NCBI RefSeq assembly: GCF_964204645.1
Contig: NC_134035.1
Location: forward strand, 8,216,451 to 8,280,450
DNA: 64,000 bases
Direction of reading: 5' to 3'
DNA from: Tubulanus polymorphus
Taxonomy: Eukaryota > Animalia > Nemertea
Part shown: in pieces, positions 1 through 64,000 of the stretch
Position numbering within the stretch: the stretch's first letter is position 1
Layout: each line of letters starts with the position of its first letter
Made by a program: the position numbers and the translations under genes
The notes under the pieces: model-generated
Databases searched by the model: none
The model's input: only the letters and a program-made list of their open reading frames with translations
Told to the model about the DNA's origin: nothing

Positions 1-147
1 TATTAATCATAAAACCTTTATATAAACGATTCGTACTTCATACCGATTGGAAGCTAGTATGCTAAGACATTTGTAGTTTATCGTCGTTTTATATGTTGCT
101 ATTGGTAATGAATTGACATGTTATTGTTGTATTGTTTTGTCTCGTAG

Positions 148-3100
148 GACGCACTTCTTCCCGAGGAGAACGATTATGCCCTCGTGCAGGACGCCTTACC
201 TGCCGGAACACTGCACAGAATCTGGTCGACATTCCGTAAACCATCTCAACCAGAACCTAAAGGTATAGTTGGCTTCCATCTTTGGCTTTTGTTTATTTTA
301 TTCTAAGAATAACATCGTCGCGACCAGGTTACTGAGATGACACGACATCTTGAATAAAACGCTTGATGAGCAATAAATGAAATAGATATAAATCTTTTGT
401 TTTATGGAGAATGATTGCTATATTAGAAAAAAGTCTTCATGACTTAAAAGCCTTATTGTTTCACAGTGAAACAGATTTTTGAATGATTCACTGTCTGGAC
501 GTGGTTAGCCAGGACCTTCTGTAGTATATTAAAAGATTGTTTATTTCATTTGTTTTCGACGTGCAGGTGGAACGGATTCCGATTCGGAGTTTAGTTCGCT
601 GGAACGTTCGTCGCGAGACACGATTTACTCGCGCGTCAACCGCAAGCCGACGCCGCACAAGAAAAAACACCACCGCCAACGACCGCCTGTCATACACCAG
701 CAGATCGATGAGCCAGCGCCAATACCGCTGATCGGCGACGACCGTTGTCCGTTGATCACGCATAAAGGCCAAGGTACGTGACAAAACGTAAACGAATAGC
801 GCCCACTATTATCTATCACCGAAATCATTGTTGTTTTATCAGTTTATCAGTTGTCGAAAATCTATATTATTGAATGTACTATTACTTCTTAAATATTGTG
901 AAATCTGTGATTGTTATTGTTGTTGTTTGTTGTTGTTGTAAAATTATGACATTTCAAGCGCGGCGTTGAATACTTATTGATTTGAGGGGAAAAATGAAGT
1001 TTTTTGCTACTTCTCTATCTACCTTACCCTCAATACGCATGCACACATACATACATACACTTTTACCATGTTACTATGAGATGATGAACGTACGTCTTTA
1101 ATTTTTTGCTGCTCACAGTTTCCTAGCCTGTGTTGCTGGGGATAATTTGAAAAATCCAGAAAATTACACCACAGTCCACCCTTCAGCGAGGTGTATAACA
1201 GATATTCAATTATCTGGTATCTACCCTTCAGCGCGGTGTATAACAGATATTCAATTATCTGGTATCTTCCCTTCAGCCCGGTGTATGACAGATATTCAAT
1301 TTTCTGGCATCTACCCTACAGTGCGGTGTATAACAGATATTCAATTATTTGGCATCTACCCTACAGTGCGGTGTATAACAGATATTCAATTATCTGGCAT
1401 TTACCCTACAGTACGGTGTATAACAGATATTCAATTATCTGGCATTTACCCTACAGTACGGTGTATAACATATATTCAATTATCTGGCATCTACCCTACG
1501 GTGCGGTGTATAACAGATATTCAATTATCTGGCATCTACCCTCCAACAGTACGGTGTATAACAGATATTCAATTATCTGGCATCTACCCTACAGTACGGT
1601 GTATAACAGATATTTCATTATCTGGTATCTACCCTACAGTACGGTGTATTATAGATATTCAATTATCTGGCATCTACCCTACAGTACGGTTTATAACAGA
1701 TATTCAATTATCTGGCATCTACCCTACAGTACGGTGTATAACAGATATTCAATTATCTGGTATCTACCCTACAGTACGGTGTATAATAGATATTCAATTA
1801 TCTGGCATCTACCCGTACATAATGTTGTGGTGCAGTGTATCCTAGTACTAATGTTTTATAATGTCATTATGTCATTCGTCTCTTAGTTTGTTGAAACAAT
1901 ATTTACACATAAAACATTTGCATCTGATGATCATTGTTAAGATTTGAAAAAAATAGAAAGACGCGGGGGATCAACTGATATTTTCTTTATGGCATTAGTT
2001 GTAATTGTAAAGGTGTATATGCGTATGTCGGCATGCGTGATTGGCCCGATGTACTTGTTGTTTCAATTTGACTTTGTGGGAAATTTTGTAAGGAAAATGT
2101 AAATAGTTCATCTTCACGCTGTAATCTGTCAAAATTGATCCACGGATATCGTCGGTTTTTTTGCGCCATTCAATTCATTGTGTAAAAATTAGTTATTATA
2201 TCCGAGGCCGGGGTGGATCCGTGTACTAAACGTATGAAGCTGCAGCCTGAGCTGAGGGTTAACAAATTCAATTTCTCGGGAACGAACCGATCATTTTTGG
2301 AGCATCGATTGGAAGAGCGGCGCCATATTTTGCGGGGATCTGACACCTGGGTCCATCCTTCCCTCGGAAAGAAGCACAGGAATACACATATGCCATTAGC
2401 AATGCAATAATATTAAGCTAAAAGTGCTTACATTCTGATATAGGTGACTCGTTTTCTGATGTGAAATATGAATGTTATTGTTCAGTAATATCGATTTAGT
2501 AGATAATCATCAATTGAATGGTGCTGCTTTCTGCTTATGAATTTCATGTATATTTCATTCAAACTATTTTCTCTGTTGTTTCCACTTTGGTGTGTATATA
2601 TGTTCCTCGGCGTAATTCTATGTTGATATAATTCCCATTTTTGTTGTTATCTAAATGAAGTTTGAAGGCTTCGACTATCCCCCAATAAGAGGTGAAGAAT
2701 ACTACTTAAAAACAGCCGGATTTTCGTTTGAGTTTCACGAAAAGTACAGTAAACCTCGCCTTACTTGGACGTTGCCAACTCTGACGAATTTTCCCTATCC
2801 TTAATTCGAACTTTGAATAACTTGGAACAATTTTGCCGGTTTGCCAAATTTATCAGGTGAGGTTAACTGTACTTAGGTTGTACCGGTAATGACTATCTGA
2901 TGATGGTGACTTATGTTGTTGTAGTTTGTTTTTAGTCATTTCCCGGTTATCAAGATGCAGAAGATCTTTGAAAAATTCCACGCTAGTGTGTTGAGAATAA
3001 CGGGCATTACTGCTTTAGTGCGTCTATACTGCTGCGCAGTGTAGTAAGTAAATAATTGGTGCGGTGTACTAGCTAAGTCCATCACCGATTTTTACACCGC

Positions 3101-6100
3101 ACTGCGGTGTAGACACACTCAAAGGGTTAATCGTGTGCATTTGTTTCTAGGTTTATCTAGGTAGTCACTAAGGCTGAGGGCATCAATGTCACTTTATTTG
3201 TCAGGTTCTTGTACGCTGTGTATATGTATGTTAGCCATATTGTTGTTGTTGTTGCTGTATACATGTTTTGTATTAGGCCTATGTCATCGCGAGTTAAATG
3301 TCATTATGTATTATGTCATCGTGCGTTATATGTCGTATATGTATTATGTCGTCTTATTTTTCTATGTACACAGAAAATACACGTTGTGTCGATGTTTATA
3401 CCAATCCTTCTTGTGGTAAGAACCGCCTCCGATTACATATACATATTTATTCATAGTAGCACCGAAAAATAGTTTGTTGTGTGTCTTTTCCTCTCTCTCT
3501 TTATCTCTCTCTCTCTCTCTAATTATTATTATTATCATGATTATTATTATTACTATTATTATATTATTATTATAACTCTAGAAATACAACTATGGTCCTG
3601 TAGTTGTCGTGTGCTGCGTTGGATTCGATAAATGTTTCGTACCCTCGGTTTGAACTATTTTTGTATATAGTACAGACAGTTGCTTTTTTTCTTGTCATTA
3701 CTAAATGCGTCGAAAAGCTTACATAGAATGGACGAAAAAAATTATTTGATCGAAAACATCATTTTAGAAGATATAAGGCTAAAAAATGATAAAAAATGAT
3801 GTTCGTCAAAATCTGCTCGATGAGTAATTTTTTTCAGCCTGATATAAGATCTTTCATTGCGGTCTATATGCGAATATAACGTTCATTTCTGAATAAAAAG
3901 GTGCTCGAATTCAATTGTTCGGTACTTTTGGCCGAGGAGCATTTTATCAGCTGAAGTACTCTTGATAAGCCGTAAAGAGTGAGTGATTGAAAATTCTCGC
4001 TTCACTTCGAAAATGGACTCGACTGTTGGAAAAAAAACTGCAGTCGGCGACCGCTCACGGGCTTCGATTTTGCATCTGCTTAAATCATCCAATATCATAA
4101 CCATGCGCTGGGCCTGATTTTAGTGACTAGTTTCAACTCGACTATACGCGAATCGTTTATCGCCGGGTTCAACTTGAAACTGGTCGATAAAATCAGGCGT
4201 CGTGAAACATACACGCGACGTGACCGGGAAATACGATTCATTTGTCATTCAATACGCGCGCATTGTCATCATTAAGAAGTACGAGCAACGCTACTCTTAA
4301 TTCATCATCAAACCAGGTCCATAACAACACACCGCTACATAATAATCTATATCTTCAACTTAAACTATGCTACGTCTCTGTACGATCAAGTCCAAGCTCT
4401 GCCGATCTTTCGTATCATTTGCTTCGAGATTCTTTTCGCAAACGATCTTTTATTTTCGCCGTGTTTCTTGTACAGATTGCCGAATGCAGTGCCGTGCAGT
4501 TTCGTTTTGTTAAGATTCTCGGATAATCAAACACAAATTTATGGTTAATGTTCAATTTAATGCATTCTGCATGAATCATTAATTTAAATTTTCCAGTATG
4601 AAGAGAAGAGTGAAAATTAATTCATTTTACTGTTGATTAACCCGTTGAATCTTGAATTAAACCAATGTCTGGTATTTTCGATGAACTCTTTGAAATATGG
4701 GATTATGGGACATTCTTTATACGGGGTCGGTTCTATTGACAGGGGTTGGTTCCATAGTCGAGACTTTAGTTCAAACATGTGTTCTTAAAACCGGTTCTAA
4801 GTTGTAAGATTGACTAATTTTAAGAACTAGGTCGATCTTGGACTGGTCTTAAGTTAAAGACATGATTATGGAACCGGCTTTTCGGTCGCATTTCACAGAC
4901 CGCTTAAAGCTTCCTTGAAGTTTCATTAGTTATGCGCCAAGTCGTTCGAGGCGTCCTGCAAAATAGGCCTCAGGAATGAGTTCCACTGTTGTGAGTTAAG
5001 ATAGATTTAACTATAGAGTCAACCAACTGAAAATTAATTGATTGCACTCAAGAACTATAAGGGAACCAACTCCTGTGATGAATTTGTAACAAAATGAAAC
5101 TGCTGATATGGTTATCTTAAACTGTGTGACTATAATTCAATCATATATAATATTTCATAATCACCTGCTTCTCTTTCGTTGCATAATTATTATCATTCAT
5201 AATCAGTTCACACTATTTTGCTGCTTACGATGAAGATTCCATTCCTAACCCGTTCCAATTTTTGGTGGCGTATCTTAAGTTGTTCTTTATTAAATTTTTT
5301 TGGTGATATAATCATAACAAAAACGTTTGTTGTCACTGAATAACGCTAACAGCTTTATATAAATCACTAGACATCTCACTACAGCTTGGTGCGTATTTCA
5401 GATGTATTTCGATACGTACTTTTGCGACTTAATCATTTTCACCGACGCAGGAAAGTTGAACATATATTTGTGTCAAAGCTTTATTAATCAGTTCTACATG
5501 ATTTGACGATTTAAAGAACGCTTTTTGTCGGATTTAAGTTGGATTCGGGCTCGTATGTTCGCAGAAAATTGTGAGCGTTGAAGAGTGAGCACTGTGGCAT
5601 TAGAATTGAGATCAATGTATGGTGTTATAACTTACTTCTGACTCAAATTTTGTCGTTATTTTGGCATTGTTCTTCGGTCAGATGGAAGCTCGACGATTTC
5701 ATGGAATCACAACATCATTAGTCTATCGATTTGCAAGAAGAATGGCTGAAAACTATGGATAGAAAACAAATACCTGAAATTGGACAGTAAACCTTACCTA
5801 ACTCGGACAACCTGGGATTGGCTAAATTGGTCAGAGTTAAAGCGAAAGTCTGAGACAAAGATCCGAGAATATAGAATGCATTTTGTTTTTATCCGATTTA
5901 AGCCCGCCGCACACGGCATAAGATTTGTTTCGCCATAACAGAAAACACATTTTTCACAAAATGTTTTTTGTAAAACATTTTGCCCGCAAACGATAAAACG
6001 TTCAACGGACACGTGATGAAAAACGTTTTTGACTACACAAAAAGTTTTTTGCAAATGAAGCAGTGTTTGTTTCGTGAAAAACGATTTTCTGTTCGGCGTT

Positions 6101-9100
6101 TTGTATTTTGCCCCCCCCCCCACCCCCCCGCATAACAAAAAACATCGAAAACGTTTTATCGGTGCCGTGCGCAGCGGGCTTTAGCCAAAATTAATTCCCA
6201 GTTGGTCATGTCTTGATTAAGGTGAGGCTTACTGCACATCACTTCATCCTTGTGAGCATCGCGAGTTAACAGGTACCTACCACTTCATAATGACACATTC
6301 TATATGAGGAATGAAGTTGTCACATGTCTGAGTCTTACCGGTATTCAATGTGCAGACCATTAGGAAAACGTGCTGAATTTGGTGTGGATGGTAAAAGCAT
6401 TATGCAAAAACGAGGATAGAAAACGACTTTTGACATTTCGACTGGTTTTATTTCGGCTTTGATATTAGTGAAGTATTCATGGCGCGAACAAGAGAAAATG
6501 TATCAGCACACTCGATTCGAAAATGTCACGGATAATGAAGGACTTGAAGAAGCAGTTGGTGATTTTGTCTAGCCGGTACTTGCATTTTTGTTTTCGTGAA
6601 TTATTTCGCACGCAACGTGTGATAAACGACTGTGGAATATACTGGTCCAATTGGTGTATACCTCTGGATAGAATTTTCTGTCGGAGTGGGATGTACCGAT
6701 CTTCTGACAGGACACTTCTTATTGTTTTTAGTCATCACCGATGTTCAAAACTGGAACGGCAATCCATTCTAATTTCATTCCCATGCTTGAAATATCAATA
6801 ATGACAAAGCTTTTCATGCGACTGAAAACATCAGCTAGCCTACGTAACAAACTAGAGAGCAACTTCATCCAAATATTGCAATAACATTTGAGAAAAAAAC
6901 CCATAATTATAAAGAAAAACTAAGAGAGTAGAAACGTTTTGACCCAGTTCTATGAGGCATTTCATAACTACGAGAGTAATAGCGTTTTCACTCAATTTTA
7001 TGAGGCATTTTCAGAAAGGTTTTGAAAATTTTGAAAATAGATTTCAAACAACGATAATAACTTAGTTTTTCTTTGAAATTCTGTTTTTTTTTCTTCTTTA
7101 ATTGAATTATAGTCGCTGTCTATGGGAACAGCGATGCCGTACACGACGTGGTATAGACATTCTCTGGCCTTGTATCCTCTTATAGATGGGTGGTCTGGGT
7201 GTTGTTCAACGGGTTCTAAAAACGAGACACCATCGATGTTGACGAAGCCGTTTATGTAGAAATTTGAAACAATGTGTATTTTCTGTGACGAGAAAAAAAA
7301 ATATTCACGATTTGTCCGCGCGCACTTGTCTATGTCCTACGTCTGTCCAGTTTTTTTTTTTTCGTTTCAACATTCTTCAGTACAATTAGATCGTTATTAA
7401 GCCATTTGGAATGTTCATCGAGATCTTCTCTGACGTGTCATTGAAAAAAAAAACGCTGTCATTTTAAACGTATATACGCAAATATATTGATACATATAGA
7501 AACGATGATATTTATTTGAACGATGAAGAAAAGTAATTATTGCTATTAATATTACATGATTATTATTGTTATGATTACTATTAGCATAATCGTAATGATG
7601 ATATACAGATATATGTAGATAGGTATATATATATATAAATATATATATATATAAGAATGATATATAAAGTATTGAGTAATTTAAGAAGAACGAATTGTGT
7701 AATTATCGAACATGGAATTGTACCATGCACGGTAATTAGTAGGGAAATCGTTATTTTGTAATTAAGATTTCTTTAGTCGGTATAATTCTCTTTGTCAGGA
7801 GTAGATGGTACTCCCCCTTGCTTATGTCGGTGCAATAAACCTTGCTTTTTTAATTTCAATCTTCTTCGTTCGTTATTTTTCTACTCGTGTTTCAACTCCT
7901 GCGTTCTTTTTTCCGTTTTCGCTATAGTTTTTCTTTTTCGTTTTAACCACGGCAATGAATAGGACTCGATAAGGATTTCGCGGAAAAGCGTTTATACATA
8001 GCTCGTAAAAGCGCGTTGTACCGGTGTACCTTTCTGTACCCGCACTCCTTCACACTCTACCGCCGTTATCTTATCAGAAAATCAATTTAAGATCTTTATC
8101 CGGTAAGTAATGAATTAAATACGCCGTTATTTCGAAAATCGTGCATTTTGGCGAAAGATTTTGCTAAGTTCTGTCGCTTCCCTTTCTTCGGTTTCTTATC
8201 ATCTTGTATAACTTTATCTCAAGAGCTTCAAACAGCTTTCGAAACTGTTTCGAGCTTTATTTCGATTTGAAATGTAATAGATCAATCGGGGCTGACGAAC
8301 AGGTCATGGTCGTACTGATTATTTCAGCTGTTTCATTCCGACTCTGAGACTCGTATTTTGCCAACTGTCACTCGATGAATGTTGTTAAGCTCGTCGCACA
8401 GTCTTCAATCAATACCCGACGGTTTTCAATGATGTGTTCTTTTCGATGTCTGCTCTCATAATATTTATCAAATGGAAAACCTAGCAAAAATGAACCACCC
8501 GTAGAACCTATGTTATTCAGAGCATTTGGGACCGAAGAATTTCAATCCAGATTTGTCAGTCATATTCTCTGTGCTTTTGCTGAAGTATACAGCGTCTGGT
8601 TCTACAGTTGAGAGAGTTAGTTCATTTTCGGTTAAAGCATAATTCAGGTCGACTAAGATCTGATCAGATCGGATCGTGATTTTGTAATCGGCGACCTTCT
8701 CGACGTGAATTTACTTAAGACCGCGATGGATTTTCTCCGTAGTCGAATCTTAACTCACATCTGTAGAACCGGAACCGGGTGTCGATTGTGAAGTCTTGAT
8801 CGGGTTTATGCGGATAGATACCTGACATACGTGTGAGCTTTTGTATTTGTAAGTTAATTTTCAATAAAAAATCTATGCCTAATACAGTACTGAATGTGTT
8901 CCGCACGGCAGATCGGTACATGTATGAATAATTCCGATTAAGCAGATTTTACTGTACATCATTGAAAACCATACGGTATCTGTATATAAATTGGCCGTTG
9001 TTCCGATCGTATCTTCATGTCACGATTTATTTTGTATTGTATCACGTTCAGCTCACAGTAATTCACCGTCTGAAGGTAGCGAGGGTACAGAGGGAGACGA

Positions 9101-12100
9101 ACAACAGCACCACCATCGTAAACCCGTCCTGCGACGTAGATCATTAAAAAAGAAGAAAACTTCCATCGACACGACGTCGTCGACAATCAGTCCTCCTCTG
9201 TCGGACAGCGATCAGCTCATGTTCGGGGTCGGTAAGTTTTACCCGTTCGAATATTTCTTCCCATCGGCTCCGGTGTCGGTATCTGCCACCTGATGGCATT
9301 GCGAGGCCCTCCCTTACTGGGCCGTGCGTACAGTCCTTGCCCTACTGGAGCGTGCATACAGTCCCAGCCCTACTGTACCGTGCATACAGTCCCTGCCCTC
9401 CTGGACTGTGCGTACAGCTGACTATGATATCAATCACATCAGTCAAACTAGTGGCGGGAACTGGTACGTGTAATCAAATTCGATCCTGTGCATTTCACTA
9501 GAGTGCGCCGTCTTTGAACTACATACATTAACTATACTCATTCTGTTTAACTGTTATTTAAGATTTTTACTAAGTCCATATATAATTGATATAAATTAAC
9601 CTGTAAGTTAGCTGATATAAGTTCATGTGCGAGTGGTTTTATGGTACTTGAAAGATTATTGCCTTTGTCAGCCAGACCATTTTAGTTCTGCGATTCAACA
9701 TTGTATTCATATTTTTGCAGATACTGCTCAGAAGATAAACCCGACCTTTTCTGTTAAAGCTTTACGTATTTAAACGTCGATCACGACTTAGATTCGCTTT
9801 CACAAATCACGGCAAACACATCGCTATAAACGCAACGTAGTTTTTACCGATCCGTAAAGCGTTCGGTCGTCGGCTACGGATATTTTTTCGATAAACGATT
9901 CTTAAATTTTCCCGTTCGTTTTTTGAAGGTCGTATGCGGGTGGAATCTGTACCTCCGATGTATCCGATCGATCCGGACGATGACAGCGCCATCTATGAAC
10001 CAGTTGGAATTATACCTCGGGTTAGTTTATATTACTTGTTACATACCGGTACTTAACCAAAGTTGATCAAATTGCGCTAATTTGACCCGGAGAAAATCGT
10101 CTCTGTCTGATCACAGCTAGTCCTATAGACTCTGAATAAGATTGTTTTTGAGTGAAAAATTAAGAGATTCTGTTCATAATACACATTATGTTTGTTGCCT
10201 GTACCAATGAATCTTTGCTTCCAAAAGCTTCTTTGCTTCTTTGCTTCCATTTTATCGTCATCACTTTTACAGTTGCGTGAGGAAATTTTCGTTTGAGCCG
10301 GTTTGAAAGTTTGTTGTATCATGGTATCTAATGAGGATATGGGTCGTATGGTTTTTTTGTTGTTGCAGTATTTCATGGCGGTGCCGGTGATAGAGGACCA
10401 GGATCCGGTGGAAGATGGAGGCGTTCGTCGGAGACGTTGGTTTCGTTCGGATAAAGATTCGGTCGATAAATCTAAAAAGAAAAATGAAGAGAAGAGGAAA
10501 AGCAAAGAGGTGATGATGAATTCCAATTTGCAAGTTTTAGGATGTTTGTGTTCGGGTAGTTTATTTAGGGTATTAAGAGAGGCGCAGTGGCCGAGTGAGT
10601 TAAGCTGCCGGTCACTGGTCTCGTCAATCCAGGGTTCATGGGCTAGAACCTGGTGGCGACAGAGTTTCTTGGTCGAAGGTTCTTCTATGGTCTCTCCCCC
10701 ATCGGGAAAAAGAAACATCGAACCCACTAATAATGCCCTGCATGGCGCTCAGTGGGTTGAGGGTATTAAAAAAAAAAATTGCGTTTTAATTCATACAGAA
10801 AATAGGTAGAAAGATGCTTAAGATATGCAAAGACAGATTTAATCATTCTAGTTATTTCTGTCGAGTCAAAATCATCTCTATTTTTTTCTCAATATTGGAT
10901 CCGCTTCTCGGGTCTATAAAAGGCTAAACTAGATTTCTAAGTTTAGATTTTGGATACTTAGCATCTCTGGAATGAGGAATGTCGAAGCAGTTTCTCCTTC
11001 CCACCCCTTTGTGGTACTTTCCTCGGAAAAGGAAGGACGGGAAAAATAAGAAAATAATGCAGATATTTAAATTTGTAATGTATTTTTGGTAAAATTTTTA
11101 CACGCGTCGTCATTTTAGGGGCAAAAACCGCAAAAGTTCCAGGAAAAAATACATCGGAAAATGATGCGCAAGAAAGACAGCAAAGTGGGACCGGTGGTGC
11201 CCCCTGGTTTTTTGCTTGAAGACTATATACAGGCCGAGGATAATAATATACCGTTGTTCGTGGAAAAATGTATTCGTTATATCGAAGATAACAGAGGTTT
11301 AGAAACTGAAGGGATTTACCGTGTTCCTGGAAACCGCGCTCATGTCGATCTGTTATTAGAAAAATTCAAAGAAGGTCAGTAGTTTTGAGGGTTTTTAGTA
11401 AAGCTGCTGTGGCTTTGTGCTGAAGTTATGCAGCTATCAATTTACTGCCTGTTGCCACCCCTTCAGACAATCTGCTGTCTGTACTCAAACCTTCAGACAA
11501 TCATCGGGTTTTCTGAGACGAAGTGAGCACAGACAGTGGCTTGTCTGAGTGGGGTGCAGACAGCTGATTGTCTGGGGATGGGGGGTACAGGTAATCGAGA
11601 CCACTTACGGGATGTAATGATACTTGCATTGACAACCTAAGCAGGTTTAACTATTTGTTACGCTCTAATACTTATACTACGTATGAATTTCAGATACAAA
11701 TATACCAATCGGTGTGCTGGACATTCCAGTGAACGCTGTCGCTACAGCGCTCAAAACATTTTTCAGCGAGCTAGCAGAGCCGTTAGTACCCAGTCACCTG
11801 TACGACGAACTTATAGAAGCTGCAGGTAATTGTCTTAAAATTGTCTTAAATATTTACAGCCAAATCCATCATCTAGATATAAGCTTGGGGGTAGAATACT
11901 CATGGCGACATCTTGCGGGGCCAATAATAACTGTCTGAAGCTAATTCAGCAACGCGTGCGTGAATGCACTCTTTGATTTGGCACATTCCAGGTACAGATC
12001 CATTTTGAACGGTCTATCCAGCGACAGCGTGAATGCGGCTTACGTAATTTTAGCCTCCCAGCGAAAGCTTTCTTCGAAGAATCTAGATTATTACGGAAGA

Positions 12101-12646
12101 TTTAACAACCGTTTCGTTGCTCTTCTCTTGCAGTCGTTTCTGATAAAAGTACGCGGTTGCTGTTATTGCGAGGTGTCGTTAAGAAACTGCCGCCTGTTAA
12201 CCATGAAGTATTGAAATATCTCATAACTCATATTCATGTGTAAGTATACTGTGGTTTGTTTTATAGACCAGTATTGATGTTTATATATTGAAATAGGTCG
12301 CCATGCTATGTTGTAGGTATTTGACTGTGTTAATTGATTGCATTCTAAGCAGATTGAGTCAGGGAAAACTGCGTCAGGGAAAAAGCAAGTCAAATAAAGA
12401 GTGGCCTCCCTGGATATCAAATCTATTAAAATATTCTTTTCTTCTCATTTTTGCAGCGTTACGGAGCATCAGTTAGAAAATAATATGGACAGTAGAAATC
12501 TAGCAATCGTGTGGTGGCCTACGATACTGCGGCCGGACTTTACGTCGTTCGAAAAGATGGCCGAATCGTCGAAATTCTTGGAGGAGATCGTTTTCCTTTT
12601 TATAGAACAGTATGGCTTCTTTTTCTATGACAAAGACGAAGTATAG
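148..12646 (+). CDS. p190-type Rho GTPase-activating protein (ARHGAP35/ARHGAP5-like), 3' part; exons 148-262, 567-773, 9052-9231, 9929-10020, 10369-10509, 11119-11374, 11694-11825, 12134-12239, 12457-12646; 5' end lies upstream of the window
   Basis: AG/GT-bounded exons join in consistent phase. RhoGAP domain motifs: IPLFVEKCIRYIE, GIYRVPGN (arginine finger), NAVATALKTFFSELAEPL, NNMDSRNLAIVWWPTILRPDF (p190-like), stop TAG at 12646. The upstream low-complexity exons are less certain than the GAP-domain exons. Confidence 0.88.
1177..1814. repeat. 45-bp minisatellite, about 14 units, intronic in the RhoGAP gene
   Basis: Unit CTACCCTACAGTACGGTGTATAACAGATATTCAATTATCTGGCAT repeated head-to-tail with no spacers. 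Confidence 0.97.
5900..6183. mobile_element. Non-autonomous DNA transposon (MITE), Harbinger-like ends
   Basis: Inverted ends AAGCCCGCCGCACACGGCA ... TGCCGTGCGCAGCGGGCTT flanked by TTA/TAA. Confidence 0.55.
9310..9417. repeat. ~28-bp tandem repeat, 4 units
   Basis: CCCTACTGGACCGTGCGTACAGTCCCTG-like units. Confidence 0.8.
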
Positions 12647-13839
12647 TACATAGAGTATAGCACAAAAAACACAAAGACATATATAAATCGACAAAAAAGT
12701 ATGAAAGATGTTTATTTACGAAATGTACAGACTGGCTGGCTATTGCCGTCGTTGTATTGTTGATGCGTGTGTGTATCTGTGTGATTCAACAGAGTTGTGT
12801 AGGATTATGCGTTACTACGTGGATGCAGCTGGCGACTTGGAAAAACTACCGGTTGATCGGTTCGACTCGTTTTCGCTTGGAATTTAACTGCCGTCGTTAT
12901 TGCGTCTACTCATCAGTCAGGCGTGTGTTTGAGAGCCCGTGTTTTGGAACCTAGAGGATTTTTCAAAGCTGCGCGATATACATATAGACAGCCTGCACGG
13001 GTAAAGACTAGAGCAGTTCTTGACCCAGGTTCGAAATTTCAACTCCTTAATCGGTTTAAAAGAGGGCATTTAAAAAAAAAATTTTAAGGCTGCCTTGGTG
13101 AAAATAAAAGGCATAATTCAGTCAAACATTGTGGACACTACTGCCAGAATGCCCCAAAATATCGGCCAGACCCTAAGATCGTGCCCCTGGACCCACACCC
13201 TCAGTCTTGTCTAGATCTGCGTTACATTATTATTTATACAACATTTTTCTAAATATTGAAATTCAAATCATGCTTTTAGTCATTACCGCGTATTGTTCAT
13301 GATTTTGTGGTCGCGAGGCGCGGCAAGCTTTGAAAAAATGCGTACGTTTTCTAGACGGGTGTAGTTTGCGAAGTACTTATATGCTCGTATGCAAAGTTGT
13401 CGGATATCTGTTGGCTCATACTGTGCATTGTTAATCATAGGATGAAAATCAAATCTGCACTCTGTGATTGGTTACTGTTGCTTAATAAGTTAGTATAGAT
13501 TCTACTTAAAAAATATATTCATGGGAGGTTTGAAATTAACTCGAAAGAAATATCTAGTCTTTTTCAAGTCTATTATTCGCCAACGTGTGGAGATAGAGTA
13601 TTTATTATCGCTAAAGGGCGTACAGATGTATAGATACTAAAAATATTGTTTTCTTGAAAAAAAGTTTATTCCGGAAGTTACTTTTGCAGAGGAATTTAAC
13701 TTCGCGTATTTAGAGGCGATGTTCGTGGCATTGCTTACGTTAACATTCTGTATGATGAATAGATAGGTTTATAGGGAAGTGACTTTTGTTACCTGTTATT
13801 TCGACTAATTTATGCATGATTTTGGTTACATTTTTATAC

Positions 13840-14060
13840 AAGGCTAGAAAAATTGATACCTTGTTTCTCAGTTTTGCTGAGCTTAAAAGTTGACCCGGCC
13901 GTCTGCCTATGTACCCTGTACATTACTTCTTTAATTATGATCGAGCTAACTATAACAGACCTGGCAGCTATAGAAATGAACTGATTACAAATTGTATTGC
14001 GGTTTACAAAATGATCTGGCCCATTAGGGGAAACAAGGTAAAATTTTTGTTTAGCATTAA
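13840..14060. mobile_element. Dispersed ~200-bp MITE-like family; other copies at about 17318-17540, 20597-20770, 22060-22250 (reverse), 26215-26340 (reverse), 27325-27460
   Basis: Shared core AATTGATACCTTGTTTCTC...GCTGAGCTTAAAA.TTGACCCGGC...GCAGCTATAGAAATGAACTGATTACAAA; ends are inverted repeats in the 20597-20770 copy. Confidence 0.7.
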
Positions 14061-17000
14061 CTTTACCAAATCTACGGCTCATTAATGCATGGTTTTTGCC
14101 ATTGCTGTTCGAACGGCACCAAACACTACTTAAAGAACAATTCCTTCAATTCTTACTTACCTTTTAGTTCCATATTTGAAGCCTTTGTCGTACACTTAAA
14201 CTGGTATTGAATTTGGGAATGACGTTCACCCGTATTGTTTGGCAAACGTTTTCATTATTCTGGTACGGTCGAGGTCGTGTGAAACGTGTGATCGTTCACC
14301 TTCAAGTTTCATGAAGAGTTAATGAACAACATGAACATACATGTACAACCGTGGATGAACAATGGATACTGTAATGATTCGATCTCGAGTTGATGTGTTA
14401 TGTATTGGGAGAGAGGCGTACGCATGTACTGGGTACATCTCAGCGTGGGAAACATGGTTTATGTACATGCATATGTGCAAACTAAATGTACATGCTGATG
14501 TACTGTTGACTCCGCTAGCCTTAGATCTCATGGGACTAATCATCAGTTTTCTCCGAGGTGTAAGTGCATTACTGGGGGGCATTTAGAGCGAGAATGGGTC
14601 TTCATCCCGTTTGAAATCGAGTACAAAATTAAAAAACTAATTCCGGGGCACGTGATAAAGGCAAACTGAGTCTGCTGTATAAGTGAAGACAAGCGCATTG
14701 CGTGCACATAGAATTGTGTATACTTACGCGAGTGCATCAGCTCGTGTACATGACATGTGCATACATATGCGTAGTTTTCATACGGCACGTAGAGAAAATC
14801 CATGTATGTACATGAACATCAGTACAACATGCATGTACATGTACCGTACATGGTTATAGTATCCATATGTTTCTAGTGTACATATATGTTCATGTGTGTA
14901 TCGACGCGCAAATCATTTGATATATACATGTCATTTGAGATACATGCACATCAATTGGTATTTGATACATGCGTGTCATAGTCTATGTTTCCGCAGGGTA
15001 GGATCCAAGGGAATGGTGCATGGCTCATAAAAATCTTAAGTTCCCCTGAAATTTTATGGGAAAATGAAAAAATTCTAAACCGATACCTAAAAAAGTTAAT
15101 GTTCATAAGCTCTGTATTTCCAAAATTGAGTTAAATGTTTTGCTATGAGCTTTTTTCGGGATGCCTTTTCAATTCTACGATATGCCCTATTTTAGAGGTG
15201 AACCCCTCCCTGAATCGGACCCTAGATCCGCCCCTGGTTCAGCCAGATGAATTCGTTGTAGTTTCACCAACGCGCGCGTGTGTGTGCTGGTGCTCAGCTC
15301 AGTTAACAATCAATCAAACACTTAGGTATAAATCAATCAGACAAAACCAACTGTGTTAGAATTATTAATCTGTTTTGCATATTTTTCACGCATGGTAAGA
15401 ATTGAAGCCGATTCGGTAAATATCGTTTCGACGACGTTGAAAAATATAGCATAAAAATATAATTGTAAATCGACTATGAATGTTTGAAAAAAACTTGTTA
15501 GTTCATGTTGTAACTCTGTCCAAAACAGTGTTTTTGTTACTAGGCCCTTTCAGTCACCCCGGACCTTCCATGCATTTTGTTTTTATGGTGCTAAATATCT
15601 TGTTCGACGGATAGCGTTTGTCAGTTGTACGGGACGACCGATCAATAGGATGATTACTCAATACGTGTGCGCGTGTGCATGAGTGCCTCTGTAGGTATTG
15701 TGTGTCATCCTCAATTTATACAAATTAGCATTGAATTGTTTGTCTATCGTGCTATTTTCAGTATTGGGTCCACATTTTCATGAAAATATTGATAAGATTC
15801 CAAGTCGCTGTTGGTTACCTCGCTTAATAATCCGGATCAATTTCGATCAAATCTTGTCACGATTGTACTCTAACGGTATGCGCAAAGCAGAATATGAATT
15901 TCGATTCGGTTTTTTCATTCTTGGATGAATTCTGATATGGGATTTATTGTATCTGGCGGCGGTATGATTGCGTATGCGTAACGTCCCTCCAGTGCACAAT
16001 GATGATGTCTTCTTGTTGGACACAGTGATGAGTAAAACATACTTAAGCGTTCTGGAGTTTCTGTTCACCCAGCGAGCTATTATACAAAATTTACTGTCTT
16101 GTTTTGTGCTAATCAAAATAGTTAGAATATTCCATTGCACATTAACTTTTGTCAACTTCGACTATTTTTCAAGTTTTCTTATAGTTTTATTTCATTGAAA
16201 CTTTTTACGATGAACTTCAGGACCTAGTTCCACAGTTGTGAGTTAGTGTTAACTCTGAGTTAAAGTTAGTTCATTTTCAATGAGTTGACTCAGAGTCAAA
16301 TCTTAACTCAGAACTGTGGCACTGGAACCAGGGGACTAGAAAATGCGTTGGTTAAAACTGGTTCATTGTATCTACCGGTGGTATGAAATTATTGAAATCT
16401 TCCTATTCGAAATGAAATTCTCCGATTTCAATTCGGCATTTTTTTCTGAAGATATCTAATAAATACTTCTTGCTGGCGATTAACTATATTGGTCGGATTT
16501 ATCAGATGAAATAAACAGAATATTTTCCTAGCCTATTAAGATTCGATTTCCATCAACGGGACCCTAACCTGACTCGAGCTTTAGAGATCCCGATGAGATG
16601 GTGCCTCTGAAATTCCCCTATGACGTCGATGATCTATCTGAGACCTATTTACTCAATCAGGGGCCAGTTTCACGAGGCAAATCATAATGAAATCACCTCG
16701 TCGAAGTCATCGAATCAGGGAAAGTTGTTATTAGTTTGCTGCATAAAACTGGCCCGAGGTTTTTGGTTGAATATTCTCAGGCGTTATATTCGATGTTTTA
16801 GGGGATTCGTTGAGGCAGCCGTTTTATCAGCAGAATGCCCTCTGCGAGTAACTACAGGCAGTATTTATTATTAAGTAAAATTAATCAAACTCATTATATA
16901 TATGTACATGTATCATTAAAACCGTCATTATTTAATTCGTTTATTTCATTTCATTCATTAGCTCATTCGGCGACTATACAGCGTGTCCTAGAAGAAAGCT

Positions 17001-18020
17001 ATAGTGATTGTTAATTTGATATGGTTTCGCCCCATCAACCTTTGGGTGTTTATAAACTATGCTATGAGTTTTGAAGGCCACTGGCCGAGCAACATTCAGT
17101 GACTGAAAACGTGACAACATAAAAAATTAACATAATTTGTATCGATCATGTCCCAATGAGATGTGAGCTTGAGGAAAATGATTCTCATGATTAATTTGTA
17201 ACTGTCTTTTTGAAATCATGTTTCAGTTCAGTTGTTATGTATATAGCAAGTCCCCAGCAGCATTGTTTTTTGCGAACGAACTATGGTGTCTCGCGCAAGA
17301 GATCTATAGCTTAGCAGGCTAAGGCGAATTGATACCTTGTTTCTCATTTCTGCTCAGCTTAAAAATTGACCCGCCCGGCCGCCTATCTACCTCGTGTAAA
17401 ATCGTGATCAAGCTGACGATGATAGACCAACTATAAGCTGAAGGCTACTATAGAAATGAACTGATTACAAAATAACAACAAATTTTCTTGCAGTTTACAA
17501 AATGACTGCTGATAAGGAGAAATGAGGTTCATGTTTCACTTTAAGCCCATGACAATCTAAGTCATCCCATTTTGTCATAGCGTAAGTAACTGAATGCTGC
17601 TCAGCGAGACCCTAAAAATCAAGTCATAATATATAGTTATTCAACGACCTGAGGTTGATGGAAAAATTGGTTTTAGTTACTATAATAAACAGGCAGTAAT
17701 GAATAGCTGAAAACTTTTCCCCCTGACGCGCTGTACGAATAGGTTTAACGTCTATGTTGTTTTGAGTTGTTGTATTTTGGTGGCATTGAATGGTATCTTT
17801 GAATGCATTTCGGTTTTCGTTCGTTCGTTCAGTAGTTTCGACTTCGTGGCGAAAAGTGATGTACATTATACATATACGTGTACATGTGCGCTACGTTCTT
17901 GCGTTCTTGACGCGGACAAAAAAAATCTATGTAGAAAAATGAAACACGTTATCATTATCCGATGATATGTGATGATAATGATAATTATATATTTTTGTTA
18001 AAAAAAACGATGACGATGAT

Positions 18021-18207
<187 letters not shown>

Positions 18208-20976
18208 CTATGTGGTATACTGTAACACAGACACACACAACAATATTCTAGAGAAATGAAATATTAACGAGTTTGTATCTTTGAGGCAGCTATTGGGGTC
18301 TGTATAGCTGAAAAAGCTACTCCGGCCTCGGCCAAATTCGTATGATACGCCATGGACGTATAAACTGTCCACGGACCTTGGACCTTGGAGTAATCATTTG
18401 ATTACTCCAAGGATAGACCTAGGAGCGATTATCTTAACATGTATATGTTCACTGGTATGCTTCACGCGAGACCATTCCCAGAAAATCGTCCATTACCGAT
18501 CGCTTGCCGTCTGCGGTTTGATAATAGCAACCTGGCGCTAGTCAGATTAACCTGATGATTGCTCGTAGGATACACTTATTGACAGTTGAACCCAGTGTCC
18601 AGCTGGTAGAGCGTCGTGACTCTAAAAGTCCAAAAGTGGTCTAAATCGTAAAAGACCGGTCTTAGATATTTTGATTGGCTATATAGCTTTAGAACCAAGA
18701 TGGGCTCTAGACTAACTAGTCGCGTTAGCCTTGACGCGTTGATTTAACAAATGGGTTTACTAAACCATGTGCCATAAGCGTGAAACTTAAATCGATTTAC
18801 AAAGATGCAGTTTCGTAAAAGCGCCTCTAGTAATTGGTTCACTCAGCCCTGGTAGGTAACGCCGGTTGTTTGGTTCGCCGAGCCAGGCTCTACGCGTAGA
18901 CCAATCCGTACGCGTAACCAACTGTCGCAAACTTGTATTCTGTGAAGGTCTTGGACAATTTTCCGGGTAATAAGTACGTAGGTTATCAACCGGGTCCGTG
19001 ATGTGTATAAATCGATTCATAAACGAAAATTGTGACCGCGGTTGCTGTAATTTAGTATTCACTTGCTCACCCACCTGATGCACACCTGATCTCCACGCCT
19101 TTTCCGCGCGTGGTGTCGTTGTACCTATATTTTTTAGAAGATGGTGTTTGAGGTGTATTAATATGTGTATTTTGTGCTGTTCATTGCGCTTATTTTACGT
19201 TGCAAGCTAAAACCTCTTAAGCCGCCCGCGCACAGACATAATCACCATCCTCCTTCGGCAGGGATTCGAACCTGATGGCATCGTTAGACACGGCACTAAC
19301 CCCTGCAACACTAGAGCGTGGGAGTGCAGGTTCGCTGAGGCAAATTTTACGGAAAAATATAAATGGAAAGACCTGGCTAAAATGAAATGGGATATTTGAT
19401 TGGCTAATAACGGCATCATCTAAGCTGCGAATGTAGCTGCACCCTCGGGCTAGTGAAGCAGGATTTCGGGCTGTGGCGCGGTCTCGATGCCATCGGGTTC
19501 AAAACCCGGCCGAGGAGGATGACACATATGAAACAAAAAAATGTGAGGTTTCACGGCACGAATGTATTTTGTTTTCTTGGTGCTGTGCCCTGCGGAATAA
19601 AACAGTTTTTCGATAAAACGATTGTTCGGACGAATCTTTATTTTCTACCGTCAGATCGTTTCCGAATGCTGTCGTGCCCGCCCGGCTTAAGCTTCAAATC
19701 CCACCGGATTTTTTACGGTATAACATGCGATGCAGTTAAGCATCGGCCGTTTGTGTTTTCAATTATTGAAATTGACCCAGTAAAATGATTACGTTTTAAT
19801 CGTTGCGTCTTAACCAACATTGGAAAAACTATGAAATGAGTTCAACTAAACCAAGTATTTATTGATCGTATGGGGTAATAATGATAGTCTAAATGTAAAA
19901 CGGTTTAAATTCGTGCGTTCGAATACATGTACTTCAAATAATATTGTAACAATCGTATTGTGACTATCGGGACAAATTATTGTCCAATAAAGACCCCAAT
20001 TTGATCCAGCCGATACCAATTACAGTGAGTAGTTCGTGTAGAACCCTCTGCGCGAGGGTGTGACGGTGCCGGCTCGACTGCGTCGTGTTATTCAGTATTT
20101 TTCGATTCGGCCGTTTTATCAACTTTTTCTTCAAATCTGAATCGATTTAAGAATCTCATTTTCTACTTAATGAATATCTAATTCGGAGTTCGCGCGAGAG
20201 AGTATTTGACTGCAAAACGGCGTCGTGTTCAGTTTTGGAAACTATAGCCGTTGCTTCAAAATCAAATCGCTTTTTCGTAACTCGCCGCTTCGTCAGTATG
20301 ATATCCTGTTGTGTTGAAAGTAAACCATTCAATCGGGGTTAATGACTAGAGATACTGTTAGCGTAGTTAGACTTTTCATCTCAAATTCTATGAGCCATTT
20401 TGAAAAAAAGTTAAGCATTTGAGTTGAAACGTTAAAATTCTCTTAGAGTTTTCTTTGATGTTGGATTATTTCGTTCTACTGAATAGGACTAACAGTCCGG
20501 TTACTGACTAAAGCTACTTGTAAGATCGGCTTTTTTCTAAAAATATCCGATCGTGAAACTAAACTTCAGCAAGGGTTTCCCGTGAAATCGGCTGTTTAGG
20601 CTAAAAATTGATACATTGTTTCTCCTTTCTGCTGAGCTTGTGTTAAACTTTAAGTTGACCCTGTTCATTACGTTTTTGAAAATCATGATCAAGTAAGCCA
20701 TACCAAACCCGGCAGATAAAAAAAGTGACGCGGCCGATATAGGAGAAACAAGGTATCATTTTCAGCCTTATACGAAAATATTACCTTATCCTTGGCGCTC
20801 ATTTCGTACTGACAGTAACGCGTGTCTCCTTTGCTTGCTGTTGGTTGCATCCCAACAAAATACTGTGCTTTTAGAGAAATAGCCAAAATGATTGAAAAAT
20901 CTAATTCTCGTGATTTATGATTGTATTAATCAGATATTATTTTGATTAATGTGTATAAGATATTTTGTATTAATTC

Positions 20977-21109
<133 letters not shown>

Positions 21110-23039
21110 CGACGATAGATTACGATTTAACGATGAAGTTATTATTACCAAAGGAAATCTGTTGCTTTATAAGTTTTGAAACGGTGTAATAAAATGAACC
21201 TCTTTCGCCCGTATATTATATATATGAAGAAGGTCGCGTTCGTGACAGCGCGTGTCGGACGAGATTGAGTGAGATTTTAGCATGTACTATAATACATACA
21301 TACGTTGTTGTGGTGATGATGTCATCGAAACTCAAAATAAATGAATCAAATGAATAAAACAAATCTAGTCTTTGGACAAAGTATGGTAAATTGTTCTTGT
21401 TGTCTAGTGTTGTTTTTTGGCGACTTTCAATTTTGAATCGATCGCTTCTTCGGTGGAGATTTAAGGATTGAACGTAGGTAGCTGCAGCGGCAACGTTTCT
21501 TCATACTATCGGAGCAGTAACCCCCAGCTCCCCCTCCAGAAATTTTGGAAAAGTGCCCTTTTTGTCAATATTGTTACCGTAGAACTACCCTTCGGGTTTC
21601 GAATAATAGCTGCCTCTGTGTGACGATGTGCTAATGCGTCAGCCTAAGATTAATTCTTTTAATGAAGTTTTGTTGACATTTCCAGTCGCCATGTGGCAGA
21701 ATGACAATGTTTTAGCTGATCCTCATCGTTCGATTGGTGGAGGGGGCATAGATTCCACTGATTGAAAATGTTTCGGTTTCGCAATTATAGTACCTCGATA
21801 ATGGTCCACAGTAGACTCCTTGCGGCTTACTCTCTGATTTGAAAACATTTCTTACCGAATTGACTGATACCGAGTAAGGCGGAGGGAGTCAATGGATTGT
21901 GGATTCAACTAAAACGTCTACCCTCATGAACCCAAACCGACGAAATGTTTCAAATTTGATAGATTTTAATGGATTACCAATTCATTTGTACTTTGAGAAT
22001 ATACAATAAGATAAAACCTACATTGTATAGATTCAAAAGTGAGGTCGGGTCGTTTTTTTTTATAAACCGCAATTTCAATTTGTAAACAGTTCGTTTATTA
22101 GCTGCCGGGTCTGTTATCGTTAGCCTGATCATAATTTAAAAAGAAGTAACGTACAGAGTAAAATAGGCGGCCGACCTTTTAATTCTTTTTTAATACTTTT
22201 AATTCAAGCTCGGCAGAAATGAGAAAACGTATCAATTGCTTTTGCCTGATCTTTTATATTTGGATATATTTTGTTACAAATTCATTCTATTGCGGTCAAG
22301 CCTCAAATACTGAAAAAAACCAATTAAAAAACTTGAATGAACCGATCGTTTTGTTTACTGATAGTTTTATTGAAGTATATCTCTTCGTGTATGTTCCATT
22401 TTTACATTATAAATGATGTATATACGACCATCCTCTTTTTTTTTATCGACGAAAGGTATCGAAAAACAGTCGATAACTACATATATAGTTCGAATTATTG
22501 TCGACGTAAAACGAACACCCTCACCACCCACTAATAACGAACTATTCTTCCATTTTTCAATCCATGCTACGCCGGGATGTAGAGTCTGTCTCAGAAACAA
22601 ATACCTTTCGTCTGCCGATGTTGGGTGCCCGGATGTAGTTATTCGCATATAACGAATCAATACCGCTTTTTCTCTTCTCGAGATTATTTATAACATACAA
22701 TGATAACAATAACGTTAGTTTAATAAAAGTGAGACTTGTGTGTGCGAGCGTGAGAACTGATTTAAACAAGATTTCGTTTTTCGTTTTTCAATTCGTGTGT
22801 ATAGAGAAAATAATAATGCAGCTTAAAAATGCGCAGCGATAACTGTCAACGTAAATAAATAAATAAATAGATAGATATAGATATGAAAAAGCGTATAACA
22901 ACGTGTTTATAACGAGCAACAACGGCATACGACTAACTTCTTTAACTAAAACAAACTTTAATGGCCGTAGAAGTTGCTCGTTTCATTTTGTTATCTTTCC
23001 TATATACTCTCCGTCCCCTCTCGTTTCTGTCCTGGTTCT

Positions 23040-25232
23040 CTATGATGTTCTGTTCTGGTGGTATGTCGTTGTTGCCGGTCCCCCTGTTCCGTCCGTTCTA
23101 TAGACAGTCGTGCATATATAAGCATTTATTTTACGCGATTCTAAAATGTATGTATAATATGATATGCAGCTGAAAGCGTGCCGATTTTCACTCGGTTCTA
23201 CGCGCGCGCGCGTTTGTGATGCGAGAATTCATTTTTTTTTCAAAAAACGCGGACATTGGTAAACGACCGATTCGATGTATATACAGAAGATATATATATA
23301 ATATTATTTATATATAATCGCGATGACGCTGTCACTACGAGTTGAACGTTTATTGCGGAGCGGCATCAGACGGTACGTTCCTGAAAGATACAAACGAGAA
23401 ATTACATTTAGTTGGGTTTTTTGACGCCGTAAAACCCGTTACAATAATGTTTACATGGGTTCTGCGCGAGTCGATGTGCACTACGTCATCGATATTAGCG
23501 TTTCAAAGTAATTGATATATGTTACGTATCTTATGTATCATTTTCCAAAGCGTCAATAAACTTTTAAGTTAGTTTGCTTTATTCTGCGTTTAATAGGACT
23601 GTAAGACTTTGGTGGCTGATTCGGGCCATAGTAAAAAAAATGCTGCACGGCTAGAGCAACAACGATAAAAAGATTTTCACCTTTGGCCCGTTTTTTTGTT
23701 TTCTCGCGCGAGTTTGGTATTGTCGTGCGAGAAAACAAAAACATGGGCCAATGTAAAAAGTTTTTATCCAGCTTCTATAGCCAGTCAGAAAAATTTTTCA
23801 AACCAAAACGTTTTGTTTTCTCGCGCGAGAAAACCAAACTTTTTGGATTCTCACGCGAGAAAACCGAAATGTTTTGAATTCTCGCTCGAGAAAACCAAAA
23901 ACAGGCTAATGTGAACATCTTTTTATCGTTGCTCAAACCGTACAGACAAATTTTTTAGTATGGCCCGAATCAGCCACCATAGTAAGACCGACATGTGCAG
24001 TTTAGATCTAAAACCAGTCGATGGCCATTTTAGTTCTGCAAGACAAACTAATGCCCCTTTTTGGACTCAAGTCATGGCTGTCCAACTGACTGCTAGATTT
24101 GTCTTGTATTTTCTAGCTATGATGTTAACGAGAATCATGCCGAAAGCTAGCGTTAGGTGATTAGTAACGAAACACGTGGCATCGGATGAATTAACCTTTT
24201 CCTTGTTTAAGTTCAAGACCAGTTTAAGCTCATTTTGATTTTATTTCAACTGGAGAACTATCTTGGGATACAACAATCATTTTTTTTGGACCTAAGCCAA
24301 TTTGGTTATTTATGCAATCGTTAGCACGTAGGGTAAATCCATCAGTCGCATGGGTTACCTTAGCTTAGCTTTAGTAGCCATGACTGTTCAACTAGCCAGG
24401 GCGTTTGTCATATATGTATCGGTTTTCGATTTGAGAGATTTGAAATGGCTACTTACGACATCTCGCTGGCTTCGTTGCCGAATTGTTTACCAGTGTCCAT
24501 GCTCAATGCACCGGCACCGCCGCCGAAACCGTAGCCTTTAGGTCCGAACTTCCTGCCGTGGCACTGGCGACAGTAAACCTTGCCTTCGTGTTCCGACGTC
24601 GTAGTACTGTCCAGATACTTATTGCACATTCCTACAAATTCGTGACACAGAACATCTTTACTATACGGCGACATTCGATACTACTTTCGTAAGAAGAAAC
24701 AATTATTATCTAGCATTTTATTCGCGAATCTCGATGATAGAAATGCCCTTCCACGGAAATTCCCTTCCACGGAAATTTCATACATCCTGATATTAGATTG
24801 CCATTGCTTTAACCACAGGAACTTCCATCACATATTTTAGATGTAAATATTTTTTATATCTTTCAAAAAGAAAAAGAATTACTTAGATGACGCACGAGGT
24901 AGTTATTTAGGACAAAGGCTCTGGTTAACTATATCTTAATAGTTGTTACATGAAATTCCACGTGGTTCATTCATGAACTCGGTAACTATCGGAAACGAAT
25001 GATGTAGCTATTTCACGTTTTATGCCATTGCATGTCGTAATAACCATCATCTGAAGTAAACAGTGACGGCCAGTATGACGTGTATATGTGACGTCCGTCT
25101 AAAGTGTATATACCCACCACATTTCAAACACTGTTTGTGCCATTTCTTTCCGGCAGCCAGTCTCTCCTCTGCGGCGTACACAGCCTTGTTACATCCTGGG
25201 CACTTTTCGACTACTGGTGGCTTCCAAGGCAT
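23040..25232 (-). CDS. Single-LIM cysteine/glycine-rich protein (CRP/muscle LIM protein, Mlp60A-like), ~115 aa; coding exons 25232-25118, 24631-24457, 23097-23040
   Basis: [81 protein letters not shown] is a LIM domain followed by the CRP glycine-rich motif. Splice phases match (1, 2). The last exon is inferred from phase and an in-frame stop. Confidence 0.88.
23608..23981. mobile_element. MITE in an intron of the LIM gene
   Basis: TIRs TTTGGTGGCTGATTCGGGCCATA / TATGGCCCGAATCAGCCACCATA, flanked by direct repeat GTAAGAC (23601-23607, 23982-23988); internal TTCTCGCGCGAGAAAA repeats. Confidence 0.85.
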
Positions 25233-25402
25233 ATTGCTGCTGAAAATTATGATGAAAATATTAGTCGAAATTCAGTTAGTTTCTTTGTTTTGATGAAAAA
25301 GTTATGGACGAAGTCGTGACGTACGTTTATTGTAATGTTTAGTTTTCTTTTAGTTATATAGTATCAACCATTGGTGAAACACTATCATTCCGTGTTGTAA
25401 CG

Positions 25403-25619
25403 ATATACAGAGAATCCGACACCAATAAAACGAGAAAGATAAAGTCCGAAAAGTTTCCTTATGCTAATAATTTATTGATTCAACGTTTCGACTATAGCCT
25501 AATTCCTGAAGATGACTATAAGGTTATAGTTGAAACGGTGAATCAATAAATCATTAGCTTGAAGGAAACTTTTCGGACTTCATCTTTCTCGTTTTATTAG
25601 CGTGGGATTCTCTCTATAT
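25403..25619. mobile_element. Inverted Penelope-like LTR relic (palindrome) carrying a minimal hammerhead-ribozyme core
   Basis: ~95-bp inverted arms; CTGAAGA-T-GACTATA-AGGT-TATAGTT-GAAA-CGGTG at 25506-25540. Confidence 0.6.
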
Positions 25620-28600
25620 ACATATAGTTTCTTTCTCGAATAAACCGAAATGTTTAGGTAAAAGATTAATATGAAGCAGTCTGTGGTGGTACATTCAGTG
25701 CGGTTCATGGGATTAGCGTGGAAATAAGTAAGCAACTCGTTGATCTGACGAAAATTGTCAAACGAACCTACCGACGCTTTTTATTAAATGAGCTTGATGA
25801 ATTACGTGCTAGATATGTTACCTAATTGTCAATATGAAGTAACGCGATATAGAGTAATGTTTATTATTTTCGCTAGGAAAAAATACACAGCCCGTATTTA
25901 CTAGTAGACAGATCAGTATCCTATACGATCGAAATGTCGATGACGTAAAAAATGAGGTATTCCTGCTGTTAATAATTCGCCTATCGCTCCTAACAGTTAC
26001 AATGTGTTTACCACCGCGCGATAGAAATTCCGTTAACTCTGATGCAACAACGAATGAATATACTGTGTAAAGCTATATAGGGAATCGTTCGATTTAAATT
26101 CATTTCGGTGTATAACAACAATTCCTGTGTTGTTGATTCATTTTGGCGGTTCTAACCCAAAATCTGATCGTCCACAAAACAATTTGCACTATAAGAAATC
26201 CGACAGATTAGGCTTTAGAAAAATCATCCTTCGTTTCTCCTTATCGGCCGAGTCACGCGATAAAATTTGTAATCAGTTAATATCTATAGCTGCCGGGTCT
26301 GTTATTGCTAGCATGATCATAATTTGAAAAAAGGCTAAGCAAAAATAGAAACATTTATCAATAATTTTAACCGATAGTCTATGATTTACAATATGTTATG
26401 GTGGAATTCGAACAAAGTCTACTTTCAGTAAGATTGTACATCATTATGGGTGTGTGTGTATTCAAAATATCTAGAATTATGTTTTCCGTAATACAAAAAG
26501 CAAAAATAACCAAAATCAATCTCGATCAGCTTTATTGATCGGATTGTATATCGGATATATTTCGTTGAAGTCCAACGTGAGTATGATGTAGTAGTTCCTA
26601 ATTTGCATAGAAATCTCAAAACTTTCGAAGTATTATCGAGTATCACATACGTACTCATCGCGTGTATTCAGAATTTCTCAAACGAACATATTCTAAATGA
26701 AATATTGATAAGCTAAAAATATTTTAAGTGAATCAAATTGCCTCGAATATGTTTTACTTCAACGTCTCTCCGATTCGCCCTCGAACCGTAAACCATTTAT
26801 ACTTTATATGTCAATGATTCCAGCTTCGCTCGGTTGCGGCTTATTTTTGTAAGTGTTACGTGCTATGTTTTTGCCTCGCCGGAGAAACGAGATCGTTTTT
26901 TTAATCGTAGCTTTAGTCGAATAACGTACTGCAGTCAGTTTTGCGCCCGGTTTTGCGCCCGGTTTTGCACCCGGTCCTCGACGAGTCGTAACGAAGAAGC
27001 CGTTTATAGCGTTACCCGCCTACCAGTATCGGGTGTAAACGAAAAGCTTATACTTAGCTACCGTGTAAAAATAGAACCGAACCTGCGCGCGAATACCGAT
27101 GCATACTTTTTCTTACCCGGTGACCTGCATTTATTCGTTCGCGCACTATATCTATTAGTATTCTTTTTTTAATCTTATATTTAAACTTGAGACTTTGTCT
27201 GAAATTAAGAAATTTCCTCGCTTCCGGTGGTAGACTGCGATGTAAAGTTCGAGGAATTTTCGAATTTGGGGAGGTATAATAAATCGGGGTTTGAATATTA
27301 GACTAAAGAAATTTAGACTAAAGAAATTGATATCTTGTTTCTCCGTTTGCTGAGCTTAAAACTAGACCCGGCCGGTCGCCTACTACCCTGAACATTACTT
27401 TGTTTAAAATCATCAGGCCAAAGACCCGGCAGCTATAGAAATGAACTGATTGCAAATTTTAATGGAATTAAGCAATTTAATGAGAGGCCACTGTGGAAAA
27501 AAAGTATCATTGCTTTAGCCATTTGATAGTTAGAACAAATTTTATGTGTCTGGTACGTTACTTTTCCAGTAGATATTTCTCTTTCTTTGTAACTTTGTAT
27601 ACATTGTTTTCTACTTATCTTTGTTTCATTGACAATCACATTATTTGATTATGATGAATGAAAAAAAAAACTTTAAACTAACTTATCGAATCGAATCATC
27701 GAAACGTATCATATACATCTAATATCTATATATTTGTCTTGAGAACAAAAAAAAAACGAGAATTTTTGCCACGTTTACCAAACAACGGAACTATAAAAAA
27801 AGAACGGAATCGATTTCATTCACATGGAATATTTTGAGAATTTTCTCGGGCCCTTTGAATTTTAACGTAGTCAGTATTCAGTGCAATGAAAAGGTACCAT
27901 CGATGTGAAAGAAAAAAAGCAAATGATGACTAAAAATCTTTTTATCGGCTGTTTGCTAACAGCCACCATTAGGTGGAATACTGAAACTGTGGATCTCATT
28001 TTTCCACGCATTTCATTAACTGGCTGTTCAATATCTTCCTGACAATGCTATATATATTGAACGAACCTTTCCTTCGATGACCAAATCTACTATTCTCCAA
28101 TAAACACGGAAACAAATCAGGTTTTGAACAAAAACTAGAACGGATAATACGATTGCAGTTCAATCGGATAAACTAAACCCTAAATAACTACAACTATTAG
28201 AATAAACTACAAAATTACATGTTTGTATTGTTGTATTCCATTTTGATGCTTTTGTATTTCTTTTTTCACAAATGAAATGATTTCCTGAACAGCAACTAGA
28301 ACACGTCTAGAAATCTTATTGTTTTTTACATTCAGAGTCCAGATTATCGATACGATAGATCAATCGTTCACTAATCGAATTTGATTTTTAAACACGATGA
28401 AAATACGAATGATGATTCACTTAGATGATTATAGCGACCTACCTTGATGGGTACTTGAGTTGTGTAAGGAGATGCTAACCTTATCCGAGTGATCGTCGAT
28501 GCCGAATGACAAACCCTGGAGCCGAAACCGACGCTCGCGAGCAACAACAATTCCAGCTCACGTGTAGCTGCTGCAACTATTTTTTGTTTACGTACGCTCC

Positions 28601-29276
28601 TTTCGAACCGCAGCGGTTTTAAACACACCTACATGCATACGATTTACTTTTGGATCGGGGTGAAAAAATTCGCGGAAACTATAACGCACACACACGGTTT
28701 ATCGAGTCGATTATCGGAAGTGAATTATAGTGTTTGGGTGATGTATACGCAGTACACGTGTACTGGACTTTAAGATTAGTGCATGACTCTTTTTTGCAGT
28801 ATTCGTCTTAGAACGGTAGTGTCACGATCGAAAACCTCCTCAAAAACTTTTCATATCATAAGAAATCTAAATCAACGAGAACTGCTGATGGCCAATGTGA
28901 CGCGCTGTGACGTCAGACGCATAACCTCCACTGGGATAAAACAGTGCATAGAAGCTCGAAATCTTGGAAATCTAATAATAGTAAAACTAGGCGCTCGAAT
29001 GAATTGAATGATTTAGTTTATTTGTCTCATAATACTTATAACATAAAGGTAAAATTTCGTTAGGTTAATTGTGCAATAAGTAGACGAAATAAACGACATG
29101 AGCTGAAAAAATGAGATGCTCAGCTTTTCAAACACGAATAGCATATATGTAACCCATACATCCACTTTCTATAATACGAAGAGTGAAGCATTAGTTAAAG
29201 TTTTAAAAGACAATTGTTTTGTCGCACGTGGTACCCTACACCGTTTATTGAACTATATACCGGCTTGTTTGATATA

Positions 29277-29429
29277 AGTAGAACTGACTTAATTCGGATG
29301 ACTAGGGACTGCCCCGAATTATGCATTATAGTATAGTTTATACACGGGTTCGGGTAAATGGACCAAATATTTCATCCGAATTAACTGAAATTTCGGATCG
29401 AAAAATCCGAATTAAGCGAGTTCTACTGT
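29277..29429. mobile_element. Tigger/pogo-like MITE; partial second copy at 32708-32850
   Basis: Ends AGTAGAACTGACTTAATTCGGA ... TCCGAATTAAGCGAGTTCTACTG; near-identical repeat at 32708-32856. Confidence 0.6.
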
Positions 29430-29839
29430 GATGTTCACCGGTTTGCCCCAAAGATGTATCTTTGACCATAACTATTCATTTAGTTTCTAAGTTTTAAGCA
29501 CTGTTCACCGAGCACCGTTCGTATTTGTCGGTGCGAATTGAATAATAAGATGAAATAGTCGTTTAGACAGAAAATATCTCGATTTTGGCAAATTCGGGTT
29601 GATACGCAGTGATCAGGCATTACTTTTCCAGAAACCATAATAATCTTCAGTAACAATGAAAAATGAATACCAACTTTCTACGCTGAGTAACCGAGCGCAA
29701 GACCCCACATTCTCCCATATTCTCAGGAAAGACAGTGTAGTCCCTCAGTCCGTCATCGCTAGACAATATCACAGCATATTGACGAGCTAAAGCATTTACA
29801 TACATTAAACACGCAAAATATTTACAAGCATTTTTTCGA

Positions 29840-30454
29840 TTATTTTTGCAAGAATTCAACGGGGCCGTAACAGCACTCACAACACAAACAGGCTTGTATT
29901 ATGGAAACGATCAGCCCGGTGAGGAATAACAGGGCTTTAACGATAGATATAGCGTAAAGTCCTGCCAGAGGGCTGACTGGGAAAATCCCAAAAATACCTA
30001 ACACTACAGCTGAATACCAAGACTCAGTAACTAACGCTGCTAGCGAAGCTAATGCGGCAAATATGCTAAGAATCATCAGACCGATGTGAGCGCTGCTTCC
30101 ACAACACGAGTCGTTCTTTCCGAGACTAATGCCGTATATACCGCTTATAACCAGCAGAATCCCTGCCCACAAGCCGCTACCGGCCGCTGCAAATTGCCAA
30201 ATTGCCAGTTCCGACACATTCAAAATCAAAAGCACGATCCCGGCTACGAACGACACGACACCCAACCCCAGAATCGAACCCCGCCTCAGTTGACGGTCGG
30301 GCATCGGGTTAACCTCCATCGGTTCTCGCATGATGTATATTTGTTTCTCACCGGCTGACTGGGTCTGGGGTGGCCCGCTGTATCCTTGATTAGCAGCTGC
30401 ATACGTCGGTGGCGATGCCTCGTAACTCGGCGGCGCTTCGTTTATTCCGGCCAT
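29840..30454 (-). CDS. MS4A/CD20-like four-transmembrane protein
   Basis: 204-aa single-exon ORF with N-terminal PPSY/PPTY motifs, four hydrophobic helices, GSGLWAGILLVISG typical of the CD20/MS4A family, and a Cys-rich C-terminal tail. Confidence 0.75.
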   Translation of the reverse strand: MAGINEAPPSYEASPPTYAAANQGYSGPPQTQSAGEKQIYIMREPMEVNPMPDRQLRRGSILGLGVVSFVAGIVLLILNVSELAIWQFAAAGSGLWAGILLVISGIYGISLGKNDSCCGSSAHIGLMILSIFAALASLAALVTESWYSAVVLGIFGIFPVSPLAGLYAISIVKALLFLTGLIVSIIQACLCCECCYGPVEFLQK

Positions 30455-31552
30455 ATTCTGTCAATAAAAACCTTCTATGTAGAATTCCTAGGACGAAATA
30501 CAATAAAGATCTTCCGTGTTGACTACAACTTTTTACACAAGTGACCAAAATTTGGTGCATTCTGATTCATTATCTCGAAATAGAAATATTCAGTATTAGG
30601 TCCGCGTTTCTGTCGCTTTTGACGAAAGGTCCATTATATTTCATACCACATTGAAGTAGACTTGTACCTTTTGGTATTGTATCTGTCATCTCAAAAATGA
30701 TTGTTTGATTTCCAAAAAGGAACTCAACATATAAATGTAATAGAAAATATACCTTATCTTATGGAATCGTACGTGCAACGGTTTCCAAAAATGTTTAGAA
30801 ATGTCCAGTATCCACCGTGGGATTCATGCGTAAAATTCACTTTCCAACGTAAGACGGTCAACAATGAGGCGCCGTCGACTCATTTCCTTACTGCACCGAA
30901 TACCGAAATGATTGGAAGCGCACGATATTGTCATTCGTAGGGAGGAATGTCTAAGACGACTTATAGAAATTGAATTGCTCTTACGAGCAGATGTGAGGGG
31001 ATGACTACTTTTTGATAACGGGTTTAACGGGATATTTCTGTGATAATGAGCGAACGGTTACGGATTAGGTATCGATCAAAAAATATTTTCTATACGACGT
31101 CCGTTAAATCGGGCGCATTAAAGCCGTTTTTCTGATAACTGCTGAATCCATGCATGGCATTGTGTCCTACCACAGGTTTCCCCTTTGCACCTTCCCCGCG
31201 GATCAACAACTATCCCTGAAAATCTGTGAACGTCGAATATTACGAAATTGTGAGATAAATAATTTAATAAGAAAATAATTTTTCGTCAGATGGCATAATG
31301 GCTTTTGGGCCCAGTTTCACGAAAAAGTTTAAGCCTAAAACGGTTAAGTTTGAATTGTTATCCTCATTGAAAACATGAAGTAACCAATAGCGATTACACC
31401 AAAAATTTGAGTTAAATTTTTGTGTGAAAGTGGGGCCAGTAGAAGGAATTTTGAGTATAGTATTTACTATTATTCTAATTACATTTCATATCACACCACA
31501 TATCATTGATCCTCTACAAATATACGCTGCTTCGAAGTGACAGTGAAATTAC

Positions 31553-31690
31553 GCGCACTCACCGGGGATCAAACCCGGGCCTCGCAAGCAAGCGCGCTAA
31601 CCAGTAGATAGACTGGTTGCCGGTCTCTACCTTCAGTTAGGCCATCTTCACCAGTCAAGGGATTCGAACCCACTACGCTAACCCTGTTCG
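31553..31690 (-). mobile_element. tRNA-derived SINE-like fragment(s); similar relics near 10582-10715 (+) and 19255-19330 (-)
   Basis: A-box-like TGGTTAGCGCG and B-box-like GGTTTGATCCC / GGTTCGAATCCC on the minus strand, no full cloverleaf. Confidence 0.45.
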
Positions 31691-33272
31691 CCGAACCCCT
31701 TGACCTCACGATTCGTTGGAGTCGTTACTGTAGACTGGTTACCGGTCTCTATCTTCAATTAGAATGGGATATATTGAATGGGACAGTCAACCAGTCTATC
31801 GTTACTGCCGACCAGAATCCGGTCGTACCAACCACAGCTCTTGTAACAAACGACTTTAGGCTATATTGGTTTTCCCGTTAAATGGACCAATCAGTGAACG
31901 ATTTACTAAACAAGGAAGTATTTCGCAAATCGATATATTACGTCATGCACAACAGCGCCAGTAATGAAATCACGCTTCGTGAGGCCAGGGGGCTGGAATT
32001 GAAATTGAATTGAAGCGAGTTCGGGAGTGATACCGGACCCCTGACAAGCGAGGATGCAGTTAGACTGACTGCGAATGCAGGTGGCGCAGAATTGGACAGG
32101 CGACCAGTCTAACCAGTAGACCAGTATAACTTATCCAATAGTACGTTTGCGTCAAAATGAACGTTTTCAAGTTTGTTTTAGTCGAACCAAACTAAAACTA
32201 CGGAACACTGACGAACGAATGCATTACATTCTTCGAAAATCCCAGCTGTCATTTCCAGGAACTCATTAACAGTCGCTCGAAACCGAACAAAACGATAGAT
32301 CAGCACATGTTTTATAAACTTGTATATAATCCGATGATTAAATCTGGGATTTCCACAATTTCTGAATATACCCGGAAATTATCATCGATGCTCGAATTAT
32401 TTAACAGTGCATTTTCCGCAATAACTGCAGCGACCGCCGCGACATAGTACACGTATAATAAACACATAGGCCCCTATTCGAATAGTAACTATTCACATCC
32501 TAATCGATGATAAATGCACACGCGAATTGCCTCAATCACGCCGATAGCACGACGTTTCATTCTAACAGTGTTACAAAAGCTAATTTTCCGGACAGTTTTT
32601 CGCACCGTATTCAATAATCATATTCTATATTACTCGCCCTCACAGCCAGCGCACTGAAGTAGGTATTGATTTCTCTAAGTTTTAGCCATTCGTTGGTAGG
32701 CCTGTGGACTGACTAGGGACTGCCCATATTTATCCGAATTATGCATTATAGTATAGTTTATACACGGGTTCGGGGTAAATGGACCAAATATTTCATCCGA
32801 ATTAACTGAAATTTCGGATTGAAAAATCCGAATTAAGCGAGTTCTACTGTGATGTTCTCATTGAAAGAACTCATTGGAAGAACTCATTGACATTGTGTGA
32901 CATGTTCATATATGAATGAATGAATGGATGAAAAATTCGTGTTATGTTATGCTATAATTTCAATGTAAATAATGACTATTATAAAAACAACTTTAGGTTT
33001 ATGTGAATGTCTGCTTAATCCTTGAATTAAGAATAATTCAGAAGTAGGCTTACGTAGATGAAATCATTATACAGAATCTCAATCACTACCTGTTCGGGTC
33101 CTTCGATTCAAATTCTATGTGAAGGGGAGTTTGTCACTATATTAAAGCATAACACTGTAGACCCGTTTCCTTAATTGACTCAAAATTAGTTTACTTCAAC
33201 CGCAAGACCAAGCCGATTACTAATCTATTAATGTTAACTTTTTCAGGTTTTGAGAGCACACAATTCTGTAGA

Positions 33273-36200
33273 ATGGGGAATCTGACAATAAATGGCTTTA
33301 AAGTAGGTTTAAATCAAAGCTAATTTCTGCATATAATAACCTTTATGTCGAATACTATTCACTTTTCTTTGTAAACGATTTTTACCGGAGAAAAATCTCA
33401 TTCGATTATATTTCAGTTTAGTGGAACCTTTATCTCAGTTATTGCAACATAGTTTGGGCTCAAAATTTGTGTAAATGTTTACTAATGTCAAAAATGTTTA
33501 CTAAAATTCTTTATTGCTACTTCAAAAGCGTGCGGTTCGAATAATAACAAATTCAAATTATTTAGAACACACTGAGCCACTTTTTAAAAGACTGAAAATA
33601 CTAAGAATCGGAGAAATGAACAAATTACAGTTAAGATGCTTTATGTTTAATAATAACAAATCCATGCTACCTGATTGTTTTAATGATTATTTTCGATATG
33701 ATATTCACAATTATCAAACTCAGCTTAAACAATATGGAAATCTCGAAGAAGTAAGTTTTCAGTAAAGACTTCTGGTTCACTACTGGAATTCACTCGATCC
33801 AACTTTAAAGGAGTCGACGAGTATCAACGTTTTTAAAAAGATTTTAATTCATCAACTGTTAATGGGCCAATAGTTATGTTTAATCTCTGTTTAATGTATA
33901 TTGATCTGAATTTATTTATGTCACTTTTCCCTGCCTTGTCAAGATTTTCATGCGTGTGCTTCTCCAAGTGCGATTGTTTGGTGAAAGCTTGTGTGCATGT
34001 GTGTGCGTGTGTGATTTCCATGGGTGCCAGGGCCATGTTTAAAGGTTACAATTTAACTTCTTCTGGTATCCATCGACTTATATTACATTACCATATTATC
34101 ATCTGTAATTTTCTAATGTAATTTAATTCGTAAATTAAAAATGATAATTTAAGTCGATACTCCCTTTTGAGTGAAACCAATTTTTCGAGAGCATTTCATT
34201 TTTCCAGATGTTGAAACTAAATAATTCATAAGGTGATGTTTATAAATCTGTAACATAAGGTGGGTGCTGGAGCGACGGAATTGCCAGTAGTGACGAAGGA
34301 AATGAAAGAGATGTACGAGGCACAAGCAAAACATACAATAGACACGATTCGAGATGACGAAATGTACAAACGATTGAGGGGAATTGGACGTCGTTTAGAC
34401 GTCGAGAACCTGGTCTTTGAAGGCGGCGGCGCGAAAGGCATCGCGTACGGTGGCGTTATCTTGGTAAGGGAAAAGGCGCGCACAAAACTTTCCTAAAAAA
34501 CCCGCAAACGTATATATGCGTTTAATTGCATCAAAAGATAGATATATGAGTTTAGTTCCATCCAAGTTGACATATTGCGCTTTAGAATAGGCAGAGGCGG
34601 GTACAATGAGAGAACTGTTTGAAAGCAAAAAAGAAAAAAGGAAAAAAAAGCAACCTACTGGCTAAACGAAATTGATCGCATCGCTTTATCGAATTAAAAG
34701 GAGCCATGCGAAATATTGCGTACCCATTTTTTTACGTCATTTGAAATTTTTAAAGGCGCTGAGCGATTTGGGAATACTGCAGAATGTGAAGAGATTCGCT
34801 GGTGCCAGTATAGGAGCGGTGACCGCGATGTACCTGGCTATAGGATTCACTGCCGACGAGATCATCGAATCGTTTCTGTACAACGACAATATCTTACAAG
34901 GTGAGAACTGTTTTCGTCGGTCAACTCCGCTACTGTAGTGAAATTTTATATTAGACGTTCATTTTTCAGTATGTACATATAGAACGAATATGTGTAGTAT
35001 TGCAGCCTTTAAAAAGTACAATATATAATCTATTCAAATTCTCAATGAAGATATACGCGGGCTCTAATTCATTGTCAATGAGATAAACAAAACGCATTTA
35101 AAGCTCAATGGAGATAATGAATGATTTGTTATTGAAATTATAGACGGGCTCTTTTGATTCCTTTGAATAGAGCTAGCAATTCCCACTATAGATTTTTCAC
35201 TGTCGAAAAACAGGAAGATAAATGCATGTATTGCGTATCTAGGAGTTCCCTTTCAAATACGAGGTAGAGAAGTGGCGAATGCGTGCGACTAGATTTACTG
35301 TATGCTCGCCTCTACAAGGTCAGGGGTCCACCCTCGTGAATATTCAAAAGTGACCTTTCAGAGGTGGGAAAACAGTGTATGATTTATCACGAAATTGCAG
35401 TTGACCGAACAGAAATCCCCGCCGTTATGTATCAGTATCAGCTGAACAATTACGATCGAATCAGATTTTTGCTATAAGGAATGAGATTATTTTTATTTTG
35501 CAAAATTGGCTCATATGCGCCCTCGAATTGTCCATGTGAGGATAACCCCACAGACATTTCTTCAATATTTATTCAGTATGTGTTAAGAATTCTGAGCCGT
35601 TGATTGGAAAGAATGTCCGTTGAATCTAACCGATAACTGTAAAAACGGATTCAGACTCCGATTTCTTCATGATAAAAAAACTGATGTACGGGAAATAGAA
35701 TGAAATCTACGCGATGTTTTTAGAATAGGATGATTCGAGTTTATTCCAGCCATCTGCATTTTAATTATACAGACGAGTCGATGTTCGCACTTCCTGGTAA
35801 CGTGTATAGAAAATACGGCTGGTTCGAAGGACGACTGGTGACGCAGTTTCTCGAAGAGCAAATTGCCAGAAAAACAGGCGACCCGAAACTGACATTCGAA
35901 CAGGTCACTGAGAATGAAATATTGTAAAAGATCCCATTTTCCAATAGTTTATAAAACTACGTTCTCATCCATCAGAAATATTCCGAAAATGTATCTTGTA
36001 TTTTCGTTAATCGTTTATCTACGTCAAACCTGGTCGATGTTATTTTCTTTCTTGTATTTTACAGCTTTATAAGCGATACGGAGTCGAGTTGTGTGTTATT
36101 GTTACGAACGTCAGCAACATGCAATGTGAATACTGCCACCCAAAAACCACCCCAGATCTATCCATCGCTCGCGCGCTCAGAATGTCCATAGCCTTGCCGC

Positions 36201-39200
36201 GTACGTATATCAGCTTGAAACACATACCTATTGATACGAAACTATGTACCAGAAATAATGGCCTTTGAATATGGTAGTCAATCATTGTAAAAACTAATGC
36301 GACGGCTGTGGAAATATTTATAAGGGGGACGCAAACGGAGGCAAAAACAATTCCGGCCAATCACATGTGAGCAGGAATTCTATAACATTCTAAGCAATTT
36401 AACATTCTAAGAATTCCAAGCAATTCAACAGTGTCACAATGGCCCCAGGTTATCAAAGTTCTTGAGATGGCACATGGCACACAGGAATGGGCATATATCA
36501 CCGAAAAGTTTGAAGTTCTGGGCTGAAAAATCATCCGTGATTTCCACGGGTTTTACTTTAGTGTACCTACAAATAACAAGTACGGAGAAATTTGGAAAAT
36601 TCAAGGCGTTTTAGACGCATTTTCCGAAAATAGGAACTAGGAATCTTGTGCCGGGGGATGCGTTCGCACCCAATGCACCAACCTGGGCACAGTCTTTCTC
36701 CTACTAAAACATTTATCCGATTTACACCGATCTGATTTACGCATGCCGGTTCAGCATCCAGTCTTGGTATCATATACACGAAAATATAAAGCGTATGTGA
36801 TACATATTTATCTTTACGTGTTTCTGACTCCGTTAAAACCCGTTAGAATAATGTTTATATACATTGATACCTAGTATGCGATATTTATGGGGTTCTGTGA
36901 GAGTCAATGTGCACTACGTCATCAATCAATATTGGCGTATATAACAAAAACTGGGTTTTGGCGATTATTTTGTTATCAAATATATTTCATAACTCTTATT
37001 ATATATTTGATAAATTTTATCAATTATTTTTGTGAAGATGTGAACTACGCAATAGATATATCGGGGCTAGACTGGTTGCCGGTCAATTCAATTATCGATA
37101 TATTCAGATCCAAAATAATTTTATTGATATTTATTGAACTTTAACATTATATAATTCATATTTTATGGTTGTCGACAATATTAAGCAATACATTTGTTAT
37201 TTCATCAAGGCGTCAATAAACTTCCAAGTTGTTTTTCTCGTTTTAGCCATGATACAGCCGGTGATGGAAAACACGGGCGTTTATTACTCGGACGGCGGGC
37301 TGCTTAATAACTATCCAATCCATGTTTTCGATGGTGAGTCCATTAGAATCAAGCTCGTTAAGATATTATTATATTATATACATACGATAAAGACAGACTG
37401 TTGTAGAATACGAGCTAAAGGAACCAGTGCAGTCTCGGTTTATAGTTTTTCATTTGCATACATTAAAAACCCCGCTGATATCAATTTTCACCATTGCTGA
37501 TAAAGGAGCCACTGCTATATCCTAAGCAGGTAGCCTGTAGAAGTAGATCGGTATACTCATCATGAGAATTTTTGATAAATCTCGCAATAAATTCATCCAC
37601 TCTGAACCACCGAAATCGTTCGAAAACTTTTGGAGCCATATCCATAGTCATAATATAATACTCGGCAACGGCAAAATGTATACACATTTTTTACAATAGC
37701 CAAAGAAAATGTTCATTAAAAATATCTGACCCTTTAGTTTAGAATAACATCAGGGGTCAATCTAGAAATTCTTACACTATCGTAGTCAGGAGAATAACAG
37801 TCTAATATAATATATTCCAATCAAAGCTACATTAACGAAACTATATATGAAGTGTCGTTTGCACAGACTGACTGCAAGGAGTTATTCTTGAATTCTGAAT
37901 TTGATATCTTTCAAAATGTGCCAATGACCTGTAATGCCTTTCGCAATTAAGTATTTTCGTACGTGTAGTCGAATTCGCTGGTTTGAGATGTCGATTATGT
38001 TAATAGTATAAACGTCGTATTAACGCATGTTCTACTGTAAATATAGGATGGTATTTGAGCATGGAAAAAGAGGCGAGTTTTTTGCACATGTTCGACGCGG
38101 AGGAAAGTCAGTTCGGCACTGTTAACCCTAAAACCCTGGGCATCACACTGGTATGTTACCTTTTTCAAACGATCCTCAATCAGCCTTTGTGATAGTGGGG
38201 CTAGTTTTATAGATCGGTATTAACTTTAACCCCTGGGCTAACTCAAATGATAATGAATTGATTTAGCCCTCGGGTTTATGTTAGTACTAGTGTATGAAAC
38301 CAGTCCATTGGCTATTTTCTTATCAACTTTTATGATTTATTTTCAGTTCAACGCTGATGAAAGTGACTGCGTAAAAGCGGACTTCTTTAGCCAGTGGGAT
38401 AAATATCGCTGGCCAGAAGAGCCCGACACTAGAATTTCCAGGTATTACACGGAATAAGATAAGGATATAATGAGCATACAAATCATTGTACGATTTCAAT
38501 TAAAACACACTACCAATTAAGAGTTTTTTAAAGCTAAATTAATATTGAAAGTTATTATATCGCACAGCTCAAATATATCGCGTTCATCGTACAGTTCACA
38601 ATTTGAAATATTTCGAATGAAAAGTTAAAACTTTCTAATAATTTATCGCATCGTGTAATAATATAACAGAAGTTAAAAAGAATTCACAGTTGGAAAATAT
38701 TCTAAAAGATTAGAATTTTGAAATATAACGCGTACAAAGTTGATTATTTCAGTTAATTCTAACAATCTCTATATTTTCTAAGAATTTATCGCAACGAAAG
38801 TGTTCGTTGCAGGTTATTTATTGCAATTGAATCGAATAGGAAAAGTATAAAGTGGGGGAGGGGGGATATTTACCTGCATTCAAGATTTTAACCTAGGGAG
38901 GTTTTACCCGGGGGATTTTTTTAACCCATATATATGCATACAAAAAAAATAAATAAATCTCTTAATTTATCTAAAAAAATGCGGCTAAGAATATAAATAG
39001 TTTGGTTTGTCTCTGATGAAATCTACGTCCTATGCCCCCTACTGTCAAACGAGTATTACATATTTGTATTTGTTTTTGATATGTATATGTTGATGAATAT
39101 GTTTGTATATACTTGTTCTGTGCAGAATTTATTTTTGTGGAACAATTAACTAAACTAAACTAAACTGTTAGCGATATAACAAGCGTAGTAGCGTAATAGT

Positions 39201-42200
39201 CGCGCAAGAGTAATCATTTTCATTCGATGGTGCAGATATCGTCGAGAGAATACCAGGAAGAAGGATGAAATCCTCACGAATAAAGGGAAATTCGCCAAGT
39301 GTGCTCGAAAATTCATCGCCAGACTTCGAGATGCAGACGCTAACAATGACGGATGTATAGATAGAGACGAACTCGATAAAGCTCTGAAAGATGTACGTAT
39401 CATTTAGATTTAACTATGAAAACTGCAAGTCTCCAGAATTTGCAATCGATTTTAATTTACATAAGATACCGGAAAAATGTAAAGCGCTCTGAGTGCTATA
39501 TAAGACACATATTATTATCATTATTATCATTATTATAATTATCATCATTATTATAATTATTATAATTATTTTAATTATTATCATTATTATAATTATTTTA
39601 ATTATTATCATTGATTATTATTATTATAATAATTATTATAATTAATTATTATCATTATCATCAACATTATCATTATCATTATCATTACCATTATTATTAT
39701 CATTATTATTATCATTTTTATTATTATTATCATCATCATCTTTATAATTATTATTATCGTTATTATTAAAATAAAACAAATAATCCGATTTTAAATTATT
39801 TGTGGTATTATATGATTTACATGAATAAACATAGCAAATCAATATACTAATGTATTACCCGAGGCGTTGGGAAAAGTTGGTTTTCAAAAAAGTCCTAAGC
39901 TCGCGTCCATTCATCCTCACATACAATATGCAGACATACGCACATCCACATTCATTCGTTAAGCCCAAATGCACATGACGCAGAGAAACAGGAGATACAA
40001 ACAGAACCAAACAGAAAAAAACAAAACAAAACAAAACAAATTTGTCGTGTTCAGAACATTTCTTTATCTTTTTACTCTTCGTAGATGGATTGTCTGTCGG
40101 ACGCCGAAATAGATTTACTGTTCGGAACGAATCGGGAAAATACCGACCAAATCCTCAACCAGCTGGACTCTAACCAAAACAATAAGGTCAGTTAAACGAG
40201 TAAAAATTCTACTGTACGAAATACGATGTTTCATGATAAAGACTTTCATATTGATACGATTTGATATGATATGATCAATTTTCACGTAGAATTTTTACTG
40301 AATTAATGAATGATCAAATATATACATTAATAAATGTAATAATATTGAATGAAGGACTGCTATGAAGCATCGGTTAGCTTGTGCAAGAAAGTAGCCCCAT
40401 AGAAATTACGGATATCACTCGACGCGGGAATGTTTGAGCCTTTTTTTTAAACTGATACACTTTTTGATTTTTTAATATCTGTACTAACTTCATTCCATAT
40501 GGGCCTGGAACTTTTTATGAATGTTTTTAACTGCCCCTAGAAATGTGGGAATGTTTAGGTCATTACGGCTTCTGGTTAAATGGCTGTGAAATTGATTTCT
40601 TAGAAGAAGATAATTCTCAAATCTTCGGGGATATATTATTATGGATGTAGTTATAATACATAAAACAACCAATTTAGAATTTATTAAGATCTTAGATTTT
40701 TAAAATGACAAGTCTTTTAGTATGATAACCACACTCAAATGTGTTAAACGGATAATGAGATATGTGCAATTGAAAGAATTTAAAATCGAGAATTTATTTC
40801 TAAAATGTAAAAAACACGACGTTTCGATCTCGCACTAGAGATCATCGTCACACCTGACGATGATCTCTAGTGGGTTTTTATCTCATCGACAAGTCTTTTG
40901 AATATTAGACAATGGGACAACGTTCGTGAGAACGACTCACGATCAACTCTACTTGCAGATCGAATACGACGAGATTCTTTGGTTTCTTCAACGAAAGGGC
41001 ATCGGTTTGTTTAATTCGATGATAACGCCAACGATAACGGATAAGTCGGTGACGTCAATTTTCAGATTTTTCGGTAACATATTCGCCGCGATGCAGATGA
41101 GAACCAGAGAAATAACGACAAGGGTAAGAAATATCGACGCCTAATTGAGTCGAATCGCGAGAGGATTTTTCTTTCGAATGCAATCCTGCAGAAAGTATAG
41201 AAAATATCTTAGTGAATTCTTAGTGCATTTCAGGGCCGTACAGCATTCTAATTTTGGGAGGCAGAGAAACCCGAAAAAAGGGGATATGACGATAACATTT
41301 GCAAAAAGGGCACTTTCACATTCCAAATTTCACGGGGACTTCCCCTTGCCCCCTGCTAGATACGGCCCTGCATTTTTGACGTTTTTTTCAAATTTATGAA
41401 AATTCAAAATTGCCAGATTCTAAACGCCGGACGATTATAGTTATTCGTTTGTTCTTATCCAGAAAGAAGACATGGAGCGTACGATAGGCGTGTACTGTCG
41501 ATACATACAAACCACAGATCTCGACTTAGAAATAGAGGATAAACAGTACTGCATGAAAGTAAGTAATCATCGTCAGTAGATATTTGCTGCAAACATTCAA
41601 ATCGTGTGGCTGGGTAAAGCTTTCCGGTTGACCGACCCGGTTAGCATACGGTCGGTACTGGTCGGATATTTCAAAACGTGTCAAAATTGGCCCGATTTAG
41701 TTGGATCCGCCGGTGCTTGGATCCACAGAATATACTCGACTGATATCCTGATATCAAAATTTAACCACTCACGCTATGCCCAAATAGGGTAAATTAAATA
41801 CCAACAATAAATCTGCATTACTCATTAGAAAATTACCGGTAAATTCTTAATGTTTTTGCTGTTAATTCAAAAACATGCGATTTCCGAGATAATGAGTGTA
41901 TCATTTGCAACATTCATAGGTTTAACGAAACCGAGTTAAATAGTTAAAATCAGTAAAAGAGAAGTTGCAGTATTATCGTTTCATTCGGTGCATGAAGCCT
42001 TGTTTTTAGCCCACTTGGGACTTTAGTCCCAGCGTGCTATTGCGTTCACTTTTCGTCCGTCATCCGTCCGTCCGTTCGTCCGTCCGTAGACGGAATCCAG
42101 TTATTTTGGGAAGTTTTGAAGACGCTTCAAGGTAATGACTTAATATTTGGTTTATACATGTATCTACCCTAGACACATCTTCAGTCCAAAAATTGGCCCT

Positions 42201-44620
42201 GTCAGAATCAAGATGGCCGACTGGCAGCCATTGTTGTTCGTCAAAATCAGCACTTTTTAAACTTTTTGAACTTTTTGAGGGAAATTTTGAAGACACTTAA
42301 ATCAATTATCTTGATCTTTCATATATGTTTGAATCTCTCAAGGGCCCATCACCATAAGAAAAATTGGGTCGATCGGACTCAAGATGGCCGTCCTATGACC
42401 TTTTTAGTGCCCAAAAATCTCAATTTTGGCCCAAATTCTGAGGTACTGAGGTACTTCCTACTGGTTTGCCATTTCTCATTACAATTTGTGATGGGTGGGT
42501 TGTTTTATACCTGAGCCAGGTATTTTGGATCGGCCAATTGTGACGCAATTGGCGGCCATCTTGGTATCATCAGTACTCATTGGTAGGTGGGAAAAAGTTT
42601 TTCCACATTATATTGATACCAAAGCATATTTTGTTACCACAATTAATTGCAAAGTTGTAGCTCATGACATAATCTATGATTGTGGTGAGTTTTAAGGACG
42701 TTCGTTATTCTATATGGTCACCAGGGGGCGTTGAATAGTAGAATAACTTAGTATTTCCTTATTAGATTGGTACCTAGGCATATTTTGTTACCATGATCAA
42801 TTGCAAAGTTGTAGTTCATGACATGTTCTATGATTATGGTGAGTTTTAAGATCATTGGGTTTTGAATATTGTCACCAGGGGGCGTTGAATAGTAGAATAA
42901 CTTAGTATTTCCATATTAAATTGGTTACGAGGCATATTTTGTTATCACAATCAATTACAAAATCGTAGCTGCTGACATGTTCTACGATTGTGGTGAGGTT
43001 CAAGGTCATTGGTTTTTGTATATGGTCACCAGGGGGCATTAAATATTGAAATTGTTAGATTGTTGAACATTGGAAACCACTTCCCAAGTGGGCATGGTGT
43101 CCCTGGACCCCTAGTTGGTTTTCGTTGGCGACTTTGGAGTTTGTAATTTTTTTCTTATATATATATATATATTTTTCTCGAAGGAGAACGTCTCCTTAAT
43201 GTATATAAATGTGTATTGTACGTAGAGGGTACATGATGAATACACTTATACTATAGGATAGATCAAAAATACCTAAAACTTTGATCAAATTATAAACAGG
43301 ATTGTTCATCTTCCTCAACACTAGAATTGTGACGGTGTTCAAAGCGATGCCGAGTATCGTGACGGGTCCGTAACAGAACATATAAATGTAAACACTAAAT
43401 TTCAGATCCCAGCGTACCGGTTCGATATTCAGAACCTCTTCGCAGCGTCCGGACCACATTACTACGGTCGGTTGTATAGTCGTTGAAATATTTCTCATAT
43501 CCATCTTATTTCACCTGGTTATCTATGAATATATTTTACGAATGGCGATGACGTGATAGGTGAAATATATCGTCAGTTTCAAAATTATAGCCCTTACTTC
43601 TAGTATCATGTGCAGACACGTCATCCTATCCAGAATAGCAGAAACTCGCCTTGTTGGATCGATTGCATGTAATTTTCTAGTCTATATTTCACGCGCTTTA
43701 TTTATACGGGATATTGTGAATTTTCAAATCCGTAATTAGTTAATATTCCGTAAATTTCATGCATATGATATATACATTTCTCAAGCATCATATGTCACCG
43801 TACAAGCCGTATTAGATCACACGAATGGTCGCGAAATTCATCGAAAATGGACTCGTCTACAAAATATAGCACAACCTAATCCCAATTTTCATGTCGCTGT
43901 ATTGACCATATTTTTTTACCAAGAGGACTTCGGAGTCCAGTGGATCGAAGTAGTAACGTTTGATGTATTGGTTACAAATAGGCATGTAGATAGGTAAATT
44001 ATGGAAAAAATGAAAGACTATCAATTGCCAAATTCTTTCAACCAGTATTACAAGAAGAATGGTTAAACAATTAAAAGGTTCTAAATAAAAAGTGCATAAA
44101 TCTTTTTTATCAATATTGTTACAACTCATAATGTTGTTTGTGTTGAAAGACTACCTGTCATTACAAGGTCTATATGCAATGTTATCTTTTCGCACAAAGA
44201 TTGAATATTGCGATATTTTTGAAAAAGTATCAATAAGTTATTCAACTATGATATTTTTTTCACGTCCGATGAGTGTTTGCCGTGGCTGTTCTAAAATACT
44301 GATTTAAACATTTGGTTACTGTTCCTTTAACAATGCAAACATAATTTTCACCAAACAATGATGATGTTGCCTGGTTATACATGTATGAACGCATAACATT
44401 ATAACATTACAACCGCAGCTACAAACCTCATAGGTTTCTTGTTATTTGTAGTTACTATGAGGTTTGAATGTCAATGATGCTGCTAGGCAGAAAACCCGTT
44501 ATCGCAGTTTGAATATTTTTCGTATTTCTTTTATATTTATAGTTAGGCTGGCTGTCGACAATTCTCCATCTTGAGCAAAAATTTAAGAAGGAGCGGACGA
44601 GCGGAATTTTCGGATTCTAA
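33273..44620 (+). CDS. Patatin-like phospholipase with two EF-hands; exons 33273-33302, 34260-34463, 34756-34900, 35773-35903, 36065-36200, 37247-37333, 38047-38150, 38347-38441, 39236-39392, 40085-40186, 40959-41123, 41463-41558, 44543-44620
   Basis: Oxyanion motif LVFEGGGAKG, nucleophile GASIG, RMSIALP, catalytic DGGLLNNYP, EF loops DANNDGCIDRDE and DSNQNNKIEYDE. All exons are AG/GT bounded and phase-consistent. First (MGNLTINGFK) and last exons are the least certain. Confidence 0.88.
33514..33840 (+). mobile_element. CR1/L2-type LINE ORF2 3' relic
   Basis: LQKRAVRIITNSNYLEHTEPLFKRLKIL...LPDCFNDYF matches the typical post-RT tail of CR1/L2-clade LINEs. Confidence 0.7.
39510..39770. repeat. 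(ATT/ATC)n degenerate microsatellite
   Basis: Direct reading. Confidence 0.95.
40817..40872 (-). ncRNA. Penelope-type minimal hammerhead-ribozyme relic (inverted partial pair)
   Basis: Minus strand TGACGA-T-GATCTC-TAGTGC-GAGATC-GAAA-CGTCG; an opposite-facing truncated copy CTGACGATGATCTCTAGTG at 40854-40872. Confidence 0.5.
42004..43116 (+). mobile_element. Helentron-associated non-autonomous element (HINE/DINE-1-like)
   Basis: Sub-terminal inverted repeat GCCCACTTGGGA (42009) / TCCCAAGTGGGC (43082), (CCGT)n microsatellite near 42054-42087, ~154-bp internal tandem units at 42625-43040, 3' stem-loop, inserted in a T-run; empty paralogous site at ~45995-46010. Confidence 0.75.
43183..43504 (-). 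pseudogene. 5'-only truncated duplicate of the GPCR at 46213-47331, nested antisense in the last patatin intron
   Basis: 102-aa ORF nearly identical to the GPCR N-terminus through TM2; premature stop where the intact copy has CTA (Leu); the rest is deleted. Confidence 0.9.
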
Positions 44621-45119
44621 TTAATTCTCTCTGAACCGATTGTGTTAAATATTGCACAAACCATCGTTCTACGTGTAACGCATCGATGGTCGTGTTATAG
44701 AGGATTCATTTCATTTCTATTTAACTCTAGATTTCAGATCTTAACTCACGACATTGTGCAACGCCGTTTAAAAAGCAAAATGATTTATATAAATATATGA
44801 ATAGCCAAGTTTAATTTTTGAATATATCTAAATTGTAATTAAAAAAACTATGACCCTCGAAGTTCTTTTTGTGTTGATGTTGTTCATTTTATATCACCGA
44901 TATTCTTACTTCAATGGTTGATCTCTCTTTAGGAATCTCCCTCGGATATTTCTCGGTCGCAATTTCATAGACAATTTGTAAAAAAGTCTAATTAAATGCA
45001 TTTGCAATGAATGAAGTGTCGATAGAAATTAACTATGAAATGATGTTATGTAAAACAGAAAATTAAAAAAGCCTTTTTTATCTCCTTATTTTCACCGCGC
45101 TGTAAATTCTACATTGTAC

Positions 45120-45530
45120 ACAATTTAAACGCTGATGAAAGTGACTGCATAAAAGCAGACTTCTTTATATTAACCAGTGGGATAAATACCACTGGCCAGA
45201 CGATCATGACCCTAAAATTTCCAGGTATGTATTTTTTACTGCGCATTTTTCTATGTTGGTGATAGAGTAGTAGTGATCATATTCATTCGATGGTCCAGAT
45301 ATCCCCGAGAGAATACCAGGAAGAAAGATGAAATCCTCACGAATAAAAGGAAATTCACCAAATATGCTCGGAAATTCATCGCCGGACTTCCAGGCAGATG
45401 GTAACAATGATGGATAGAGATGAACTCGACCAAGCCCTGAAAGGTGTAGTAAATGTCATTAAGATTTTACTATGAAAACCACAAATCTCTAGAATTTGCG
45501 ATCGATTTTACAGTACTGCATGAAAGTAAG
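45120..45530 (+). pseudogene. Degenerate duplicate of patatin exons 38347-38441, 39236-39392 and the end of 41463-41558
   Basis: High nucleotide similarity (AACGCTGATGAAAGTGACTGC..., GAGAATACCAGGAAGAA.GATGAAATCCTCACGAATAAA..., CAGTACTGCATGAAAGTAAGT) with indels and deleted introns. Confidence 0.85.
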
Positions 45531-46212
45531 TAATTATCGACACTAGATATTCGCTGTAAACATTTACATTGTGTGGCTGAAGCCTGTGGTAAAGCTTGCC
45601 GGTTTTTGCCGACAATGACTGACCCGGTTAGCTGGTCGGTACTCGTCAGATATTTCAAAACGTGGCAAAATCGACCCGATTTTATTGGATCCGTCGGTCC
45701 TTGCATCCATAGAATACCCGACTGATATCCTGATATCAATATTTAACCACTCACGCTATGCCCAAATAGGGTAAATTTACCTACCAAAACATTTCCAACG
45801 ATAGATTTGTTTTACCCATCAGAAAATTAAATTCTTTACCGTTTTTGCTGTTAATTCAAAAACATGTGATTTCCGTTATATTAAGTGTAACATTTGCAAA
45901 AGTGCAACATTTATAGGTTTCACGAAACCGAGTTAAATGGTTAAAATCAGTATAAGAGAGGTCGCAGTATCATCGTTTCATTCGGTGTACGAAGCCTTGT
46001 TTTTGTTGTCGTTGGTGACAAATGAATATTGTATGGAGTTTGCATTTTTTTTTTTAATTTCTGTAAACTCCAGATTTCATATTGCCAATATTGTTGTCTT
46101 ATCCCTCGTCATAAATAAACAGAGGCACATGAAAAAATTTATCCGCTGTTTTGGTCAAATAATTTAATGAATAAAACAAGGCTCAGACTTTGGCGAGAGT
46201 GGGTACAAGAAA

Positions 46213-47331
46213 TTACTGTACCAATTTCCAATGGAAAAAAGTTCCTACGATCAATTTCTTCGCAGCGAGTCGGAATTTATTATTAGTAAAACAATAGACG
46301 ACAAAGTTTAAACAGGAATCGACGACAGTCAAAGCTATAGCGATTTTACGGTAAACATATAATGATTGTGATACACCCAAACCTGGAATAGGTTGGAAAA
46401 ATATTAGCCGGCTATCCTTGCCATAGGCCAGTTTTTCAATAAAGATCAATGATTCGCAGGTGATGTATACAAAAACTAAAGCAAACGACATTCGTAAAAC
46501 TCTCAGTTCTAAACTACTGGCAGCGGTGCTCCTATTCAAGGTTTTTCTGCTCGATAATTTACTGACTATCAAACTGATTATTAGAATCAAATTGAAAAGG
46601 ATCAGTGAACACATCGGTACAATTATACTGGCTACTGTTCCTGTCCAGGCATTTGTATACTTCTGCCATTTCAACAGTACTCCTTTAAAGTAGGGTAAAC
46701 GGCGTCCGTCACGAATAAGCGTCACCCCGGCATGGCCCTTGACACAAGCAAATGGTTTAAGTGCCCATGCCGGTAGCATGTTCGGAATATGACAAAGAAA
46801 TGCAAATATAGTAATAGAGAATACCAGAAAATTCACAACTTTTCGAGTCCAGAATAATCGTGATTTTAAGGGGAAAAGCGTAATGACAAGTCTTTCTAAA
46901 CTAATCAGCAGGACGCACCAGTTCCGAGTTAGTTGAAGAATAAAATATGGTCCATAAGCCACTTGAATAAATTCCCAACCGTAATGCCAGTCCTCATGGT
47001 GGAATAGAACGTCTCCTAGATGTATATAAATGTGCATTGTACGTAGAGGGTACATGATGAATACACTTGTACTATAAGATATATCAAAAATAGCTAAAAC
47101 TTTAATCAAATTATAAACTTCGGGATTGTTCAGCTTCTTCAACACTAGAATTGTGACGGTGTTCAAAGCGATGCCGAGTATCGTGACGGGTCCGTAACAG
47201 AAAATGTACATGTAAACACTAAATTTCAGATCCCATCGGTTTGGTATGGTATTCAGAATCTTTTCGCATCTCCCAGACCATGTTACTACTGTCGGTTGTA
47301 CAATCGTTGAAATATTATTCATATCCGTCAT
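46213..47331 (-). CDS. Class A GPCR, FMRFamide/sex-peptide/myosuppressin-receptor-like
   Basis: 372-aa intronless ORF with 7 TM helices; TM1 GIALN, TM2 LAIFD, TM3 ISLERL (DRY variant), TM7 DSCLNFVVYCFTNNKFR. Confidence 0.88.
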   Translation of the reverse strand: MTDMNNISTIVQPTVVTWSGRCEKILNTIPNRWDLKFSVYMYIFCYGPVTILGIALNTVTILVLKKLNNPEVYNLIKVLAIFDISYSTSVFIMYPLRTMHIYIHLGDVLFHHEDWHYGWEFIQVAYGPYFILQLTRNWCVLLISLERLVITLFPLKSRLFWTRKVVNFLVFSITIFAFLCHIPNMLPAWALKPFACVKGHAGVTLIRDGRRLPYFKGVLLKWQKYTNAWTGTVASIIVPMCSLILFNLILIISLIVSKLSSRKTLNRSTAASSLELRVLRMSFALVFVYITCESLIFIEKLAYGKDSRLIFFQPIPGLGVSQSLYVYRKIAIALTVVDSCLNFVVYCFTNNKFRLAAKKLIVGTFFHWKLVQ

Positions 47332-47512
47332 ATTTCACCTGACTATCTATGAATGTATTTTACGAATGGCGACGACGTGGTAGATGAAATACATCGTCAG
47401 TTTCAAAATTATAGCCCTTACTGCAAGCATCTATCCTGTGCAGACACGTCATCGTAACCAGAATAGCAGAAACTCGCCTTGTTGGATCCGCTGCATAGTA
47501 ATTTTCAAAACT

Positions 47513-47551
<39 letters not shown>

Positions 47552-47689
47552 AAATTGTAAATTGTGTCACCGGAGACACCATATGTATTTGTTCATCGGC
47601 ATTCAATCAGTCCGATGAAAGAAATAATTCAACCGATACAACAGGGTCATTGCCAACTGACCAGTCATACGAAGTCCACAAGCTCTATT

Positions 47690-47940
47690 TCAAATAAACC
47701 AAAAGAAATTATGCAAATTTTTACGCCATCCGAAAATGATCGACTGCGAGATTATGTTTTGTTAAAAACTGCTATTCTTCCAGTTTCGTGTGAAGGTTCA
47801 GTTTGCGGTACAAATGTTCTTTCTATTTGATGATGGAGCGCAAAAAACATTTGTTCGAGAATCGGTGGTCAGTGAGTTGGGACTAATTCCAGTCGGTACC
47901 GAAACAATAAGTTTATCTAGCTTCGGGGCAACGAAGCTAG
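47690..47940 (+). mobile_element. BEL/Pao LTR-retrotransposon aspartic-protease relic
   Basis: Two frames join to VLLKTAILPV...LFDDGAQKTFVRESVVSELGL...ETISLSSFG, the DUF1758-like protease pattern. Confidence 0.65.
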
Positions 47941-48310
47941 CTATTGGGAGAGATTTGGCGGCTATTGGGAGAGATTAGTTGCCCTCGTGAAATTATGCAT
48001 TCAAAAGACTTTCGTTCGCCAGAATTGTCGTTTGAGCTCATAAAAAATAAAGAATAAATTCTCGCATGCTCGAATTTATTTTTTATTTTTTACTCACTCA
48101 ACCTCTCGACCTCTGATATGAAAAGACACTTTTCTAATTACTCTAATATTTATATACATGAACATCATATAGATGAATATTATATTAATGAAATCAATTT
48201 TAATAAAAAATTTATATAATAAATGGAGAGTAAACAAGTACATAGTGAGAACAACAAATCATTCTTAGATGGCACCATGATATAGATTTCGAATAAAATA
48301 TGTAAAATAA

Positions 48311-49051
48311 ATGGTAGAATTAAAAGAATATAGAATATATGTAGATTCTAGAAAAATTACAAATCATTTATCTCATAATTTACTGGCACAATTAGATTGA
48401 GAATTTAAAAATTGTGTTGATTTAAAATTATTAAATATAAGTTTATGTCATTCTTTTCATAATATATCGAATAAAAGTCTTGATCATTTAGCTTCTAAAA
48501 TCTATGTTAGAAATTCGACTAAATAGTTTCATCTATATTTGAAACCGGGATTATATAATTTAGAATCATTAGCGCAAGAAATTATTAAAAGAGCTCGTTT
48601 AAAAATTGGCGCATCTAGTCAGTTTGAAATTAAATTTATCAAAAGTGATAGTTCGAATAAAATAAGAATAAAAGTAGGTAATGAACAACATAGATTTTTA
48701 GTAAGAAAACCTAAACTAAACTAAGCTAAACTGTGTGGAATTCTTCCAGATAAAGCTTATTCAAATATTGATACTTATACAAATATAAAACCTTTTACAC
48801 ACTTTTATATTTATTGCAATTCAATTGACCCAACAAAAACTTTCGAAGCAAATAAAGTATATTAAATATTTTACCATTAAAAATATTAAACAATTTGTAC
48901 ACAAATATATTATAATTTAGCTGAATGTGATTTTAAACCTTGTATTTCACAATTTAATAATTTCAAATTAGAAGTAAGAAATCATAATGGATATTCAATT
49001 GATTTAAATAATTTTCCTGTAATTTATAAATTAGTTATAAGATGTAAATAG
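48311..49051 (+). pseudogene. Penton/minor-capsid-like pseudogene
   Basis: MVELKEYRIYVDSRKITNHLSHNLLAQLD*EFKNCVDLKLLNISL is collinear with the 63436 ORF; in-frame stops at 48398 and 48524 plus later indels; C-terminus FKLEVRNHNGYSIDLNNFPVIYKLVIRCK*. Confidence 0.85.
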
Positions 49052-49071
49052 TAATTTTTTGTTATATAAAT

Positions 49072-49326
49072 ATGAATATTACTGTTGGACCGAGTATATG
49101 TTTTGAATTTGATTTTAAACGTGAAAAAGAAAAGAAATTTGGTATTAATGATGTAATAACCCATCTTAAAAATACTACGTTTTTTAATGAAACAACATTT
49201 GATTATGAATCAACAATAAGTAAAGAAGTTAGTAATGTAGAAAAAATTAGTGATTTAATTAGAAATTCTTTAAGATTTTATAAATTAGATGAAGATTTTA
49301 TTATTGATGATATCAAAAAATATTAA
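49072..49326 (+). pseudogene. Viral hypothetical ORF (84 aa, probably truncated)
   Basis: AT-rich ORF directly after the penton stop, preceded by the element promoter-like motif GTAATTTTTTGTTATATAAATATG. Confidence 0.45.
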
Positions 49327-49426
49327 CTGAAATATATAAAAATAAAACTAATAATATCATAAACATTGAATTAATAATAACTAAGATAACTAAATATTTT
49401 GAAGATAGCAATTTTTAAATAAATAA

Positions 49427-49628
49427 ATGAGTGATGATAAGTGTATAATAAATGGATTATATAATGGTGGATTATTATCAGTTGGAAATGTTGGATATAC
49501 AATTAATATATATTATATTATATTATATACAATTAATAATTTCAAAATTAACATTAGCAGTTACGTAATCTAATTTAACAATTGATTATTTGGAAAAACA
49601 AAAATATATTGCTCCTATAAATGCATAA
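49427..49628 (+). pseudogene. Small adintovirus/Polinton membrane-protein ORF, disrupted
   Basis: MSDDKCIINGLYNGGLLSVGNVGYT...IDYLEKQKYIAPINA* resembles a small conserved ORF I recall from group-2 Polintons; broken by an AT-rich duplication near 49500-49540. Confidence 0.5.
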
Positions 49629-49642
49629 TCTGTGTTAAATAA

Positions 49643-50066
49643 ATGGCGTCTGCAAATATTACTATTATGGGATCGGCAATTGTTAACGCTTTAGCATTTA
49701 CAGGTGGTGGTTATTTATTTAAACATATTGAAAAAAATGGTTCATTATCAGAACAAAAAAAGACATAACTTAGCATTAGAAAAATATGTTAAAGCTAATA
49801 AAGAATATAGAGAAAAGAGACAAAATTGTATGGATTATGTTAATGAAGAATTATATAATCAAAATATTTCACATCGAGATTCTAAGTCAGTCGATGATGC
49901 TATGAGTTTATATAACGCAGTAACAAATAAAGAAAAATTACATATATATAAACCTACAATATCAGATTATTATACACCAAGTAATGAACAGAAGAAATAT
50001 GAAATAATATGGATTTTAGGTGGAACAGTTCTTGTTATATTTGTGGCATACAGATTTACAAATTAA
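49643..50066 (+). pseudogene. Conserved adintovirus/Polinton membrane/coiled-coil protein, +1 frameshift in the A7 run at 49755-49761
   Basis: MASANITIMGSAIVNALAFTGGGYLF...EQKRHNLALEK...DYVNEEL...SDYYTPSNEQKKYEIIWILGG has the NALAFTG / ERKRH / SDFYxPS pattern of this family (recalled, not searched). Confidence 0.7.
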
Positions 50067-50195
50067 TTATATATTATATTTTTAGGTTGAGTGAGTAAAA
50101 ATGAAAATAAATTCGAGTGTGTGAGAATTTATTTTTATTTTTTATGAGCTCGACCTTTCGACCTTTGGTCTGAAACAAGACTTATCTTATTACTT

Positions 50196-51085
50196 AGGTC
50201 AAACAGCTGGGGCGACTGACTTCTTAGTAATAGTGCTGTAGTTTTTGGCGAACTGTAGGTTTGCCTATGCAAACCGTCTGGTGAAGCAGTCTTCATTGAA
50301 AATGAATAGAGCACCGGTGTGTCAACAAGGCACAAACATTGGCTGTTGAACCAATAGTGGTGATTTTTTGCGTCATTGTATGGCCTAATGAGTTCTCGAG
50401 CCCACAAAATTTCATAGTGATCGAGTTATTTTTAGGGGACTTATTCTTGAAAAACACGTAAAAACCCTGCTTTTTAGCACTAAGTGATGGCACGTTTTTA
50501 CATATGACAATTTGCATATTTGGAATTGAAATATATAAAAATTCTATCCTTCCTGGAAGTGTTGCCATTTTTGTGCGACTGATCTCGATGAACTTTTCGA
50601 CCTACAGGCCCTCACTTTATAAACCCCCTAAATTTTCTCGTTTCTATTTATCTGAGTTGACCTTGCTACCTGAGCTACAATGAATGCGATTGGCTGTTTG
50701 TGGGATATACGGGAAATTCTGGGAATTTCGGCGCTTCTGATGTAATTGGGAGAGCCCCATGTGGAACTCGCTAAAAAGCAAAATGGCGAGCATTTCATTC
50801 GACTAGGTATCGTATGCGGGCTTATAATTTGTTCGGTTTTACGAATATAGCCGAGTAGGCTATTCAATTCAGTATCCAAACTAGCAAATATGACGATACT
50901 GCTGGAGTTTTGGCTTAGATTTGTCTTGTCAACGCCTTAGACCTGCTAACCCGTACGGTTTAACCGCGGCCGTCGGTCCGCTTTTTTGTGAACCGTGTAA
51001 CTGTTCTACTCTATTCAATTTGAGTACGTTCTTCCTAACAAAGAATGATTAAACGAAACAGGCCAAGCGCCCCAGCTGCTTGACG
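50196..51085. mobile_element. Non-autonomous DNA transposon abutting the relic's end
   Basis: Inverted ends GTCAAACAGCTGGGGCG ... CGCCCCAGCTGCTTGAC. Confidence 0.55.
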
Positions 51086-51299
51086 TTTATTTAAAATTCC
51101 GCCAGGCTCTGTTTTAGTGCCGACTAATGACATGTACCTATCCCTAAAAAATTCGAAGACCATTCTTTTTGCAGATCTTTAGGTATTCTTTAACAATGCA
51201 GACATAATTTTCCTAACAATGGTGATGTCACCTGGTTTGTATCTAAATGGTGTGCCAAATTATCAATTTAGTAGTAGATGGCAATGCCAATATGTGGTT

Positions 51300-51625
51300 G
51301 AAGTTATTAGTCCTTGTATGCTGATGACACTATTTTACTGGCTGACAGTGCCGATAACCTGCAGCATTTGCTTAACTCAGCCTCATAGACGGTAACCTAA
51401 TTGAATATTGGTCAAAGATTTCCGGTACCTTGGGGTTATTTTCAATTATACTGGCTCGTTCGTGAAATGTAGAAAAAGTGCACGTGAGCATGCTAAGAAA
51501 AGCCTTTTCTTTGTATTAAAAAAAAGTAAAGGAACAATCGTTAGACTTAGACATTGCATTCCAGTTGTTCGATGCGATGGTTGTACCAATACTAACATTT
51601 GGATCAGAAATTTGGGGGTACGAGG
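51300..51625 (+). mobile_element. Non-LTR retrotransposon reverse-transcriptase relic
   Basis: YADDTILLADSADNLQHLLN, VKDFRYLGVIF and FDAMVVPILTFGSEIWG in shifting frames. Confidence 0.8.
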
Positions 51626-52009
51626 GAAGGGGGAGAGATTCGGTAAATATACCAACGCGACACGACATATTTTCTATAAACCGGCACCGGAGACATTGGT
51701 GTCTGATGCGACGCAACTTAAAAGTGCGGGAATCAATATACGGCGGAATTCTGGGATACAACTGTGGTGTCCGACCAACTAATTGACTTGTGCATAACCG
51801 AACATCCTCACATCGAGCTTCTGAGAGACTTATTTACCAGGTAACGGAAACTGGATATAACAGCGAAACCAATGATAATAACGATGATAACTAACTAGCT
51901 AACTTTAATTGTGTGTGATCATTTCGTTAATAAAACCTGATTTATTAATACGTTGTTGATTTCCATATCTTGTTTGTTTGTGTTTTGTGGTCACCCGTCA
52001 ACCCAGTCA

Positions 52010-52302
52010 ACCCACGATCCTTGTGCATAATTTCTCGACTACATTGCGACATGTCGTCCGTCGACCGTCAACCAGCGGATTATATAGGTCTATGCACTAT
52101 AATCGTCTCTCATATTGGTCACCACGATCCTTGTACTTAAATTATTGGCGACAACATTGCAACGTGTCATCCGTCGACCGTCAACCAGCGGAATATATAG
52201 GTCTATGCACTATATCGTCTCTCATATTGGTCACCACGATCCTTGTACTTAAATTATCGGCGACAACATTGCAACGTGTCATCCGTCGACCGTCAACCAG
52301 CG
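52010..52302. repeat. ~110-bp tandem repeat, about 2.6 units
   Basis: CCACGATCCTTGT...CCGTCGACCGTCAACCAGCGGA units start near 52012, 52122 and 52234. Confidence 0.85.
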
Positions 52303-52980
52303 GAGAGATACAATGAGCCAACCAACAAACAGTGAACTAAGTTTACCCATTAACTGTCACTACTAGTCGTCGGTCAACCTGTACATAAACTGGCCCTTTG
52401 CCGCGCATTAATACCAAATTGATGTATTCATGCGCCAATGTATTAATGCGCTGATACATTACCCGCACAACTTATTCGCTCTGTGCTTTATACGATTTGG
52501 GCCCAATTTCCTTAAGTTCGCATATCAAGGCAGGGGCGTGTCCAGCCGGTCAATTTGACTTTATTCCTAAAAATTACTGCTCAATTATCTGCCGGCGATG
52601 AAGCTGATTAAAGGGAGTTTGATATCCTACCCCAAGAAAAATTTGAAAAATCACTCCTTTTCCTTGTATCTAAAGGTACGGAATCGCCCTGTGGACATAT
52701 CTATCAAAACAAATTTTTCGAGGTTAACTCCGAGTTCGTAACTCGGAATAAACTAGTTATCTCAGTTAAACGCGACTATGACCCTTAAAGTTCTTATTGT
52801 ATCACCGATACTTTTACTAACATAGTTAGTTTCTCTTTAAGAATCGCCCTCGGATATTTATCTGTCATATTCAAAAACATTTTCTAAAAGTGTATGATAA
52901 AATGCGTTTGCAATGAATAAACGCAAAGTTTCGATAGAAATTCAATGAATATCATGTAAAACTATGATATCATGTAAAAC

Positions 52981-53379
52981 TATGGCGGCTGATAAGGGCC
53001 AAATACAATAATTTTCACACGACCTCGATTATAGAAAAACACAAAACGAAACTTATACAGCAAAAACGAATTTTTGTTTTTGCTCTATGGATTTTCGTTT
53101 TGCATTTTTCTATAACCGAGGTCATATGAAAATAATTCAATAGAGCAAAAACGAAAGTTCGTTTTCGCTAGGGCGCAAGACGAATTTTATGGCGCAAAAA
53201 CGAAAAATCATAGAGAAAAAACGAAAAATCATAGAGCGAAAACGAATATTTTCGAAAAGTTCGTTTTTGCGCGGTAGCAAAACGAAGTTTTCGTTTTTGC
53301 TCTATAGGTTTCGTTTTGCGTTTTTCTATAATCGAGGTCGTGCAAAAATTAATGCATTTGGCCCTTATCAGCCACTATA
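52981..53379. mobile_element. MITE with ~75-bp TIRs
   Basis: TATGGCGGCTGATAAGGGCCAAAT... / ...ATTTGGCCCTTATCAGCCACTATA, flanked by TAAAAC on both sides; empty paralogous site ATGTAAAACAGA at ~45048-45059. Confidence 0.85.
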
Positions 53380-55221
53380 TAAAACAGATACATGAAAAAG
53401 CGATGTTTATCTGCTTATTTTACTTAAGTCTACATTGTACATTACTCAAACTTCTAAATCCCGGGTAGGCATACGCGGGGCTATATCCAAGATTTGAAAA
53501 ACCGATTTCCTGTGACGTTTGAGAGATGAGGAACACCTTTTTAAAGGCTGATCCAAAATGGCTGCAAAAGAAAATATGAAAGCTTTCGATGTTTCTTGGA
53601 AATAGCTGTCATTGGTTAAAGAAATGTTTGTTTTCGTACTTTAAGTGTATGATATATAAGTATATCACCTTGGCAACTGCATTATCACGCGGTTTTGGGT
53701 CGTTTCTATTTCTATCGAACCGTTTTACCGGTTACACAGTTTAGCGCATCATAATATCGTCAGTCGCTTGTGCGCTGCAAATGCAACTGGATCAACTGTT
53801 TGATGAATCGATTCGGTCTCGCGCAGTATACTCTCCGCTCGCTCGCTCGCTCGCTCTCTCCGTCGATATCAGTCGGTGTTTTATTACTACACGGCAGTCA
53901 GTACGCGTAAAACAAACGACATATCACCACATCTGCGAGTGGATAAAACACACGTACTGTGAGAGTGAAATCACGTTTACACGTACACGCGTAGAGAACA
54001 GAAGAGACATACCGTTAGTCAGGTAAGTATTTAGTCGCAGTGTGCTTTTGATAAAATCGATATATCACAAGATTTGTGGTAACGACTTTTTGAATATACG
54101 TTACACAAATAAAGCGTAGGTGAAATAAATCGCCAATTGAATAGTAATTCTGATTTATCATTTGAAATTATCATAGAAATCAAAATTTCCGTGATAACAT
54201 GGATACGGAGAGGAATATCGCCAGTCAGGTATCGAACTGTTGCGATGATAATAAGTATACGAATTTGCAGAGTTGTCCATATCTGCGATAATCACATAAA
54301 GACCCGAATGTACGGGCTTGAATTTAAGAATAGAAATGAGTATTAGAGACTAGAGAGTGCATCTCATACCACGTAGAATTCACTTGAGTCTTCAGAGAAG
54401 AAAACTCGAACTTGACATGAAATACATGGTAATCCCGATAACAGACCAATCGTTCAATTTCGATTTCGATTTGATCAGAACCATTTGTATTGGGACTTGA
54501 ATTTCGTATGGGTTAGAAGAAAATTGCCGGTCGATGGACCTAAAATAAAAACACAGTCACCCTTATATCGATGGTACGGAAAATTTCTTATTCGACGTAC
54601 GTTTGAGGGCAAAACAATTTACTTTCGTTTTTGGACTAATTATGGTAGATTTTCCTCCTCAGAAACCCTCGAAGTTGTATGAAATACGTGCAAGAAATAA
54701 ATCTAACTCGTTGATTATTCATGTATTTGCCGGTGAATATTCCAAATTCCGATATTAAGAATTCAGCTGGTTTTCGATTGGTCTCTATACCGTTTCCGGT
54801 ATTCTCTTCTGGCGCGTTCGTTACGACCAGAATACGCTCTACCCTATCCGGAATAGCGTAATGTGTAAACCCGATAGAAAGCCGGTCAGAGTCCGTAATC
54901 CGGAATTACTGTTCCTAAACCGGAATACGTTCAATCGAAGAAAGCTGCCTCATAGTCTGAATGACGGCGGAGTGGCGTTTCTAAGAAAACCGCATCGAAG
55001 TCGCACAATCCGTATACAGCGTAACAACGATCGCGCAGCAACCACCACGATCTTTAACCGAACGAATAGTCTCTCCTCGCGGATCTTAATTTAAATCTTT
55101 TTCGAATCGTCTGAATAATTGGAACTGATCGTTGCCGTTTTTTTGGTCAATTGCAGTAATCGAAGAGATGTACGCGTTGATGGTATGAGCGGTGGAGATT
55201 AATGCGGTCCGACTCCCGACG

Positions 55222-55330
55222 ATGGACACGATAACCATATTTGTGATTGTCATAGCAACTGGTATAATGACTGTGGCAATATGCCTCGTACTGTTTTGTA
55301 ACTGTGTGAAACGATTCAACAAAAATAGAG
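55222..55330 (+). CDS. Probable first coding exon of a host single-pass membrane protein (5' UTR exon ending ~54022)
   Basis: Acceptor TTGCAG at 55151-55156; MDTITIFVIVIATGIMTVAICLVLFCNCVKRFNKNR is a TM helix followed by Cys and basic residues; donor GAG|GTATAT at 55330; strong upstream donor CAG|GTAAGT at 54022. Confidence 0.45.
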
Positions 55331-55467
55331 GTATATCTGTTTATTTACATATCGCTTCCGCTAGACAATATGGCTACATTCATAAAATCCCCACCATGAC
55401 GTCACTTAAGCCCAATGCACACGGTGCATGGAAACACGGAAAATGGTGATACAAATACATTGTTTCT

Positions 55468-55631
55468 GATCGTTTCCCTGTTCCCGTTTAGGCAAAACGC
55501 AGGGAAACACGGGAATAGGGGACACAAACATGTTTCCAATCGTTTCCCTGTTCCCGTTTAGGCAAAACGCACGTACGACGCAGGGAAACACGGGAATAGG
55601 GGACAAAAACATGTTTCCAATCGTTTCCCTG
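55468..55631. repeat. ~70-80-bp tandem repeat, 2+ units
   Basis: TCGTTTCCCTGTTCCCGTTTAGGCAAAACGCA...GGGAAACACGGGAATAGGGGACA repeated. Confidence 0.8.
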
Positions 55632-56940
55632 TCGGTTCGTGAAACAACGTTTCCGACATGAAAAATGTTTGATTCCGTCTTTCTGTGCAGGTTCCGTATT
55701 TCTCTGCGTGTCGTTTGGCTTGCAATTTATAATTGCTAATCGTCTTCTAGTGTCCCCAGATTCGAACCGATTAAAGCTGACGAATCACGACGATAAGCAA
55801 TTAATTCGATCGGGGATTTCTAAGGCAGCCATTCCGGGAAGGTATACATACAGTCCTATCGTCCGAGCAGCGTTCACCGTCAAATTGATATTGTTCGAGC
55901 AAAAAGCCCATAGAAAGCGCGGACATTTTTTTAAACCAAAACGTCTCGATAAACTGGCCGTAAATTTAGTAGGAGCATTCTAGAACGTGTGAATATTATG
56001 AATGTGTCATGTGATCTCCCTTACATGTGGAGAAAGGGTCCTTCATCTCTGAAGATATCCCGTGCCGATGGAGGCCACTGGAAACAGAATTGTAGTAGCA
56101 AGCAAAAAAGTGACAATAACAAATTGATTGCAGCAAATGCCTGAAATACGTTTTTTTGGGTTTTCCGGGGACCACGTGATTGTTTTCAACCGATGAAATC
56201 GTCGCTGGACCAGTTCAATCAGATACCAATCAGCTTGCGAAAAATCATCAAGATACAAGCAGTAAACACTGAGTAAAATCGTGCGCCGTTACCGCTTTTC
56301 ATGATATGGATATCATTACTGATGGTAACGTGTAATTGATGACGTATCAAAACCGATCGAAAGCACGTTGATTTGAACTCGTGTTTCGCTCCACGACGCT
56401 ATAGGCGTTATACACGATATACGATATTCACCAAAAGCTGACATTTATTTGAAACTACACGTAGAAAGCACACTCGCGTATACATCGATCGCTACGACTT
56501 CGCTAGCTCGGTAGCGAAATATGTAGCAACGCCGGATTTATTCTGATCTTTTGGGTTCAAGTCTAGTGCTGTACTAACTGGGGCTTTGTGCCTGAATGAA
56601 TGGTACCGTTATATTGCGAGTCTATAATTAGAATTCCTGCTGACTGATTGGCTGAAATTTAAGTCTGCTTCCGTTTGGCCCTCTATAAATATTTCCACAC
56701 CGGTTTATCGCCGTTCCATTTCCATTAGTTTATACAATGATTGACTACCACTTTCTCCACGGCGACACTATTTGGTACATAGTTTCGTATCAATATATAT
56801 ATCGTAATCCGTTCTGAATTATTGGCCTGTTTTATTATAATGAAACAAGTCATTTTATTATAATGAAACAAGTCATTAATACAATTTGAGTAATTAGAAA
56901 AGTAGGGTTTCAGATCAGAGGACGAGAGGACGAGACACCA

Positions 56941-57007
56941 CTCATCACCACAAGTAATTTTTTTTTTCCTACTCATCACCACAAGTAATTTTTTTTCCTT
57001 ATAAATG
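56941..57007 (+). promoter_or_regulatory. Putative viral promoter of PolB: duplicated CTCATCACCACAAGTAATTTTTTT followed by TATAAATG
   Basis: Direct ~31-bp duplication; the same CTCATCAC...TTTTCCTT(A)ATAAATG arrangement precedes the VLTF3-like ORF on the minus strand (63365-63410). Confidence 0.55.
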
Positions 57008-60000
57008 GGGGAGAATGAACACCAGCCAGAAAACAATAATGTTAATAAAAATCAATATTATTGCACATATTGTAAAAAATATGTTGATACATCTAATAAA
57101 ACACGACATGAAAAAACTGCAAATCATATAAAAAATGTAATAGATTTTGAAACTCCAGAAAATTCTAATGAAAGAAAAGAACGATTAGAAAATATGAATG
57201 TGAATGAAATAAAATGTGAAGTTTGTAACGAATTTATAGTAAAAAGGAATTATAATAGACATCTCGAATCACAAAAACATTATAAAAATTTAAATAAAAA
57301 TGTTTTAGGATTAGAATATTTTGATAATAAACCTCAACAAGTAAAAGAATCAACTTCAAAAACAAAATCTATTTCAAATAAACCTTACATGGAAAATGTT
57401 AGAAATTATATTGATTCACTAGAAATAAAAGATACAATTGAAATCTTAGAAACATTACATAGTAAAATTGGTCCTGCAGCTATTATATTTAGATTTTTTA
57501 AAGGTACAACAATAGAAGATTATAGTAAATTTAATGAAATAATAGAAAAAATACTAGATTTGATAACAGATGTTGAATATCCAAAAATAAGTATCTCTGG
57601 GAAAGTAAGTTTTATAAAGTCAGAAGAAAAAATGGATTATAATATTCAAACACACTCTGAAGAAATAATTTCAAAAACACAAATAAAAGAGAAGTTAGAA
57701 AAAATATTAAATGAATTTAAACGTCATATTGAAGAAAGATATTTTGAGGGTTCTGGCTTAACATTGAATGAAATTATATATTTAGATTTAAATGTTTATA
57801 ATACAAAAAGGAATAAAACATCAAAAAGTAATAAAATGTTTAAAAATGATTCAAACTTTATAACAGAAAAAGATATGAAAGCATCAAGTTATATCAAATT
57901 ACCATTTATAACAAAAGCAGTAATAAATATTCAAAATGAAGATAATAAATGTTTTCTATGGTCAATTATTAGTTGCTTACATCCAACACAGGAAAATGTT
58001 TGTAGAATAACAGATTATCGGAAATATGAAACATTATATAAAATTGATCAATATCCAGTAACTATAAAAATGATTCCTAAAATAGAAAAAGTTAATAATT
58101 TAAAAATAAATGTATTTGAATTAATGCAATTACCAAAGACAAAAGGTGAAAATATTAAAGATTATACATTGGAAGCTTTATATTTAACAGAATATTATGA
58201 TGATGAAAATGCTGTAGATTTGTTATATTACAAAAAAGATGAAAATGAACATTATATGTGGTTAAAACAAATTGATTTATTCTTTAGAACAGAAAGTGAT
58301 CATCATAATAAAATTTATCTATGTAGAAAATGTTTATCTAAATTTATGACTGAGAATACATTATTAAAACATAAAGAATTATGTGATAATAAAGATTTTT
58401 GTAAATTAATAATGCCAACAGAAAAAGATTATAAATTGAAATTTACTAATTATAAATTTAAAAATATTGTTCCATTTGTAATTTATGGGGATTTTGAATC
58501 GTTGAATAAAGAATTAACTAATCAAGATAGAAAAGAAATATATAACAAAAAGCAATTATTAAAATCAATGGATAAAGGAAATGAATTAAATGAAGACACA
58601 ATACAAGACCCACCAATTATAAATACAATTAAAAAAGTTCATCAAAGAGCTGCTGCTTATGGAATTTACATCAAATCAAATTATCCCGAATTATATGAAA
58701 GTCAATATATTTCTTTTAGAGGTGAAAATGTAGTTAATGATTTTTGTGATAAAATGATTGAATTAGAAAGTGATTTTACAAAATTATTAAACAAAAATAA
58801 AAGAATAGTTATGACAAAAGAAGATGAAATTGATTTTAATTATGCAACTCATTGTTGTTACTGTGAAAAACGTTTTTATTCATTTGATAAAAAAGTTAGA
58901 GATCATGATCATTTAAATTCAAAATATCGTGGAGCTGCTCATGAAGATTGTAATTTACAAGCTAAAAAAGTAAATTTCGTACCAATATTATTTCATAATT
59001 TATCAGGATATGATACCCATCTATTTATAAAACAATTATCGGGAAAATTGGGTGCAATTAATCAAGAAATAGAAGAATATAATGCTATGAATGAAGCAAA
59101 TGTAAGAAAATATGATTTTAAACTATTAGCTAAAACATCTGAAAATTATATTTCATTTCAATTTGGTTGCATTAGATTTTTAGATTCTTATAGATTTCTA
59201 GCAAGTTCATTAGATAATTTATCAAAATCATTAGTTGATAATGATTTTATTATAACTCGATATTATTATCCAAATGAACAAGATTTTAAATTATTGAGAT
59301 ATAAAGGCGCAATTCCTTATTCATTTTATAAAACACATGATGATTTTAATGTAACAGAATTATTAAAAGATCAATTTTATGATCAATTAAAAGAGGAGTA
59401 TGTGAAAGACGAAGTTTTTAATAGAACATTAAATATTTGGAACCATTTTAAGATGAAAAATCATGGTGAATTAGTTGATTTATATTTAAAATCAGATGTT
59501 ATGATATTGGCAGATATATTTGAAAAATTTAGAGAAGTTAATTTGAATCATTTTAATGTTGATCCTTGTTATTGTTATTCTAGTCCTGGTTTAACCTGGC
59601 AATGTGGTTTAAAATATACAAATGTAGAATTAGATTTATTAAAAGAACCAGATATGGTTTTATTATTTGAAAAATCAATTAGAGGTGGAATTAGTGGTGT
59701 TATGGGAGATAGGTATTTTAAAGCAAATGATGAATATAAATTATTATATATTGACGCCAATAATTTATATGGTTGGGCAATGATGCAACCTCAACCATAC
59801 AAAAATTTTATATTAACAGAAGTTGAAAATGATGATAAAACTGATTGGGAAAGCGCAATTACGAGTTTAAAAGATGAAGCACCAATTGGTTATTTCTTTG
59901 TAGTTGATTTGGAATATCCCGAAAATATTAAATTTAAAACAAGAAACTTGCCATATTGCCCCGAACATTTAGCCGTAGATGATAGTTATTTAAGTGAATA

Positions 60001-62069
60001 CCAGAAGAAAGTAAAACCGAAAGATCATGTTTTTACGGAAAAATTAATACTTACTCAAAATAATAAATACAATTATATTGTTCATTATAGAATGTTAAAA
60101 TTTTATCTAAAACAAGGAATGAAATTAAAGAAAGTACATAGATATATTGAATTTAATCAATCGAAGTGGTTAGAAAAATATATAGATTTCAATACTCAAC
60201 AGAGAACCATATCAAAAACAGATTTTGAAAAAGATTTCTTCAAATTGATGAACAATAGTTTTTATGGTAAAACATGTGAAAATATTAGAAATAGAAATGA
60301 TATTGAATTAGTAAATAATTCTGAAAGATTAAGACATTTACAATCAAGTCCTAGACATTTAGGAAATAAAAGATTTGAAGATTATTTAACAGCAGTTAAA
60401 TTAAAAAGAACATCAATGAAATTTAATAAACCTATATTTATTGGTTCGACTGTTTTAGAAGTATCAAAATTATTAATGTATGATTTTTATTATAATGTTT
60501 TACAACCACTTTTTGGAGAAAAACATATAGAAATATTATATTTTGATTCTGTAACAGCTGACACCCCAATATTATTAAAATATAATAACCAAATATTAAT
60601 TAGAAGAATTTCAGAAATAATTTCAAAACAAAATGAATGTTATATTTCATATGGTGAAAAAGAATTAATACAAATAAATGGATTAATGGATGTTTGGACA
60701 AGAAATGGATGGAAAAAATTAAAGAATATTATTAGACATAAAACAAATAAGAAAATCTATAGAGTTAGAACTAAATTAGGGTTTGTAGATGTTACAGAAG
60801 ACCATAGTTTAATTAAACAAAATGGTGATGAAATAAAACCAACTGATATAAAAATTGGAGATGAATTATTACACAACAGATTTTACCCAAGAATGAATCA
60901 TATGTCATTTGATGAAATAATTGATAATATTTATAATATAGAACCCGAAACATTGGAAGAAAAAGAATATTTTATCAAAGGATTTTTCATGGGTGATGGT
61001 TCAGCAGGTATGTATAAATATGTTAGTGGAACTAAATATTGTTGGTATTTATGCAATCAAGACTTAAAATTATTAGAAAGAATAAAGAAATTCTGTGAAG
61101 AAGTTTATCCAAATAAAACATTTAGAATCATGGATGTTATGAAATCAACAGCAGTTTATAGAATACTTGTAAATAATCCTAAAGATTTTGCTATAGAATA
61201 TAATGATGAATTCTATATTCATGCAATAGTGAAAAGTAATACTTCAACAAAAGAAAAGATAGTTCCAGATTATGTATTAAATGCAAAAAATAATTTAAGA
61301 AAATGGTTCTTCATTGGATTCTATGCTGCAGATGGTTCAAAAAGTTTCAAAAACCGCAAAAACAATATCTTTAGCTCAAAAAGGAAAAGTTGCTATATCA
61401 GGATTGAATATATTATGCAGTTCATTAGGATTTAATATGAATATTGGATTGATTAAATCTAAACCAAATTGCTTTAATTTAAGCCATGTAGAAAATGAGT
61501 TAACAGAAGAAGTTAAAGATTTATTTGAAATATATAACCCAACAGATTATGTTTATGATTTATCAACTGAAGATGGTACATTTAACAGTGGATTTCCATT
61601 AATAGCGGCCAATACGGATGCCTACATACTAAAAATCAAGACAAATAACATAACAAAAGACTTAAAAACATTAAAACATCATTTTGATTTTAGCAATTAT
61701 CCTAAAGATCATGAACTATTTAGCAATGATAATAAAAAGATTCCTGGTAAATTTAAAGATGAATTAGGAGGTGATGAAATGATTGAATTTGTTGGGATAA
61801 GAAGTAAAATGTATTCATATAAAACTAAAGATCATGAATCTAAAAAGTTAAAAGGAATAACAAAACATGTGGTTGATAAACATATAGAATTTCAAGATTA
61901 TATAAAGTGTTTATATAAATCAATTGTAATGAAACACAAAATGAATTGTTTAAGATCAGAAAATCATGAAATGTACATAAATGAAATTGAAAAAACTAGT
62001 TTAAATCCATTTGATGATAAAAGGCATATTTTAGATGATGGTATAAAAACATTACCTTATGGCCATTAA
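57005..62069 (+). CDS. polB: Protein-primed family B DNA polymerase (pPolB) precursor containing an intein; split by a +1 frameshift at ~61339-61362; mature extein product would be ~1332 aa
   Basis: ExoI VIYGDFES, ExoII FHNLSGYD, ExoIII YLKSDVMIL, PolA YIDANNLYG, PolB KLMNNSFYGK, PolC YFD|TDA, C-terminal GKFKDE...RSKMYS...KLKGI...PFDDKR...TLPYGH; N-terminal C2H2 fingers, NEDNKCFLWSI and DHDHLNSKYRGAAHEDCN typical of group-2 Polinton PolBs. Confidence 0.95.
60548..61613 (+). mobile_element. Intein with LAGLIDADG homing endonuclease (355 aa if one base is removed)
   Basis: Block A SVTADTPILL, block B VDVTEDHSLI (TxxH), block C FIKGFFMGDGS, block E FFIGFYAADGS, block F YVYDLSTEDGTF, block G LIAAN followed by extein Thr; removal restores YFDTDA. 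Confidence 0.95.
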
Positions 62070-63367
62070 AACATAAAATCAATATCATCAAACTCGAAAT
62101 CACTATTGGCTTCTTCATTTTCATTTAATTGTTCAGGTTCTTCTTCAATTCCATTTTTCTCATTTAAATAAATTTCTATCTTGTTCCACATTTCATCTCG
62201 CTCTCTTTGTTTCTTTTTGTTTGTTAATTCATCAAATGGAATTATAATATCTAGGTTTAAATAATTTACAATCTTATTTAAAAAGAATTCATAATTTATT
62301 GAATCTGTTATTCTATTTTCCAAATGATACATTAATATTTGTTTAAATATTTTTTTTATATTTTCCATATCTTCTTCTGTTAATTTAGGTTTTTCATAAT
62401 AATCGTTAAATAATAAATATAAATACATTTTCTTTTGTTTTGTGTTAAATGTTGACGGAATAATTGTTTTTATAATATCTTTTTTAGTTATTTCACCATT
62501 TTTATTTTCTATTATTTTCATTTTTTCAAGCCATTGCATATATTCTGGTGTATGATCTTCTATAGAAAATATTTTAAAAATTTCATCTAGATAATTTAAT
62601 TTTGGTTCTATGAGAAAATCTCTAGTTTTTTCTTCACCCCATAAATTCTTTTGCCATCCACATTCAACACAAAATAACACAGCACCTTCTTGTCTTAAGG
62701 TCGCATAACTACATTGTGGGCATTTTCGTTTATAATTTATTGGTAATAGATCTTCATTAAGCTCTTGGTATTTTCTTACGTTTTCTTTATGTTTTATTGT
62801 TCTATTATGTAGATTTGAATTACTTGTTGTAATAATCAATTTACAATATTTACAATAATATGTTTTTCTTGTTAATTCATTATATTGTTTTTCTAACTTT
62901 TCAACTGTTTCTTTATTATCTGGTAACGTTTTCTCATATTTTATTTTTTCTAATAAATTATTTTTTCTTTCATTGAATTCAGTTTCAAATTTATTAGAAA
63001 TTTTATCTATATGTGCTTTACGAAATTGATGATTCTCCCAATCTTCTATATTTTCAGGGTTATATTTTATTCGACAAGGCTCACAGAAATGATCTTTTAT
63101 ATTATCCTTATCATAGAATAAGAAAGGTCTTTTCCAAATAACTTCAGGTTCAACTTCGGCAGATTTACTATCAACATTAGCCGTTGCGCCATTAATTCTA
63201 CACTTCTCTGAATGTTTTTTAACATAATTTCTTGAGAATAATTTATTACATTTTGGGCAGTTTATTTTAGGGGGTTTATAATTTTCATCATGTTTTTTCA
63301 TATGTCGAGCCATATTACTTTTTCTTAGAAGTTCACCACAAATTTCGCATGCTATCTTCTCATCCAT
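62066..63367 (-). CDS. Multi-zinc-finger protein fused to a VLTF3 (vaccinia A2L)-like late transcription factor domain
   Basis: N-terminal C2H2-type fingers; zinc ribbon CPQC-x13-CVECG (62657-62722); C-terminal SINYEFFLNKIVNYL...RERDEMWNKI resembles the VLTF3 S-Y-x-F/Y-x-L-x-K...D-x-x-W-x-K-I pattern; stop overlaps the PolB stop (TTAA). Confidence 0.7.
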   Translation of the reverse strand: MDEKIACEICGELLRKSNMARHMKKHDENYKPPKINCPKCNKLFSRNYVKKHSEKCRINGATANVDSKSAEVEPEVIWKRPFLFYDKDNIKDHFCEPCRIKYNPENIEDWENHQFRKAHIDKISNKFETEFNERKNNLLEKIKYEKTLPDNKETVEKLEKQYNELTRKTYYCKYCKLIITTSNSNLHNRTIKHKENVRKYQELNEDLLPINYKRKCPQCSYATLRQEGAVLFCVECGWQKNLWGEEKTRDFLIEPKLNYLDEIFKIFSIEDHTPEYMQWLEKMKIIENKNGEITKKDIIKTIIPSTFNTKQKKMYLYLLFNDYYEKPKLTEEDMENIKKIFKQILMYHLENRITDSINYEFFLNKIVNYLNLDIIIPFDELTNKKKQRERDEMWNKIEIYLNEKNGIEEEPEQLNENEEANSDFEFDDIDFMF

Positions 63368-63435
63368 TTATTAAGGAAAAATTTTATTAAAATTAATTTT
63401 TAGTGATGAGCGGTAATTTTTTTATGTTATAAATA

Positions 63436-64000
63436 ATGGTAGAATTAAAAGAATACAGAATATTTGTAGATTCTAGAAGGCTTACAAATTATAAATCTCA
63501 TAATTTATTAATACAATTAGATAGAGAATTTAAGAATTGTGTTGATTTAAAATTAGTAAATATTAGTTTATGTAATTCTTTTTACAATGTAACGGATAAA
63601 AGTCTTGAACATTTAATTTTTTCAATCTTTTATAAAAAAAGGAATAAATGGTTTTTTATATATTTAAAACCAGGATTATATAATTTAAATACATTAGCAC
63701 AAGAAATTAATAGAAAAGCTCGAGCTAAATTAGGAAGTGATTCTGGATTTAATATTAGAATTTTAAAAAGTGCTAGTTCTAATAAAATAAAGATTAGGTT
63801 AGACGAACAATTTAAATTTACAGTAAGAAAACCTTTAGGTAAACTGTTAGGAATTGCCCCTGATATTGTTACAGCATACGCAGAAGGTAAATCAAACTTA
63901 ATGCCTTTTACACATTTTTATATTTATTGTAATTTAATCGATCCTACAAAAACATTCGAAGCAACTAAAGATATAACTTGTAATTCTGGTTTACTAAACA
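63436..64000 (+). CDS. Penton/minor capsid protein-like ORF, open to the window end (not in the ORF track)
   Basis: MVELKEYRIFVDSRRLTNYKSHNLLIQLDREFKNCVDLKLVNISLCNSFYNV...KPGLYNL...LGKLLGI...HFYIYCNLID, 188 codons with no stop; motif order fits single-jelly-roll pentons of Polintons/NCLDVs. Confidence 0.75.
   Translation, partial: MVELKEYRIFVDSRRLTNYKSHNLLIQLDREFKNCVDLKLVNISLCNSFYNVTDKSLEHLIFSIFYKKRNKWFFIYLKPGLYNLNTLAQEINRKARAKLGSDSGFNIRILKSASSNKIKIRLDEQFKFTVRKPLGKLLGIAPDIVTAYAEGKSNLMPFTHFYIYCNLIDPTKTFEATKDITCNSGLLN

Follow-up and report, generated by a model that had tools for sequence, protein, structure and literature searches.

A conserved TAAATG at the gene starts of an animal Polinton, likely the end of a poxvirus-type promoter

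In the parts of the poxvirus literature drawn on here, the post-replicative initiator is described as a TAAAT that overlaps the ATG, with an AT-rich core upstream (PMC11980589, PMC12917281, PMC5294985), and vaccinia late promoters as having a conserved T ten bases upstream of TAAAT (PMC11980589). Promoters that match those of a helper are described, in the excerpts available, for mavirus and EMALE04 with CroV and for Gezel-14T with PgV (PMC10945749, bioRxiv 2022.07.28.501842). Barth et al. 2024 report PLVs in entomopoxvirus occlusion bodies; one lineage is a Maverick/Polinton branch, and a beetle genome carries an integrated copy (PMC11296320). A term search of the accessible text and supplement of that paper gave 0 matches for a promoter, motif or VLTF analysis. 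Similarly, the available part of a paper on animal Polintons/Mavericks ('adintoviruses') has 0 matches for promoter or TAAAT and mentions VLTF3 only for viruses of non-animal datasets (PMC8502044). Our literature search found no paper describing the poxvirus-type start signal on animal Polintons.

TAAAT also occurs in ranavirus promoters. Among the cytoplasmic virus-like elements of yeast, pGKL1 relies on the polymerase of pGKL2, and both use a protein-primed PolB. According to the excerpted source, pGKL1/2 resemble the element studied here as linear elements with a TAAAN initiator and a 5' poly(A) added by slippage, the latter being only predicted in our case, and differ in having their own RNA polymerase and an early-promoter-type upstream conserved sequence and in not being integrated capsid-coding elements (PMC6211774). 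Since the yeast elements (TAAA-type) and ranavirus promoters (TAAAT) have such sequences, poxviruses are not alone in using the motif.

We analyzed a 64,000-nucleotide stretch of contig NC_134035.1 of the nemertean Tubulanus polymorphus (the window), which contains the left part of a Polinton/Maverick-type element and a decayed fragment of the same family (Table 1). The element boundary within the window is marked by a step in GC content, and 681 reads of DNA run X6 with unlike flanks all end at 56889. One terminus lies at about this position, with an inverted match at 48102-48143 and the opposite end beyond the window. X6 depth over the element was 225-690, as compared to 7-30 in the adjacent host bins (53804-56638). 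A second run, X8, which may be RNA, yielded a single contig that falls outside the element and weighs neither way. Protein-primed PolB, terminal repeats and many chromosomal copies are shared with the animal Polintons as far as these are covered in the cited source (PMC8502044). The PolB label is borne out by PF03175 above cutoff and by homologues of up to 69% identity, and the gene is disrupted in this copy into two frames (57005-61435 and 61323-62069). Integrase, packaging ATPase and major capsid protein do not occur in the windowed part of the element, which is cut at 64000; they are present in the relatives L026, L039, L002 and L110 as integrase, A32 ATPase and double jelly-roll capsid genes, and a search for relatives of the L110 capsid was empty. 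No RNA polymerase subunit was found among 39 ORF queries scanned with Pfam, and genes for an RNA polymerase, VLTF1/2 and a capping enzyme are all absent from the visible part of the element.

Table 1 Features of the element, its decayed relative and their start signals in the window.
Feature	Coordinates	Strand	Remarks
Left part of multi-copy Polinton/Maverick-type element	56889..64000		~24% GC; runs off window end
Decayed fragment of same family	48030..50194		22% GC; terminal-repeat-like sequence at both ends (repeats D1, D4, D7, I2, I4)
20-codon gene remnant, TAAATG	48220..48225	+	A tract upstream; rank 2/167; weak similarity to 121-aa gene of L025, E 0.18
Broken paralogue of 63436 gene, TAAATG start	48308..48313	+	82% DNA identity to 63428-63722; rank 3/167
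84-aa ORF without homologue	49051..49074	+	T tract, TAAAT, ATG shifted 2 nt; rank 5/167
48-codon remnant, TAAATG	49424..49429	+	Weak tblastn match to L060, E 0.006
~140-aa gene, TAAATG	49640..49645	+	Broken in this copy; frames 49643-49768 and 49737-50066
31-bp tandem duplication	56941..57001	+	Contains both PolB CTCATCAC copies; varies among copies
PolB promoter-like signal	56985..57007	+	T tract, spacer, TAAATG (57002-57007); rank 9/167
PolB, protein-primed, intein-like insert	57005..62069	+	PF03175 E 9e-20; intein PF14890 E 1e-7, under curated cutoff
VLTF3-like late transcription factor gene	62066..63367	-	Intact ORF, 433 aa; N-terminal zinc fingers
VLTF3-like gene promoter-like signal	63365..63390	-	A tract, T tract, TAAATG (63370-63365); rank 1/167
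CTCATCAC between divergent starts	63403..63410	-	3/8 positions variable in 8-11% of X6 reads
63436 gene promoter-like signal	63413..63438	+	T tract, TAAAT (63430-63434), ATG shifted 3 nt
Conserved Polinton-type gene	63436..64000	+	Truncated by window end; phmmer E 7e-6 to 250-aa ORF of L010

The first-pass annotation had named a VLTF3-like gene, and both Pfam and fold comparison confirm this label. PF04947 matched the C-terminal 200 aa with 26.9 bits (cutoff 25), a match that the whole-protein scan missed, and both the zinc ribbon and the helical VLTF3 domain are present. The predicted model (pLDDT 82; atlas 0.94) matches VLTF3 proteins by fold, with poxvirus VLTF3 (A2) making up three of the four best named matches (top TM 0.62), while the close E-values of poxviruses (6e-6) and of Megaviridae/pandoraviruses (4e-5) do not separate these groups. 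For the whole protein most homology searches were empty and one gave 4 matches, and no PDB fold was matched at E 0.001. The gene is divergent to the one at 63436, with 68 bp between them. The product of the latter may be penton-like; the earlier 'penton' label gained no confirmation from homology, structure model, viral cluster or PDB searches. This gene belongs to a ~250-aa family present in other Polinton-like loci, its DUF5901 match lies below cutoff, its predicted model is unusable (pLDDT 35), and no solved structure in the PDB matched. One homology search returned no homologue and another matched only unnamed viral clusters. Both pieces of the broken 49643 gene match a single gene in L047, L060 and L064, whose start reads TAAATG in L047 and TAAAATG in L060 and L064.

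The first-pass annotation had further proposed that element genes start in TAAATG, and every string it quoted was found in place. Its claim holds exactly for five of the seven starts it named, the genes at 63436 and 49072 carrying a shifted ATG. With the start at 48223 added, exact TAAATG is found at 6/8 element starts (57005, 63367 on the minus strand, 48311, 49427, 49643 and 48223), and TAAAT with the ATG moved by 3 nt (63436) or 2 nt (49072) at the other two, so that all eight have it within 3 nt. TAAAT, or TAAATG as in late promoters, thus overlaps or adjoins the start codon as in poxvirus intermediate/late genes. Element DNA has 333 ATGs that serve neither as a start nor as an in-frame Met codon, and TAA precedes 25 of them (7.5%; null range 7.5-9%), which upholds the enrichment at starts. 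The first-pass annotation had suggested internal ATGs as a control; those in frame (51 codons) are invalid for this purpose and were set aside, because a TAA before them would end the reading frame. The binomial P values (4e-6 for 6/8 and 4e-5 for 5/7) are inflated because the short relic ORFs were partly picked for the motif. As had been claimed for the host, TAAATG occurs at 0/5 starts of host ORFs of at least 120 aa outside the element, several of which are perhaps not genes; in host DNA TAA stands before 47/2008 ATGs.

The relatives provide a motif-blind comparison, as their starts were taken as the first ATG of ORFs of at least 80 aa. In two related Polinton clades (L024-L027 and L039/41/43/47), which were named after the counts had been seen, TAAATG is present at 19/21 starts (18/20 unique), as compared to 16/186 starts in 31 other polB loci below 33% GC. 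The wider PolB clade shows 22/45 vs 29/525. Further counts are 7/7 in L002, whose divergent genes 34 bp apart each carry the motif, 2/2 in L074 and 5/13 in L110, and the sister group (L048, L060, L064, L072) has mostly TAAAA(A)TG or nothing. On the PolB tree (FastTree, 89 sequences with a PolB match of at least 400 aa, loci L001-L103 only, weak deep support) the motif is distributed patchily. A chance origin, from AT-rich DNA combined with choosing the first ATG after a stop, would fit the GC content of 22-24% and the part that the motif played in the choice of some relic starts. Yet equally AT-rich loci lack the motif (L021 1/11, L048 0/4, L050 0/4), L002 reaches its 7/7 at 38% GC, TAG or TGA never takes the place of TAA before the ATG in the motif clades, and an upstream profile transfers between genomes. 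We rejected chance, which is hardly credible, on the relatives' counts and the ranking by this profile.

The profile covers the upstream 20 nt and was trained on 18 starts of relatives only. It ranks the eight window starts 1, 2, 3, 5, 9, 19, 28 and 39 of 167 TAAAT sites (P 2e-7). Over 17 starts, T is found at -9, -8 and -7 in 15, 12 and 14, A at -15 to -12 in 10-13 and A at -1 in 16; T at -10 occurs at 8/17 and, within the window, at 5/8, near background. A non-random AT-rich core thus stands at a fixed upstream distance, as in poxvirus intermediate/late promoters. On the relatives' starts and the transferred profile, the signal is compact, two-part and promoter-like. A 29-nt degenerate promoter pattern had no match in IMG/VR. 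When AATAAA, TTTTTNT and GT[AG]AG were counted and compared with synonymous shuffles, 11 genes with the motif could not be told from 20 genes without it, so that these counts give no pointer to nucleus or cytoplasm.

The tracts upstream vary. TAAATG had been described as 'often' following GTAATTTTTT; GTAATTTTTT with TAAAT is present at three of the eight starts only (49051, 56985 and 63413), 'often' being overstated and the GTAA part local. The expectation of 0.04 comes from whole-window shuffles, which ignore the lower GC of the element, and a near-identical pattern was found in 0/119 loci. CTCATCAC does lie upstream of PolB twice and of the VLTF3-like gene, as annotated (56941 and 56972 on the plus strand, 63410 on the minus strand). 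We rejected it as a general factor site, as it varies among copies and is by eye absent upstream of the relatives' starts; 218 X6 reads lack the PolB duplication (joint 56939-56971). It looks like a promoter duplication, since in six X6 reads the VLTF3 upstream is nearly identical to the PolB upstream. GTAATTTTTT and CTCATCAC are not general promoter parts.

TAAAT itself is retained: the 63436 gene occurs with two dissimilar upstream alleles that both have it, the 48311-type upstream being the commoner among copies (327 X6 reads enter the gene from it). An intermediate/late cascade by gene type was rejected, since PolB, like the 63436 gene, has the T-tract type upstream in some copies and the A-tract type in others. 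No change in the VLTF3-like hexamer is present in at least 5% of reads. The eight initiator positions are constant among copies, which is weak alone (14/68 intergenic positions vary; chance ~0.16), and minor contigs alter two of them.

The motif could alternatively be a translation signal, with TAA-ATG serving termination-reinitiation on polycistronic RNA or forming a trans-splice or leaderless context. Several genes do sit 3-17 bp behind their neighbor, and the T tracts before the ATG resemble splice-acceptor tracts. We nevertheless consider this very improbable: the motif is also carried by first and divergent genes, TAA closes an upstream in-frame ORF of more than 30 codons in only 2/33 cases, and the triplet before the ATG is always TAA, whereas the 38 real stops of these loci comprise 22 TAA, 13 TAG and 3 TGA. 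Stop-start coupling was rejected on these ORF endings and triplets, and a splice acceptor because no AG lies within the last 12 nt before any of the eight window starts. Motif-negative loci have A at -3 in 350/560 starts, so that the T at -3 opposes the usual translation (Kozak) context.

We therefore favor, as the probable explanation, that TAAATG is the conserved end of a two-part signal, likely a poxvirus-type post-replicative promoter. Our prediction is a virophage-style mimicry, in which a poxvirus-like helper infecting the same cell would supply the RNA polymerase that reads it. The earlier reading as a poxvirus post-replicative initiator stands in that the signal matches the published one, is confined to certain lineages, does not depend on AT content and occurs on an element encoding a VLTF3-like protein; the signal may be of 'late' or of 'intermediate' type, with its T peak at -9 to -7 and with upstream types that switch between orthologous genes. 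As far as the cited sources describe vaccinia intermediate/late promoters, both systems have TAAAT(G) over the start codon, an AT-/T-rich core one to two turns upstream and a gene for a VLTF3/A2-like factor. The Polinton differs in a T peak 1-3 nt closer than -10 and in showing no clear split of its genes into two temporal classes. By analogy with poxvirus biology, the polymerase would start on AAA, slip and add a 5' poly(A) leader; such a start would keep the T at -3 out of the mRNA and require no encoded 5' UTR. Integrated copies may, as in virophages, be expressed only once a helper has entered the cell, and the element's own VLTF3-like protein might modulate the late factor of the helper or compete with it.

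An autonomous nuclear programme, in which the VLTF3-like protein, in cis or from sister copies, directs host RNA polymerase II with no helper, appears unlikely. The element is present in the nuclear genome in many copies, no helper virus is known for this host, and mriyaviruses, which are presumed to be nuclear, have no RNA polymerase but retain VLTF2/VLTF3 (PMC11253617). Yet the VLTF3 profile matched only L024 among 119 loci, most of them partial, while L002, L110, L039 and others carry the motif, and a Pol II start inside TAAAT would, on general knowledge, leave a 2-3 nt leader that is poor for scanning without slippage. A TATA box role for TATAAAT was rejected, as the start would fall downstream of the ATG.

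The promoters may instead be a vestige of a helper-dependent or cytoplasmic ancestor, and present copies may spread through leaky transcription by the host without making use of them. The damage to the relic and to this copy of PolB would agree, as would the patchy occurrence on the PolB tree, but we regard this as quite improbable: the motif is retained across elements with 34-80% PolB identity, on accessory as well as core genes, and in spite of exchanges of the upstream allele, a pattern that suggests ongoing selection in the active lineages.

The helper-read promoter has its nearest parallels in virophages and PLVs, which, in the excerpts consulted, are likewise small integrating dsDNA elements without RNA polymerase and with a large-virus promoter motif at gene starts. 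Those belong to protists, Imitervirales helpers and other motifs, whereas here an animal Polinton carries a poxvirus-type motif and has no known helper. The entomopoxvirus-associated PLVs, as presented in the available text, are Polinton-like elements tied to poxviruses, and motif-positive L110 shares mu-core-like and phospholipase genes with them; their physical link to a poxvirus is demonstrated, in contrast to the sequence evidence here (PMC11296320).

More tentatively, and with somewhat less than even confidence, a widespread lineage of animal Polintons could be endogenous virophages of poxvirus-like viruses, with every gene on a poxvirus-type initiator and some copies bringing their own late factor to hijack or jam the helper. 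The motif would then betray poxvirus-like viruses that infect invertebrates, and perhaps also an antiviral defense that animals inherit. By what means the genes of animal Polintons are expressed, and whether these elements live as autonomous viruses, is a question of long standing. If the proposed reading is true, a 40-bp signal would give a testable answer on their gene expression and a sequence marker by which Polinton lineages that probably depend on a helper could be told from those that are probably autonomous. The virophage concept would also extend from protists to the chromosomes of animals, and poxvirus-like viruses would be expected in hosts with none known.

The host part of the window is animal DNA of 37–40% GC, and the two AT-rich islands in it belong to one element family. 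In a run of raw DNA reads (X6), depth was 225–690 in element bins and 7–30 in the host bins at 53804–56638; copies of the element, counting those at least 85% alike, are therefore on the order of tens. Its terminus was placed at 56889, where 681 X6 reads with unlike flanks end. The element encodes a protein-primed PolB with an intein-like insert, split here over two frames; 44 X6 reads bridge PolB without the insert, so insert-plus and insert-minus copies coexist in the host. Inteins are unusual in animal nuclear DNA, and intein domains are also found in three PolB homologues (P0010, P0018 and P0032). The decayed fragment (relic) seems to carry a second right end at its left edge, because at both ends a palindrome lies just inside terminal-repeat-like sequence.

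Features of the window and their positions
Feature	Position	Strand	Remarks
Rhodopsin-family receptor gene	47331-46213	-	host DNA
Neighbouring rhodopsin-family receptor gene	43196-43504		one of the two neighbours intronless and complete, the other truncated
Decayed element fragment (relic)	~48030-50194		22% GC
Relic subterminal regions	48032-48101, 50084-50149		each with a ~70-bp imperfect palindrome
Host repeats separating the two element pieces	52012-52326, 52981-53379, 55421-55632		112-bp tandem repeat, MITE-like inverted repeat, 81-bp repeat
Left part of larger element	~56889 to window end		24% GC
PolB intein-like insert	~60550-61620		includes LAGLIDADG-like part
VLTF3-like gene	start 63367	-	433 aa
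Gene at 63436	63436		interrupted by window end

The first-pass annotation had placed seven element starts in TAAATG, the poxvirus late-promoter initiator. All sequence strings it cited are present; five of the seven starts are exact and two are TAAAT with the ATG 2–3 nt downstream. An eighth start, at 48223, is exact TAAATG. As background, ATGs of element DNA that are neither starts nor in-frame Met codons were counted, and TAA precedes 25 of 333; in-frame ATGs are unusable as a control because TAA is a stop. Compared with this background, the 6/8 window starts with exact TAAATG have P = 4e-6. For TAAAT no more than 3 nt from the ATG, seen at 8/8 starts against 30/333 in the background, P = 4e-9; both values are inflated because the short relic ORFs were partly selected by the motif. 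Where long ORFs or paralogy fix the start (57005, 63367, 63436 and 48311), three of four are exact. AG is absent from the 12 nt before every window start.

For 119 relative loci from PolB searches, starts were called blind to the motif as the first ATG of each ORF of at least 80 aa that had 45 nt of sequence before it. The set excludes shadow ORFs, any start falling within the PolB match, and 10 loci that nearly duplicated others. TAA precedes 10/11 starts in the closest loci (L024–L027 and L029; PolB identity 59–80%) and 9/10 in a second clade (L039, L041, L043 and L047), or 18/20 over both groups when only unique starts are counted, and neither TAG nor TGA precedes any start in these two groups. 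The 31 other loci below 33% GC have TAA before 16 of 186 starts (Fisher 2e-15 versus both clades, the groups having been named after the counts were known). TAA stands before 22/45 starts in the wider PolB clade versus 29/525 in all other loci, and 52 of the 57 loci with at least four starts lie at 15% or below. More distant positives are L002 (7/7 starts, at 38% GC), L074 (2/2) and L110 (5/13, plus TAAAATG forms). On the PolB tree, positives comprise the supported window clade, the second clade and scattered tips, with weak deep support; the sister group L048/L060/L064/L072 has mostly TAAAA(A)TG or no motif.

Among the starts of motif-negative loci, 350/560 have A at −3. Four of these loci (L006, L011, L017 and L064) show TAAAA(A)TG at many starts, which may be an initiator variant or a Kozak context rich in A. 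Motif-positive loci are, judging by their integrase and A32 ATPase genes and the capsid gene of L110, Polintons. L110 has a double jelly-roll capsid and, in addition, mu-core-like and phospholipase genes like those described for Polinton-like viruses (PLVs) associated with entomopoxviruses. This near-complete Polinton (L110:1-12905), with TAAATG or TAAAATG at most starts, sits in a bacterial MAG bin. At three starts in L002:1452-4251 and L032:2935-3432, ATAAG immediately precedes TAAATG, which we take to resemble the baculovirus late initiator.

Aligned on TAAAT, the 17 starts of the window and of close relatives have T at −9 (15/17), −8 (12/17), −7 (14/17) and −5 (13/17), C or G at −6 (10/17), A at −1 (16/17), and A at −15 to −12 in 10–13 of the 17. 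A 20-nt upstream matrix, built from 18 relative starts with the window and the hexamer left out, ranks the eight window starts 1, 2, 3, 5, 9, 19, 28 and 39 of 167 TAAAT sites (P = 2e-7), with the caveat that false TAAAT sites lie mostly in coding DNA and that L024 is a close relative. Rank 4 belongs to a second TAAATG at 49618–49623, which precedes the 49640 site by 22 nt and opens only a few codons; the two sites are possibly a tandem promoter. Of 33 such TAA triplets, 2 serve as the stop of an upstream ORF of notable size; among 38 genuine stops, TAA accounts for 22, TAG for 13 and TGA for 3. Two divergent starts of L002, with 34 bp between them, both carry the motif. Across ~200 X6 reads, variation of 5% or more affects 14 of the 68 intergenic positions and spares both initiators and both T tracts; invariance of the eight initiator positions alone is weak (chance ~0.16). 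Minor contigs have 63431 and 63433 changed, and in a further 327 X6 reads a relic-type upstream sequence ending in exact TAAATG runs into the 63436 gene.

The tract GTAATTTTTT, described as frequent before TAAAT, was found at three window starts only, and a near-identical pattern with TAAAT matched none of the 119 relative loci. CTCATCAC does lie upstream of PolB twice and of the VLTF3-like gene, as had been claimed, but its doubling is one 31-bp duplication, missing from 218 X6 reads. Given this duplication, the variation at three of the eight positions at 63403–63410 (in 8–11% of X6 reads) and six reads in which the sequence upstream of the VLTF3 gene is nearly identical to that of PolB, we read CTCATCAC as a trace of promoter duplication.

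The label of the 63367 gene proved sound: the C-terminal 200 aa match Pox_VLTF3, a poxvirus late transcription factor, over the curated cutoff, and the protein matches VLTF3 clusters in the atlas. Its predicted model (pLDDT 82, alignment of five sequences) matches proteins of the VLTF3 type, first an entry without a name, then those of cowpox (E 6e-6, TM 0.62) and two entomopoxviruses, followed by Megaviridae and pandoraviruses at 4e-5; the modeled fold leans toward poxviruses without deciding. L024 has an orthologue in the equivalent convergent position, likewise starting in TAAATG, and the VLTF3 profile found no further copy in the 119 loci, most of them partial.

According to PMC11980589, PMC12917281 and PMC5294985, late promoters of vaccinia carry TAAAT(G) across the start codon and a T at the tenth base upstream; its intermediate promoters combine TAAA and, 12 bp away, a core rich in AT. 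PMC6211774 describes a 5' poly(A) added through slippage on AAA, also in yeast virus-like elements. By analogy, the element motif would act as a promoter, with transcription starting there and slipping on its AAA. What stands of the poxvirus late-promoter reading is the motif, the architecture, its pattern across lineages and the VLTF3 identity, but not "late".

Host Pol II steered by the element's own factor is the main rival, and mriyaviruses, which retain VLTF3 without a polymerase (PMC11253617), speak for it; we consider it rather unlikely. The putative promoters of the element would instead probably be read by the RNA polymerase of a poxvirus-type helper, since signal and factor occur without a polymerase in the visible part of the element (none among 39 ORF queries), since virophages and PLVs match helper promoters (PMC10945749 and the Gezel-14T and Tetraselmis preprints), and since PLVs are present in entomopoxvirus occlusion bodies (PMC11296320).

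VLTF3 in protist PLVs is known and already appears in figures. Searches of the literature outside subscription journals and preprint supplements brought up no earlier description of Polinton promoters with TAAATG, and term searches of PMC11296320 and PMC8502044 showed no promoter analysis. TAAATG at the starts of these elements is a real feature, and it would represent promoter mimicry in the style of virophages.

Follow-up and report, generated by a model that had tools for sequence, protein, structure and literature searches.

Mavericks/Polintons and Alpha adintoviruses (Polintoviricetes; PMC8502044) have a protein-primed B-family DNA polymerase (pPolB, PF03175) of the Alpha type with OTU-like motifs, a penton and an AG-starting terminus, and they integrate in multiple copies. 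A VLTF3 gene on a Polinton or polinton-like virus (PLV) backbone is present in some stony-coral polintoviruses (PMC11131425) and in Zephyr-group PLVs (10.64898/2026.06.19.733378), and neither "promoter" nor "intein" occurs in either text. Entomopoxvirus-associated PLVs (PMC11296320), small DNA viruses of animals that are proposed to be poxvirus parasites, were found in occlusion bodies of their known helper and have highly divergent capsids; one relative lies in a beetle chromosome, and that work holds no promoter analysis. Both the occurrence of VLTF3 in Polintons and PLVs associated with poxviruses have been published before. Mavirus and the EMALEs of Cafeteria (PMC10945749) are integrated multi-copy elements of a protist, in which endogenous virophages bear the late promoter of their Mimiviridae helper, and their reactivation and protective effect were shown experimentally. 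The yeast cytoplasmic virus-like elements pGKL1/2 (PMC6211774) combine pPolB and terminal inverted repeats (TIRs) with a TAAAN initiator and with leaders made by slippage; they encode a poxvirus-like RNA polymerase of their own and have neither capsid nor integration.

The window analysed here is a stretch of 64,000 nucleotides of chromosomal DNA from the nemertean Tubulanus polymorphus, and its right part is the left end of a Maverick/Polinton family present in about 35-65 copies in the genome of this animal (Table 1). The element (24% GC) starts at position 56889 with AGTAATTAG. This read-confirmed, AG-starting left end is conserved, and its terminal core of about 46 nt recurs in the related loci L015 and L016 and at each end of a sister fragment that also lies in the window; the right end lies outside the window. 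Run X6 reads with loose letters before 56889 number 430 and 756 in two read sets and agree at only 0.37, which indicates many insertion sites. The reads show no pile-up of starts of the kind expected from free linear ends. The PF03175 match and the penton are two Maverick/Polinton hallmarks. The initial annotation had reported neither integrase, ATPase, protease nor major capsid gene; the rve integrase, A32 ATPase and protease are indeed absent from the window, which covers about one third of the element judged by the usual Polinton size, but a penton/minor capsid gene at 63436 had been missed. The sister locus L002, whose pPolB is only 33% identical to that of the window, has Pox_A32 and an rve integrase with chromodomain, as Mavericks do. 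Searches for a complete clade member found none and returned only L002, a partial contig, and two distant loci.

Table 1. Features of the element and of its sister fragment in the window
Feature	Position	Strand	Description
Degraded sister fragment, same family	48035..50194	+	Broken penton and small homologs of L063 genes; starts of the TAAATG type; each end carries the terminal motif
Left terminus	56889..56935	+	Conserved terminal-inverted-repeat core AGTAA...GAGAGG.CGAG; core comparison and loose-end reads
Initiator-like motif TAAATG	57002..57007	+	Overlaps pPolB start codon; T-run upstream
Alpha-type pPolB gene	57005..62069	+	Frame-broken in this copy; PF03175
Intein at polymerase motif C (YFD|TD)	60548..61613	+	Begins with Ser and ends with Asn, with Thr at +1; contains a TxxH block and two LAGLIDADG motifs
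Frame-break region	61330..61435	+	Endonuclease half of intein; not common to all copies; read length differences
433-aa protein gene	62066..63367	-	Zinc fingers of C2H2/U1 type at the N-terminus, then a C4 zinc ribbon; the C-terminal part, at about 62162-62395, is a VLTF3 (poxvirus A2-like) domain
TAAATG at VLTF3-like gene start	63365..63370	-	A-run then T-run before motif
TAAATAATG at penton gene start	63430..63438	+	
Penton/minor capsid protein gene	63436..64000	+	Single jelly roll, runs off window; homolog P0199

The pPolB matches PF03175 with an E-value of 9.4e-20 (71.4 bits, cut-off 25.8). It comprises N-terminal zinc fingers, OTU-like Cys/His motifs, exonuclease motifs I-III, an HNH-like insert and polymerase motifs A-C. 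The reading frame is broken inside the intein, where length differences occur in 28 of 44 reads of one set and 34 of 106 of another, so no complete polymerase can come from the window copy, which would depend on sister copies for it. Whole open pPolB frames are present in relatives. In pPolB trees L002 is sister to the clade of the window (SH-aLRT 92 and 96, the only type of support calculated), a grouping that joins two long branches.

The intein at motif C is absent from the pPolB inserts described for nematode Polintons, which are HNH and VSR domains in a text without the words "intein" or "LAGLIDADG" (PMC10748475), and no published account of it was found. Its Pfam matches to PF14890 (E 1.2e-7, 32.1 bits, cut-off 35.8) and to LAGLIDADG_3 (E 0.002) are both under the cut-offs. 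The splice blocks and the +1 nucleophile are nonetheless present, at a site that is empty in the pPolB of three close relatives, and the ends of the intein coincide with a read joint that skips the same stretch. Together with these empty sites, the 97 same-species DNA reads that skip the intein show that it is found in only some copies. The window copy has no single open frame through the intein; those of P0001 and P0003 are open over 354 and 350 aa.

A Mimivirus-like PolB intein had been named in the initial annotation. The intein is real, and it is 41% identical by BLAST to the Mimivirus PolB intein (P0038), with which it shares the motif-C site, the Ser/Asn/Thr splice residues, the lack of a penultimate His and the LAGLIDADG domain. 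It is not specifically Mimivirus-like, however, and a strict Mimivirus derivation was rejected, since it groups most closely with two other Polinton inteins, within the PolB inteins of giant-virus type. These three inteins of protein-primed polymerases form their own clade (support 99) among 107 others, all but four of them located directly behind YGD in primer-dependent PolBs (103), and that of the window, unlike P0038, sits in animal chromosomal DNA. The window intein is also common to a Beta-type pPolB, with 52% identity in the intein and 25% in the palm; it has therefore circulated among Polintons and says little on present lifestyle. Judged by these comparisons, it was apparently acquired once, long ago, and passed between Polintons afterwards; it would then record an earlier encounter with giant viruses.

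The ORF that runs off the window was identified as a penton or minor capsid gene through its 41% identical homolog P0199. The structural model of this homolog (mean pLDDT 61.8) matches PBCV-1 capsid chains (Z 12.0 and 10.8), the mavirus penton (Z 8.0) and Sputnik (Z 6.8), as well as minor capsid proteins in BFVD.

Between pPolB and the penton gene lies the 433-aa protein gene, whose stop overlaps the pPolB stop tail to tail. The whole protein gives no VLTF3 match in Pfam and no homolog by word search, but its C-terminal part scores 26.6 and 27.6 bits against PF04947 (cut-off 25). In Foldseek, six of the ten top BFVD matches are named VLTF3 or late transcription factor, the named VLTF3s among them being 14-23% identical, and the best fold match is cowpox VLTF3. 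The VLTF3/A2L-like factor proposed in the initial annotation is thus confirmed. Both the zinc ribbon and the C-terminal helical VLTF3 domain are present, and the protein differs from the VLTF3s of coral polintoviruses and Zephyr-group PLVs by its extra zinc fingers and the matching gene starts of its element. L016 bears a different gene at this position, and none of the seven L002 ORFs matches VLTF3, both loci being partial contigs.

The gene starts and the Hint and LAGLIDADG intein at motif C distinguish the family from known Mavericks and Alpha adintoviruses. Poxvirus intermediate and late promoters, as defined in PMC11980589 and PMC5294985, consist of TAAAT(G) overlapping the start codon and a T-rich stretch about 10 nt upstream, and this pattern is found here. 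The TAAATG starts noticed in the initial annotation are confirmed: pPolB and the 433-aa gene begin with TAAATG, and the third gene has TAAATAATG; across the window, L015, L016, L063 and L002 the motif is found at 17 of 18 gene starts, once two internal ATGs behind frame breaks are dropped (17 of 20 before). T is enriched at -12, -11 and -10 (18, 14 and 15 of 23 starts), and vaccinia late promoters likewise carry upstream T (PMC11980589, PMC5294985). In 77 other pPolB loci the motif precedes 18 of 338 ORFs, host and chance ORFs included, with 9 of 119 for the 13 IMG/VR loci outside the clade and 5 of 36 for AT-rich loci (Fisher p 9e-9 for the clade against the last). The whole clade thus has TAAATG at its gene starts, in clear contrast to the controls, and no published account of such wiring in Polintons was found.

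An ordinary Maverick, in which AT richness or an AAAATG start context would generate TAAATG as a by-product and the presence of intein and VLTF3 would have no bearing on it, would fit the low GC of the element, where 22 of 312 ATGs follow TAA, and zinc-finger cargo genes are common in Mavericks. AT richness was rejected as the cause by the AT-rich controls and by L002, which at 38% GC has the motif at all seven starts, and two host gene starts that were examined have A at -3. This explanation is largely refuted and very improbable. Stop-start coupling was also rejected as the source of the motif, since pPolB is the first gene after the terminus and the VLTF3 and penton genes are a divergent pair. 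The motif could also be a relic of an ancestor that parasitised a large DNA virus, in a family that now spreads only as a transposon. The broken frame of the window copy, the decayed sister fragment and numerous near-fixed differences between this copy and the reads speak for such a vestige, but TAAATG is kept at non-orthologous genes across elements with 33-73% pPolB identity and relatives have open pPolB frames, which points to ongoing selection and leaves this explanation with hardly any probability.

AATAAA occurs 64 times in the pPolB coding strands of the clade against 64.1 expected and 184 times in the others against 183.7, so its depletion does not separate nuclear from cytoplasmic elements, and TTTTTNT is not depleted in the genes of the clade taken individually. 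In a nuclear Polinton with no helper, host Pol II would transcribe the element, the VLTF3-like factor of the element would read TAAATG as a private promoter and the giant-virus genes would be captured cargo. The element does encode a zinc-finger VLTF3 protein, integration is nuclear and homing of the intein between copies could occur there, and VLTF3 is known from a polintovirus subgroup; coral polintoviruses, some of which carry it, express hallmark genes in host RNA, with no helper mentioned in the accessible part of that report (PMC11131425). On the other side, the overlap of TAAATG with the ATG leaves T at -3, where A is the commonest base in most other long pPolB loci, and the motif-bearing L016 and L002 have no VLTF3 in the stretch covered. 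We know of no case of VLTF3 directing Pol II; this explanation is rather unlikely. Vaccinia VLTF3 works with the viral RNA polymerase (PMC11980589).

A cytoplasmic element that does not depend on a giant virus is also conceivable. The poxvirus-like RNA polymerase would then be encoded in full-length copies or on a sister linear element, in the way that pGKL2 of yeast supplies one both to itself and to pGKL1. The initiator, leaders and polymerase of the yeast elements (PMC6211774), the pPolB that they have in common with Polintons (PMC11071308) and the large part of the element beyond the window agree with this. However, an RNA polymerase gene was not found in the window, L015, L016, L063 or the seven ORFs of L002, and a gene set with penton (window) and rve integrase (L002) differs from that of the yeast plasmids. 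This explanation is unlikely.

On balance, we lean towards transcription of the family by the poxvirus-type RNA polymerase of a putative helper large DNA virus. The element would then be an endogenous Polinton virus, a virophage-like parasite resting in host chromosomes, whose genes would be transcribed from the poxvirus-type TAAATG by a cytoplasmic RNA polymerase that a co-infecting large DNA virus supplies. Transcription would begin in the AAA of the motif, and slippage of the vaccinia kind would then give a 5' poly(A) leader in place of the unfavourable T at -3. The polymerase gene, too, starts in the late manner, so that the element could be expressed only once the helper had reached its post-replicative phase, and the zinc-finger-extended VLTF3 would draw or divert the late transcription complex of the helper to the element. 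A single acquisition, in a compartment common to an ancestor and a giant virus, would account for the intein, which would now spread among copies by homing.

The promoter argument for helper transcription is now stronger than in the initial annotation, being clade-wide and controlled, but TAAATG, VLTF3 and the intein do not each prove on their own that the family depends on a helper today. Nor do they agree on one helper lineage: TAAATG is poxvirus-like, as is the best fold match of VLTF3, and the named outgroup relative of the intein is Mimivirus. The expression of coral polintoviruses described above, the absence of VLTF3 from its place in L016 and from the L002 ORFs (partial contigs), and the possibility of an own RNA polymerase or promoter factors beyond the window also count against a helper. 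The backbone is Maverick/Polinton; "virophage-like" stands for a likely lifestyle, not for family membership. In mavirus and EMALEs the promoter motif is that of Mimiviridae, whereas that of the window family is poxvirus-type, and the entomopoxvirus-associated PLVs were found with a known helper while the window family is judged by its promoter motif.

In its widest form the proposal is tentative and rather doubtful: an animal Polinton lineage would consist of endogenous virophages of an undiscovered, large poxvirus-type DNA virus of invertebrates, silent in chromosomes, activated by the late polymerase of the helper, hijacking it with their own VLTF3, serving as an inherited antiviral defence and exchanging an intein by homing. 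A benefit to the host is possible but hypothetical. The intein, present in some chromosomal copies and missing from others, provides a natural system for homing studies in an animal. Being found at almost every gene start of one clade and seldom in others, TAAATG makes it directly testable how animal Polintons express their genes and whether any of them depend on a helper virus; if helper transcription is true, it predicts an undiscovered poxvirus-type virus in the host.

Among ORFs of 100 aa or more whose 5' end is closed, TAAATG stands at the start of 17 of 20 in the window element and five related loci (2/4 in the window element, 2/2 in L015, 3/3 in L016, 0/1 in L017, 3/3 in L063, which was placed in the family via its penton and small genes, and 7/7 in L002). 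Once two internal ATGs behind frame breaks are removed the count is 17/18, with TAAATAATG as the lone exception, versus 18/338 ORFs in 77 other pPolB loci (AT-rich ones, 5/36), and the poxvirus-late-type starts reported in the initial annotation are borne out. T is enriched 10-12 nt upstream of the ATG (23 starts, five of them motif-picked from a decayed fragment). Vaccinia late promoters have the same arrangement, TAAATG over the start codon with T residues upstream, and vaccinia A2L is an intermediate gene (PMC11980589 and PMC5294985).

L002, a Polinton of 38% GC with genes for an A32 ATPase and an rve-chromodomain protein, was first picked out by its TAAATG count and afterwards adjoined the window's clade in the pPolB tree (72 loci matched, the 38 with 400 or more aligned residues retained; 40 rows; SH-aLRT 92 and 96, no bootstrap). 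Its rve integrase and chromodomain protein has a fused protease-like N-terminus, assigned by motif with no Pfam match. L063 encodes at 513-944 a membrane protein of two helices whose SLATT match is weak (E 0.008, below cut-off).

The 433-aa protein matches Pox_VLTF3 above the Pfam cut-off in its C-terminal part and has five phmmer relatives, including P0121, the gene at the corresponding position in L015. Its AlphaFold model (8 sequences, mean pLDDT 69) matches best cowpox VLTF3 (E 2.9e-6, 17% identity) and next Megaviridae VLTF3, and six of the best ten structural matches are named VLTF3 or late transcription factor. The VLTF3/A2L-like domain proposed earlier is real and does not point to one donor lineage. 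The penton ORF has five homologs, and the model of one, P0199 (pLDDT 62), matches PBCV-1 capsid chains (Z 12.0 and 10.8), the mavirus penton (Z 8.0), a Sputnik capsid entry (Z 6.8) and many minor capsid proteins; the first gene inventory, in which no major capsid gene was visible, had overlooked this capsid-type gene.

Features of the element and of its host flank
Feature	Position	Remark
CD20-like ORF	29840-30454	host flank; below Pfam cut-off
Rhodopsin-type receptor genes, duplicated	43196-43504 and 46213-47331	host flank; below Pfam cut-off
Decayed sister fragment	48035-50194	
Element left terminus	56889	
pPolB gene	57005-61435 and 61323-62069	two frames
Intein	60548-61613	within polymerase motif C
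433-aa gene	62066-63367	minus strand, in element
Open ORF	from 63436	penton gene

Near 57,000 the GC content passes from about 39% to 22-25%, and the flank, with microsatellites besides the receptor and CD20-like ORFs, fits an animal chromosome. The terminal core is alignable among the window element, L015, L016 and the sister fragment. In X6, raw DNA reads with the same species label as the window, 756 reads run on left of the terminus into unrelated DNA (agreement 0.37), which makes the terminus exact and implies many insertion sites. X6 depth is 7-10 in unique flank bins and 345-618 in pPolB bins outside the intein (at 82% likeness), which gives about 35-65 copies of the element.

At 56939-56971, immediately inward of the terminus, the window copy has a 31-nt tandem duplication that is absent from 203-218 X6 reads. 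The two terminal AGTAAT motifs of the sister fragment, ending at 48142 and 50194, share one orientation, and its 68-nt subterminal, imperfect AT-rich hairpin is in opposite orientations at the two ends, which resembles flip/flop forms; a long subterminal hairpin also occurs in L016. In the sequencing run X1, single contigs of element variants have word depths of 1,720-4,298 versus 25-35 in unique host contigs, X6 covers those variants with 12-34 reads, its unique depth being 7-10, and the two runs agree on about 45-fold for a host repeat at 50405. Some copies may be amplified in sample S1, contig depth not being equal to copy number.

The polymerase matches PF03175. A search with its intein region found 307 proteins, and among the best 120, which were used, P0001 (62%) is the best and P0003 (49%) the third-best match, both pPolBs with open inteins. 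Of the other 118 listed, 117 carry PF00136, and the sole named protein among them is Mimivirus PolB (41%); 'giant-virus-type' for the nearest other polymerases is a label from domains and the presence of Mimivirus, cluster look-ups yielding no taxon names. In a FastTree of 110 of the 121 intein sequences (these 120 and the window; 11 short matches left out), the three pPolB inteins form one clade (support 99) nested in the remaining inteins, and the Mimivirus intein is not its sister; the closest kin of the intein first described as Mimivirus-like are other Polinton inteins. P0003 is a Beta-type pPolB that has this intein in motif C; its palm shows 25% identity and its intein 52%, values that indicate intein transfer between Polinton groups.

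L015 (82% in the tree core), L016 and L017, the nearest relatives, have no insertion at the intein site. In X6, 50 clean reads and 47 with few differing letters skip the intein, and depth is 164-252 within it versus 447-590 beside it; the intein is therefore in roughly half of the copies, divergence also lowering depth there. The window copy has its frame broken in the endonuclease half, with length differences at the break in 28/44 reads in one comparison and 34/106 in another. The intein records past giant-virus contact and is no record of present dependence.

An mRNA start within the AAA of TAAATG would best explain a motif that overlaps the ATG with T at -3, and would need a poxvirus-type polymerase; 5' poly(A) leaders via slippage at such an initiator are described in vaccinia and yeast virus-like elements (PMC6211774). 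No poxvirus-type RNA polymerase is encoded in the element DNA examined (window part and related loci), which speaks against a polymerase of the element's own or of a sister, a source we consider improbable. A nuclear promoter private to the element and recognised through its own VLTF3 is somewhat less doubtful, yet still unlikely. Since that DNA encodes no such polymerase and the start of pPolB itself is also of late type, a helper virus is, on a slightly better than even judgement, the simplest source.

Neighbouring literature reports VLTF3 in coral polintoviruses, with expression of hallmark genes in that group (PMC11131425), and pPolB homing endonucleases, taken as 'suggesting' invasions by inteins (PMC11071308); pPolB inserts are HNH and VSR in PMC10748475, a text in which the word 'intein' is absent. 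Other sources cover Polintons and Alpha adintoviruses (PMC8502044), VLTF3-bearing PLVs (10.64898/2026.06.19.733378), entomopoxvirus-associated PLVs (PMC11296320), endogenous virophages, mavirus and EMALEs (PMC10945749) and related matters (10.64898/2026.10.13.758929, 10.1101/2024.03.23.586382, PMC3671162, PMC12220804, PMC7765530). The literature searched, with few subscription journals, showed no TAAATG-wired Maverick and no motif-C intein in pPolB; supplementary gene tables could list either.

The observation behind the initial annotation is thus confirmed and its interpretation partly supported: TAAATG starts and the VLTF3 domain speak for transcription by a helper virus, and the intein marks past contact, not present dependence. 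What results is a testable model of helper dependence and an unusual intein.

Follow-up and report, generated by a model that had tools for sequence, protein, structure and literature searches.

The window analysed here, a stretch of 64,000 nucleotides of chromosomal DNA from the nemertean Tubulanus polymorphus, contains a gene for a protein-primed DNA polymerase of family B (PolB) whose catalytic motif is split by an insert, and it raises the question of how an intein came to lie in such a gene of an animal, and whether inteins of its kind live and move there. Our answer, which we hold to be probable as a whole, is that the window carries a broken copy of a homing intein family that occupies motif C of Polinton polymerases, that this family likely goes back to one old entry of giant-virus type, and that it likely persists by conversion.

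The insert itself, at 60548..61613 of the forward strand, is with near certainty a pol-c intein with a LAGLIDADG endonuclease in motif C of a protein-primed PolB, as judged from reading frames, profiles, structure matches and reads. The N-extein (57005..60547, forward strand) matches PF03175 with 71.4 bits (E 9e-20, cut-off 25.8) and ends with the Tyr-Phe-Asp of motif C; the C-extein (61614..62069, forward strand, delimited by frame and by alignment to relatives) opens with Thr+1, the nucleophile, followed by the second Asp of motif C. An earlier reading made from the sequence alone (the sequence-only reading) had described the motif as YFD, followed by an insert from Ser to Asn and then TDA, and the translations agree, with ILYFD/SVTADTPILL in frame 1 opening the insert at 60548 and GFPLIAAN/TDAY in another frame closing it at 61613 (slashes mark the junctions). 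The length of ~355 aa given in that reading holds only when residues are counted across a frame break, the 1066 nucleotides of the insert not making up whole codons. The intein blocks and two LAGLIDADG motifs that it listed are all present on the forward strand: block A with the Ser1 nucleophile (SVTADTPIL, 60548..60574; translation and TIGR01445), the Thr-x-x-His of block B (TEDH, 60794..60805; translation and relatives), the first LAGLIDADG motif GFFMGDG (60980..61000; translation, profile and structure matches), the second, GFYAADG (61316..61336; translation and relatives), and blocks F and G, YVYDL ... GFPLIAAN with the terminal Asn (61548..61613; translation and relatives). Class 1 inteins splice by means of Ser1, the block B His, a terminal Asn and a nucleophile such as Thr+1, and all of these residues (Ser1, TEDH, Asn, Thr+1) are found in the window intein. 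The residue before the terminal Asn is Ala in the window copy; the 22 complete relatives listed have His in 17 cases, Lys in four and Ser in one.

Both the intein and the LAGLIDADG profiles recognize the insert above their cut-offs: its N-piece scores 36.4 bits against TIGR01445, the intein N-terminal region (cut-off 24.5), and the intein scores 23 bits against LAGLIDADG_3 (cut-off 22.5). The C-terminal piece alone matched no Pfam or NCBIfam model; it is 77% identical over 156 aa to P0186, a relative that is continuous from the nuclease across the same junction, and PF14890, the Hint splicing domain, is above cut-off in relatives P0006 and P0157. A predicted model of the N-piece is confident in the nuclease part only (pLDDT 80-95 over most of residues 131-260), the Hint part being poor because its C-terminal strands are missing from the N-piece. 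The best structure matches of the model are endonuclease-bearing inteins and their like (TliVMA intein, I-DmoI and PI-PkoII first, PI-PfuI also), and the two LAGLIDADG motifs with acidic catalytic residues on an I-DmoI-like fold are, by profile and predicted model, those of a monomeric LAGLIDADG endonuclease. The three closest polymerases (71-73% identical) read YFDTDSY with no insert, and the C-part of the closest intein-less polymerases (75%) aligns from the first residue after the window's insert, so the limits of the intein are exact; its site lies between the Asp and the Thr of PolB motif C, a conserved position that is empty in homologues.

The window copy is interrupted in an A-rich stretch at 61337..61361 (forward strand), where the reading passes from one frame to another and copies vary in length. 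The first frame stops at 61433-61435, and the single open frame through both exteins that is seen in P0005, P0006, P0011 and P0142 is absent. At three listed places in the A-rich stretch (depth 113-121), 76 reads differ in length from the window, and the break is therefore not common to all copies; since only 67 of 3630 reads of the same-species run are at least 99% like the window, the latter represents a diverged copy. Programmed frameshifting at the A-rich stretch was considered and set aside, as relatives run continuously through it. Judged from its sequence, the window copy as assembled would yield a truncated precursor and cannot be expected to give a spliced polymerase, and it is likely inactive because its frame is broken and Ala precedes the terminal Asn.

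That the element bearing this polymerase is integrated in an animal is, in our estimation, highly probable. Its left end (56889..56990, forward strand), supported by reads, depth and a contig, begins AGTAATTAG. The raw reads examined come from a run with the same species label and from a study other than that of the contig runs (about 12% of the run was read); 687 of them carry unlike sequence before 56889 (agreement 0.37), which identifies an element end with many insertion sites. Read depth is 5-19 in the host flank and rises to ~400 in the element, with about 345-525 over the polymerase. Tens of element copies with varied flanks are thus present in Tubulanus polymorphus. About 10 kb upstream of the element lies a host single-exon rhodopsin-type GPCR (46213..47334, reverse strand; 7tm_1 weak, cluster score 0.97), a marker of animal chromosomes whose sequence clusters are all eukaryotic, with Mollusca commonest in the best three. 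Read flanks, depth and this animal-type gene together uphold the sequence-only reading in its view of the element as multi-copy and integrated. That the polymerase with its intein comes from a free virus or a symbiont and was wrongly joined to host sequence is very improbable: among short reads and contigs none links the intein to the host flank 3.6 kb away, and the one contig that covers the element/flank junction (56758-56934, 0 differences) may come from the window's own sample, but the second-study run of the same species contains the flank, enters many flanks in its 687 reads and covers the element tens of times as deeply as the flank, and related families sit on contigs of up to 1.0 Mb.

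The assignment to Polintons rests on the polymerase, the left end and the copy number, the element running past the window end at 64000. Downstream of the polymerase are a 433-aa zinc-finger ORF of the element (62066..63367, reverse strand; ORF and profile) and an ORF that runs off the window (63436..64000, forward strand) with a weak DUF5901 match; no solved relative of the latter was found, and it may have a minor-capsid role. The weak PF03175 score of the window polymerase, and its want of a BLAST match to P0011, would fit the divergent Beta adintovirus class and the stronger score of P0011 the Alpha class; the OTU domain that marks the N-terminus of the Beta class was not detected in the window polymerase. 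Several other features of the surroundings were recorded. An AT-rich island at 48030-50150 represents part of a related element (82% to 63428-63722, 85% to 63893-63970), bounded by 47-nt inverted arms, with an end sequence at 48097-48147 that is inverted relative to the main element's left end and 82% like it. A short direct duplication lies just outside the element end (56831-56880), and a 32-nt tandem unit inside it (56940-57000) occurs once instead of twice in 218 reads. One contig of run X1 links 63855 back to the left end at 56889, which suggests a nested or truncated tandem copy elsewhere, and weak CD20-like and patatin matches at 29840-30460 (reverse strand) and 37138-37500 (forward strand) are probably host exons.

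Intein-plus and intein-minus PolB alleles, sought in reads of the same species, are both present. At 80% likeness, read depth is 458-755 in the flanking polymerase vs 143-266 inside the intein, and five listed joints, with 117 reads between them, pass over the intein; 109 of these reads lack exactly the insert, and the skipping reads show several different sequences at the insertion site. From the lower depth of the intein and the skipping reads, it is present in roughly a third to a half of the element copies.

The window intein is best matched by further protein-primed PolBs that carry this insert at the identical site (P0005 at 62%, P0006 at 48%, P0011 at 49%, P0012 at 48%, and P0016); RNA-primed PolBs come next, at about 42% and lower. 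Its identity to inteins of protein-primed PolBs is 48-80%, as against up to 46% for giant-virus ones, and fragments of related inteins reach 66-76%. Among the 22 complete members listed, whose lineages are 45-65% alike, Ser1, both LAGLIDADG motifs and the terminal Asn are retained in every one, and Thr+1 in all except one, which has Ala+1; another has a one-residue gap in block B. The P0006 cluster comprises 136 sequences; of the 15 listed, whose contigs measure 57 kb to 1.0 Mb, seven are full, six empty and two without the region. The P0012 cluster comprises 121, with three full, one empty and 11 fragments among the 15 listed. Full and empty alleles thus coexist in three multi-copy families (the window's, P0006 and P0012). 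Over the 153 proteins checked for the state of motif C, 106 are empty, 14 full and eight altered or cut, and 25 are without the anchor motif. PolB proteins of about 750 aa that start ~65 residues before motif C (P0035, P0036, P0043, P0055, P0071, L004, L035) suggest that the polymerase gene is split and that its second part holds the intein, and P0202, a 61%-identical Polinton-type polymerase filed under Sulfurimonas sp., is probably from a mis-binned contig.

A single-protein scan of viral contigs gave one weak match for the intein and no relative of the host polymerase; phage records gave two weak partial matches; and a metagenome motif scan gave eight loci, one in a protein-primed PolB (broken) and seven in RNA-primed PolBs. 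The best 150 matches of a profile search over 1.84 billion representatives were mostly RNA-primed PolBs; since just four proteins among them, all short, fit the protein-primed clade by inspection, this clade of inteins is rare. The wider family has other hosts. P0045, which has an ADP-ribosylglycohydrolase domain (PF03747), carries the same intein family at GGD/TDT, a site resembling the polymerase motif; related inteins are found in the type II topoisomerases P0013, P0120, P0123 and P0332, in some cases at xD/TDG and in some cases several per protein; and many RNA-primed PolBs (P0314-P0330, P0345, P0351, P0363) carry two or three inteins of the wider family per protein.

How the intein is maintained can be approached by setting its tree beside that of its hosts. 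On a quick host-polymerase tree of 52 hand-chosen rows, the presence of the intein shows no clustering: it needs 11 changes, where shuffled labels need 11.8 on average, and at least six are forced. The deep order is nevertheless common to the intein and host trees (P0012 and P0142 apart, the window with P0005, P0016 with P0006), and this agreement argues for an old entry rather than a recent capture; the whole pattern speaks for a single early entry followed by long retention, with the intein repeatedly gained or lost at the tips. P0011 adds a further host: its polymerase has no significant BLAST match to the window group while its intein is 45-50% identical, so that one crossing between polymerase classes appears to have occurred. 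The nested place of the P0011 intein, and with it the direction of this crossing, is not established (AU p 0.178).

The local record at the insertion site bears on the same question. P0006 and three empty siblings, compared as protein sequences, are alike at 198-199 of 200 and 90 of 90 upstream residues (288-289 of 290) and at 105-106 of 110 residues far downstream, but at only six of the 10 residues that border the site to either side. The first 10 downstream residues of P0006 match, 10 of 10, those of two members of a family that is about 75% alike elsewhere, and the three empty siblings show three different variants of the site. Such site-local differences can be read as co-conversion during homing or as escape from cutting, and either would imply a working nuclease. 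Homing among Polintons is a good deal more probable than its absence. Against this stands an account in which an ancestral protein-primed PolB, in a protist or a free virus, acquired the intein, which was then passed on with entire elements and precisely lost many times, and which still splices without homing any longer in animal genomes. It would explain the agreement of the two trees in their deep branching, for which loss alone could suffice, the presence of the intein in only four of the 120 best host-protein matches, and the many broken copies, the window's included. It accounts poorly for the retention of both endonuclease motifs in all of the complete members listed across such divergent lineages, for differences concentrated at the insertion site alone in the P0006 family, for the presence of the intein in the unalignable polymerase of P0011, and for full and empty states in three multi-copy families, and we consider it unlikely, while giving it more weight than any other alternative.

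The older history of the intein was traced with a quick tree of 112 rows over the N-piece columns (111 of 153 candidate inteins retained after removal of near-duplicates) and a careful one of 74 hand-chosen rows, three having been left out. All inteins of protein-primed PolBs form one clade among those of RNA-primed PolBs (support 99 in the quick tree, 100/100 with twelve members in the careful one), and the sister of this clade in the 74-row tree is a group of 26 RNA-primed PolB inteins (99/80), most of the RNA-primed hosts in this tree being unlabelled as to taxon. The intein end G-[FYST]-P-[LI]-I-x-x-N is shared by 25 of these 26 rows and the Polinton inteins, the others ending in G-x-G. 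A DNA pattern for this end retrieved 16 IMG/VR contigs, 14 of them named as giant-virus MAGs, and all 16 matches lie in ORFs of PolB size or ORFs cut by the contig end. The sister clade is largely of giant-virus type. Giant-virus MAG inteins also share the motifs that the sequence-only reading ascribed to both the Mimivirus intein and the window's, SVTxDTPI, VWTxxGW, IRHKTxKKIYRV, DVTEDHSL, GFFMGDGS, NQDL, GxYAADGS and DYVYDLxTExG. A giant-virus-type origin of the intein seems to us probable, at about the same level as homing. A cellular donor (a eukaryotic Pol delta or Pol zeta intein like those of Chloropicon), or one in an unsampled lineage, with no giant-virus co-infection implied, is improbable: a same-site relative does exist in the Pol delta of this green alga (PMC10710043), and in a 32-row tree the sister of the protein-primed clade falls into a fork without resolution, with many hosts unlabelled, but the Chloropicon intein, of the wider family, is 39% identical vs 42-46% for giant-virus ones and is placed far off beside IMG/VR viral rows, and of the 16 viral contigs with the end signature 14 are giant-virus MAGs.

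The sequence-only reading had derived the intein from a giant-virus PolB by way of co-infection and had it carried from there into an animal germline. Of this, the crossing from giant-virus to protein-primed PolB finds support in the nesting among RNA-primed inteins, many of them on giant-virus contigs, and the separate intein and extein trees, congruent at depth among related polymerases, make the crossing an old event; the nearest relatives of the window intein are themselves inteins of protein-primed PolBs. A capture on the way into this particular animal does not survive, given nearest relatives that are protein-primed (48-80%) and a clade whose deep branching follows its hosts, a pattern of a single old crossing. 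Entry from a giant virus would need the two genomes to meet in a single cell, and this may have been a protist cell rather than an animal one; a meeting of this kind is documented between Polinton-like viruses and entomopoxviruses (PMC11296320).

The course of events that we infer from these sequences, from donor and age to splicing and homing, may be put as follows. An intein of a giant-virus-type, RNA-primed PolB would have entered a protein-primed PolB once, long ago. Unbroken copies would give a polymerase precursor, from which class 1 splicing would remove the intein and rejoin Asp-Thr-Asp, and splicing would be needed for polymerase function because the insert splits this catalytic sequence. 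The LAGLIDADG domain would cut the empty site in sister elements within its nucleus, and a copy with the intein, serving as template for repair, would pass the intein on together with a few flanking codons. The wider proposition, for which we see about even chances, is that working inteins live and home in animal chromosomes, with Polintons as the pool of empty alleles and hypervariable codons at empty sites as escape, and that they have crossed from giant viruses to protein-primed polymerases and between two unalignable classes of Polinton polymerase, tracking only Asp-Thr-Asp. The Polinton intein would be a molecular fossil recording that Polintons and giant viruses were once in genetic contact. 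With alleles of both states in a single genome, homing, co-conversion and escape of the target can be studied in an animal, and such elements are a source of splicing domains and nucleases that evolved under the conditions of animal cells.

Among inteins of known systems, that of Chilo iridescent virus resides in ribonucleotide reductase. Like the window's, it belongs to a DNA virus of an invertebrate, but it ends in Gln and its iridovirus is not integrated, whereas the window's ends in Asn in an integrated element (as cited in the available part of PMC549080). The PolB intein of Mimivirus, a pol-c allele of 351 aa according to the same partial source, is a closer parallel: the sequence-only reading had equated the two sites, and the YGD/TDS of Mimivirus does correspond to the YFD/TD of the window, with about 350 aa, Ser1, the terminal Asn, Thr+1, the Thr and His of block B and a LAGLIDADG domain in common (PMC549080). 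Its host protein is RNA-primed, resembles Pol delta and belongs to a free virus of amoebae, in contrast to the protein-primed PolB of a many-copy integrated animal element. The viral-like DNA polymerase inteins that Klebsormidium, Tetrabaena and Honda (a labyrinthulid) carry on nuclear scaffolds resemble the window's as viral polymerase inteins in nuclear chromosomes, but these organisms, and Chloropicon with its Pol delta and zeta inteins, are algae and protists, not animals, and their hosts are not described as protein-primed or Polinton in the available portion of PMC10710043. Polinton pPolB2 polymerases, mollusc ones included, have insertions of HNH and VSR nucleases, which like the window's place nuclease domains inside Polinton polymerases (bioRxiv 10.1101/2023.08.22.554363) and have been suggested to stem from intein invasions (PMC11071308); the part of the former text at hand describes no splicing domain in them and contains the word intein 0 times, whereas the window has a full Hint-type LAGLIDADG intein by which the catalytic motif is split, and alleles with and without it occur. 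The Polintons and adintoviruses with Alpha and Beta PolB classes are, like the window's element, integrated in animals and equipped with a protein-primed PolB, and the available main text on these classes likewise uses the word 0 times (PMC8502044). Neither for protein-primed PolBs nor for animal chromosomes did the literature searched, which took in few subscription papers and no supplements that might list such inserts, yield an earlier report of a splicing-type intein, and none appears in the available parts of PMC12220804, PMC8502044, PMC13768754, PMC3671162 and PMC5718144; as far as these searches reach, this is the first intein in a protein-primed polymerase. A 2021 review, in the part available, has inteins absent from metazoan genomes (PMC8529194), and with tens of intein copies on endogenous viruses in an animal this holds for animal host genes at most. 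The window intein is thus of a known kind, found in a host class and a kingdom in which it had not been described before.
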